Shown: piece after piece, positions 1-34,777 of the stretch
Layout: the number at the start of each line of letters is the position of its first letter
How positions within the stretch are numbered: position 1 is the first letter of the stretch
Source of the DNA: a bacterium
GTDB lineage: Bacteria > Patescibacteriota > Minisyncoccia > Phycocordibacterales > PALSA-1337
Direction of reading: 5' to 3'
Length of the DNA stretch: 34,777 nucleotides
NCBI GenBank assembly: GCA_021782175.1
Contig: JAJXVL010000003.1
Location: 1 to 34,777, forward strand
Position numbers and translations under genes: made by a program
The notes under the pieces: model-generated
What the model was told of the DNA's origin: nothing
The model's input: the letters and a program-made list of their open reading frames with translations, nothing else
The model's database searches: none

Positions 1-13
1 AATCCGCAAAGCT

Positions 14-523
14 ATGAACAATTTAAAGCGCTTATTGACGCAGCCGCTCGCTGAAGTCGGCTCAGTCGTCCTGGGGATTTTCCTCCTGGTCGCGATTATC
101 GGTTTTGCCGACGCTTCCTATCTGACCGTGGAGCATTATCTCGGCGTAGTGCCGCCATGTACTCTCGAACAGGGTTGTGAAGTCGTCCTGACCAGTGGCT
201 ATTCCGTGCTTTTTGGTGTGCCAACTTCACTCCTGGGGGCTCTGTATTATCTAGCAGTGGCGACCGGCGCTTTTTTCTATCTGGAGTCCAAACATGGCCA
301 AGGAAAGGTGGCAGCTCATCATAGTGCCATCCTCCGGTGGACGCTTGTGGCCACCGCTCTCGGTTTCGGCATGTCTCTGTGGTTTGTTTATCTGCAGCTC
401 TTCATCCTCCACTCCATCTGCGTGTACTGCATGGGTTCGGCTACGAGCTCAACCGTCCTGTTCCTCCTGGCTCTCTGGATGCTGCACAAGCACACTTCCC
501 AAAATCATGAAAAACAAAATTGA
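14..523 (+). CDS. Vitamin K epoxide reductase (VKOR) family disulfide-bond formation membrane protein
   Basis: Multiple TM helices, loop cysteines (PPCTLEQGCEVVLTSGYSVLFGVP) and the active-site CxxC (ICVYC). Confidence 0.9.
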   Translation: MNNLKRLLTQPLAEVGSVVLGIFLLVAIIGFADASYLTVEHYLGVVPPCTLEQGCEVVLTSGYSVLFGVPTSLLGALYYLAVATGAFFYLESKHGQGKVAAHHSAILRWTLVATALGFGMSLWFVYLQLFILHSICVYCMGSATSSTVLFLLALWMLHKHTSQNHEKQN

Positions 524-1382
524 AGTTCTCGCGACCAACGGCAGTGCCGACTATGAACTGATCGACTCCGGCGAGGGTGAGAAGCTCGAACGGTACGGCC
601 AGTATCTGCTCGCCCGGCCGGATCCGCAGGCTCTGTGGGCCAAGCGCCAAACAGCGGCTGTCTGGAAAAAAGCCGATGCCTACTTCATTCGTGATAGCGA
701 CAAAGCCGAATGGACTTTCCGTGGCCAGGTGCCGCCGGAATGGCCGATTGATTTTGGTGGTCTGCGCATGCTTATCAAACCTTCGGCTTTCAAACATACC
801 GGCCTTTTTCCGGAACAGGCGGCCAACTGGGATTGGTTGCGTCAAAAAATCGCCGGTCATAGCGATATTGAGGTTTTGAATCTCTTCGGTTATACCGGCG
901 GTGCTTCGCTAGCTTGCGCGGAAGCCGGCGCCAAAGTGGTCCATATCGATGGTTCGCGCGCGGCCGTGACTTGGGCTCGTGAAAACGCCTCTCTCTCCGG
1001 CCTCGCGGAAAAGCCGATCCGTTGGATTATTGAGGATGCCCGACTCTTCGTGGAGAGGGAAATCCGACGGGGCCGACACTATGACGGCATCATCATGGAT
1101 CCGCCGGCTTTCGGGCACGGTCCGGACAAGGAACTTTGGAAAATTGAGGAAGATCTCCTGCCGCTCATCGAGAACTGCCGGAAACTCTTGAAGCCCAACC
1201 CCCGCTTCTTCCTCATCAACGGTTATGCGGCCGGCTATTCAGCTGTGGCTTATCAGAATATTTTGCGACCACTAGAAGAACAGTTTGGCGGAAAAACAGA
1301 GATAGGGGAGCTGACCATCGCCGAGAAGGATAGTGAGCGACTCTTGCCTTGCGGTATCTTTGCCCGCTGGTCGGCCAAATAA
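507..1382 (+). CDS. Class I SAM-dependent methyltransferase, RlmI/RlmK-like (COG1092)
   Basis: YELIDSGEGEKLERYG, FKHTGLFPEQ, VLNLFGYTGG and DPPAF motifs. Start moved to ATG 507, which overlaps the VKOR end; the ORF-track extension from 294 looks non-coding. Confidence 0.85.
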   Translation: MKNKIEVLATNGSADYELIDSGEGEKLERYGQYLLARPDPQALWAKRQTAAVWKKADAYFIRDSDKAEWTFRGQVPPEWPIDFGGLRMLIKPSAFKHTGLFPEQAANWDWLRQKIAGHSDIEVLNLFGYTGGASLACAEAGAKVVHIDGSRAAVTWARENASLSGLAEKPIRWIIEDARLFVEREIRRGRHYDGIIMDPPAFGHGPDKELWKIEEDLLPLIENCRKLLKPNPRFFLINGYAAGYSAVAYQNILRPLEEQFGGKTEIGELTIAEKDSERLLPCGIFARWSAK

Positions 1383-1403
1383 TCCAGGCCAGCCAAAAGT
1401 AAA

Positions 1404-1432
1404 ATAAAAAAGCGCCGCCGATTGGCCGCGCT
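1404..1432 (-). terminator. Intrinsic terminator for the 1469..2005 gene
   Basis: Minus strand reads AGCGCGGCCAATCGGCGGCGCT followed by TTTTTAT. Confidence 0.55.
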
Positions 1433-1468
1433 AGAAAACTCTCGAACGATCCTCATTCCGAAACCGAT

Positions 1469-2005
1469 TCAATGTCGGAGCAATATCCGGATGTCCGTGA
1501 TGATCTCCGTGAAGTTGCGTGTAGAACGCTCCTCGAAGTCCTCCACATCATCCTTCTCAAATGGTACATACCAGAAGGCTTCGCGTCGCCCTTCTTTCCT
1601 TTCAGAAAGAGGGTCCATCATGGCGATAATGTGATCATAGATGGGCACATGCATGGCCCTGATGACCACATCGCAAACATACCCTCTGGCCTCAGAGTCG
1701 GCTCGTTGTGTCCTGTGAGAGAGATGCATCCCGTTGTCATCGGGGTAGTTTATTTCACTGAAACTGATCGGCTCCAGCAAATGCTCATCCCTGAACAAGA
1801 ACAAGGAGTATGTTCGCCGATCTGGCCTCAGCTCTCTGATCTGGAAGTTTATCGCGGCCTGTTCTTTTTCGTTGCGTAACATCATTTCGCCCTTCAGGGC
1901 GGGCAGACGCTGTTTACCCATGCAAGTTTTTTCCAACAGGAAGAAATAGCCAAAAGGCCACTCTCTCGAAGGCACGCCTTCCATTTCTTGTGACGCGGTA
2001 CTCAT
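1469..2005 (-). CDS. Hypothetical protein (orphan, 178 aa)
   Basis: Fills the gap between genes, has a strong SD (AAGGAGGT) just upstream of the ATG and a downstream terminator. No recognisable motif. Confidence 0.6.
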   Translation of the reverse strand: MSTASQEMEGVPSREWPFGYFFLLEKTCMGKQRLPALKGEMMLRNEKEQAAINFQIRELRPDRRTYSLFLFRDEHLLEPISFSEINYPDDNGMHLSHRTQRADSEARGYVCDVVIRAMHVPIYDHIIAMMDPLSERKEGRREAFWYVPFEKDDVEDFEERSTRNFTEIITDIRILLRH

Positions 2006-2097
2006 GGTCAGACCTCCTTTTTTTGGTTTTTTGGTACAAATTCAAGAATATCCTACCCTCGACACTGCAAGTAGTCAAAGTGTGTTATCTTATGTCC

Positions 2098-2961
2098 ATG
2101 AGTCATATTATTCTCGATGGTCGCATGGTGCGCGAAGCCAGACTGCCGGCTCTGAAGGAGTTTTTTGGTGGCTTGGCCAAGCCACCAGTCATGACTATTA
2201 TCCAGGTCGGCGATCGGCCTGATTCGACGGCCTTCATCAGAGCCAAGAGTACTTTTGCGACCAAGATCGGCGTGACCGTGAGACATATTCATCTGCCAGA
2301 AAGCATAACCCAAGCGGAACTCCTGGATGTCATTGCCGAAAACAATAGAGCAGTCGATGTTCAAGGGATCATCGTGCAATTACCTCTGCCTTTGTCATTG
2401 GATCAGGAAGCTGTGATTGAAGCTATCGATCCATCCAAGGATGCCGACGGTCTCTCGGCCGCCAATGTCAAACGCTGGCTCTCCGGTCATCCCGCGGCTC
2501 TCTATCCAGCCACTACCCGCGGTGTGCGCGAACTCCTGGCGCATTATCAGATTGAAATTTTTGGACGCAAAGTGGCGATCGTTGGCCGTTCAATGCTGGT
2601 GGGGAAGCCGCTCGCGGCCTGGGCCTTGAATGAGAACGCTACTGTCATCATTTGCCACAGCAAGACATCAGACTTGGTGGCGGAAACCAAACAAGCTGAC
2701 ATCGTGATTGTCGCCGCAGGCCGGCCGGGACTTGTCAGTGCCAAGCATCTCAAACCAGGAGCGGTCGTTGTGGATGTGGGAATCAATACGATTCAAGGAG
2801 AAAAACTCGAGGAAGAAGTCGGTCGGCGACTGGTCGGTGATGTGGATTTCGATTCGGCTAGCACGGTAGTTTCGGCGATTTCGCCTGTACCCGGCGGCGT
2901 CGGGCCAATGACGGTCCTGGCCCTTTTCGAAAATTTGGCTGACCTGATCAGGAAGTATTAA
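2098..2961 (+). CDS. folD: Bifunctional methylenetetrahydrofolate dehydrogenase/cyclohydrolase
   Basis: GIIVQLPLP, KDADG, VGRSMLVGKP, DVGIN, LVGDVDF, SPVPGGVGPMT. Start is 2098 (alternative 2092), just after an extended -10 (TG-T-TATCTT). Confidence 0.95.
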   Translation: MSHIILDGRMVREARLPALKEFFGGLAKPPVMTIIQVGDRPDSTAFIRAKSTFATKIGVTVRHIHLPESITQAELLDVIAENNRAVDVQGIIVQLPLPLSLDQEAVIEAIDPSKDADGLSAANVKRWLSGHPAALYPATTRGVRELLAHYQIEIFGRKVAIVGRSMLVGKPLAAWALNENATVIICHSKTSDLVAETKQADIVIVAAGRPGLVSAKHLKPGAVVVDVGINTIQGEKLEEEVGRRLVGDVDFDSASTVVSAISPVPGGVGPMTVLALFENLADLIRKY

Positions 2962-3010
2962 AGGATCACGCCTTCTTCCTCACACACGATCCTTGATCAG
3001 AGACGCGAGA

Positions 3011-3112
3011 GAGCCCTAGCATATCCTTTTGTACCAAAGCCGAAGGTCGTGCCGAAACAATCGATGAAGGTCCGGCAGGTTCGTTTTGGTACAAAAGGAT
3101 ATGCTAGGGCTC
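3011..3112. repeat. Long inverted repeat with perfect 28-bp arms between convergent folD and pilin genes
   Basis: GAGCCCTAGCATATCCTTTTGTACCAAA (3011-3038) pairs with TTTGGTACAAAAGGATATGCTAGGGCTC (3085-3112). There is an inner TGCCG/CGGCA stem. Confidence 0.9.
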
Positions 3113-3166
3113 AGCACCCAATGCTTCCGGTGATTCTGGTGTTGATGAAGAATGATGGCACACCTC

Positions 3167-3745
3167 CTAACTACCATTAGCTGTGCTATCACCCGCGCAA
3201 CCAGGTTGATTCCAATTATCTGGGCAACTTCCAGCATTGCATTGCTCGCTTTGGGAAGAGGCATTATTGCTGCCAATACAATAAAAGATTCCCTTATAAG
3301 GTAACCAAACCAGAAGTGACAGGCGAGGATAAGTCGGTGCCCCCCAGGAACTTTCCCAGAAGGTATAACCACCATCGGCACCATTCTCGAGATTGGCAAT
3401 CTTCTGGCAGGCCGCGATAAGGGCAGCCTGGTTCGAAGTGCCAGAATAATAACTGGAACAAGTGCTGGCGTCGCCGGGCCAGAGCGACGCATAGTGAGCT
3501 GAATAATTCTGGGTCGACAGGGAATCAGCCTGAGCCATGCGCATCATCGAAATGGCAGTCTCGATGATTGAAGTATCATTGGCTTTGCCGCGGGCGCTAT
3601 TCAGAGAGACCAAGATGACTGAAGCCAAAATAGCGATGATGGAGATGACCACCAGAAGTTCAATGAGCGTAAAACCACGACGCCATCCAGTCTCGGGCTG
3701 AAGTTGTCTTATTGCTCGAAAGTCGCGGGGACGATAGAATATCAT
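3167..3745 (-). CDS. Type IV pilin / prepilin N-terminal methylation domain protein
   Basis: RRG|FTLIELLVVISIIAILASVILVSLNSARGKA class III signal and a Cys-containing globular C-terminus. Confidence 0.88.
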   Translation of the reverse strand: MIFYRPRDFRAIRQLQPETGWRRGFTLIELLVVISIIAILASVILVSLNSARGKANDTSIIETAISMMRMAQADSLSTQNYSAHYASLWPGDASTCSSYYSGTSNQAALIAACQKIANLENGADGGYTFWESSWGAPTYPRLSLLVWLPYKGIFYCIGSNNASSQSEQCNAGSCPDNWNQPGCAGDSTANGS

Positions 3746-3788
3746 CGAGTCAATTATACATTATTATTAAACTAAGCTAATTAATATC

Positions 3789-4595
3789 ATGCACACTCCT
3801 TCGAAATTTTGGCAGACAGCTATGGCCTTCCTGGCCGCTCTGACGATTTTGGCCCTGGTCTTCATCGTCAAAGAGATCAAGGCTATTGGCTATGTCGGAG
3901 CCAATCCCAATCAGACCAATACTATTACAGTCAGTGGTACTGGTGACGCTTTTGCCGCGCCGGATGTGGCCACTTTTACTTTCACGGTGACACAGACCGC
4001 CAAGACGGTGGCTGATGCCCAGACCGCGGCTACCAGTAAGATCAATGCCGCTCTCAAAGCTGTCCGCGACGGCGGCGTGGCTGACAAGGATATCTCCACG
4101 CAGTCCTACAATATCAACCCGCATTATGAGTATCAGAATGCTGTTTGTCCGGCTTCGACCACTGTCGGCGGTACGACTTATTGTCCGCCTGGTCGTCAGG
4201 TCTTGACCGGTTATGATGTCTCGGAAACGGTTCAGGTCAAGGTTCGTGATTTGAGCCAGGCTGGCACGCTCTTCTCGGCCATTGGGGCCTTGAATGTGGA
4301 GAGCGTCAATGGTCTGACTTTCTCGGTGGATGATCCGACGGCTGTCCAGGCCGAGGCCCGCGCCAAGGCTATCGCTGACGCCAGGACCAAGGCCAAGGAA
4401 TTGGCGGAGCAGCTCGGTGTCGAGCTCGGTCCGGTCATGAGCTTCTCAGAGAATAATGGTTCGTACCCGCGGCCCATGGTCTACGGTATGGGTGTATCTG
4501 ATGTGATGTCATCCAAGGCAGTGATGGCTCCGGAAGTACCGACCGGTGAACAGAAGGTGACTGACAATGTCTCGATCACTTATGGGATTGAGTAG
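3789..4595 (+). CDS. SIMPL domain (DUF541) protein
   Basis: N-terminal TM, TITVSGTG..APDVA, DISTQSYNINP, ARAKAIADARTKAKELAEQLGVELG, GEQKVTDNVSITY. Confidence 0.9.
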   Translation: MHTPSKFWQTAMAFLAALTILALVFIVKEIKAIGYVGANPNQTNTITVSGTGDAFAAPDVATFTFTVTQTAKTVADAQTAATSKINAALKAVRDGGVADKDISTQSYNINPHYEYQNAVCPASTTVGGTTYCPPGRQVLTGYDVSETVQVKVRDLSQAGTLFSAIGALNVESVNGLTFSVDDPTAVQAEARAKAIADARTKAKELAEQLGVELGPVMSFSENNGSYPRPMVYGMGVSDVMSSKAVMAPEVPTGEQKVTDNVSITYGIE

Positions 4596-4619
4596 TTTGT
4601 AATCACTCAAATTCGAGCA

Positions 4620-4652
4620 AAAAGCCCCGCGACCAAAAAGCGCGGGTTTTTT
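4620..4652 (+). terminator. Intrinsic terminator after the SIMPL gene
   Basis: CCCGCG (4626-4631) / CGCGGG (4641-4646) stem followed by TTTTTT. Confidence 0.7.
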
Positions 4653-4691
4653 GTTGATTGATTGGTCAGTAGGGTCTTCGATAACGTTGTG

Positions 4692-4720
4692 TTGACGACC
4701 CCGCCAAACGGGTGTATTAT
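4692..4720 (+). promoter_or_regulatory. Sigma70-type promoter for secE-nusG-rplK
   Basis: TTGACG (4692-4697), 17 nt, TATTAT (4715-4720). Confidence 0.7.
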
Positions 4721-4764
4721 ATTGTTTGTAAGGCCCCGCAGGGGTTTTTTAATACTCCAAAAAC

Positions 4765-4944
4765 ATGGGAATCAATCAATACATCAAGGACACACAAGCA
4801 GAGATGAGTCATGTCAACTGGCCGACCAGGGAACAGACCATCGTCTTCACGGTCGAGGTCATCGTTATTTCTATTGCCACTGCCATCTTGCTCGGTGTTT
4901 CCGATTTTGTCTTTTCCAAGTTGCTCACGCTGCTTTTCCATTAA
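4765..4944 (+). CDS. secE: Preprotein translocase subunit SecE (59 aa, absent from the ORF track)
   Basis: Manual translation MGINQYIKDTQAEMSHVNWPTREQTIVFTVEVIVISIATAILLGVSDFVFSKLLTLLFH. Has the EMxxVxWPT motif and one TM, and lies directly upstream of nusG. Confidence 0.93.
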   Translation: MGINQYIKDTQAEMSHVNWPTREQTIVFTVEVIVISIATAILLGVSDFVFSKLLTLLFH

Positions 4945-4965
4945 TAGATCCATTTTTCCAAGACT

Positions 4966-5511
4966 ATGGCCAAACAACAAATCACTGGCGAGCGCAATTG
5001 GTACGCCATCCATACTTATGCCGGCTATGAGAATGCCGTGGCGCGCAATCTGAAGCAGCGCATCGAGTCTCTCGGCATGGACGACAAGATCTTTGCCGTA
5101 GTGGTACCGACCGAGAAGAAGATCAAGGTCAAGAGCGGCAAGCGCGTCGAAGAAGAAGAGAAGATCTACCCGGGTTATGTTCTGGTGGATATGGTGGTGA
5201 CGGATGATTCCTGGTATGTGGTACGCAACACGCCGCGCGTGACCGGCTTCGTCGGATCAGGCGTCTTCCCGGTGCCACTCGACAAGGCCGAAGTTGATTC
5301 TCTCTTTGCCCGTATGAATAGCTCTGAGACGGAACATGCGATCGACCTGGTGCCCGGGGACTTGGTCAAGGTCGCTGACGGACCCTTCAAGGATTTCGAG
5401 GGCAAGGTTGGCGAGGTTGATACTCAGCGCGGCAAGATCAAGGTCTTGGTCTCAATGTTCGGCCGCGAAACGCCGGTCGAGCTCGATTTCTTGCAAGTCA
5501 AGAAGGTATAA
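4966..5511 (+). CDS. nusG: Transcription termination/antitermination factor NusG
   Basis: WYAIHTYAGYE, YPGYVLV, VRNTPRVTGFVG, KOW motif DGPFKDFEG, FGRETPVELDF. Confidence 0.98.
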   Translation: MAKQQITGERNWYAIHTYAGYENAVARNLKQRIESLGMDDKIFAVVVPTEKKIKVKSGKRVEEEEKIYPGYVLVDMVVTDDSWYVVRNTPRVTGFVGSGVFPVPLDKAEVDSLFARMNSSETEHAIDLVPGDLVKVADGPFKDFEGKVGEVDTQRGKIKVLVSMFGRETPVELDFLQVKKV

Positions 5512-5560
5512 GCTAAGGTATATGGCGCTGCTTCAATAAGTTTCGCTTCCAATCAATAAT

Positions 5561-5983
5561 ATGGCCAAGAAAATCATCAAGAAAGTCAAAGTGATCGCTC
5601 CGGCCGGCAAAGCTACGCCGGCCCCACCACTCGGTCCGACCCTCGGTCAGGCCGGTGTGAATATCGGTGACTTCACCAAGAAGTTCAACGACGCCACCAA
5701 GGCGATGGGTAACGATATGATCCCGGTGGTCATCTCTGTATACGAAGATCGTACTTACGATTTTGTCCTGAAAACGCCGCCGACATCGAGCTTGATCTTG
5801 AAGGCTCTCGGCAAGGAAAAAGGCTCCGGCAAACCGAACCTCTCGAAGATCGGTACTCTCACCAAGGCTCAACTCAAGGAGATTGCTGAGAAGAAGCTGC
5901 CTGACTTGAATGCTACTGACATCGAGGCCGCCATGAAAGTCGTGGCTGGCACGGCTCGTCAGATGGGTGTCGATGTGAAGTAG
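5561..5983 (+). CDS. rplK: 50S ribosomal protein uL11
   Basis: [47 protein letters not shown]. Confidence 0.98.
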
Positions 5984-6034
5984 TGTCTAGATACTTTTTG
6001 ATTAGTTACAAATTGTAGTTTTTCGAGCAAGTAC

Positions 6035-6147
6035 AAAGCAGTCATGAAATTGGTCGAGAGGACCCCACGAGCGCGACTGGCGCGAGTGCAGAGGAATTTC
6101 CCAGCAGGGAAATTCCGTGTCCTCGAGGTCAATTTCATGACTGCTTT
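6035..6147. repeat. Nested inverted-repeat element (18-bp terminal arms, internal 10-bp hairpin); MITE/REP-like or structured RNA
   Basis: AAAGCAGTCATGAAATTG (6035-6052) / CAATTTCATGACTGCTTT (6130-6147). Inside are AGGAC/GTCCT, CGCG/CGCG and GGAATTTCCC-AGCA-GGGAAATTCC (6093-6116). Confidence 0.85.
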
Positions 6148-6188
6148 TGAGCTAAAGATAACTTCCTGGTCGTGAGATCGGAGTTTTT

Positions 6189-6698
6189 TTATTTCTTGAC
6201 CTCGTAAGTGAGGAAAAGGGTACCGGTGGCTGTGCGCTCAGTTTCGATGAGCTCTAAACGAACTTCCGGTATCTCTTCAAAAAGTTTGATGCCGCGACCA
6301 AAGAGGACCGGCTCAATTGTGATATAGAGCCGGTCGATGAGGCCAGCTTTGAGGAAGAGGGTATAGATAGAGGCGCCGCCGCAGATAGCTACTTCACGGA
6401 AGCCGCGGTCTTCGAGTTCATGGAGCAATTCGGCTGGAGTCTTGTTCGTTGTCTCCACACCAGCCGGTAAATCAGTGAACTGCCGGCGGCTGTAGACAAT
6501 ATTCAGCCGCTCCTTGAGCGGCCGACTACCGAAAGTCTGCCAAGTCTTGGATCCCATGATACAAACGCCCGCTGCCTTGGTCAGAGAGACGAAGCGAGTC
6601 TTGTCCTCCGGACTGGTCCAGGCTGTCGAAGGAGCCGTGGAATCCCTAGCGATGAAGCCGTCAGCGGAGAGGGCGGCGATCAGGAATGCTTTTATCAT
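6189..6698 (-). CDS. folA: Dihydrofolate reductase family protein
   Basis: IAALSADGFIA, CIMGSKTW, PLKERLNIVYSR, ICGGASIY, DRLYITI. Context next to thyA supports DHFR over a stand-alone RibD-C domain. Confidence 0.8.
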   Translation of the reverse strand: MIKAFLIAALSADGFIARDSTAPSTAWTSPEDKTRFVSLTKAAGVCIMGSKTWQTFGSRPLKERLNIVYSRRQFTDLPAGVETTNKTPAELLHELEDRGFREVAICGGASIYTLFLKAGLIDRLYITIEPVLFGRGIKLFEEIPEVRLELIETERTATGTLFLTYEVKK

Positions 6699-6736
6699 TG
6701 AGATGTATTATACTATTTTTTGTAATCATCACTACT

Positions 6737-7270
6737 ATGAAGAATGAAGAACACAAATACCACCGACCGTCCTGGGATGAATATTTCATGTCGATCGCTG
6801 AGCTAGTCGGTAGTCGCGGCACTTGTGATCGTGGTCGCTCCGGCTGTGTCATTGTCAGGGACAAACGTATCTTGGTGACGGGCTATGTCGGCTCACCGGC
6901 TGGTCTGCCGCATTGTGATGAAGTCGGTCACGAAATGCACAAGGTGGTCAACGAGGATGGCTCCACTTCTGAGCACTGTATCCGCACCGCTCACGCCGAG
7001 CAGAATGCTATTGCCCAAGCCGCCAAGATCGGCATTTCGGTGGATGGCGCCACGGTCTATTGTCACATGACGCCTTGCTATACCTGCGCCAAGATCCTGA
7101 TCAACGCCGGCATCAAGAAGGTCGTGGCCGCCAAGGACTATCATGCCAGCAAACGTACCAAGGAGATTTTCGAAGCCTGTGGTCTGAAATTGCAGATCGT
7201 CAACAAGGAAGTAGAGAACTACAACCAAGATCGTTTTGCCGCCAAAGTGGAAGAAGCCGCCCAGAAATAA
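6737..7270 (+). CDS. Deoxycytidylate (dCMP) deaminase, ComEB-like
   Basis: RPSWDEYFM, HAEQNAI and PCYTC zinc-deaminase motifs. Start set at ATG 6737. Confidence 0.92.
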   Translation: MKNEEHKYHRPSWDEYFMSIAELVGSRGTCDRGRSGCVIVRDKRILVTGYVGSPAGLPHCDEVGHEMHKVVNEDGSTSEHCIRTAHAEQNAIAQAAKIGISVDGATVYCHMTPCYTCAKILINAGIKKVVAAKDYHASKRTKEIFEACGLKLQIVNKEVENYNQDRFAAKVEEAAQK

Positions 7271-7279
7271 TCAGCTCAG

Positions 7280-7702
7280 ATGAAAATCCGCATCAAAAAA
7301 CTTCATCCTGACGCGCAGATTCCGCAGTATGCCAATCCGGGCGATGCAGGCATGGACCTCTTCACAGTAGAACCCTTTGAGCTAGAGCCGGGCGAACGCA
7401 AATCAGTGCCCCTCGGTCTGGCTCTGGAAATTCCAGACGGTTATGTGGGTCTGATCTGGGACAAGAGCGGCCTTTCCCACAAGTATGGTCTCAAGAACTT
7501 TGGCGGCGTGATCGATTCCGGTTATCGCGGGGAAGTGCATGCCGGCATCATGAATCTCTCAGACAAATATTTCAGTTTTGAAAAAGGCCACAAGATCGCC
7601 CAACTCCTGATCCAAAAAGTAGACCGGATCTCCTTCGAGGAAGCCGAATCTCTCTCAGAAACTTCGCGTGGTCAGAACGGTTTTGGTAGCAGTGGCCGCT
7701 AA
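7280..7702 (+). CDS. dut: dUTP diphosphatase (trimeric)
   Basis: GDAGMDL, KSGL, GVIDSGYRGE, IAQL, RGQNGFGSSG (all five motifs). Confidence 0.97.
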   Translation: MKIRIKKLHPDAQIPQYANPGDAGMDLFTVEPFELEPGERKSVPLGLALEIPDGYVGLIWDKSGLSHKYGLKNFGGVIDSGYRGEVHAGIMNLSDKYFSFEKGHKIAQLLIQKVDRISFEEAESLSETSRGQNGFGSSGR

Positions 7703-7711
7703 ACAAAAGCT

Positions 7712-8560
7712 CTAGACAGCCATTTTGGCCTTGATCGGCGGATGGTGCTGGTAGTTTTCTAGCTTGACCCAGTTGTAGATATCATCTGGTGTCTGGAGTT
7801 TTTGCACCTCTATATCAGAGAGGCTCTTGAGTTCCGGATTGAGCCAGAGCTTGGGCAGAGGTAGAGGTTCGCGGGAGAGCTGCTCCTTCACGGCCTCGAA
7901 ATGATCATGATAGATGTGGACATCGCCGAGAGTCAGGATGAGCTCGTCCGCTATGAGGCCGGTCATCTGAGCTACGAGGTGGAGCATCAGAGCGTAGGAA
8001 GCGATATTGAAAGGCACCCCCAGGAACATGTCACAGCTACGCTGGAACATGTGCAGGGAGAGCTTGCCGTTGGTCACGAAGAATTGGTAGATGATGTGGC
8101 AGGGCGGCAGAGCCATCTCATCCAGCTCCCCGGGGTTCCAGGCTGTGACGATCAAACGGCGGTCATTGGGATCTTTTTTGATTTTCTCAATTACCTGGGC
8201 GATCTGATCCACGGTGGTGCCGTCCGGTTTGCGCCAGGATCGCCATTGGACGCCGTAGATGCGACCGAGGTCACCATCGAATTTGGCTTTGGGTTTCCAA
8301 TAATCAGCGTTGGCATTGGCTGTCCAGATTTCGCAGCCAAGTTTCCTGAGAACATTGTTGTCGCTGTTGCCGGACATGAACCAGAAGAGTTCCGCGGCTA
8401 CACTGCGGAAAGCCAGCTTCTTGGTGGTGGTGGCGGGGAATCCGTCAGCCATGCGGAAACGTAGCTGTTTGGTGAATAGGCCTCTGGTCCAGCCATTGCG
8501 GCCTTCACGATCGGCACCGGTCTCCATAATCTCTCTGAGAAGTGAGTTGTAGTTGGTCAT
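7712..8560 (-). CDS. thyA: Thymidylate synthase
   Basis: GDLGRIYGVQWRSW, RRLIVTAWNP, MALPPCH, QRSCDMFLGVPFNIASY, GDVHIY, IKAKMAV. Start set at 8560 (MTNYNSLL). Confidence 0.97.
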   Translation of the reverse strand: MTNYNSLLREIMETGADREGRNGWTRGLFTKQLRFRMADGFPATTTKKLAFRSVAAELFWFMSGNSDNNVLRKLGCEIWTANANADYWKPKAKFDGDLGRIYGVQWRSWRKPDGTTVDQIAQVIEKIKKDPNDRRLIVTAWNPGELDEMALPPCHIIYQFFVTNGKLSLHMFQRSCDMFLGVPFNIASYALMLHLVAQMTGLIADELILTLGDVHIYHDHFEAVKEQLSREPLPLPKLWLNPELKSLSDIEVQKLQTPDDIYNWVKLENYQHHPPIKAKMAV

Positions 8561-8633
8561 GGACTTATTATACCTGCTTGTTTTGTTTTTGGCAGTTGCT
8601 CTGTTAGGATTATTCCAGAAAATATCACCCACT

Positions 8634-9296
8634 ATGAATAAACCAAAATTCATCACTATCGAGGGGGGAGAAGGCTCAGGCAAATCTTCACTCTGGCAAG
8701 CCATGAAAGCCGAGTTTGGCGATCAGGTCTTGTTCACTCGTGAACCGGGTGGTTCGCCATATGGTGAAGCTATCCGTGAGACCACGCTCAAGAATCCTCT
8801 GGCTGCTACGGCGCCGGCAGAAACAACCCTCTGTCTCATGTTTGCCGCCCGTTTCGACCATTTGGTCAACTTGGTCAGGCCGGCGCTTGCTTCAGGGAAA
8901 TCGGTGGTGTCGGACCGCTTCGATGCCTCATCGTACGCTTACAATGTCCACGCTCAATCCGGCGGCTTGGTCAGCAGACTCTTCTGGCAGTTGCGCCGTC
9001 AGTTGATGATCTTGCCGGACCTCTATGTCTACATTGATGTGGAGCCGGAGGAGGGTATGCGTCGAGCCCAGAAACGCAATCAGGCTGGTTCGAGTAGTGG
9101 CCATTATGACCACTTCGATGATCGGGCCGTGGCCTTCCATCAGAAAGTCCATGAGGGTTACGAAAAGTTTTTTGGCCGGAGGCGTTGGCTCACTCGCCGA
9201 CTGCTCGTGCCTATGGTGAGGATCGATGCCAATCGTCCGTTTGCCGAGGTCAAAGCGGACTTCATGGCCTTGATGAAGGAGCAGTTGGGTCTGTGA
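8634..9296 (+). CDS. tmk: Thymidylate (dTMP) kinase
   Basis: FITIEGGEGSGKS P-loop, TREPGG, LMFAAR, SDRFDASSYAY, PDL, IDA. Start set at 8634. Confidence 0.93.
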   Translation: MNKPKFITIEGGEGSGKSSLWQAMKAEFGDQVLFTREPGGSPYGEAIRETTLKNPLAATAPAETTLCLMFAARFDHLVNLVRPALASGKSVVSDRFDASSYAYNVHAQSGGLVSRLFWQLRRQLMILPDLYVYIDVEPEEGMRRAQKRNQAGSSSGHYDHFDDRAVAFHQKVHEGYEKFFGRRRWLTRRLLVPMVRIDANRPFAEVKADFMALMKEQLGL

Positions 9297-9325
9297 TCTT
9301 CCTAGACATTTCTATATTGGATAGC

Positions 9326-9359
9326 AGTCTGTTGCTCGAGTAGGGTAGCAGACTTTTTC
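9326..9359 (+). terminator. Intrinsic terminator after tmk
   Basis: AGTCTGTTGCTC / GGGTAGCAGACT stem followed by TTTT. Confidence 0.6.
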
Positions 9360-9382
9360 TTTGACCATGATACAATCTAGCC

Positions 9383-10606
9383 ATGAAAGACCCTCAAATC
9401 AAAAAGCTTATAGTCACTGAGAAGAAACGCCAAAAGAGCGTGGTCAATCTGATCGCTTCAGAGAACTACGTCTCGGCCGATGTCCTAGAAGCTCTCGGTT
9501 CGGAATTGACGAACAAATATGCCGAAGGTTACCCGGGGCGACGCTACTATGGTGGCAATTTGATCACCGACAAGATCGAGCGGTTGTGTGTCGAGCGAGC
9601 CCTGAAACTTTTCAAGTTGGGCGCCTCGGAATGGCATGTCAATGTCCAGCCACTCTCCGGTTCGCCGGCCAATCTGGCTGTCTATACCGCACTGGTACCT
9701 TTGGGTGGCAAGATTATGGGCATGTCGCTTGATCATGGCGGTCATCTCACTCATGGTCACAAAGTATCTATGACGGGTAAGTCCTGGATCCAAATACCGT
9801 ACGGTATCGATCCGATCACGGAGACGCTCAACTATGATCAGCTCTTGGAACAGGCTATCGAGGCCAAGCCGCAAATCATCGTGGCGGGCTATACGGCTTA
9901 TCCGCGCATAATCGATTGGGCCAAATTGCGGAATATCGCTGATGCCTCCGGAGCTTTACTCATGGTCGATATGTCTCATATTGCCGGTCTGGTAGCTGGT
10001 GGTGTCTATCCGCCACCTTTCTCATATGCTGATATTGTGACCACGACGACACACAAAACCTTGCGCGGGCCACGCTCGGCCATGATCTTCGTGCGCAAGG
10101 ATGATCGCGAACTAGACAAGAAGATAGACAAAGCGGTTTTTCCTGGTTTGCAGGGTGGTCCGCACTTGAACCAGATTGCTGCTGTGGCGGTGGCTCTGCG
10201 CGAAGCCGATACGCCGGCTTTCCGACGCTACGCTCATCAAGTTCTCAAGAATGCTCAAGTACTCGCAGGTGAACTCAAACAGCGTGGTTGGCGGCTGATC
10301 TCAGGTGGCACTGATTCGCACTTGATCCTCGTTGATACCTGGATGGCCAATGTCATCAATGAAAAAGGCGCTGGCGGCGTACCTGGCAGTTTGGCCAGTG
10401 AAGTATTGGAGAAAGAAGGCATCATCGTCAACAAAAACGCTATTCCTTTTGATAGTCGGCCGCCGGCCGATCCCTCCGGTATCCGGTTGGGCACAGCCGC
10501 CGAGACTACGCGTGGCCGCAAGGAAGCTGATTTTCACAAGATTGCCGTGCGCATTGATGAGCTCTTGAAGAAACAGACCGCCAAGAAAAGCAGCTCGAAA
10601 AAATAG
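9383..10606 (+). CDS. glyA: Serine hydroxymethyltransferase
   Basis: LIASENY, NKYAEGYPGRRYYGG, GGHLTHG, TTTHKTLRGPR (PLP Lys), VFPGLQGGP, SGIRLGT. Confidence 0.98.
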   Translation: MKDPQIKKLIVTEKKRQKSVVNLIASENYVSADVLEALGSELTNKYAEGYPGRRYYGGNLITDKIERLCVERALKLFKLGASEWHVNVQPLSGSPANLAVYTALVPLGGKIMGMSLDHGGHLTHGHKVSMTGKSWIQIPYGIDPITETLNYDQLLEQAIEAKPQIIVAGYTAYPRIIDWAKLRNIADASGALLMVDMSHIAGLVAGGVYPPPFSYADIVTTTTHKTLRGPRSAMIFVRKDDRELDKKIDKAVFPGLQGGPHLNQIAAVAVALREADTPAFRRYAHQVLKNAQVLAGELKQRGWRLISGGTDSHLILVDTWMANVINEKGAGGVPGSLASEVLEKEGIIVNKNAIPFDSRPPADPSGIRLGTAAETTRGRKEADFHKIAVRIDELLKKQTAKKSSSKK

Positions 10607-10627
10607 GCAACGAAAATAGGCAAAAAG

Positions 10628-10910
10628 ATAAAAAGAATAGCGCGGTCGCTTCTTATCGAAAATTCGATGAAGCAAACCGCGCTGCGACCCCTCACTCGTG
10701 TGTGTCCCCAAAGGACGATCGGACACCACACGAGGAGGGGAGGAGGTACTTGGAATGTTGTCCTGCGGCCCCAGCCAGGACCTAGGGAAGCATCGGAGAC
10801 GCGATACTGGGCGAACAAGTCAGGACAATTTGTCCGTCCCAGTATCAGCCACCAGCTAGCCTTGCGACTCCGCTTCGTTGCCCCGACTTGCGTCGGCAAC
10901 ACCCCGTTCC
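10628..10910 (-). ncRNA. Candidate structured non-coding RNA (~280 nt), class not recognised
   Basis: Has its own promoter (10917-10945), dense nested helices including a GCAA-capped hairpin, and a 3' hairpin plus U-tract. No credible sense ORF. Confidence 0.65.
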
Positions 10911-10916
10911 TTTATA

Positions 10917-10945
10917 ATAATAGCTCATATGTCAGAAAAAGTCAA
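10917..10945 (-). promoter_or_regulatory. Sigma70-type promoter driving the candidate ncRNA
   Basis: Minus strand TTGACT (10945-10940), 17 nt, TATTAT (10922-10917); predicted start near 10910. Confidence 0.7.
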
Positions 10946-10993
10946 TAATAATATTTATCGCCAGTGCCGAGTGGCTCTGTTACAATGGCATTC

Positions 10994-12763
10994 ATGCAAA
11001 TGAAAGAAGTTTTGATACAGAGGTTGTCTGCTCTAGCCGAGGAGGCCGGTTTGGCTGCCGATCTGGTCACGGTTGGTTATCCGGAAGATGCCACCAACGG
11101 TGATTTCACCACCAATCTGGCTCTGGTAGGAGCCAAATCACTCAAACTCTCCCCCAGAGCTTTGGCGGACAAGCTCATAGCCGCCGCCACGGGGAAGTGG
11201 CCTGATTTCGTTGCTGAAGTTTCGGTCGCCGGGCCAGGCTTCATCAACTTCAAGATCAAGCCCGATTCTCTGACCAAACAAATCATCATGATGGCTTCGC
11301 ACATCAAGTCTGGTGCCAAGTCGGGTGATTGGTTGAAATCCAATTTGGCGGAAATGCGCGCCGGGGAGGCTGGTGCCATCACGGCTCCGGTGATGATCGA
11401 GTATACTGATCCAAATATTTTCAAAGTTTTTCATATCGGCCATTTGATGTCGAATACGATCGGCGAATCCATATCGCGCTTGATCGAAGCAAGCGGCACG
11501 CCAGTCATCCGTTTGTGTTACCCGGCTGACATTGGTCTCCATGTGGCCAAGGCTGTCTGGGCCGTCCAGAAAAATCTATCTGAAATGCCAGCTGATCAGG
11601 CACCCATTGCTCTGCGTACCGCCTTCTTGGGACGAATGTATGTTCTCGGCACCCAGACTTATGATGCCGATCCGGTCGCCAAGGCCGAGATCGATGAATT
11701 GAACAAGAAGTTGTATGAGGGTACGGACCCGGCGGTTCAGAAGATCTATCATCGAGGCCGCACCTGGAGTCTAGATCATTTCGAGGAGCTCTACCGGATT
11801 CTGGGTACCAAGTTCGATACTTATTTCTATGAGAGCAACATGGCCCCGATCGGTCTCTCGGTGGTCCGCCAAAATCTCGGCAAAGTTTTTGTCGAGAGTG
11901 ATGGAGCTATCGTTTTCCACGGGGAAGAACACGGTCTGCACACACGTGTCTTCGTGAATTCGCACGGTCTGCCGACTTATGAGGCCAAGGACTTGGGCTT
12001 GAATATCACCAAATTCGAGCACTATCCAGAAGCGGCCCAGTCCATCATCGTGACGGCCAGCGAACAGAACGAGTATTTCAAAGTAATGCTCAAAGTTTTG
12101 AGTCTGGTGGATGAGCGTGATGGGTCCAAGACCAAACATATCGGTCACGGTATGATGCGTTTCGCCTCCGGCAAGATGTCCTCGCGCACTGGCAATGTCA
12201 TCACCGCGGAAAGTTTGCTCTCTGATATGCGCGAATTGGTGCGAGCCAAGATGGCTGAGCGGGCCGAGACTCTGGATCCCGGCGAAGCTGATAAGATTGC
12301 TACCCAGGTAGCCATTGCCGCTATCAAATACACTATCCTGCGCCAGACTGTCGGCAGTGATATCGTTTTTGATTCGGCCAAGTCGATTTCTTTCGAGGGC
12401 GATTCTGGCCCATACCTGCAATACGCGGCGGTGCGTGCGGCGGCCGTCCTGGCCAAGGCAAACGCCGCGGGCATCAAGCCGGCCGAGAAAATTCCTGCCA
12501 GCATGGTGCCGGGCCAACTGGAGCGGCTCCTGGGGCGGTTCGCGGATGTTATGGCTCGGGCCGGCCTCGAGCAGGCGCCGCAATTAGTGGCTACTTATCT
12601 CATTGAGCTCGCTGCGGCCTTCAATAGTTTCTATAGTGATCATACGATCGCCGATCCGGCTGAGCCGCAGGCCCCGTATCGCGTGGCTCTGGTCCAAACT
12701 TTCCTCGCGGCCATGACTGACGGTTTGTGGCTCTTGGGTATCACGGTTCCGCGGTTGATGTGA
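10994..12763 (+). CDS. argS: Arginine--tRNA ligase
   Basis: GDFTTN, AGPGFINF, EYTDPN..FHIGHL, KMSSRTG, FEGDSGPYLQYA, LLGITVPRLM. Start set at 10994 after TG-T-TACAAT. Confidence 0.96.
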   Translation: MQMKEVLIQRLSALAEEAGLAADLVTVGYPEDATNGDFTTNLALVGAKSLKLSPRALADKLIAAATGKWPDFVAEVSVAGPGFINFKIKPDSLTKQIIMMASHIKSGAKSGDWLKSNLAEMRAGEAGAITAPVMIEYTDPNIFKVFHIGHLMSNTIGESISRLIEASGTPVIRLCYPADIGLHVAKAVWAVQKNLSEMPADQAPIALRTAFLGRMYVLGTQTYDADPVAKAEIDELNKKLYEGTDPAVQKIYHRGRTWSLDHFEELYRILGTKFDTYFYESNMAPIGLSVVRQNLGKVFVESDGAIVFHGEEHGLHTRVFVNSHGLPTYEAKDLGLNITKFEHYPEAAQSIIVTASEQNEYFKVMLKVLSLVDERDGSKTKHIGHGMMRFASGKMSSRTGNVITAESLLSDMRELVRAKMAERAETLDPGEADKIATQVAIAAIKYTILRQTVGSDIVFDSAKSISFEGDSGPYLQYAAVRAAAVLAKANAAGIKPAEKIPASMVPGQLERLLGRFADVMARAGLEQAPQLVATYLIELAAAFNSFYSDHTIADPAEPQAPYRVALVQTFLAAMTDGLWLLGITVPRLM

Positions 12764-12797
12764 TAAAGTTGTAGCTGAACCCAGCACAAAATTTGCC

Positions 12798-13217
12798 ATG
12801 AAAAAAATCGAGATGGTCCGAGTCGTCGGGCCAGTCAGTCAATTCCTCTCCACGATTTCGGAAGAGGAGAGACAGCAATTTGACCTGCTCCTAGGGCAGA
12901 TCAACAAGCGGCGGTCCGGCAGCGCAGCTGAACGGCAAAAGTTCCTGCATTTTGTCGACGGCCTGATTGCTTTCAAGTGTCTCCAGCGTGAAGCTGGCAG
13001 TATACCCGAGGCTCTGTCTGGCCGACTCAATCCATGTTGTGTCGGCATGACTGAGCGAATCGCTCTTTTCCTAGGGGGAGATTTGCTAACCATGGCTCTA
13101 GGAAGGGGCCGAACCAGGGAAGCCACAGCCTTCCTGAACGCGATTCTTCTCATTGCCTATGATATGTACCTGCGCTTTCCGCTCAAGGTGCATGCCCGAT
13201 CCTACGAAACAGTTTGA
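12798..13217 (+). CDS. Hypothetical protein (orphan, 139 aa, helical)
   Basis: Fills the gap between argS and a terminator. No recognisable motif. Confidence 0.55.
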   Translation: MKKIEMVRVVGPVSQFLSTISEEERQQFDLLLGQINKRRSGSAAERQKFLHFVDGLIAFKCLQREAGSIPEALSGRLNPCCVGMTERIALFLGGDLLTMALGRGRTREATAFLNAILLIAYDMYLRFPLKVHARSYETV

Positions 13218-13231
13218 TCGGTAAGCTTCAC

Positions 13232-13255
13232 AACGAACCTCAGGGTTCGTTTTTT
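13232..13255 (+). terminator. Intrinsic terminator
   Basis: AACGAACC-TCAG-GGTTCGTT followed by TTTT. Confidence 0.7.
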
Positions 13256-13309
13256 GTTTTTCCAGACCTGCTTCTTGACTCAGCACCCCCCCTGTGAGAG
13301 AATTATTGC

Positions 13310-14161
13310 ATGAAATCAGCTCGGTTTGGTTCACGCCGATTGCGCGATGGTTTTTGCCAATTCCGCGCCTTCACTCTCATTGAACTTCTGGTGGTGATAT
13401 CTATCATCGGTCTTCTGGCATCTGTGGTATTGGTTTCACTCAACAGTGCCAGAGCCAAAGGACAGGTTGCCGCCGGTCTACAACTGGATTCGAATATATA
13501 TCAGACCACCGGCGTCAATCTGGTAGGTGAATATAAGTTTACTGATGGTTCAGGCAGTACACTCACAGACTCTTCAGGTAATCATTACAACGGTGTCCTG
13601 ATCAATGGCCCGACTTGGGTTAATGGCGATACACCTACCGGTGCTGGATACTCATTGAAATTAAACGGTGCCAGCCAATATGTGAATGTTAGCGGTATAC
13701 CATTAAATTTTAATAATATAACTGTTACCGCCTGGATCAAGGAGAACCAAGTTACAGGCAGTAATCAAACCTTTGTTATTGCGAGTACAGGTAATGTTTA
13801 CGGTGGTTTTTTGAGAGATGATGGCGCTGGACATTATGAATGGGATGTTTACTCCAATGCAGAGTATAATCTATATGTTCCGATCGCTTCTTATAATCAG
13901 TGGCATTTTTTGGCTGGTACTTATGACGGCACAACGCAAACAATTTATATTGATGGAACCAAGGCGGCGTCTCGGTCTCTCAGTGTCAACACTTCTCCGA
14001 CTACCAATCTGGCGATAGGAGCTTGTGATTTTTGTGGTCCAGGGCAATTCACCTATGGACAGATCGCGGAAGTGCGTGTTTACAGTAGTGCCCTCACTGC
14101 TGCTCGGATACAAAGTATCTATGCTATGGATTCTAAGAAATATTTAGCTCTCACAAGATAA
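13310..14161 (+). CDS. Prepilin N-terminal domain + LamG/concanavalin A-like lectin domain protein
   Basis: RA|FTLIELLVVISIIGLLASVVLVSLNSARAKG, then LVGEYKFTDGSGSTLTDSSGN, ITVTAWIK, WHFLAGTYDG, IYIDG and GQIAEVRVYSSALT (LamG-3-like). Confidence 0.88.
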   Translation: MKSARFGSRRLRDGFCQFRAFTLIELLVVISIIGLLASVVLVSLNSARAKGQVAAGLQLDSNIYQTTGVNLVGEYKFTDGSGSTLTDSSGNHYNGVLINGPTWVNGDTPTGAGYSLKLNGASQYVNVSGIPLNFNNITVTAWIKENQVTGSNQTFVIASTGNVYGGFLRDDGAGHYEWDVYSNAEYNLYVPIASYNQWHFLAGTYDGTTQTIYIDGTKAASRSLSVNTSPTTNLAIGACDFCGPGQFTYGQIAEVRVYSSALTAARIQSIYAMDSKKYLALTR

Positions 14162-14225
14162 ACCAAATGATGATAAAACCGGTCTATGATTGAAATAGAG
14201 CCCTTTTTGCCGTAAGCTGTAGCTC

Positions 14226-17200
14226 ATGTCAAACAACCCGTCCGTTTCTCCCAATCCCGAACCGACTGACAAGCCGGCTCGCGTCCTGCGCGAAGAAGCC
14301 ACGCTCAAAAAATGGCAGGAGCAGGATATTTTTGGCCAGACGCTGAAGAAAGCTTCGCCGCGCGGCGAATTTACTTTCTATGAAGGACCGCCGACGGCCA
14401 ATGGTCATCCGGGCATTCACCATCTCGAAGCCCGTGCTTTCAAGGATGCTATTCCGCGCTATCGCACCATGCGTGGCTATCATGTCCGCCGCAAGGGAGG
14501 TTGGGATACACATGGTCTGCCGGTGGAGCTCCAGGTGGAGAAACAGCTCGGTCTCAAATCCAAGAAGGAGATCGAGTCCTACGGTGTGGAGGCTTTCAAT
14601 GAGAAGTGCAAGGAGTCCGTCTGGACTTATGTGCATGAATGGGAAGACTTCACCCGCCGCATGGGGTACTGGGTGGACCTCAATGATCCTTATGTTACCT
14701 ACAAGCCCCAATATATAGAATCAGTCTGGAATGTGATCAAAACCGCTGATGACAAAGGTTTGGTCTACAAGGATTACAAGGTCGTGCCTTGGTGTCCGCG
14801 TTGTGGTACGGCCCTGTCATCGCACGAGCTCGCTCAGGGCTATGCCGATGTGAAGGATATGTCGGTGACGGTGAAGTTTAAGGCTAAGCCAAATCAAAAA
14901 ATTGGGAATCTTGTTACTGACGACAAAACTTTTATTTTGGCTTGGACGACTACACCCTGGACATTACCTGGCAATGTTGGATTGGCTGTTAACCCAAATA
15001 TTCAATATGTCCAGATAGATATGGATAAACAGTCCGTTGATGATAAAGGCAAGTACATTTTAGCTTCTGATCGAATGATTGTTTTGGAGGAGAAAGCAAA
15101 GAAAAAAGACACAACAAAGCCTTTCTATATAGATAACTTAATTTATGGAAAAGAATTAGTCGGCCTCGAATACGAGCCGCTCTACCCATTCTTGCGAGAC
15201 AATATCTCGCATCATGAGAAGGACAAGCTCGTGAATGCCTTCAAGGTCTATGCGGCTGATTTTGTCACCACGACTGACGGTACGGGCATCGTGCACACGG
15301 CGGTGATGTACGGTCAGGACGACTTCGAACTCGGCACCAAGGTTGGTTTGCCGAAGCATCATCTCGTCCACGAAGACGGCACTTTCAAGAAGGAGTGCGG
15401 CTTCCTGGCGGGAGCTTTTGTGAAAGACGAAGGGACCGAGGTAGCCATCATCAAGGATCTCGCCGGCCGCGGCCTCTTGTTCGCCAAGGAGAAGTATCAG
15501 CACAGTTATCCATTTTGCTGGCGCTGCAAAACACCGCTCATCTACTTTGCCCGCGATAGCTGGTATATCCGCATGTCTGAATTGCGCGAGAAGATGATGG
15601 CTGAAAATGAAAAAATCCACTGGGAACCAGGCTATATCAAGGAGGGCCGTTTCGGTGAATGGCTCCGCGAGGTCAAGGATTGGGCTATCTCTCGCGAGCG
15701 CTATTGGGGTACGCCGCTGCCGATCTGGACTTGTCATCAATGTCACGCCCGCAAGGTCGTTGGCTCGATCGCTGATGTCACGCAGACGCCCAAGAACCAT
15801 TATTTCGTCATGCGCCATGGTGAGGCTGAGGATAATGTGAAGAATATCCTGAACTCTGACGAAAAAGTCGCCAACCATCTCACGGCTCATGGCCGAGCCA
15901 AAGCCACCGCTACGGCAGAAACCCTCAAGGCTCAAAAAATCGACTTGATCATTGCTTCGCCTTTGCCGCGTACACAGGAGACAGCCAAGATTGTCCAGCA
16001 GACTGTCGGTTTGCCGGCTGACAAACTGATTACCGACAAGCGTATTCGCGAGATGGGTCTGGGTGAGCTCGATGGTCATAGTCTGGATGAGTTCATGAAA
16101 GTTTTTCCTATGAGTGTGGGTCGCTTCGATCCGGCGCCGCGGGGCATTGAGAGTTATGCCGCGCTCAAGAAGCGCATGGGTGACTTCCTCTATGACATCG
16201 AGAGCAAATACGCCGGCAAAAATATCCTCATCGTCACGCACGGTAGTCCGGCCATGATGCTCATGGCCGCAGCCGCTGGCTGGGATCGGAGCGAGACTAT
16301 CGCTTATGAAAAGGATCATTATATCCACAAGGCCGAGGCCCGCCCACTCGATTTCCGCATCGTGCCGCACAATACGGAGTATGAGCTGGATCTGCACAAG
16401 CCTTTTATCGATGAGGTGAAGCTTACTTGCGCTTGTGGTGGGGAAATGCACCGCGCCAAGGAAGTCTTGGATGTTTGGTTCGATTCCGGCTCCATGCCTT
16501 TTGCGCAGGATCATTATCCTTTCGGAGGGTCGAAAGCCCGCGGTTGGCGCGCTTGGTTCGGCGGCGCCAAGGAACAAAAGATAGCTTATCCGGCCGACTT
16601 CATCTCTGAAGCCATCGACCAGACGCGTGGTTGGTTCTACACTCTGCATGCCGTCGGAGCTATTCTCGGCAAGGGTCGGGCCTACAACAATGTCATCTGT
16701 CTCGGCCATATTCTCGACGCCGAGGGCAAGAAGATGTCCAAGTCACTCGGCAATATCGTTGACCCGATGATGCTCATGGATCGTTATGGTGCCGACGCCC
16801 TGCGTTTCTGGATGTATTCCATCAACCAGCCGGGCGAGTCCAAGAACTTCGATGAGAAGACCGTCGACGAGGTGGTCAAGAAAGTTTTCAACCTAGCGGC
16901 CAATGTGGCTTCGTTCTACGAAATGTACGCCAAGCCCGAGGTGATCGTATCGCGGGATTCAAAGAATGTGCTCGATCGCTGGATCATCGCCAAGCTTGAT
17001 GAGTTGACCGTGACCGTAACCAAACATCTCGAAAGTTATGTTTTTTTCGAGCCGACGCGTGCTATCCGCGATTTCATTGCCGACTTGTCGCAGTGGTATC
17101 TCCGCCGTTCGCGTGACCGCTTCAAGGAAGAGGGCAGCGGCAGAGTGGAAGCTCTGCAGACTACGCTTTATTTCCTGTTGACGCTCACCAAGATCATGGC

Positions 17201-17753
17201 ACCATTCACGCCATTCTTTGCCGAGGAGCTCTATCAGAATGCCGGTGGGACCAAGGACAGTGTGCATCTGGAAGATTGGCCGGAGGCAGGAAAAATTGAT
17301 CAGACCCTCATCAATGATATGGAACTGGTACGCAAGGCTAGTTCGCTTGGTTTGGAGGCGCGCATGAAAGCCAAGTTGAATGTCCGCCAGCCTCTAGCCA
17401 CTCTCTTTGTCAAAGACCAGAAGTACCAGAAGCTTGAACCGGCTCTGGTGGAGCTCATTCAGGCCGAAGTGAATGTGAAGCGAGTTGTCTTCGATTTGAC
17501 TCATGCCGAGGAAGTAGTCCTTGATCTCGAGATCACCCCCGCTCTCAAGGAAGAAGGGGAACTGCGCGAACTTCTGCGCAAGATCCAGGATCTGCGCAAG
17601 GAAAAAGGTCTGACCGTCAATGACATGGCGATTCTCTCAGTCCCTGAAGAATTCAAGGCACTGATCTCCAAGAATGAGACCGAAATCAAGCGTCTGACCA
17701 AACTGGTCAAACTTGAGCCTGGCGCGACTCTGGACTTGCGCCGCAGCGAGTAG
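14226..17753 (+). CDS. ileS: Isoleucine--tRNA ligase (type 2) with inserted histidine-phosphatase domain
   Basis: EGPPTANG, GWDTHGLPVE, WTTTPWTLP, DWAISRERYWGTPLPIW, DVWFDSGSMP, DQTRGWFY, KMSKS. Internal RHG...THG domain. Confidence 0.96.
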   Translation: MSNNPSVSPNPEPTDKPARVLREEATLKKWQEQDIFGQTLKKASPRGEFTFYEGPPTANGHPGIHHLEARAFKDAIPRYRTMRGYHVRRKGGWDTHGLPVELQVEKQLGLKSKKEIESYGVEAFNEKCKESVWTYVHEWEDFTRRMGYWVDLNDPYVTYKPQYIESVWNVIKTADDKGLVYKDYKVVPWCPRCGTALSSHELAQGYADVKDMSVTVKFKAKPNQKIGNLVTDDKTFILAWTTTPWTLPGNVGLAVNPNIQYVQIDMDKQSVDDKGKYILASDRMIVLEEKAKKKDTTKPFYIDNLIYGKELVGLEYEPLYPFLRDNISHHEKDKLVNAFKVYAADFVTTTDGTGIVHTAVMYGQDDFELGTKVGLPKHHLVHEDGTFKKECGFLAGAFVKDEGTEVAIIKDLAGRGLLFAKEKYQHSYPFCWRCKTPLIYFARDSWYIRMSELREKMMAENEKIHWEPGYIKEGRFGEWLREVKDWAISRERYWGTPLPIWTCHQCHARKVVGSIADVTQTPKNHYFVMRHGEAEDNVKNILNSDEKVANHLTAHGRAKATATAETLKAQKIDLIIASPLPRTQETAKIVQQTVGLPADKLITDKRIREMGLGELDGHSLDEFMKVFPMSVGRFDPAPRGIESYAALKKRMGDFLYDIESKYAGKNILIVTHGSPAMMLMAAAAGWDRSETIAYEKDHYIHKAEARPLDFRIVPHNTEYELDLHKPFIDEVKLTCACGGEMHRAKEVLDVWFDSGSMPFAQDHYPFGGSKARGWRAWFGGAKEQKIAYPADFISEAIDQTRGWFYTLHAVGAILGKGRAYNNVICLGHILDAEGKKMSKSLGNIVDPMMLMDRYGADALRFWMYSINQPGESKNFDEKTVDEVVKKVFNLAANVASFYEMYAKPEVIVSRDSKNVLDRWIIAKLDELTVTVTKHLESYVFFEPTRAIRDFIADLSQWYLRRSRDRFKEEGSGRVEALQTTLYFLLTLTKIMAPFTPFFAEELYQNAGGTKDSVHLEDWPEAGKIDQTLINDMELVRKASSLGLEARMKAKLNVRQPLATLFVKDQKYQKLEPALVELIQAEVNVKRVVFDLTHAEEVVLDLEITPALKEEGELRELLRKIQDLRKEKGLTVNDMAILSVPEEFKALISKNETEIKRLTKLVKLEPGATLDLRRSE

Positions 17754-17783
17754 ATTCGCGGCACCAAGCTCAACCGGCATCAT

Positions 17784-18365
17784 ATGTATAGCGTCCACAC
17801 CACCCCCGGTTTCATCATCAATGCTCAACCTTATGGCGAAGCCGGTAAAGTGCTGCAGATTTTCACTAGGGACTTGGGCCTAGTGACCGCCATTGCTCAA
17901 GGTATCCGTCTGGAAAAATCAAAGTTGCGCTACCACACGATCGATTTGTCCCGAGGAAGTTTCTCCCTAGTGCGGGGTCGTGATCTCTGGCGCTTGGTCG
18001 GCGCAGAGGCTGATCAGAGAATCACACTGAATAGGGAAGCTCAAGCCCTGCTGGCCAGATTGGCTCAGCTACTCCGGCGTCTGCTTCAAGGTGAGGATGC
18101 TGAGCCGGCACTCTATGATTGTCTGGCGGATAGTCTCGGCTATATAGAGCGACAGAGCATCGATGGTCCGTCGACGCTCAAGCTCGCGGAAGTCCTGATA
18201 GTTTTCCGGCTCCTGCATCAGATGGGCTATATTGGTGATGATACGCGTTTCGCTGTTTTCCTGACTGAGCCGGTGATCACCGCGGACCTGGTCGAAAAAG
18301 CTTTGCCACTCAAGAAGCTCCTCGTCCAACAGATCAACCAAGCTCTTGCCGCTAGTCATCTATAG
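17784..18365 (+). CDS. recO: DNA repair protein RecO
   Basis: N-terminal OB-fold pattern T.GFII...YGEA.KVLQIFTRDLGLVTAIAQGIR..KSKL and a short helical C-domain. Confidence 0.85.
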   Translation: MYSVHTTPGFIINAQPYGEAGKVLQIFTRDLGLVTAIAQGIRLEKSKLRYHTIDLSRGSFSLVRGRDLWRLVGAEADQRITLNREAQALLARLAQLLRRLLQGEDAEPALYDCLADSLGYIERQSIDGPSTLKLAEVLIVFRLLHQMGYIGDDTRFAVFLTEPVITADLVEKALPLKKLLVQQINQALAASHL

Positions 18366-18415
18366 TTCTCGGGTTCTATTCTCCAACCTCTGCCGCTTGG
18401 GGTATAATATGGCCC

Positions 18416-20371
18416 ATGGCCAATGAGGAACCAAATCGTTTGGAAGATCTCAAGGAATCTCTCTATTCGCGCAATGCGCCGGAGGTGCGCACTCGCCGCA
18501 AATTGCGTTTCGCTGATCGGACAGTCGATCTCAAGACTGATTGGGATCATCCTGATAGCGAAGAAGACAAGGACACGCGGGCCAAGACCGCGGCCGGTCT
18601 AGACTATCAGCCCCAAAAAAAACACATGTCTCTTTTCACCAAAATCCTCATCGCCTCGGCCATCTTCTGCGTGGCGGCTGTTTCTACCGGAGCCTACCTC
18701 TTCTTCAACGGCTCCAATTTCATTTCTGGTAATAATATTGATGTGACCATCAGCGGCCCGGTTTCTATTCCCGGCGGTACGCCTATTTCGCTGGATATCA
18801 CGGTCGTCAACAAAAACAGCGTAACTCTGAAGGGAGCGGATCTGGCTGTGCAATTCCCGGCGGGCACTACCAATCCCAATGACACGACTATTGCTCTAGA
18901 TACTCATCAGGAATTGTTGGGCGACATTGCTCCAGGCGGCTCAGTGACGCGGACTGTCAAAGCTATTATCTTCGGCGAACAGAATCTCCAGAAGGAAGTT
19001 ACCGCCACAATCACTTATGGTATCCAGGGTTCTAGTTCGGTTTTCACCAAGGTCCAGACTTATGATGTCCTGATCAATTCTTCGCCAGTGACGCTCAATG
19101 TCACTGCTCTCTCGGAAGCTTCTTCGGGTAGTAATTTTGACCTGACTGTCGATGTGCATTCAAACTCGGTCAATGTTCTCAAGAATGTACTTCTGTCGGC
19201 GGTTTATCCCTTTGGTTACAAGTTCACCAGTGCCTCACTGCCGTCGGCAGACAATAGTAATACTGTTTGGAATATTGGTGACTTGCCGCCGGGAGGCAGC
19301 CGCAGTATTACCATTCACGGTGTGTTGACCGGTGAGGATGGTGACCTTCGAGCCTTCCACTTCTCGACAGGCGCGCGCAATCCGGACTCTATCCTGGTGA
19401 TTGGTACGCCTTACGCCTCTACCGAAGCCGATGTCACGATCAAGAAACCTTTCATGTCTTTGGTTGTTTCAGTGAATAATGACAACTCTACGGCTGATTA
19501 TATTGGGAATCTGGGCCGCTCCGTCACGGTCTTCGTTCGTTGGTCCAACAATACGCCCAATCCGCTAACGAACGCGATCATCTCGGCGCATCTGACAGGC
19601 GGTGCCTATGACAAGAGCCAGGTCAATGCTCTGAGTGGTTACTTCCGCTCGATCGACGACAATATGATCTGGAATCAGCAGACCAACCAGGAGCTGGCTT
19701 CGGTCGCGGCTGGCGCTACGGGTAATGTTTCCTTTGCCATCGTGCCTTCCTTGAATCAGCAGAACAATATCATCAATCCGGAAATAACCATTGCGGCCTC
19801 GGTCACGGCTGATCGGACCGATCAGAGTAATGTGCCGCTCAATACGGAACAAGTCGTTAGGAATATCAAAGTTCCTTCGACACTGTCTCTCTCAGGCCGC
19901 GTGCTCCGTAACGAAGGACCCTTCACCAACACTGGTCCGATCCCACCCCAGGCAGAAGCCAAGACGACTTATACGATTACTTGGGCTGTCGATAATACTT
20001 CCAGTGTCGTCAACAATGCGGTAGTGACAGCCACCTTGCCCCCGTATGTTACTTGGCTCAATCAGGTTAGTCCGTCTAGTGAGGATGTTTCCTACGATAG
20101 CAACAGCGGCACGGTGACTTGGAATGTCGGTACTGTGGGTACTTACACCGCCGGTACCACACGCCGTCGCGAGGCTTCTTTCCAAGTATCTCTCTTGCCA
20201 TCAGTAGATCAGATTGGCCAAGCCCCGGTCCTAGTCAATCAGGCCAATTTGACCGGCACGGATACTTGGACCAACACCACACTCAAGGATACACAGAGCT
20301 ATCTGACAACTAGCTATAGCACGGACAGTTCCTTCCAGAATGGTTTCGAAACGGTAGTCAAAAAACCCTAG
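18416..20371 (+). CDS. Single-pass membrane protein with large extracellular Ig-like/DUF11-like repeats
   Basis: Charged cytoplasmic N-terminus, one TM (KILIASAIFCVAAVSTGAYLF), and S/T/N-rich beta repeats (LGDIAPGGS, WNIGDLPPGGS, VTWNVGTV). Confidence 0.75.
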   Translation: MANEEPNRLEDLKESLYSRNAPEVRTRRKLRFADRTVDLKTDWDHPDSEEDKDTRAKTAAGLDYQPQKKHMSLFTKILIASAIFCVAAVSTGAYLFFNGSNFISGNNIDVTISGPVSIPGGTPISLDITVVNKNSVTLKGADLAVQFPAGTTNPNDTTIALDTHQELLGDIAPGGSVTRTVKAIIFGEQNLQKEVTATITYGIQGSSSVFTKVQTYDVLINSSPVTLNVTALSEASSGSNFDLTVDVHSNSVNVLKNVLLSAVYPFGYKFTSASLPSADNSNTVWNIGDLPPGGSRSITIHGVLTGEDGDLRAFHFSTGARNPDSILVIGTPYASTEADVTIKKPFMSLVVSVNNDNSTADYIGNLGRSVTVFVRWSNNTPNPLTNAIISAHLTGGAYDKSQVNALSGYFRSIDDNMIWNQQTNQELASVAAGATGNVSFAIVPSLNQQNNIINPEITIAASVTADRTDQSNVPLNTEQVVRNIKVPSTLSLSGRVLRNEGPFTNTGPIPPQAEAKTTYTITWAVDNTSSVVNNAVVTATLPPYVTWLNQVSPSSEDVSYDSNSGTVTWNVGTVGTYTAGTTRRREASFQVSLLPSVDQIGQAPVLVNQANLTGTDTWTNTTLKDTQSYLTTSYSTDSSFQNGFETVVKKP

Positions 20372-20439
20372 ACTTATCATTCAATAGGGTAGGTTTAGAA
20401 GCGTTGCGTGAGCAGTGTCTTCTAGGCTAGAATGCCCTC

Positions 20440-21756
20440 ATGCCCAAAAAAGAAGATCTCATGGAGATGCTCGTTTCGCTAGCCAAAAGGCGTGGCTTTA
20501 TTTTCCAAGGCTCGGAAATATACGGTGGCTTGGCCGGAACCTGGGACTATGGTCCCTATGGCGTGGCTCTGAAGAATAATATCAAGGCTCTCTGGTGGAA
20601 GCGCTTCGTCACGGATCGTGATGATATGTATGGCATGGACGCGGCTATCCTCATGAATCCGCGCACCTGGGAGGCGACTGGTCATGCGAGTGGTTTCTCA
20701 GATCCGTTGGTGGAGTGCAAGAAGTGTCATCATCGCTTCCGCGAAGACCAACTCACTGATCCCAAGAAGTGTCCTGATTGCGGCGGTACATTCGGCGAAG
20801 TAAAACAATTCAACATGATGTTCAAGACACAGGTAGGCGCTACTGGCGAGGCCTCCTCGATTTCCTACCTGCGCCCCGAGACTGCCCAGGGCATGTTCGT
20901 GAACTTCAAGAACCTGATGGATTCCCAGCATCCGGCTATGCCTTTTGGTATGGCTCAGATCGGGAAGGCTTTCCGGAATGAGATCGCCCCGCGAGACTTC
21001 CTCTTCCGCTCGCGTGAATTCGAACAGATGGAAATCGAGTATTTCGTTGATCCGAAAGATTGGGAGAAGACCTTCGAACATTTCCGCGATGAAGTGCACG
21101 CCTTCAACAATGATATCGGTCTCAAGCGCGAGCAAGTCCACGAGCTCGAAGTGCCGGATGCTGACCGCGCTTTCTATTCCAAGCGTACGATCGACTTCGA
21201 ATTCGACTTTCCGTTTGGCCGCAAGGAGCTCTATGGTCTGGCCTATCGCACGGACTATGATCTCACGCGCCACGCCGAATACAGCAAGGTAGACCTATCC
21301 TATTTTGATGAGGCCGAGAAACGCCGCTTCACCCCGCATGTGATCGAACCGTCTTTTGGTGTTGATCGTTCACTCCTGGCTGTTCTCTCGACGGCTTATA
21401 CCGAGGACGAGATGGGCGGTGAGAAGCGTGTCTTCTTGAAGTTTGCTCCGGCTGTAGCTCCGGTCAAAATCGCTGTTTTTCCGCTCCTGAAGAATAAGCC
21501 TGTCCTGGTTGAAAAGGCTCGTGATATCTTCAGAATGCTCAAAAAGGAATTTGGGGCCGTGGAATTCGATGATAATGGTAATATCGGCAAGCGCTATCGC
21601 CGCCAGGATGAGATCGGTACGCCGTACTGTGTGACTGTAGACTTCGACACCATTGAGAAGAATGCTGGTGTGACCGTGCGTGATCGTGATACTGGTAAGC
21701 AGGAGAGAGTGGCGGAAGGCAGCTTGCTGGATTATCTCCGAGGCAAAATCAAATAA
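20440..21756 (+). CDS. glyQS: Glycine--tRNA ligase (alpha2, class IIa type)
   Basis: KRRGF, EIYGG, YLRPETAQG, GKAFRNEI, REFEQME, VIEPSFG, IGKRYRRQDEIGTP. Confidence 0.97.
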   Translation: MPKKEDLMEMLVSLAKRRGFIFQGSEIYGGLAGTWDYGPYGVALKNNIKALWWKRFVTDRDDMYGMDAAILMNPRTWEATGHASGFSDPLVECKKCHHRFREDQLTDPKKCPDCGGTFGEVKQFNMMFKTQVGATGEASSISYLRPETAQGMFVNFKNLMDSQHPAMPFGMAQIGKAFRNEIAPRDFLFRSREFEQMEIEYFVDPKDWEKTFEHFRDEVHAFNNDIGLKREQVHELEVPDADRAFYSKRTIDFEFDFPFGRKELYGLAYRTDYDLTRHAEYSKVDLSYFDEAEKRRFTPHVIEPSFGVDRSLLAVLSTAYTEDEMGGEKRVFLKFAPAVAPVKIAVFPLLKNKPVLVEKARDIFRMLKKEFGAVEFDDNGNIGKRYRRQDEIGTPYCVTVDFDTIEKNAGVTVRDRDTGKQERVAEGSLLDYLRGKIK

Positions 21757-21805
21757 AATAGGTCCACTAGACTTGGCGGTGTTTCTATTGTATAAATCCT
21801 GACGG

Positions 21806-22210
21806 ATGAATATCCCAACTTGTTTTGACATTGCTCAGATGTCGGCGATTGGTCTGCGCCAGTTGCCCGGCCGACACAAATTCTTCCTCCCAGCGGAAGT
21901 CGACAGTCTGGAGAGGCAGTTCCTTCTCTTCGAACTCGTGAAGGACTGCTCTCCTCAGGTTGTTTTTGAAAGTTTCGGTGTGGATCTTGTGGATTTGTGT
22001 CTGACTGAGGCGCAGATTCGCTGGATTGTCCATGAGCATCGCTTCTTGTTACGAGGAGACGGCGTCGCCACAGCCTTCATGTTGTACGACAAAGGAATCC
22101 AGGTTGTTCTGGAAAATCACCTCGCTAGTCACAGCATCAGATGGCTCCTCTGGGACGCTCCGGAATGTTATGGCGAACAGAGGGTGATCTTCGTGGTGCC
22201 AGTTGTGTAG
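21806..22210 (+). CDS. Hypothetical protein (134 aa)
   Basis: Fills an intergenic gap and is followed by a terminator. No assignable function. Confidence 0.6.
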   Translation: MNIPTCFDIAQMSAIGLRQLPGRHKFFLPAEVDSLERQFLLFELVKDCSPQVVFESFGVDLVDLCLTEAQIRWIVHEHRFLLRGDGVATAFMLYDKGIQVVLENHLASHSIRWLLWDAPECYGEQRVIFVVPVV

Positions 22211-22218
22211 TTTGTTCC

Positions 22219-22242
22219 AGCCTCGTTTGACGGGGCTTTTTT
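22219..22242 (+). terminator. Intrinsic terminator
   Basis: AGCCTCGT-TTG-ACGGGGCT followed by TTTTT. Confidence 0.7.
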
Positions 22243-22287
22243 GTTGGCTTATTGGCCAAGTATAGCCGCATATAGTACGATAAGCCC

Positions 22288-22938
22288 ATGCATATCAAAA
22301 AACTCAAACATTGCTGTATGGTGATCAAGGTTCCGGGTCAAGGAGGTAAACATACGGTCATCGTCACAGATCCGGGGTCGTACTCGATCGAGGAACATGA
22401 CAAGATCGCTTATGCCGATATTATCCTGATTACCCACGAACACGCCGACCACTTCCATCTCGAATCGGTCAAAGCTCTCGCCAAACGCTCGCCCGGTGTC
22501 TCGGTGATTGCCAATGATGCTGTCGGTGATCTTCTTGCGCGAGAGGGAATCGAGCACCACATCATGAAGCATGGTAACGCCATCGAGGTAAAAGGTGTTC
22601 ATCTTGAAGCTTATGGCGAGCTCCACGCCGTCATCCATTCGTCTTTGCCGCGTGTATCCAATGTGGGGTTTCTTATCGAGAATAAACTCTTCTATCCTGG
22701 TGATGCTATGGTTGATCCGGAGAAGCCTGTCGATGTTCTGGCTCTGCCGGTGGCTGGTCCTTGGATCAAGATCGGTGAAGCTGTCGACTATGCTCTCCAA
22801 GTGAAGCCGCGCTTGGCTTTCCCGGTACACGATGCCGTCCGTAGCGCCTTCCAGCACACTCTTCCGGAAATGGTTCTTTCCCAGAATGGAATTGAGTTCA
22901 TCAAGCTGGAGGATGGCGGCGAATTCGAAGTGAAGTAG
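22288..22938 (+). CDS. MBL-fold metallo-hydrolase (UlaG/Lactamase_B_3-like)
   Basis: HCC..I, TDPG, ITHEHADH, FYPGD, LALPV, FPVHD. Confidence 0.9.
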   Translation: MHIKKLKHCCMVIKVPGQGGKHTVIVTDPGSYSIEEHDKIAYADIILITHEHADHFHLESVKALAKRSPGVSVIANDAVGDLLAREGIEHHIMKHGNAIEVKGVHLEAYGELHAVIHSSLPRVSNVGFLIENKLFYPGDAMVDPEKPVDVLALPVAGPWIKIGEAVDYALQVKPRLAFPVHDAVRSAFQHTLPEMVLSQNGIEFIKLEDGGEFEVK

Positions 22939-22940
22939 TA

Positions 22941-22974
22941 AGCATATCAGACATATGCATATGTCTGATATGCT
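22941..22974. promoter_or_regulatory. Perfect 34-bp palindrome overlapping the M16 peptidase promoter; candidate operator
   Basis: AGCATATCAGACATATG|CATATGTCTGATATGCT with no spacer; abuts TG-C-TAATAT. Confidence 0.6.
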
Positions 22975-22989
22975 AATATCTGTACTATC

Positions 22990-24261
22990 ATGAAATTTAC
23001 CAAAACTACTTTGGCCAACGGTCTCCGTCTAGTGACTATACCTATTCCGGAGAACCCTTCGGTGACCGTACTGGTCATGGTGGCGGCCGGCTCCAAATAC
23101 GAGACCAAAGATATCTCGGGGATTTCGCATTTCTTGGAGCACATGGTTTTCAAAGGGACTCCGCGTCGACCAAGCGCCAGTGATATTTCGAGAGAGCTCG
23201 ATGCTATCGGGGCTCAGTACAATGCCTTCACCTCCCAAGAGTTTACCGGCTATTACGCCAAGGCTGATGCCAAGCATCTCGATCGGGTGCTCGACGTGGT
23301 GGCTGATATGTGTCAGAACCCACTCTTTGATGAGTCAGAGATTGCCAAGGAGAAGGGGGTGATTATCGAGGAGTTGCGTATGTACCGCGATTTGCCACAA
23401 CACCGGGTTCATAATGTGCTGACCAATCTGCTCTATGGTGATCAGCCAGCCGGCTGGGAAGTAATCGGCACAGAAGAAACAATCAAGTCTTTCACGCGTC
23501 AGAGTTTCTTGGAATATCGAGCTCATCACTATGTAGCTTCAGCTACAACTGTGGTCGTCTCCGGCAACCTAGAAGAAGTCTCAGTTCGTAAGGCCGTGGA
23601 GCAAGCCTTCGACAAGATTTCCACGGAAGGGAAGGGCTCCAAATTGCCAGTCCTAGAAAAACAAACTGCTCCAGCTCTGCGTATAGAAGCCAAAGACACC
23701 GATCAAACCCACTTGGTCCTGGCGGTGAGAACCTTTCCGATACTCGATAGTCGCGCACCGATCATGCAAGTACTCACGGCGGTACTTGGTGGTGGTATGA
23801 GCTCCAGACTTTTCAGTAAAATGCGTGATGAGCTCGGTATTTGCTATTACATTCGAGCTTCTCATGATCCATCAACTGATCATGGTTCCTTCACTATCGC
23901 GGCCGGCGTTGATAATAGTCGAGTGGTCGAGGGTCTCCGAGGTATTATCGGTGAATGTCGTCGGCTCAAGGATGAGCTGGTACCCGCTGCCGAACTGCAA
24001 AAGGCCAAAGATTACCTCGCAGGTACGACCATGCTAGAGCTCGAAACTTCTGATGCTCAAGCCGAGTTTGTTGGCTTGCAGGAAATCCTCAAATCGCAAG
24101 TCGAGACACCTCAGGAATTCATTGCCAAAATCAGCGCCGTGACAGCTGAGCAGATTCAAACTCTGGCCAGGGAAATCTTTGTCGATAAGGGCTTGAATCT
24201 GGCTCTCGTCGGACGCTCCAAAGAACAAGATCTTCGACCAATCCTGACTTTCCAGGCCTAG
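22990..24261 (+). CDS. M16 (pitrilysin/insulinase) family zinc peptidase
   Basis: LANGL, GISHFLEHMVFKGT (HxxEH), NAFTSQE, EKGVIIEE, LGGGMSSRLF..MRDELG. Confidence 0.95.
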   Translation: MKFTKTTLANGLRLVTIPIPENPSVTVLVMVAAGSKYETKDISGISHFLEHMVFKGTPRRPSASDISRELDAIGAQYNAFTSQEFTGYYAKADAKHLDRVLDVVADMCQNPLFDESEIAKEKGVIIEELRMYRDLPQHRVHNVLTNLLYGDQPAGWEVIGTEETIKSFTRQSFLEYRAHHYVASATTVVVSGNLEEVSVRKAVEQAFDKISTEGKGSKLPVLEKQTAPALRIEAKDTDQTHLVLAVRTFPILDSRAPIMQVLTAVLGGGMSSRLFSKMRDELGICYYIRASHDPSTDHGSFTIAAGVDNSRVVEGLRGIIGECRRLKDELVPAAELQKAKDYLAGTTMLELETSDAQAEFVGLQEILKSQVETPQEFIAKISAVTAEQIQTLAREIFVDKGLNLALVGRSKEQDLRPILTFQA

Positions 24262-24328
24262 TTCCTAGCGAAATGAAGCCGGTCAGCGTTCTAGATAGTT
24301 ATCGTATTGATTGTGCTACAATATAGCC

Positions 24329-25432
24329 ATGCCCGACGCGCCTTTTAGCAGCAAAACCAGACTTTCGCTCTCGACTGGTACTATTGTCCGGTTTTTCATG
24401 GTGGCTATTTTGCTCTTGGCTCTCTACTATATTTCCGATATTCTGTTGCTCCTGGTGGCTTCGGTAGTTTTTGCTTCAGCTGTAGAGCCGATTGTCCTGC
24501 GCCTGACACGCTACAAGCTCAACCGTATTCTGGCGGTAATCTTCGTCTATTTGGCCATCGCTTCGGTCTTGGGTTTCCTCATTGCTTTCTTCGTGCCGAT
24601 GGTCGTCAATGATCTTCTGACCTTCCTGGCCAACTTGCCCAAAACTATTTCGCTCGAAGACTTGTGGACGCCGATCCAGAGTATGGGCTTCCATGTCGGT
24701 TCGACCGCTCTGGCTCCCGGCGCTATTTCGCTTTCAGACTTTGTGAATGGCTTGCGCGGTCTCCTGGTCGGCAGCTCGGCCGGCGCCTTCCAGACGGCCA
24801 GCGTGCTCTTCGGTGGTTTCTTCGGCTTCACCTTGATCGTAGTCTTGTCATTCTATCTATCCGTCCAAGAAGAGGGTGTGGCGGACTTCCTGCGTATTGT
24901 TTCGCCGACCAAGCATCACGACTATGTCATTGATCTGTGGCGCCGCTCACAACGCAAGATTGGCTACTGGCTCCAGGGTCAGCTCTTGCTCGGGGTAGTG
25001 GTTGGTGTGCTGGTCTATCTAGTCCTCATGGTTGTCGGTATTCAGCACGCGCTGGTCTTGGCGATTCTTGCCGCCGTTTTCGAAATCATTCCGGTTTTTG
25101 GTCCGATCATCAGCTCTGTGCCGGCTATCCTGATCGCCTTTGCTCAAGGCGGAGTAGGCACCGGTCTGCTCCTGATCGGTCTTTACATCATCATCTATCA
25201 GTTCGAAAGTCAGCTTTTCTATCCGCTGGTGGTCAAGAAGATCGTGGGTATCTCGCCGATTGTGGTCATCTTGGCCTTGGTGATTGGTGCCAAGCTGGCC
25301 GGCTTGCTGGGTGCTATCATCGCGGTGCCGCTCTCGGCCGCTCTCATGGAATATGTTCATGATATCGAGAAGTACAAGAAGCAGGAGATTGCCGAGAGAG
25401 CCGTGACGAACAGCCATCATACCGAGTCATGA
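24329..25432 (+). CDS. AI-2E family (PerM/UPF0118) transporter
   Basis: Multi-TM; WLQGQ, EIIPVFGP, QFESQLFYPLV..VGISP, GAIIAVPL. Start set at ATG 24329. Confidence 0.9.
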   Translation: MPDAPFSSKTRLSLSTGTIVRFFMVAILLLALYYISDILLLLVASVVFASAVEPIVLRLTRYKLNRILAVIFVYLAIASVLGFLIAFFVPMVVNDLLTFLANLPKTISLEDLWTPIQSMGFHVGSTALAPGAISLSDFVNGLRGLLVGSSAGAFQTASVLFGGFFGFTLIVVLSFYLSVQEEGVADFLRIVSPTKHHDYVIDLWRRSQRKIGYWLQGQLLLGVVVGVLVYLVLMVVGIQHALVLAILAAVFEIIPVFGPIISSVPAILIAFAQGGVGTGLLLIGLYIIIYQFESQLFYPLVVKKIVGISPIVVILALVIGAKLAGLLGAIIAVPLSAALMEYVHDIEKYKKQEIAERAVTNSHHTES

Positions 25433-26892
25433 AGGAAAAACCGTTTTATATTACGACCACCCTGCCATATGTCAACGCAGAGCCTCATGTCGGGCATGCG
25501 CTAGAGTTTATTCGGGCTGATATCATTGCTCGCTGGCAGAGCCTGACTGGCCATGAAGTCTTCTTCAATACCGGCACCGACGAACACGGCAGCAAGATTT
25601 ACCAGAAGGCCGCTCAGGCGGGGATTTCGACACAAGCTTTCGTCGATCAGAATGCGGCCAAGTTCAAGGAGCTTTTGCCACTTCTCGGTATCCAGGACAA
25701 GGTCAACTTCGTGCGGACCACGGATCCCCATCACATCGCGGCCGCCCAAGAGTTCTGGCGCCGAGTAGCCAAGAACGGCTATATCTACAAGAAAGACTAT
25801 GCCATCAAATATTGCGTTGGTTGCGAATTGGAAAAAACTGATTCAGAGCTTGTGAATGGTCGTTGTCCATTGCACCCGCTCCAGGAGCTTGAGATCATTC
25901 AAGAAGAGAATTATTTCTTCAAATTCAGTGCCTTCGGTCCGAAGTTAGCGGCTTTCTATGAAGCTCACCCGGACTTCGTGGTGCCGAATTTCCGCTACAA
26001 CGAGATCAAGGCTTTTGTCAGCCGCGGCCTGGAGGACTTCAGTATCTCCAGACTCAAGAGCAAAATGCCCTGGGGTATCGAAGTACCTGATGATCCAAAT
26101 CAGGTGATGTATGTCTGGTTCGATGCGCTGGTGAACTATATTTCTGCCATTGGTTGGCCCGACGATCAGGTCCGTGGTGAGACAGTGCCGGGGGCTTTCG
26201 AGAAATGGTGGGTTCTCTCTGGCGGGGTAGTGCAGTACTGTGGCAAGGACAATCTGCGTCAGCAGAGCGCCATGTGGCAAGCTATGCTCATGGCAGCCGG
26301 TCTACCACCTTCACGGACGATTGTGATAGACGGTTTTGTAACTGGTGAAGGCGGCGTCAAAATGTCCAAGTCTCTCGGCAATACCATCGACCCTCTGGAG
26401 ATTATTCATGAATACGGCACAGAAGCCATGCGCTATTTCGTTTCGCGCGAATTATCGCCGTTCGAGGATAGTCCTTTTACCAAGGAGAAATTCAAAGAAG
26501 CCTACAATGCCAATCTGGCCAACGGTGTCGGTAATCTGACCAGTCGCATCATGAAGATGGCCGCCGACAATCTACCCCAGCCGATCTCTCTGCCGGCCGT
26601 GGAGTATCCGGAGGCTTATCGCCAAGCTATGGATGCTTACAATATCCAGGCGGCTGCCAATATCATCTGGCAGGAAATAGGGGAGGCTGATCGGATCATT
26701 CAGAGTCAGGCGCCCTTCAAGCTAGTCAAGACCGATCGTGAGGCCGCTCTGCTCATCATCAGTGATCTGGTCGCGCGGTTGTACAAAGTCGCTTATTTAC
26801 TCGCGCCGATTTTGCCAGAGACCGCGGAGACGATTCGAGGTTTGGTGGAGGGCAATAGTATGCCGACCGCGCCACTTTTCCTGAGGAAGTAA
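25429..26892 (+). CDS. metG: Methionine--tRNA ligase (short form)
   Basis: FYITTTLPYVN, HVGH, TGTDEHG, YVWFDALVNY, GKD, KMSKSLGN. Confidence 0.96.
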   Translation: MKEKPFYITTTLPYVNAEPHVGHALEFIRADIIARWQSLTGHEVFFNTGTDEHGSKIYQKAAQAGISTQAFVDQNAAKFKELLPLLGIQDKVNFVRTTDPHHIAAAQEFWRRVAKNGYIYKKDYAIKYCVGCELEKTDSELVNGRCPLHPLQELEIIQEENYFFKFSAFGPKLAAFYEAHPDFVVPNFRYNEIKAFVSRGLEDFSISRLKSKMPWGIEVPDDPNQVMYVWFDALVNYISAIGWPDDQVRGETVPGAFEKWWVLSGGVVQYCGKDNLRQQSAMWQAMLMAAGLPPSRTIVIDGFVTGEGGVKMSKSLGNTIDPLEIIHEYGTEAMRYFVSRELSPFEDSPFTKEKFKEAYNANLANGVGNLTSRIMKMAADNLPQPISLPAVEYPEAYRQAMDAYNIQAAANIIWQEIGEADRIIQSQAPFKLVKTDREAALLIISDLVARLYKVAYLLAPILPETAETIRGLVEGNSMPTAPLFLRK

Positions 26893-27144
26893 TCACAGTT
26901 GATTGTTTTTACTAAAAGTCAGAATCTGAAAAATTCATCAAAATTTGAGACTTTTTTGAAGGAAATTTGAACTTGAAAATGTTAGGTTGAAACAACCTAT
27001 TTGGCCCGTCTGTTCTTGCGTATGGCAAAAAGTCGTGTTAATCTCGAGTGGTATTATCAAATAATCGCAGCCAGTCCCACGAGGCTCTATTGAGCCAGAT
27101 GGGTCCCCGAAATCATCAAAAAGGGGCCGCTGACTGCCAAAACT

Positions 27145-27660
27145 ATGCAAGAAAACATTCGAGATGACCGTCAAAAGGTCTATGAGGTCGGGTATTTGAT
27201 CGCTGGTGTGCCAGAAGAGCAGGTAGCTGCCGAAGCTGATAAGGTGCGTACTCTGATCACTGAGGCTGGTGCCACCGTGATCGCTGAGGAGGCCCCGCAT
27301 CATGAGCAGCTTGCTTACGCTATTAGCAAGAAGACCGTCTCTGGTTCGTATGACAAATACGAAGTAGCTTCTTTCGGTTGGATCAAGTTCGAGGTCGGAT
27401 CGGACAAGATCGAAGCCTTGAAAAAGGCCATAGAAGTTGTACCGAGCGTCTTGCGTCTGCTTCTCATCACTACTACCAGTGAGAATACTTATCTCGGTAA
27501 GCGTGCTCCGGTCATGGCCGCGGCTTTCGTCAAGCAATCCTCGAGCAATCAGGGAACTGTGGCTGAGGATAGCGCCGCCAAGAAGGAGGTCGCTCCAGCC
27601 GCTCCGGCTACCATCGAAGAGATGGACAAGAGTATAGACAATATGGTCAAAGAGGCTTAA
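27145..27660 (+). CDS. rpsF: 30S ribosomal protein bS6 with C-terminal extension
   Basis: VYEVGYLI, QLAYAI.K, VLRLLLI; first gene of the rpsF-ssb-rpsR operon. Confidence 0.85.
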   Translation: MQENIRDDRQKVYEVGYLIAGVPEEQVAAEADKVRTLITEAGATVIAEEAPHHEQLAYAISKKTVSGSYDKYEVASFGWIKFEVGSDKIEALKKAIEVVPSVLRLLLITTTSENTYLGKRAPVMAAAFVKQSSSNQGTVAEDSAAKKEVAPAAPATIEEMDKSIDNMVKEA

Positions 27661-27684
27661 TCCTAGTACACTAGTATTACCACT

Positions 27685-28146
27685 ATGTATCTAAACAAAG
27701 CACTCATTATCGGCAATCTGACCCGCGACCCAGAGCTCAAAGCTCTGCCGTCCGGCTCCAAGCTCGCTAGTTTCAGTCTGGCTACCAACCGCTCCTTCAA
27801 GGACAAGGATGGCAATCGCCAAGATACCACCGAGTATCACAATATTGTGGCTTTCGGCCGTCTTGGTGAGTTGTGTGCCCAATATCTCAAGAAAGGTTCT
27901 CAGGCTTATGTCGAAGGCCGCCTGCAAACTCGTTCCTGGGATGCCGGTGATGGTTCCAAGAAATATCGCACAGAGATCATTGCTGACAATGTTCAGTTTG
28001 GTTCTCGGGCGCCTGGCGCCGGTTCAGCGAGTGGTACTCCGGCATCTACCGAGAAGAGCGAGACGGCTCCTTCTGGCGGGGAAGCCCCCGGCGATACCAT
28101 CGAGTATCCCCAAGAAGAGATCAATCCGGACGACATTCCTTTCTAG
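27685..28146 (+). CDS. ssb: Single-stranded DNA-binding protein
   Basis: LNKALIIGNLTRDPE, YLKKGS..YVEGRLQTRSW, C-terminal DDIPF. Confidence 0.98.
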   Translation: MYLNKALIIGNLTRDPELKALPSGSKLASFSLATNRSFKDKDGNRQDTTEYHNIVAFGRLGELCAQYLKKGSQAYVEGRLQTRSWDAGDGSKKYRTEIIADNVQFGSRAPGAGSASGTPASTEKSETAPSGGEAPGDTIEYPQEEINPDDIPF

Positions 28147-28205
28147 TTACCTCTAGTTACCCCAAGCAACATCATTCAATCAAGTTATAGTAAAAGTCTA
28201 CCAAT

Positions 28206-28409
28206 ATGAAAAAACAATGTTATTTCAGCCAGCATAATATCAAGCATATCGATTACAAGGATACGGAGATTTTGCGCAAGTTTCTCAACCCACACGGCCG
28301 TCTCATCAGCCGCAAGCGTTCGGGCATCTCTGCCAAGTACCAGCGTCAGCTGGCTATGGCCGTCAAGCGCGCGCGCTTCATGGGTCTCCTGCCTTACGTC
28401 GCTAAATAA
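28206..28409 (+). CDS. rpsR: 30S ribosomal protein bS18
   Basis: [28 protein letters not shown]. Confidence 0.97.
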
Positions 28410-28417
28410 TCCAACAT

Positions 28418-29476
28418 ATGCCCAGCAAAAAAAACAAACCCGCCGCTTCTCATGCTGATACGGTGGAGGCTCCTTCGCGCAAGCCGAGCGGCTCGCACGC
28501 CGCCGCGGATATGAGCGTGGCTCTGGATGCCATCAGAGTCAAATTTGGTGATGAAGCTATCATGCGTCTCGGTGACAAGCCGCGCGTTGATGTCGGAGCG
28601 ATTCCGACTGGTTCACTCGGACTCGATGCCGCTCTCGGCATTGGTGGTTTGCCTCGGGGACGTATTGTGGAGATTTTTGGTCCGGAATCTTCCGGCAAAA
28701 CCACGCTAGCCCTACATGTCGTAGCTGAAGCTCAGAAATTGGGCGGCATGTGCGCTTATATCGATGCGGAGCACGCTATGGATCCGGAGTATGCCAAGCG
28801 ATTGGGAGTGCAGATCAATGACCTCCTGATCTCCCAGCCGGATACGGGCGAGCAAGCACTGGAAATTGTCGAGAGCCTGATCAGGACCGGCAATATGGAT
28901 GTTGTAGTGATTGACTCGGTGGCCGCTCTCACGCCGCGCGCGGAGATTGAGGGTGATATGGGTGCCGCGCATGTCGGCATCCAGGCTCGTCTCATGTCGC
29001 AAGCTCTGCGCAAACTCACAGCTATCGTGGCCAAGTCCAAGACCGTAGTTATTTTCATCAATCAGATCCGCATGCAGATCGGTATTATGTTTGGCAATCC
29101 GGAAACCACGCCGGGCGGCAAAGCTCTGAAGTTCTATTCCTCAGTACGTCTCGATATCCGCCGTATTGCCCAGATCAAGAAGGGTGAAGAGATCATGGGT
29201 GGTCGGGTGAGGGTCAAGGTGGTCAAGAACAAGGTGGCCGCGCCATTCAAGCAAACAGAGTTTGATCTGATGTACAACGAGGGTATTTCTCGAGAAGGGG
29301 AACTGATCGCTCTGGGTGAGAAGTACGGTCTCTTGAGCCATAGCGGCGCCTCATACGCCTATGGCGAGCTCAAGCTTGGTCGTGGCTATGATGCCACGCG
29401 CCAGTTCCTGAAAGAACATCCCGAAATTAGCGAAGAAATTCTCAAGGCTGTGCGCGTCAAATTCGAAGAGAACTAG
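28418..29476 (+). CDS. recA: Recombinase RecA
   Basis: [59 protein letters not shown]. Confidence 0.99.
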
Positions 29477-29494
29477 AGTAGATTGGAGTGTAAG

Positions 29495-29523
29495 GCAAAA
29501 CCGCCAGACCTGGCGGTTTTTGC
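29495..29523 (+). terminator. Intrinsic terminator after recA
   Basis: AAAACCGCCA-GACC-TGGCGGTTTTT. Confidence 0.8.
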
Positions 29524-29578
29524 ATTTTTGGCCTGGTTCGGCTAGGATAAGGCTCTATTAACGCATATCCATACCACT

Positions 29579-30151
29579 ATGTCTTTGCTTGAATACAATG
29601 AAATTACGGAGAAGAAGTTCATCGTTTTGGACGGAGCCCCGTACGAAGTCATTTCTTCTCATGTTTTCCGCAAACAGCAGCGCAAGCCCGTCAACGCTAC
29701 CAAGCTCAAGAATCTGATGACCGGCAAGGTGACGGAGTACTCATTCCACCAGTCCGAAAAAGTCGACGAAGCCGAGATTGAGTCTCGCGAAGTGAAGTAT
29801 CTATATAACAATCGTGGCGAATGGTGGTTCTGCGAGGCTAGCGATCCATCCAAGCGTTTCAAGGTTGATGAAGAGACTGTTGGTCCTCAGGGACGCTTCC
29901 TCAAGCCCAATACGGTGATTGAGCAGCTCTTGTTCCGAGAACAGCCGATGGGTTTCAAATTCCCAATCACGGTAGAGCTCAAGGTGACAGAAGCACCACC
30001 CAATGTCAAAGGCGACACCGCTACGGGTGGTCAGAAAACCGTTACTCTGGAAACAGGAGCCACTATCAATGTACCGCTCTTCGTCAATGCTGGTGAAATC
30101 ATCAAGATCAACACTGAGACTGGCGAATATCGCGAGCGTGTTGGTAAATAA
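29579..30151 (+). CDS. efp: Elongation factor P
   Basis: KLKNLMTG, VELKVTEAPPNVKGDTATGG.K.VTLETG...VPLFV..GE.IKINTETGEY.ERV. The tip loop reads RKQQRK rather than PGKG. Confidence 0.93.
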   Translation: MSLLEYNEITEKKFIVLDGAPYEVISSHVFRKQQRKPVNATKLKNLMTGKVTEYSFHQSEKVDEAEIESREVKYLYNNRGEWWFCEASDPSKRFKVDEETVGPQGRFLKPNTVIEQLLFREQPMGFKFPITVELKVTEAPPNVKGDTATGGQKTVTLETGATINVPLFVNAGEIIKINTETGEYRERVGK

Positions 30152-30170
30152 AAAAGCTAACCTTTTTGGG

Positions 30171-30557
30171 TTAGGGCTGAGTAGTAGTGGCCGGTAGAGG
30201 TACCGTACCCAAAACCTTGAGTATGTCCTCAGTCTGTCGACCGAATTGGTCGGTAGCACGAATAGTGATGGTATTGGAACCAGGGAAGATCACCCGATTG
30301 GCCTTGAAGGACCCAGATTGGTCCATTGATAAGGGGACACCGTCAACAGAAAGACTGTTGACTCTTTCGGCGCGGCCAATGATCGTGACAGTCGAAGAAG
30401 CGATTGATGATCCGGAAAAGGGCTGGAAAATGATAACACTTGGTCCGTTGAGGTATGGTAGGGAACGCCATAGGGCATAAGCCGCGATCAAGACAATAAC
30501 CAACAAGCCGATAGCCCAGCGTATCAGGCTGATGATTTTAAGGCGTGAGGATATCAT
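30171..30557 (-). CDS. Membrane-anchored Ig-like (IPT/Big-type) small protein
   Basis: N-terminal TM, then GPSVIIFQP..., GSF......PGSNTITIRATDQFG. Start set at 30557, overlapping the ftsK end. Confidence 0.7.
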   Translation of the reverse strand: MISSRLKIISLIRWAIGLLVIVLIAAYALWRSLPYLNGPSVIIFQPFSGSSIASSTVTIIGRAERVNSLSVDGVPLSMDQSGSFKANRVIFPGSNTITIRATDQFGRQTEDILKVLGTVPLPATTTQP

Positions 30558-32868
30558 TTGAATTGTCAGTCGTACCGGTCTGCTCAATACCTGTACCGAC
30601 ACCGATCACTTCGCGAGGCTTTGAGCCATTGGCTGGACCGATCACGCCGCGTTCCTCGAGCATATCCATGAGTTTGGCGGCTCGGGAATAGCCGATGCCA
30701 AGTTTGCGCTGGATGTAGGAAGTCGAGGCTTTGCCGGCGGAAACTACGGCTTCACGAGCTGGTTCGTACATCTCATCTTCTTCCTCGAGATTGTCACCAT
30801 CGAGAGCGCCGGACAAGCCGCCCATGGAGTCAAAGGCCGCACTAGAACCAGCCTCCGGGGTGGTCAGGCTGATTTCACCCATAATCTCATCTTTGTATTG
30901 ATCAGCCAGGAATTTGACGACTCTTTTGACCTCAGATTCGGAGATATAGGCTGATTGCAGACGGACAGGCTTGGACATTTCGCCGCCCAGATAGAGCATA
31001 TCACCAGCACCGAGTAGTTTCTCAGCGCCCTGCTGATCCAGGATAGTCCTAGAGTCAATCTGAGAAGCCACCTGCAAGGCTACACGGGTAGGGATGTTCG
31101 CTTTGATGAGGCCGGTGATGACGTTGACGCTCGGTCGCTGAGTGGAAATGATGAGGTGGATACCGACAGCGCGGCTCATCTGGGCCAGACGAACAATGGC
31201 TGATTCGAGTTCACGCGGGTAAGTCTGCATAATATCAGCCAATTCATCAATCACGATGACGATATAAGGCATCGTTTCCGGCAAAGTCTCACTGTCGGCA
31301 TTTTCCTCGTCGTCTTTGTGATTCTTGCGGTATTTGGCCAGAGCAGGAGCCAGAACATTCTTGTGATAGGAATCGATATCACGAGTGGCGCTTTTCTCGA
31401 GGACATCATAGCGACGACTCATCTCCTTGGCGGCCCATTTGAGAGCCAGGATTGCTTTCTTGGGATCGGTGATGACTGGGGTGAGTAGGTGGGGAATCTT
31501 GTTGTAAAGGGTCATTTCCACACGCTTGGGATCGATCATGATGAACTTGAGATTTTCCGGTGAATTGCGGAAGAGCAGGGAAGTGACCACGGCATGAATA
31601 GTGACAGACTTGCCTGAACCCGTGGCACCGGCAATGAGCATGTGCGGGGCTTTGGCCAGATTGGTGAAATGGGCCCGTCCGGCAATGTCCTTGCCGAGGG
31701 AAGTGAGGAGGGGTTTCTCGGACTCTTGGTAGTCCGGTGAAGATAGAAGGGTGGCCAGACCAACCGTAGTCTTGGCTGTATTGGGCACCTCAATACCTAC
31801 TAGTGATTTGCCAGGAATAGGGGCCTCGATGCGGATAGGGTGGGCGGCCAAGGCCAAGGCCAGGTCATTGTTCAAGCCGACGATTCGGGAGAGTTTGACA
31901 CCCTCGGCCGGCTTGAGGGCATAGCGAGTAACCGACGGGCCGATAGAGATCTCATCCATTTCGACGGTAATACCGAAGTTCTGGAGGGTACGCTTGATGA
32001 TGTTGGCATTGGCCTTGATATCGCCAGTTTCTGGTTTGCCGCGATCTTTTTCGAGTAGGGACAACGGCGGGGGAGTGAAAGGTTTGAGGAGAGGTACTAC
32101 CACGGAAGAAGCAAAACCGCTCTCTTCTTCCTCGCTCCACTCCAGTTTCTTGGCTTTGACAGTCTTCTTGACTTCGGTCATGGGTGGCTTGGCCTTGGGG
32201 TTCTGTTCGGCGGGCTCCTCATCAGTACCACTTTCCTCGGCATTGGCCGCAGCGACGGCCGAAGCCACCATCGCTTCTTCGTCAGAGTCCATTTCAGCTG
32301 AGGCCGCTAGTTTGCGTTTGCTGGAGACCTTGGATTCGGCTTCTTCATCCTCGGCATGGTGCCAAAAGGCCAGGCCTTCCCAGGTGATATGCCACTCGAA
32401 CATTACCACGAGGGAAGCAGATAGGAGAGCGATGAGGAAAAGGGCTGTCGCCCAAACATCGACGAGTTTGACCAGAGGTCTAGCGATCCAGCCGCCTACC
32501 ACACCACCCAGATCACCAGGCAGGAGATAGATCAGGCCCAGACCAGAGAGGAAGAAAATCACTGCGCTCATAGTCTTGATCAGATCGAAGCGCCGTTCCA
32601 CCCCCTTGATAAAAGCGATGCCAAGGAGGGTAGTAACTATCGGTATCAGGAAATAGCCTACGCCAAAAGCCTTGGTGAGGAAATCAAAAGCAAACTGACC
32701 AACCAATCCAGCCAAATCACTGCCATCAGTCCGGTGGAAAGCCGCTAGGAGGGAGATCAGAGCTATCAGGAAAGAGAAGATGGCCATGATAGCATGCACC
32801 GTCTCATCTTTGAGAGAGTTCCAAAACCGAGTCTGTTTGCCTGGGTCAGCCTTTTTCTTCTTGGCCAT
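30538..32868 (-). CDS. ftsK: DNA translocase FtsK/SpoIIIE (4TM + motor + gamma domain)
   Basis: IRIEAPIPGK, PHMLIAGATGSGKS, IDPKRVE, IDELAD, TQRPS, GAEKLLGAGDML, QRKLGIGYSRAA. Start set at MAKKK (32868). Confidence 0.97.
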   Translation of the reverse strand: MAKKKKADPGKQTRFWNSLKDETVHAIMAIFSFLIALISLLAAFHRTDGSDLAGLVGQFAFDFLTKAFGVGYFLIPIVTTLLGIAFIKGVERRFDLIKTMSAVIFFLSGLGLIYLLPGDLGGVVGGWIARPLVKLVDVWATALFLIALLSASLVVMFEWHITWEGLAFWHHAEDEEAESKVSSKRKLAASAEMDSDEEAMVASAVAAANAEESGTDEEPAEQNPKAKPPMTEVKKTVKAKKLEWSEEEESGFASSVVVPLLKPFTPPPLSLLEKDRGKPETGDIKANANIIKRTLQNFGITVEMDEISIGPSVTRYALKPAEGVKLSRIVGLNNDLALALAAHPIRIEAPIPGKSLVGIEVPNTAKTTVGLATLLSSPDYQESEKPLLTSLGKDIAGRAHFTNLAKAPHMLIAGATGSGKSVTIHAVVTSLLFRNSPENLKFIMIDPKRVEMTLYNKIPHLLTPVITDPKKAILALKWAAKEMSRRYDVLEKSATRDIDSYHKNVLAPALAKYRKNHKDDEENADSETLPETMPYIVIVIDELADIMQTYPRELESAIVRLAQMSRAVGIHLIISTQRPSVNVITGLIKANIPTRVALQVASQIDSRTILDQQGAEKLLGAGDMLYLGGEMSKPVRLQSAYISESEVKRVVKFLADQYKDEIMGEISLTTPEAGSSAAFDSMGGLSGALDGDNLEEEDEMYEPAREAVVSAGKASTSYIQRKLGIGYSRAAKLMDMLEERGVIGPANGSKPREVIGVGTGIEQTGTTDNSNDILTP

Positions 32869-33000
32869 GCCAGTCATCATATCATATGGAAGCTTGCTTT
32901 TCTCCTTTTGGCCTATATAATACTTCTGTCTGATATGGGTTTGTGCGATGTCTTTTTCAATAAGACATCAGAAGATAAAAGACAAACCCTATTTACTCTG

Positions 33001-33771
33001 ATGGACAATAAAGACAAACAAAATCCTATACCGCCTTCTCAGGATCCTATAAACTGGAAATCGCTAGGTTTCTTCTCGGCAGAAGATTATCTAGTCTACA
33101 TCTTCAAAAAGACAGAGAAGATTACCGCCGCCCTGTACCTGGTCTCAGGATTACTCAAGGACGATGAACCCTTGAAGTGGGAATTGCGCGATCGCGGCAT
33201 GAGTCTGATATCCTCGTCCTTTACAGCCTCATCGTCGGTGCCTGGGGATAAGAATGCCGTTATCCAGTCACTTTTTGGTTCGGCTCTAGAAACGATCTCT
33301 CTACTCAATGTGGCCAGAGTTTCCAATCTGATATCTGAGATGAACCATATATTGTTGGTAAGGGAGATAGACAGCATTATCATCATGCTCCGTGATCGTT
33401 TGGCTCAGAGCGCTGAGAATGCCGGATATGTTCTGTCAGAGTCCTTCTTCAAGACACCAGATCTCTTCAGTTCCGGTTTCAAGGCGGATGTTCGCGGGAC
33501 TAGTCATAATGAGAAGAACAAACCAGGGCTAACCATCCAAGATCAAAATACCAATAAAGGACATGCCCAAAGTCTGGTCAAGAAGAACCAGAGACAGGAA
33601 CATATCCTGGCTATTCTGCAGAAACAGTCCAATTTGACGATCAAAGATTTCTCGCGAGCTATTCAGGATTGCAGTGAGAAGACCATCCAGAGAGAGTTGC
33701 TGGAACTAGTCGAAAAGGGGGTTATAAAGAAGGAAGGGGAGCGCCGTTGGAGCCGGTATTCACTCAAATAA
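33001..33771 (+). CDS. Helical N-domain + C-terminal DeoR-like winged-HTH protein, putative transcriptional regulator
   Basis: C-terminal RQEHILAILQKQSNLTIKDF....SEKTIQRELLELVEKGVIKKEGERRWSRY. Start 33001 lies downstream of the promoter TTGCTT..TATAAT (32894-32921). Confidence 0.75.
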   Translation: MDNKDKQNPIPPSQDPINWKSLGFFSAEDYLVYIFKKTEKITAALYLVSGLLKDDEPLKWELRDRGMSLISSSFTASSSVPGDKNAVIQSLFGSALETISLLNVARVSNLISEMNHILLVREIDSIIIMLRDRLAQSAENAGYVLSESFFKTPDLFSSGFKADVRGTSHNEKNKPGLTIQDQNTNKGHAQSLVKKNQRQEHILAILQKQSNLTIKDFSRAIQDCSEKTIQRELLELVEKGVIKKEGERRWSRYSLK

Positions 33772-33859
33772 GCGCTCGAAGACTATAAATAGACGCCCAA
33801 TGCCAGAGCACGGCTAGGGAGGGCCCTAAACTTGACTTTTCGGGTCAAATAACCTAGAG

Positions 33860-33868
33860 TTATCCACA
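33860..33868 (+). promoter_or_regulatory. Single consensus DnaA box
   Basis: TTATCCACA, 10 nt upstream of the -35 of the surface-protein promoter. Confidence 0.45.
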
Positions 33869-33878
33869 TTAAACATTT

Positions 33879-34160
33879 TTGCCGTACCGCTTAACTATGC
33901 GCTATAATGCTTTGCAACGAGCGCCAGATCAGTCGTTTGGTCAGGCGTTCGTCCCAAGGCGTAAGCTCTGGGTTTAGTCGGACTTTGACAACTGAACATG
34001 TCACTTGTCTCTAGTCCTATTTGTGCACCACTAACTCTTCTGTTCGGACGTCGATAGTACGACGGAGGAATGTGGATTTATCAGTCTTACTAGGCAATGT
34101 CTCCCCGAAATATTAAAAAGTAAGACCGGGGGTCCATTGTTAATTATCAAAAACATAGCT
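33879..34160 (+). promoter_or_regulatory. Promoter and long structured 5' leader of the surface-protein gene
   Basis: TTGCCG (33879-33884), 18 nt, TATAAT (33903-33908), then ~245 nt with several hairpins before ATG 34161. Confidence 0.6.
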
Positions 34161-34777
34161 ATGAAAAAAGTTATCTTCGCGACCGGCGTAGCCGTCTTGG
34201 CTCTCGCCACCGTCGTAGGAGCTCAGGGCTATACCTTCTCGGCTAACCTCACGGTTGGTTCGACGGGCTCTGACGTTGTTGCTTTGCAGACGGCTCTTAT
34301 GTCTGCTGGTTTCAACATTCCGGCCATTGCTTCGGGTGCTGCTGCCAAGGGTTACTTTGGTTCGCAGACTCAGGCCGCTGTTAAGCTTTACCAGGCTGCT
34401 CACGGTGTTCCGAATACCGGCTTCGTCGGTCCTCTGACTCGTGCGGCTTTGAACGGCAGTGCTTCAGCTTCGTCAGCCACTGGCTCGACCGTCGCTGTTG
34501 CTTGCCCGGCTGGTTACGTCTGCACGCCGGCTGCCGGCTCGACGACCACCACCACGACCACCGTCACTGGCGGCGCTACCGGCGGTATTACTACCCCGGG
34601 TGTCTCCGGTGTCATGACCGTGACCTCTGGCCCGCTCTCAAGCTCTGTCTTGAACGTCGGTCAGCAGAAGGTTGCCATTGAGACCGTTCGCGTTCAGGCT
34701 CAATACTCTGACATTGATGTCCAGAGCATCACCATGAACCTCGGTAGCAATACGTCTCGGAAGCATCGCCGTATAGG
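34161..34777 (+). CDS. Secreted peptidoglycan-binding (PG_binding_1) surface/S-layer-like protein, truncated by window end
   Basis: Manual translation: signal peptide MKKVIFATGVAVLALATVVGA, then FSANLTVGSTGSDVVALQTAL...GYFGSQTQAAVKLYQAAHGVPNTGFVGPLTRAALN, CPAGYVC and a Thr-rich linker. No stop, so absent from the ORF track. Confidence 0.85.
   Translation, partial: MKKVIFATGVAVLALATVVGAQGYTFSANLTVGSTGSDVVALQTALMSAGFNIPAIASGAAAKGYFGSQTQAAVKLYQAAHGVPNTGFVGPLTRAALNGSASASSATGSTVAVACPAGYVCTPAAGSTTTTTTTVTGGATGGITTPGVSGVMTVTSGPLSSSVLNVGQQKVAIETVRVQAQYSDIDVQSITMNLGSNTSRKHRRI

Follow-up and report, generated by a model that had tools for sequence, protein, structure and literature searches.

A candidate lineage-specific structured RNA encoded between glyA and argS in small-genome Parcubacteria-type bacteria

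The window analyzed here, a stretch of 34,777 nucleotides from a bacterium of the Patescibacteriota, looks in silico to contain the gene for a stand-alone, highly structured noncoding RNA of about 285 nt, equipped with a predicted sigma-70-type promoter and a terminator. Comparison with related genomes, likewise in silico, identifies it as the probable local orthologue of a lineage-specific RNA that is kept between glyA and argS in small-genome Parcubacteria-type bacteria. The first-pass annotation, made from the letters of the window, had proposed a stand-alone structured RNA outside the known classes, and the results of Rfam, ARAGORN, open reading frame, synteny and selection tests are all consistent with that proposal. 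The RNA is filed as a new family within the orphan structured bacterial ncRNAs. To our knowledge almost nothing is known about ncRNAs of the Candidate Phyla Radiation, and a literature search, supplementary files excepted, returned no description of such an RNA. It is likely to be important to its bearers, as a selected RNA of 144-363 nt that is driven by a strong promoter and held at one locus family-wide is costly in genomes of 0.5-1 Mb. The RNA thus offers a concrete target for experimenters in a group without genetics, and a new RNA-database family would improve the annotation of these genomes.

Predicted transcription unit and fold of the RNA in the window

The predicted RNA is GC-rich and self-complementary and lies on the minus strand, where the span from promoter to tail covers positions 10622-10945. 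Its promoter, which the first-pass annotation had proposed, consists of the -35 hexamer TTGACT (10945-10940), a 17-nt spacer and the -10 hexamer TATTAT (10922-10917), both found by sequence inspection and recovered by a promoter scan in which the combination scores 10 of 12 matches and ranks at the top of four promoter-like sites in 10300-11200, with shuffles giving 0.8. From this spacing, the start of the RNA is placed near 10910. Both flanking genes are on the plus strand: glyA (9383-10606), which encodes serine hydroxymethyltransferase (Pfam SHMT, E 5.9e-155), is convergent with the RNA, and argS, which encodes arginyl-tRNA synthetase (Pfam tRNA-synt_1d, DALR_1 and Arg_tRNA_synt_N; 10958-12763 with its own promoter-like site), is divergent from it. 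The promoter-like site of argS, of the TG-TACAAT type, occupies 10958-10986, and the argS mRNA is probably leaderless because its ATG at 10994 is only 7 nt past this -10. The host genome assembly comprises 545,689 bases in 63 contigs and is rated 83.9% complete. Within it the RNA region is single-copy, as searches by BLAST-short with words of 7-9 and by nhmmer at E<=10 return only the region itself and chance matches of 16-21 nt. The same stretch is identical in four DNA runs of one study, with 0 differences over the RNA, and there is therefore no strain variation to exploit.

Folding of the minus-strand RNA gives -139.4 kcal/mol (z -7.59), a value reached by 0 of 200 dinucleotide shuffles, and the opposite (plus) strand folds more weakly (-123.8 kcal/mol, z -6.33). 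The minimum free energy (MFE) and centroid folds agree with each other on every helix drawn in the first-pass annotation, namely the long-range helix, the GCAA hairpin, the nested arm, the long hairpin and the final hairpin, with the exception of one small hairpin. This was proposed as GUCCUG/CAGGAC; a hairpin does form there in the MFE fold, in a different register (GGUCCU/GGGGCC). The 5' domain (10910-10752) is closed by the long-range helix GGGGUGUUG (10905-10897) / CAACAUUCC (10760-10752) and in the MFE fold encloses three elements: the hairpin CCGAC-GCAA-GUCGG with its GCAA tetraloop (10896-10883), then a long nested arm at 10876-10787 and, at about 10786-10761, one more hairpin. As an alternative, GUUGCC (10900-10895) could pair with GGCAAC (10882-10877). 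The helices of the window's own 5' domain are thermodynamic predictions, without covariation support because no alignable homologue of the domain was found.

The 5' domain is followed by the linker AAGUACCUCCU (10751-10741), which holds a CCUCC-type element and whose CCUC/CUCC words are predicted to be unpaired with a mean probability of 0.46-0.64. Next in the MFE fold comes a long hairpin (10740-10688) whose 5' strand (CCCCUCCUCGUGUG...) is rich in pyrimidines and whose 3' strand (...CACACGAGUGAGGGG) is rich in purines. The RNA would end in a terminator-like element (10683-10622) made up of a compound hairpin (10683-10639) and a U-rich tail (10638-10622). Evaluation of the final hairpin with our own script gives -29.5 kcal/mol, followed by a T-rich tail, which bears out the terminator proposed earlier; the hairpin is absent from the list of a simple terminator scan because it has a loop of more than 8 nt and a T-run that begins 4 nt past the stem. 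Downstream on the minus strand only the convergent glyA is found, in line with the earlier argument that the RNA is not the leader of a gene.

Conserved position, anatomy and selection in relatives

Sequence similarity carries very little of the comparison. BLAST of the RNA against 60 relatives returns only matches of 35 and 24 nt in the terminator and tail, and a single-sequence covariance model of the 5' domain finds nothing in 92 genus genomes or at 100 argS loci. The same model, run with filters off on the 12 nearest loci, yields nothing above 9.4 bits (E 1), and a second single-sequence model, built for the 3' module, gives 9 matches across 85 sources, of which two fall on the locus it was made from. 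The closest ArgRS is itself only about 60% identical, and the best in a metagenome scan 59%. Position is the informative character: SHMT lies upstream of argS in 39 of 40 additional genus loci, and a comparison set of 80 species-representative loci with SHMT 69-84% identical, labelled Candidatus Taylorbacteria, Parcubacteria, Paceibacterota or Patescibacteria, has argS within 1.2 kb of glyA in 60. Among these 60 species, the glyA-argS spacer measures at least 140 nt in 46 and less than 60 nt in 12. The RNA may therefore be dispensable, given that these 12 species leave no room for it at this position.

The 46 longer spacers carry the same transcription unit in the same orientation. A strict promoter, defined as TTGAC(A/T/C)-N16-18-T(A/T)NNNT lying antisense to both genes near argS, is found on the RNA strand of 31 spacers and, as the mirror-image control, on the other strand of 1. 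Stable hairpins with a T-run at the glyA end occur in 32 of 46 spacers (19 on the control strand), and a relaxed promoter and a terminator are found together in 26 (2 in the control). In silico, an own promoter and an intrinsic terminator on one strand are thus conserved in relatives, as expected of an sRNA unit. Such an RNA is present in both of two genomes of the sister genus of the same family, and none was found at glyA-argS in three other families of the order. The linkage of the RNA to its neighbors is one of conserved order only.

From these spacers 31 orthologous RNAs of 144-363 nt were curated, with ends picked by hand from a hairpin listing, as automatic terminator finders were noisy; the loci L148, L149 and L151 were left out for their unclear ends. 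Each of the 31, compared with 30 shuffles of its own, folds better than these (z from -2.3 to -8.1), and for 22 of them z is lower on the sense strand than on the antisense strand. The primary sequence has been almost wholly replaced between species, so that only small groups can be aligned; what recurs is the promoter, the GC-rich terminator and, in most curated orthologues, a hairpin of varying sequence directly before the terminator. About two thirds of the curated RNAs, in a listing read by eye, show a polarity with pyrimidine-rich 5' strands (CUCCCUC, CCCCUC, CUCUCUC etc.) and purine-rich 3' strands. CCTC is the most enriched 4-mer (74 occurrences vs 41.5 expected, in 30 of 31 RNAs), and TCCTC occurs 34 times vs 12.4 expected; on the RNA strand of the 46 spacers, 93 CCTC words stand against 57 of GAGG. 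The enrichment is modest in absolute terms, at about 2.4 words per RNA.

A longer motif, GGUUCCUC, is found in 22 of 72 spacers, mostly as (A/U)UCGGUUCCUC and with a one-base variant in three more, and is placed in a small hairpin within a helix-closed multi-branch region. The RNA in the window does not carry it and falls into a subgroup of shorter RNAs that have a TTGACTTTT-type promoter, together with L012, L019, L024, L132, L140, L159 and L165, in which a helix-closed 5' domain is followed by an A-rich linker ending in ACCUC(C), a long hairpin and the terminator, with no GGUUCCUC motif. Its nearest relatives, L019, L140, L159 and L165, have an A-rich linker of the AAACCUC(C) type ahead of the corresponding hairpin. 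As its 5' domain is unalignable and GGUUCCUC is absent, the homology of the RNA in the window is argued from position, strand, promoter type, CCUC linker and 3' hairpins. Outside the family the 10-mer motif does not stand out: in 301 genomes from the order, TCGGTTCCTC is about as frequent as in the control, and 30 of 30 sampled sites lie inside open frames of at least 120 aa.

The fixed position raises the question of a cis function, either as a signal-sensing termination or read-through element antisense to glyA or as a mere terminator or insulator that separates glyA from argS. RNA and glyA converge in all cases; in the window, the U-rich tail stops 16 nt short of the glyA stop codon, and the terminator scan lists no terminator-like site for glyA itself on the plus strand. 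This explanation is nonetheless judged improbable, as the sequence is too variable for a ligand aptamer, with about 10 nt conserved and those absent from the window, and no riboswitch family is matched. Furthermore, a plain terminator could do without a strong promoter of its own and without a further 200 bases of structure, and 12 of 60 species manage without the spacer.

Where orthologues can be aligned, the pairing is preserved by compensatory change. In an alignment of L252, L239 and L236, RNAalifold predicts a structure of 80 pairs with 96% of cells paired, and 14 of the pairs show compensatory double changes, compared with 4.7 +/- 1.7 in 500 shuffles, none of which reaches 14; sliding the partners by 1-3 columns leaves 0-2. 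The compensatory pairs sit in the 5'/3' closing helix, a 5' arm, the motif hairpin together with the helix that surrounds it, and the terminator. Another alignable group, of four sequences, gives 27 pairs, 5 of them compensatory. As these sets are small, with three and four sequences, and the first includes two that are 88% identical, they show constraint on the RNA family and not on the individual helices of the window. A MAFFT alignment of the 3' module put the hairpins out of register, and RNAalifold then recovered only 4 pairs. In the closest pair of orthologues the RNA is 90.7% identical, vs 84% for glyA overall and 61% at its third codon positions. Taken together, the alignments indicate purifying selection that preserves the structure and acts over the full length of the RNA. 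The expectation that homologues would keep the pairing and not a reading frame is thereby upheld, with compensatory changes in orthologues and no ORF conserved across spacers.

These data also bear on the explanation that there is no RNA gene at all and that the region is a mosaic of palindromic DNA repeats of the REP/BIME type or a functionless structure. The region does resemble such repeats in being intergenic, hairpin-rich and built of long stems, several of which are perfect in the window. It differs from them in being single-copy, with no second copy or shared module found in the genome by BLAST or nhmmer, in having a strand-specific promoter and terminator at one conserved syntenic position, and in showing compensatory changes under purifying selection. 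A repeat origin is accordingly hardly credible.

Relation to known RNA classes

No match to Rfam 15 (4227 families) is found in the window at the gathering threshold, and a search of 10500-11050 at E<=10 returns just three chance-level matches of 10-17 bits. The Rfam search proposed with the first-pass annotation was extended to the loci of 40 relatives, again with no family at threshold: 20 loci gave no match at the gathering threshold, and 20 more, searched at E<=5, gave two matches that were both sub-threshold, one of them ctRNA_pGA1 (25.9 bits vs 45) on the terminator end of one orthologue.

Several classes were considered individually and rejected. ARAGORN reports no genes in the window, and the genome's own tmRNA is found elsewhere (C20:10294-10660, 104.9 bits). 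RNase P RNA (RF00010) has no match in the region, and 38 of 40 genus relatives carry a copy away from their argS loci, in part on different contigs. No RNase P RNA, SRP RNA or 6S RNA is detected in the own genome; the missing RNase P RNA is best put down to incomplete assembly, as 38 of 40 relatives have one. The SRP RNA models RF00169 and RF01854 are unmatched in the region and in the own genome, and neither matches any of 41 genus genomes. Among the proteins, the Ffh M domain PF02978 is found in 0 of 6 genomes and the SRP54-type GTPase domain PF00448 in 0 of 5, with controls detected in 14 of 14; two of the genomes examined for SRP proteins are rated 100% complete. With the SRP proteins lacking from the genus by this sample, an SRP RNA is excluded. 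A riboswitch, T-box or other leader is rejected by the absence of a downstream gene on the minus strand, in the window and likewise in relatives, and by the lack of an Rfam match. A small protein is excluded as well, as no ORF is conserved across spacers, and the cross-species ORF matches found are only between near relatives or come from an inserted gene of about 170 aa in two long spacers.

A very divergent member of a known housekeeping class would most plausibly be a 6S RNA. 6S RNAs conserve shape rather than sequence, and the RNA described here shares with them a presumed abundance, judged from its strong, near-consensus promoter, a preference for shape over sequence and, in some orthologues, a helix that pairs the 5' and 3' ends; the failure to detect a 6S RNA anywhere in this genome fits as well. 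The predicted folds are, however, multi-branched and show no rod with a central bubble, and RF00013 is unmatched in the region and in the genome. More generally, RF00013 and all other families stay below about 17 bits on the region, SRP proteins are absent from the genus, and tmRNA and RNase P RNA lie elsewhere. Membership in a known housekeeping class is accordingly given little probability.

The closest company is found among the orphan structured bacterial ncRNAs that emerged from comparative genomics, such as raiA, OLE and the ROOL/GOLLD-type RNAs. Like these, the glyA-argS RNA has a stand-alone gene, a complex multi-branched fold with GNRA loops, compensatory changes and a narrow phylogenetic range. 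Unlike these, it occupies a fixed genomic position and has a far lower primary conservation, with only short CCUC-type motifs shared; no Rfam 15 match to any of them is found.

Possible modes of action and the translation context of the host

The preferred reading, tentative and given somewhat less than even odds, is that the RNA is a trans-acting folded ribonucleoprotein (RNP) or scaffold. The folded particle would most likely include a protein partner. Its helices, comprising the closing helix, GNRA-capped hairpins and multi-branch loops, would form a scaffold that evolves fast and presents a few conserved pyrimidine-rich CCUC elements, and these would form the recognition surface: the GGUUCCUC hairpin in most relatives, the A-rich linker with ACCUCC in the subgroup of the window, and the hairpin of Y-rich and R-rich strands ahead of the terminator. 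Such an arrangement would follow the logic of other housekeeping and regulatory RNPs, in which the RNA keeps its shape and short motifs and not its sequence. A folded particle with a specific partner fits better than a seed-carrying sRNA because selection extends over the whole length, the fold is branched with GNRA loops, and shape and short motifs are what is conserved.

The main competing explanation is a base-pairing riboregulator or decoy, which is considered rather unlikely without being far-fetched. In its favor, the RNA resembles trans-acting sRNAs in having a promoter and a terminator to itself, and the enriched CCUC words are in part located in loops or linkers. The window linker ACCUCCU also includes CCUCC, the anti-Shine-Dalgarno (anti-SD) core. 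Against it, an elaborate fold of 250-300 nt that is selected along its whole length exceeds the needs of a seed carrier.

A precedent for pyrimidine-rich regulators is provided by the Firmicutes sRNAs with C-rich regions, whose exposed pyrimidine-rich elements could pair with G-rich, SD-like sequences (PMC8216469). RoxS/RsaE and FsrA resemble the glyA-argS RNA in having an own promoter, an intrinsic terminator and exposed pyrimidine-rich loop or linker elements (PMC8216469). Exposed C/U-rich elements of this type are found here too, in the form of the enriched CCTC/TCCTC words and the partly unpaired linker (probability 0.46-0.64). The RNA in the window differs from RoxS/RsaE and FsrA in having two to three times their length and much more structure, in matching none of the families and in carrying a CCUC/UCCUC motif instead of C-runs, in a host that shows no SD usage.

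The host's start codons do not supply the SD-bearing targets that RoxS/FsrA-type pairing calls for. In a set of 335 ORFs with 200 aa or more, each read from its first ATG as a rough rule, SD-like 4-mers occur at -18 to -4 in 24, compared with 31 of 335 in a control window, so that there is no enrichment, and GGAGG has only 629 occurrences on both strands of the genome. This apparent absence of SD usage weakens the idea, put forward in the first-pass annotation, that the exposed CCUCCU could pair with SD-bearing mRNAs, as far as the host's own SD sequences are concerned. TANNNT ending 4-12 nt before the ATG is found in 131 of 335 ORFs vs 56 of 335 in the control, which suggests that many host mRNAs are leaderless. 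The CCUC elements are puzzling in such a host, which shows no use of SDs, lacks an SRP pathway and probably has many leaderless genes.

Direct searches for complements likewise point away from a conserved pairing target. The exact complement of the conserved 10-mer, GAGGAACCGA, is found in five genomes only in the RNA gene itself and at chance sites, and a wobble-tolerant complement pattern gives 7 matches in the tmRNA, RNase P and 16S loci vs about 6 expected. In the own genome, complements of the window linker of 10-13 nt occur at 10 places, two of which are the opposite strand of the RNA itself; none lies in an extended form beside a start codon, one 10-mer excepted. A lone 13-mer elsewhere compares with about 0.3 expected by chance, and the mRNA at that site is not complementary, as the protein gene is on the other strand and carries the RNA's own letters. 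A host without SD enrichment and a 10-mer complement at chance level favor a partner other than a plain SD. Were the RNA nevertheless a base-pairing regulator or decoy, the lack of SDs in the bacterium's genes would leave it a small number of purine-rich sites to act on, or else foreign mRNAs that bear SDs, of phage or host-cell origin.

Two bolder readings, taken together very improbable, extend these ideas. In one, an abundant folded RNA with CCUCC-type elements would trap SD-bearing foreign mRNAs, of phage or of the episymbionts' host cell, and so serve as an RNA-only translational defense or interference; in the other, it would be the RNA component of a hitherto undescribed RNP standing in for a universal machine that this SRP-less clade has lost. 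The folded particle with a protein partner remains the preferred reading. With regard to the ribosome itself, the end of the Rfam model on the 16S gene of one relative, which may not be the mature end, lacks CCUCC, and CUCCUCC is found about 25-30 nt beyond it.

SRP pathway and RNase P RNA in the genus

The whole signal recognition particle (SRP) pathway seems to be absent from the genus. The M domain of Ffh (PF02978) is detected in none of six genomes, comprising the window's own genome and genus relatives, and the SRP54-type GTPase domain of Ffh and FtsY (PF00448) in none of five, two of which are rated 100% complete. The small and large SRP RNA models likewise match 0 of 41 genomes each. 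As positive controls, both protein domains are recovered in 14 of 14 well-known genomes; the small RNA model matches in 12 of 14 and the large one in 9 of 14. A literature search found no paper on absence of the SRP pathway here.

RNase P RNA is present in 38 of 40 genus relatives, with no match in the window's own genome, the assembly of which is 84% complete. Many of the matches in the genus fall under the Rfam gathering score, with 10 of 41 above the cut-off.

Translation starts, 16S rRNA ends and the linker

The window's own genome gives no indication that Shine-Dalgarno (SD) sequences are used: with the first ATG taken as the start codon, a rough rule, 24 of 335 long ORFs are preceded by an SD-like 4-mer, versus 31 of 335 in the control window. 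A -10-like TANNNT motif is in excess 4-12 nt 5' of the ATG of the same 335 ORFs (131 versus 56 in the control). This excess suggests that mRNAs in this genome are mostly leaderless. In argS (window 10958-10996, plus strand), TACAAT ends 7 nt ahead of the ATG at 10994.

In one relative (G030), the 16S match is without the usual CCUCC tail at its 3' end (locus L293:3380-3450), and CUCCUCC is found ~25-30 nt past the end of the model, beside a small hairpin. Either an insertion or a mature end of unusual form may account for this arrangement. The 16S match of a second relative (G017) is in two overlapping pieces.

Elsewhere in the genome, on the minus strand of contig C29 at ~3524, 13 nt are complementary to the CCUCC-type linker (TTCCAAGUACCUC) of the candidate RNA (10741-10751, minus strand); chance alone would yield about 0.3 13-mers of this kind. 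The apparent gene start at this site lies on the opposite strand and bears the RNA's own letters, and its predicted mRNA would therefore be of the same sense as the RNA rather than complementary to it.

Alternative pairing and the glyA-argS spacer

In the 5' domain of the RNA (window 10877-10900, minus strand), the segment GGCAAC (10882-10877), free of pairing in the best fold, complements GUUGCC (10900-10895). This candidate pairing would lengthen the GCAA hairpin (10896-10883) in competition with the 5' strand of the long-range closing helix (10905-10897/10760-10752), possibly giving an alternative conformation of the RNA.

The glyA-argS spacer is far longer in some relatives, reaching 709-861 nt in loci L253, L263 and L227, where additional sequence with more hairpins lies 3' of the RNA's terminator. 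Two loci (L036 and L137) carry a conserved ORF on the RNA's strand, with 56% identity over 154 aligned amino acids.

Follow-up and report, generated by a model that had tools for sequence, protein, structure and literature searches.

A histidine phosphatase nested in the zinc knuckle of a Patescibacteria isoleucyl-tRNA synthetase: predicted active, and possibly tied to tRNA charging

In the window analysed here, a stretch of 34,777 nucleotides from a bacterium of the Patescibacteria, the ileS gene encodes a type-2 isoleucyl-tRNA synthetase (IleRS) with a complete histidine phosphatase inserted in its catalytic domain. The arrangement is real, old and conserved among relatives, and, as judged from sequence, both the synthetase and the phosphatase retain every catalytic residue. 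The nested phosphatase apparently works, according to its motifs and its predicted fold. Our best explanation, to which we give a probability of about 0.45, is that it is an active phosphomonoesterase with a functional tie to tRNA charging. Few enzymes have been studied as closely as the synthetases, whose additional domains tend to serve translation quality control or localisation; an intact phosphatase in IleRS would point to an unrecognised phosphate-removal step tied to charging, or else to an enzyme hitch-hiking in minimal genomes. Either outcome is relevant to ultra-small symbionts such as these, which in other respects have a reduced translation machinery. Full-text literature searches, and term look-ups in PMC13752280 and PMC13114784, gave no description of a histidine phosphatase within a synthetase. 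The finding also bears on annotation, since 'class I tRNA ligase family protein' is all that databases call the homologs. The features on which the analysis rests are the following, all on the + strand.

10964..12763, +: argS, the conserved upstream neighbour of ileS (open reading frame)
14226..17753, +: ileS, type-2 IleRS with nested phosphatase (open reading frame, 1175 aa, stop codon included)
14412..14423, +: G63-I-H-H66, signature motif of class I in its swapped version (G/AXHH in place of HXGH; from the sequence)
15732..15743, +: C503 and C506, the first zinc-knuckle cysteines, flanking the insertion site on its N-terminal side (from conservation)
15792..16361, +: nested insert, aa 523-712, extra with respect to solved IleRS2 and unaligned to any solved IleRS
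15804..16298, +: His_Phos_1 (PF00300), aa 527-691 (Pfam E 5.9e-33)
15813..15821, +: RHG motif (R530, nucleophile H531, G532), invariant in 111/111 homologs
15969..15971, +: R582, second phosphate-binding arginine (SPLPR), invariant in 111/111 homologs
16050..16052, +: E609, expected general acid (IREM), invariant in 111/111 homologs and aligned with the conserved Glu of PhoE 1ebb
16239..16241, +: H672, second catalytic histidine (VTHG), invariant in 111/111 homologs
16428..16436, +: C735 and C737, the second zinc-knuckle cysteines, flanking the insertion site on its C-terminal side (from conservation)
16731..16745, +: KMSKS loop, aa 836-840 (from conservation in homologs)

The host is a type-2 IleRS with the GXHH signature, an assignment read from its sequence by model score, signature motif and KMSKS loop. 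The protein scores 885.7 bits against the NCBIfam ileS model (TIGR00392; cut-off 621.4), and in Pfam tRNA-synt_1 covers aa 26-520 and resumes past the insert, with Anticodon_1 and DUF5915 also matched. Conservation was followed in 111 full-length homologs that are 49 to 100% identical to the window's protein over aa 490-760, the insert region. The signature motif reads G-I-H-H in 101 of them; in the KMSKS loop K836, S838 and K839 are invariant, with M837 kept in 110 and S840 in 102; and each of the four knuckle residues C503, C506, C735 and C737 is a cysteine in 110. The closest solved structures are the type-2 enzymes 8c8w, 8c8u and 1ile. The G/AXHH motif of IleRS is described in PMC10485003. 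The Priestia megaterium enzyme IleRS2 (8c8u-8c8w; E 6.7e-234) has the domain order, zinc-knuckle cysteines, GXHH and KMSKS in common with the window's protein, and its C..C pair matches C503 and C506 in the alignment. The two enzymes differ at the insertion site, where P. megaterium IleRS2 has a short linker and the window's IleRS a 190-aa phosphatase. An AF2 model of the full-length protein has a pLDDT of 86.4 and a pTM of 0.77.

The insert is in frame and lies upstream of KMSKS, at the tip of the knuckle between the C-x2-C and C-x-C pairs, which we take to be CP3. The flanking host motifs are WTCHQC (aa 501-506) on one side and DLHKPFID (722-729) and CACGG (735-739) on the other. Alignments to 8c8w, 8c8u and 1ile cover aa 21-526 and resume at about residue 714, so that some 190 query residues face only a few in the solved enzymes; canonical IleRS therefore lacks the domain, as a reading of the sequence alone had held. 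Just ahead of T717 stands a conserved P-H-N, whose H aligns with a residue of the insert-less P. megaterium protein. That same sequence-only reading proposed an intact histidine-phosphatase domain within IleRS, and Pfam places His_Phos_1 between the two parts of tRNA-synt_1, at 114.6 bits for the whole protein (gathering cut-off 21.7) and at 119.8 bits (E 1.5e-34) for the stretch 15792-16360 taken alone. The insert is neither an intein, nor an artefact, nor a recent transfer. No Hint or intein family matches the protein in Pfam, in agreement with the earlier claim that intein features are absent, and a confident phosphatase fold accounts for the whole insert. An assembly artefact is excluded by the best 120 database relatives, drawn from NCBI, JGI, ENA and Logan assemblies, since PF00300 and the IleRS domains occur together in all 120; the window sequence contains no N. 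Base composition is alike in the insert and in the remainder of the gene (GC 0.532 versus 0.520; GC3 0.621 versus 0.624).

On profile, motifs and predicted fold, the insert is a complete branch-1 histidine phosphatase of the PhoE/PspA/GpgP kind. Every motif that had been quoted for it is present: YFVMRHGEA (aa 526-534), ASPLPRTQET (577-586), IREMGLGELDG (607-617) and ILIVTHG (667-673). Its catalytic residues align with the same residues of PhoE. We assign R530, H531, R582, E609 and H672 to the catalytic set on the presumption that their roles are those of the histidine-phosphatase family literature. The rest of the domain varies freely across homologs, and this contrast with six invariant catalytic positions argues for selection on catalysis. 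Modelled alone, the insert reaches a pLDDT of 94.4 and a pTM of 0.91 and has the alpha/beta fold of phosphoglycerate mutase; Foldseek returns PspA (4ij6), PhoE (1h2e, TM 0.81) and GpgP (4qih, TM 0.81), with a probability of 1.00. In the full-length model, pLDDT is 92 to 96 across both junction blocks (aa 511-530 and 701-730), which suggests that the phosphatase is not carried on a floppy tether. A predicted complex of the pieces aa 1-522, 713-1000 and 523-712 gave a median of 0.54, with the control at 0.46, and we base no docking claim on it. The cap region is poorly conserved in the homolog alignment, and so gives no hint of a tight small-molecule pocket.

Fold, size and the R-H-G/R/E/H set are common to the insert and to PhoE/YhfR (1h2e, 1ebb), PspA (4ij5, 4ij6) and GpgP Rv2419c (4qih, 4pz9). 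The riboflavin-pathway HFP (9mmh) and CobC (6e4b, 6nru) are likewise small branch-1 phosphatases, a group to which the insert is similar in fold at TM 0.73 to 0.81. All of these enzymes are free-standing, whereas the window's phosphatase is nested in a synthetase. None of the NCBIfam equivalog cut-offs is reached, with scores of 93.6 against 225 for dPGM_arch (NF038349), far lower for the other dPGM models, 78.2 against 162.9 for cobC, 58.7 against 350 for PspA (NF045917) and 41 against 74.5 for SixA; the substrate can therefore not be read off from PhoE, PspA, GpgP, HFP or CobC.

The nested arrangement was followed in a sample of 401 Patescibacteria genomes. Full-length matches to junction plus insert occur in all seven genomes of the same order and in 12 of the 16 of the same class; 12 further genomes match at E <= 1e-42, and six more at 29 to 38% identity. 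Depending on the relative, the same IleRS region contains one, two or four His_Phos copies (the two-copy form in ten genomes), sometimes together with a GNAT domain. An origin of the tandem copies by local duplication is not supported, as a quick tree does not join copies 1 and 2 of two-copy IleRS as sisters. In three loci (L016, L017 and L023) IleRS has a second insertion site, before the anticodon domain. Related inserts are found in ValRS (10 loci) and in class II AlaRS, the latter in five of five genomes of a family (f56) unrelated to f16, the family considered below. GNAT adjoins the phosphatase in some IleRS and ValRS, and the insertion loops also accommodate an IS200-type, Y1_Tnp-like domain. 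ValRS inserts do not form a single clade (AU test, p 0.00045), so that capture or exchange must have taken place several times. In the domain tree, free forms are scattered among nested ones; two of its rows labelled 'free' (P0171 and P0183) are in fact IleRS fragments. Among the long frames examined, the host of a nested domain was a synthetase in every case; fusions of His_Phos to other proteins (2-Hacid_dh, NUDIX, VTT) are terminal and belong to a distant His_Phos clade.

Two known cases of foreign domains in synthetases invite comparison. The first is CAAD, which, according to PMC4893482, is a free-standing gene family repeatedly and independently recruited into internal sites of cyanobacterial synthetases. 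Both CAAD and His_Phos exist also as free genes, were captured repeatedly by several synthetases and may have passed between them; however, CAAD is described there as a non-catalytic membrane anchor with class I hosts only, whereas His_Phos is soluble, has an intact active site and also occurs in class II AlaRS. The insert, a soluble alpha/beta fold, is not a member of CAAD, which is Curt1-like with transmembrane helices, and its likeness to CAAD is one of mode of evolution only. The second case is NF040702 ('isoleucine--tRNA ligase, N-acetyltransferase domain-containing'), a curated NCBIfam family in which a foreign enzyme domain is part of IleRS. Some proteins related to the window's have GNAT beside the phosphatase; the window's own protein has no GNAT according to Pfam, and with 311.6 bits against a cut-off of 1999 it falls outside this ileS_w_GNAT family.

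Free homologs give a mixed picture of the genomic context. In all three genomes of the sister family f16, whose IleRS has no insert, a free homolog that is 33 to 37% identical to the insert (tblastn) is flanked by argS and ileS, all in the same orientation. The argS gene upstream of it was recognised in L034, L037 and L038 by tblastn with the window's ArgRS, and Pfam confirms it in L034. When the 20 best free His_Phos loci and L034 were inspected, IleRS was near only in f16 (two of the 20, plus L034), and in none of 17 loci from other classes did it lie within about 9 kb; one further free locus had no tblastn match to the insert. Free homologs function apart from any synthetase.

A functional tie of any kind between phosphatase and charging is, in our estimate, slightly better than an even bet. 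It is proposed because synthetases of both classes have repeatedly taken up domains of this clade, whose other members are free genes, one of them just upstream of ileS. Under this explanation the phosphatase would cooperate with charging and not be a mere hitch-hiker. Several observations count for it: the invariant catalytic set together with a confident phosphatase-like fold, which would fit an active enzyme; the wide and old distribution; the restriction of nested insertions to synthetases, along with the f16 copy between argS and ileS; the confidently modelled junctions and the weakly conserved cap; and the fact that the ileS domain is the only PF00300 match in its own genome (546 kb, 84% complete). 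Other observations count against it. Free homologs exist away from synthetases, with none of the 17 near IleRS. A same-class genome that is 100% complete (G077) lacks the insert and shows no His_Phos_1 match at all, so the phosphatase function is dispensable there.

The most speculative step, which we consider doubtful, is that the phosphatase would act on a phosphate-carrying group that prevents aminoacylation. Foremost among the candidates is a tRNA 3' end with a 3'(2')-phosphate or a pyrophosphate, of the kind that toxSAS damage would leave; the second is a nucleotide by-product of the synthetase reaction. In the first case, a phosphatase bound to the synthetase may clear the 3' block and render the tRNA chargeable again; repair of tRNA 3'-phosphate ends, as put forward from the sequence alone, is thus a candidate as well. 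Two preprints (10.1101/2021.04.30.441581, 10.1101/2024.07.05.602228) describe toxSAS enzymes that pyrophosphorylate the tRNA 3'-CCA end and so halt aminoacylation, and this precedent of a blocked CCA counts for a reading in terms of tRNA ends. If true, it would be a new tRNA repair step embedded in a synthetase. Differing insertion sites and a copy number of one to four make a single exact orientation to the CCA end less likely, and damage to 3' ends would hit all tRNAs, whereas only one to a few synthetases per genome have the domain. We know of no member of this phosphatase family with activity on RNA ends, which also counts against. An enzyme that, anchored to the synthetase, would unblock tRNA 3' ends after toxSAS or tRNA nuclease attack is an unlikely candidate. 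Nothing here favours the related idea that Ile and Ala tRNAs originate from an rRNA spacer and need special end processing: tRNA-Ile(GAU) is about 1 kb from tRNA-Leu, and the assembly contains no tRNA-Ala.

The main rival, which we hold to be somewhat unlikely, is that a PhoE-like phosphatase of broad range for small metabolites, with a job unrelated to aminoacylation, settled in permissive surface loops. Large, essential and constitutively expressed synthetases of minimal genomes would keep such a guest co-expressed and hard to lose. The interleaving of free and nested forms speaks for this, as does the separation of free homologs from ileS in other classes; the variety of hosts and sites and the tandem copies look like a tolerance for insertions and not like the demand of one fixed geometry, and the same loops take GNAT and Y1_Tnp-like domains. 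According to PMC13114784, synthetases are preferred and permissive insertion hosts in general, and CAAD is a precedent for repeated capture of a free-standing gene (PMC4893482); this also weighs against a tie to charging. The suggestion, made from the sequence alone, that the synthetase serves as a landing pad gains support from the one, two or four His_Phos copies, the GNAT domains and the inserts in ValRS and AlaRS, while a passenger role for the phosphatase itself stays a candidate. Against a passenger stand the confinement of nested insertions to synthetases in the long frames examined (the other fusions being terminal and of a distant clade) and the free copy that adjoins ileS in all three f16 genomes.

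Those metabolic roles that could be checked in the genome give the passenger no support either. It had been suggested that the domain removes an inhibitory phospho-metabolite; as far as specific substrates could be assessed this did not hold up, and for the remainder it is still a candidate. The genome encodes its own 2,3-BPG-independent phosphoglycerate mutase (C44; TIGR01307, 591.6 against 330.65) beside enolase, so the nested domain is not a substitute for this enzyme; PGK was not found in the 84% of the genome that is available. A PspA-type phosphoserine phosphatase of the SerA-SerC pathway is unsupported, as NF045917 is below its cut-off and the pathway genes were not found: the sole Aminotran_5 gene resembles a NifS/IscS cysteine desulfurase, for which reason no SerC is recognised, and the sole 2-Hacid_dh gene is below all cut-offs. 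At 84% completeness, the absence of serine-pathway genes is not proven. A substitute pyrophosphatase is a weak proposal, given a Pyrophosphatase-family match elsewhere in the genome (38.7 bits against 23.5) which bears no NCBIfam name.

Improbable, in our view, is a clean-up of nucleotides, in which phosphate would be removed from AMP, Ap4A-type side products or 3'-phosphorylated adenine nucleotides, and product inhibition would be relieved or nucleoside salvage fed. IleRS, ValRS and AlaRS have no small molecules in common but ATP, AMP and PPi, which counts for this explanation, as do the overlap of a NUDIX gene with the stop codon of ileS in one genome (G298) and the occurrence of NUDIX-His_Phos fusions in the phylum. 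However, the phosphatase of these fusions is from a distant clade, ileS in the window is followed by recO and not by NUDIX, and a pyrophosphatase-like gene exists elsewhere in the genome.

More improbable still is a protein phosphatase directed at the synthetase itself, which would dephosphorylate, for instance, a serine of the KMSKS loop or close to it to counter kinase attack or as a means of regulation. SixA, PGAM5 and Sts-1 are protein phosphatases of this superfamily, HipA-type toxin kinases phosphorylate other synthetases, and some IleRS and ValRS have, next to the phosphatase, a GNAT domain, a type able to modify proteins. On the other hand, the insert stays well below the SixA cut-off, free homologs exist, and we know of no phosphorylation of IleRS, ValRS or AlaRS in these bacteria. 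Finally, a purely structural module, kept for stability, oligomerisation or tRNA binding with catalysis irrelevant, is hardly credible: dimers are common in the phosphatase family and tandem copies might pair within one chain, but the six catalytic-site positions never change across the 111 homologs, in contrast to the freely varying remainder of the domain.

The nested enzyme is real and conserved. The sequence-only reading had described a histidine phosphatase inside the isoleucyl-tRNA synthetase (IleRS) encoded by ileS, and a Pfam scan places a His_Phos_1 domain between two tRNA-synt_1 blocks, with all the quoted motifs at their positions (RHG at nucleotides 15813-15821). The relevant features are these:

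14226-17753, forward strand: ileS, isoleucyl-tRNA synthetase of 1175 aa (TIGR00392, 885.7 bits against a cut-off of 621.4)
14412-14423: class I signature (HIGH) motif in the form G-I-H-H, aa 63-66, shared by 101 of 111 homologs
aa 527-691 of the product: His_Phos_1, flanked by the two tRNA-synt_1 blocks (Pfam E 5.9e-33)
aa 836-840 of the product: KMSKS, with the insert about 120 residues upstream
1990-10603: compact folate/thymidylate cluster (folD, DHFR, dCMP deaminase, dUTPase, thyA, tmk, glyA)

Solved type-2 IleRS structures (Priestia megaterium IleRS2, 8c8u-8c8w; Thermus, 1ile) align to about aa 526 and resume at about aa 714. They carry only a short linker there, whereas the window's IleRS has about 190 residues at the same point, which agrees with the claim that canonical IleRS lacks the domain. 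Nor are there intein features, as had also been said: no intein or Hint family matches the IleRS protein in Pfam. The insert is in frame and contains no stop codon, there is no N in the window, and base composition is 0.532 GC in the insert versus 0.520 in the rest of the gene (GC3, 0.621 versus 0.624). PF00300 and IleRS domains are listed together for all 120 best relatives, which come from four independent data sources. The insert lies between two cysteine pairs, C-x2-C (C503, C506) and C-x-C (C735, C737), each of which 110 of 111 homologs retain, and this puts it at the end of a zinc knuckle's tip in the catalytic domain. We take this knuckle to be the element called CP3 in structural papers.

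The host is a type-2 IleRS of the GXHH type. Its G-I-H-H motif corresponds to the swapped G/AXHH form described for the mupirocin hyper-resistant IleRS2 (PMC10485003). CP core, CP1, CP2 and CP3 are the names that PMC11685878 gives to IleRS elements. A Gly/Trp-rich synthetase loop at aa 768-782 (window positions about 16527-16571) is modelled with pLDDT below 50 and is a gap in the alignment to PmIleRS2.

The domain had been called intact, and both its predicted fold and its catalytic positions bear this out. Modelled alone with AlphaFold2, the insert folds confidently (pLDDT 94.4, pTM 0.91), and all 111 aligned relatives (proteins of at least 1100 aa, 49-100% identical to the window over aa 490-760) share R530, H531, G532, R582, E609 and H672, while in the same alignment the cap region among these catalytic residues varies freely. 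The junction blocks at aa 511-530 and 701-730 reach pLDDT 92-96 when the whole protein is modelled (overall pLDDT 86.4, pTM 0.77), and the domain is thus predicted to be rigidly attached to the zinc knuckle. By sequence, motifs and fold the guest belongs to Pfam His_Phos_1, and its Foldseek relatives are small branch-1 histidine phosphatases: PspA (4ij6), PhoE (1h2e, TM 0.81), GpgP (4qih, TM 0.81), HFP (9mmh) and CobC. It fits no characterised subfamily, and the phosphatase domain reaches none of the NCBIfam equivalog cut-offs.

We searched 401 sampled genomes of the phylum with aa 490-760 (insert plus junctions); an unpublished genome, G154, was counted in these tallies only. Full-length matches (E <= 1e-42, in frames of about 1120-1270 aa) were found in 31 genomes: all 7 of the same order, 12 of 16 of the same class, and a further 12 from other classes. 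A shorter frame, of 942 aa, holds one of the same-class matches, and 6 more genomes gave full-length matches at 29-38% identity; G077, also of the same class, lacks the insert and has no His_Phos_1 match at all. In ten genomes of family f20 the IleRS frame is longer (1466-1553 aa) and contains two phosphatase domains (for example, L035:2349-6749 in G327). A profile-free search with the insert against 1.84 billion representative proteins returned 12,128 matches (E <= 0.001); among the best 150 of these, IleRS-embedded domains are mixed with free proteins (about 185-215 aa, 37-41% identity), and one partial IleRS of 1161 aa (P0128) has four His_Phos_1 copies. The source names of the IleRS database relatives are Paceibacteria, Parcubacteria, Taylorbacteria or Patescibacteria.

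The zinc knuckle of IleRS is one of several insertion sites, as seen when 19 long frames with a His_Phos_1 match were cut out and domain-scanned. In L016, L017 and L023 the phosphatase occupies a second IleRS site, after the catalytic domain and before the anticodon-binding domain. In ValRS the domain is nested at the equivalent position, by Pfam profile coordinates, in 10 loci; NCBIfam identified five of these as ValRS, the C-terminal arm typical of ValRS also identified five, two loci have both kinds of support, and L027 and L028 are only probable ValRS. A short class II AlaRS has it in the catalytic domain (L021:3833-6169 in G100; NF002436, 875 bits against 529), with the full catalytic set, and all five genomes sampled from that family (L021, L057-L060) show the same colinear arrangement. 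Non-synthetase partners are terminal fusions of His_Phos with 2-Hacid_dh, NUDIX or VTT(DedA) (L029, L030, L031, L032). Some phosphatase-bearing synthetases have further guests: some IleRS contain an in-frame Y1_Tnp-like domain of the IS200 type (P0196, aa 340-461; L023:1156-5400, aa 299-375), and a GNAT domain stands beside the phosphatase in some IleRS and ValRS (L017, L033 and, again, P0196).

A quick maximum-likelihood tree of 109 domains was trusted only in its broad strokes, because the search was short, the alignment short and divergent, and two rows labelled as free are IleRS fragments. The terminal-fusion phosphatases lie far from the synthetase-associated domains, in a group of their own, and the zinc-knuckle inserts of IleRS are intermixed with free proteins in one 63-row cluster (SH-aLRT 87), which, on these sequences, would still be compatible with a single origin. 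In the tandem form, copies 1 and 2 do not group as closest relatives, and a single clade of the ten ValRS inserts is rejected (AU test, p 0.00045).

Foreign domains in synthetases are a known theme, of which the nested histidine phosphatase is a new form. An NCBIfam model for IleRS with a GNAT domain already exists, so curators are aware of such guests. The closest evolutionary parallel is CAAD of cyanobacterial class I synthetases, a free-standing family repeatedly captured at differing internal positions (PMC4893482); it is a non-catalytic membrane anchor, unlike the His_Phos_1 guest. Full-text searches of openly readable articles, with term look-ups in PMC13752280 and PMC13114784, turned up no account of a histidine phosphatase lodged within a synthetase.

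In a sister family of three same-class genomes (f16), IleRS is insert-less (about 1035 aa), and argS and ileS flank a free His_Phos gene that shares their strand (L034, L037, L038) and precedes ileS by 0.85 to about 2.6 kb; by tblastn its product matches the insert at 33-37% identity. In the window argS likewise comes before ileS, separated from it by two small, unrelated genes. Near free His_Phos loci of other classes, no IleRS was found within about 9 kb (0 of 17), and the linkage is therefore confined to the window's class. In L034 of G298, a NUDIX gene (2270-2809) overlaps the stop of the insert-less ileS (2806-5913) by 4 nt, which suggests translational coupling.

What, then, does the phosphatase do? 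This is directly testable. We favour a working tie to tRNA charging (probability roughly 0.5 to 0.6), because the catalytic site is invariant, every nested-insertion host among the long frames examined is a synthetase, of either class, and the free copy adjoins ileS in the sister family. Alternatively, the domain may be a passenger, a general phosphatase resting in permissive synthetase loops with a role apart from aminoacylation. Free homologs work alone, insertion sites and copy numbers differ, only one to few synthetases per genome carry the domain, and synthetases are known permissive hosts (PMC4893482 and PMC13114784); for these reasons we keep this explanation as a possible, though less probable, one. 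Within the tRNA-charging reading, the most attractive candidate substrate would be a blocked tRNA 3' end, in itself an unlikely proposal. ToxSAS toxins are reported to pyrophosphorylate CCA ends and thereby stop aminoacylation (10.1101/2021.04.30.441581, 10.1101/2024.07.05.602228). A role as the cell's phosphoglycerate mutase was rejected because an iPGM gene adjoins enolase in the same genome. A phosphoserine-phosphatase role is unsupported, as the remaining pathway genes were not found in this 84% complete assembly.

That genome comprises 546 kb in 63 contigs, and a pyrophosphatase-like gene lies elsewhere in it, which leaves the idea of the insert as a substitute pyrophosphatase weak. The window is an ordinary housekeeping stretch: besides the folate/thymidylate cluster and ileS it includes argS, recO, a class II synthetase gene, metS, ssb, recA, efp and ftsK. 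Of the 28 tRNA genes, 13 lack an encoded CCA as judged by a crude end check, among them tRNA-Ile(GAU), all three tRNA-Val and genes for Leu, Arg, Pro, Thr, Cys, Lys, Gly and Ser. One tRNA-Ile gene has a UAU anticodon (C20:17708-17783), and the 84% complete genome gave no match to the TilS family PF01171, so that AUA may be read without lysidine; such decoding is described for Mycoplasma mobile (PMC3575796).
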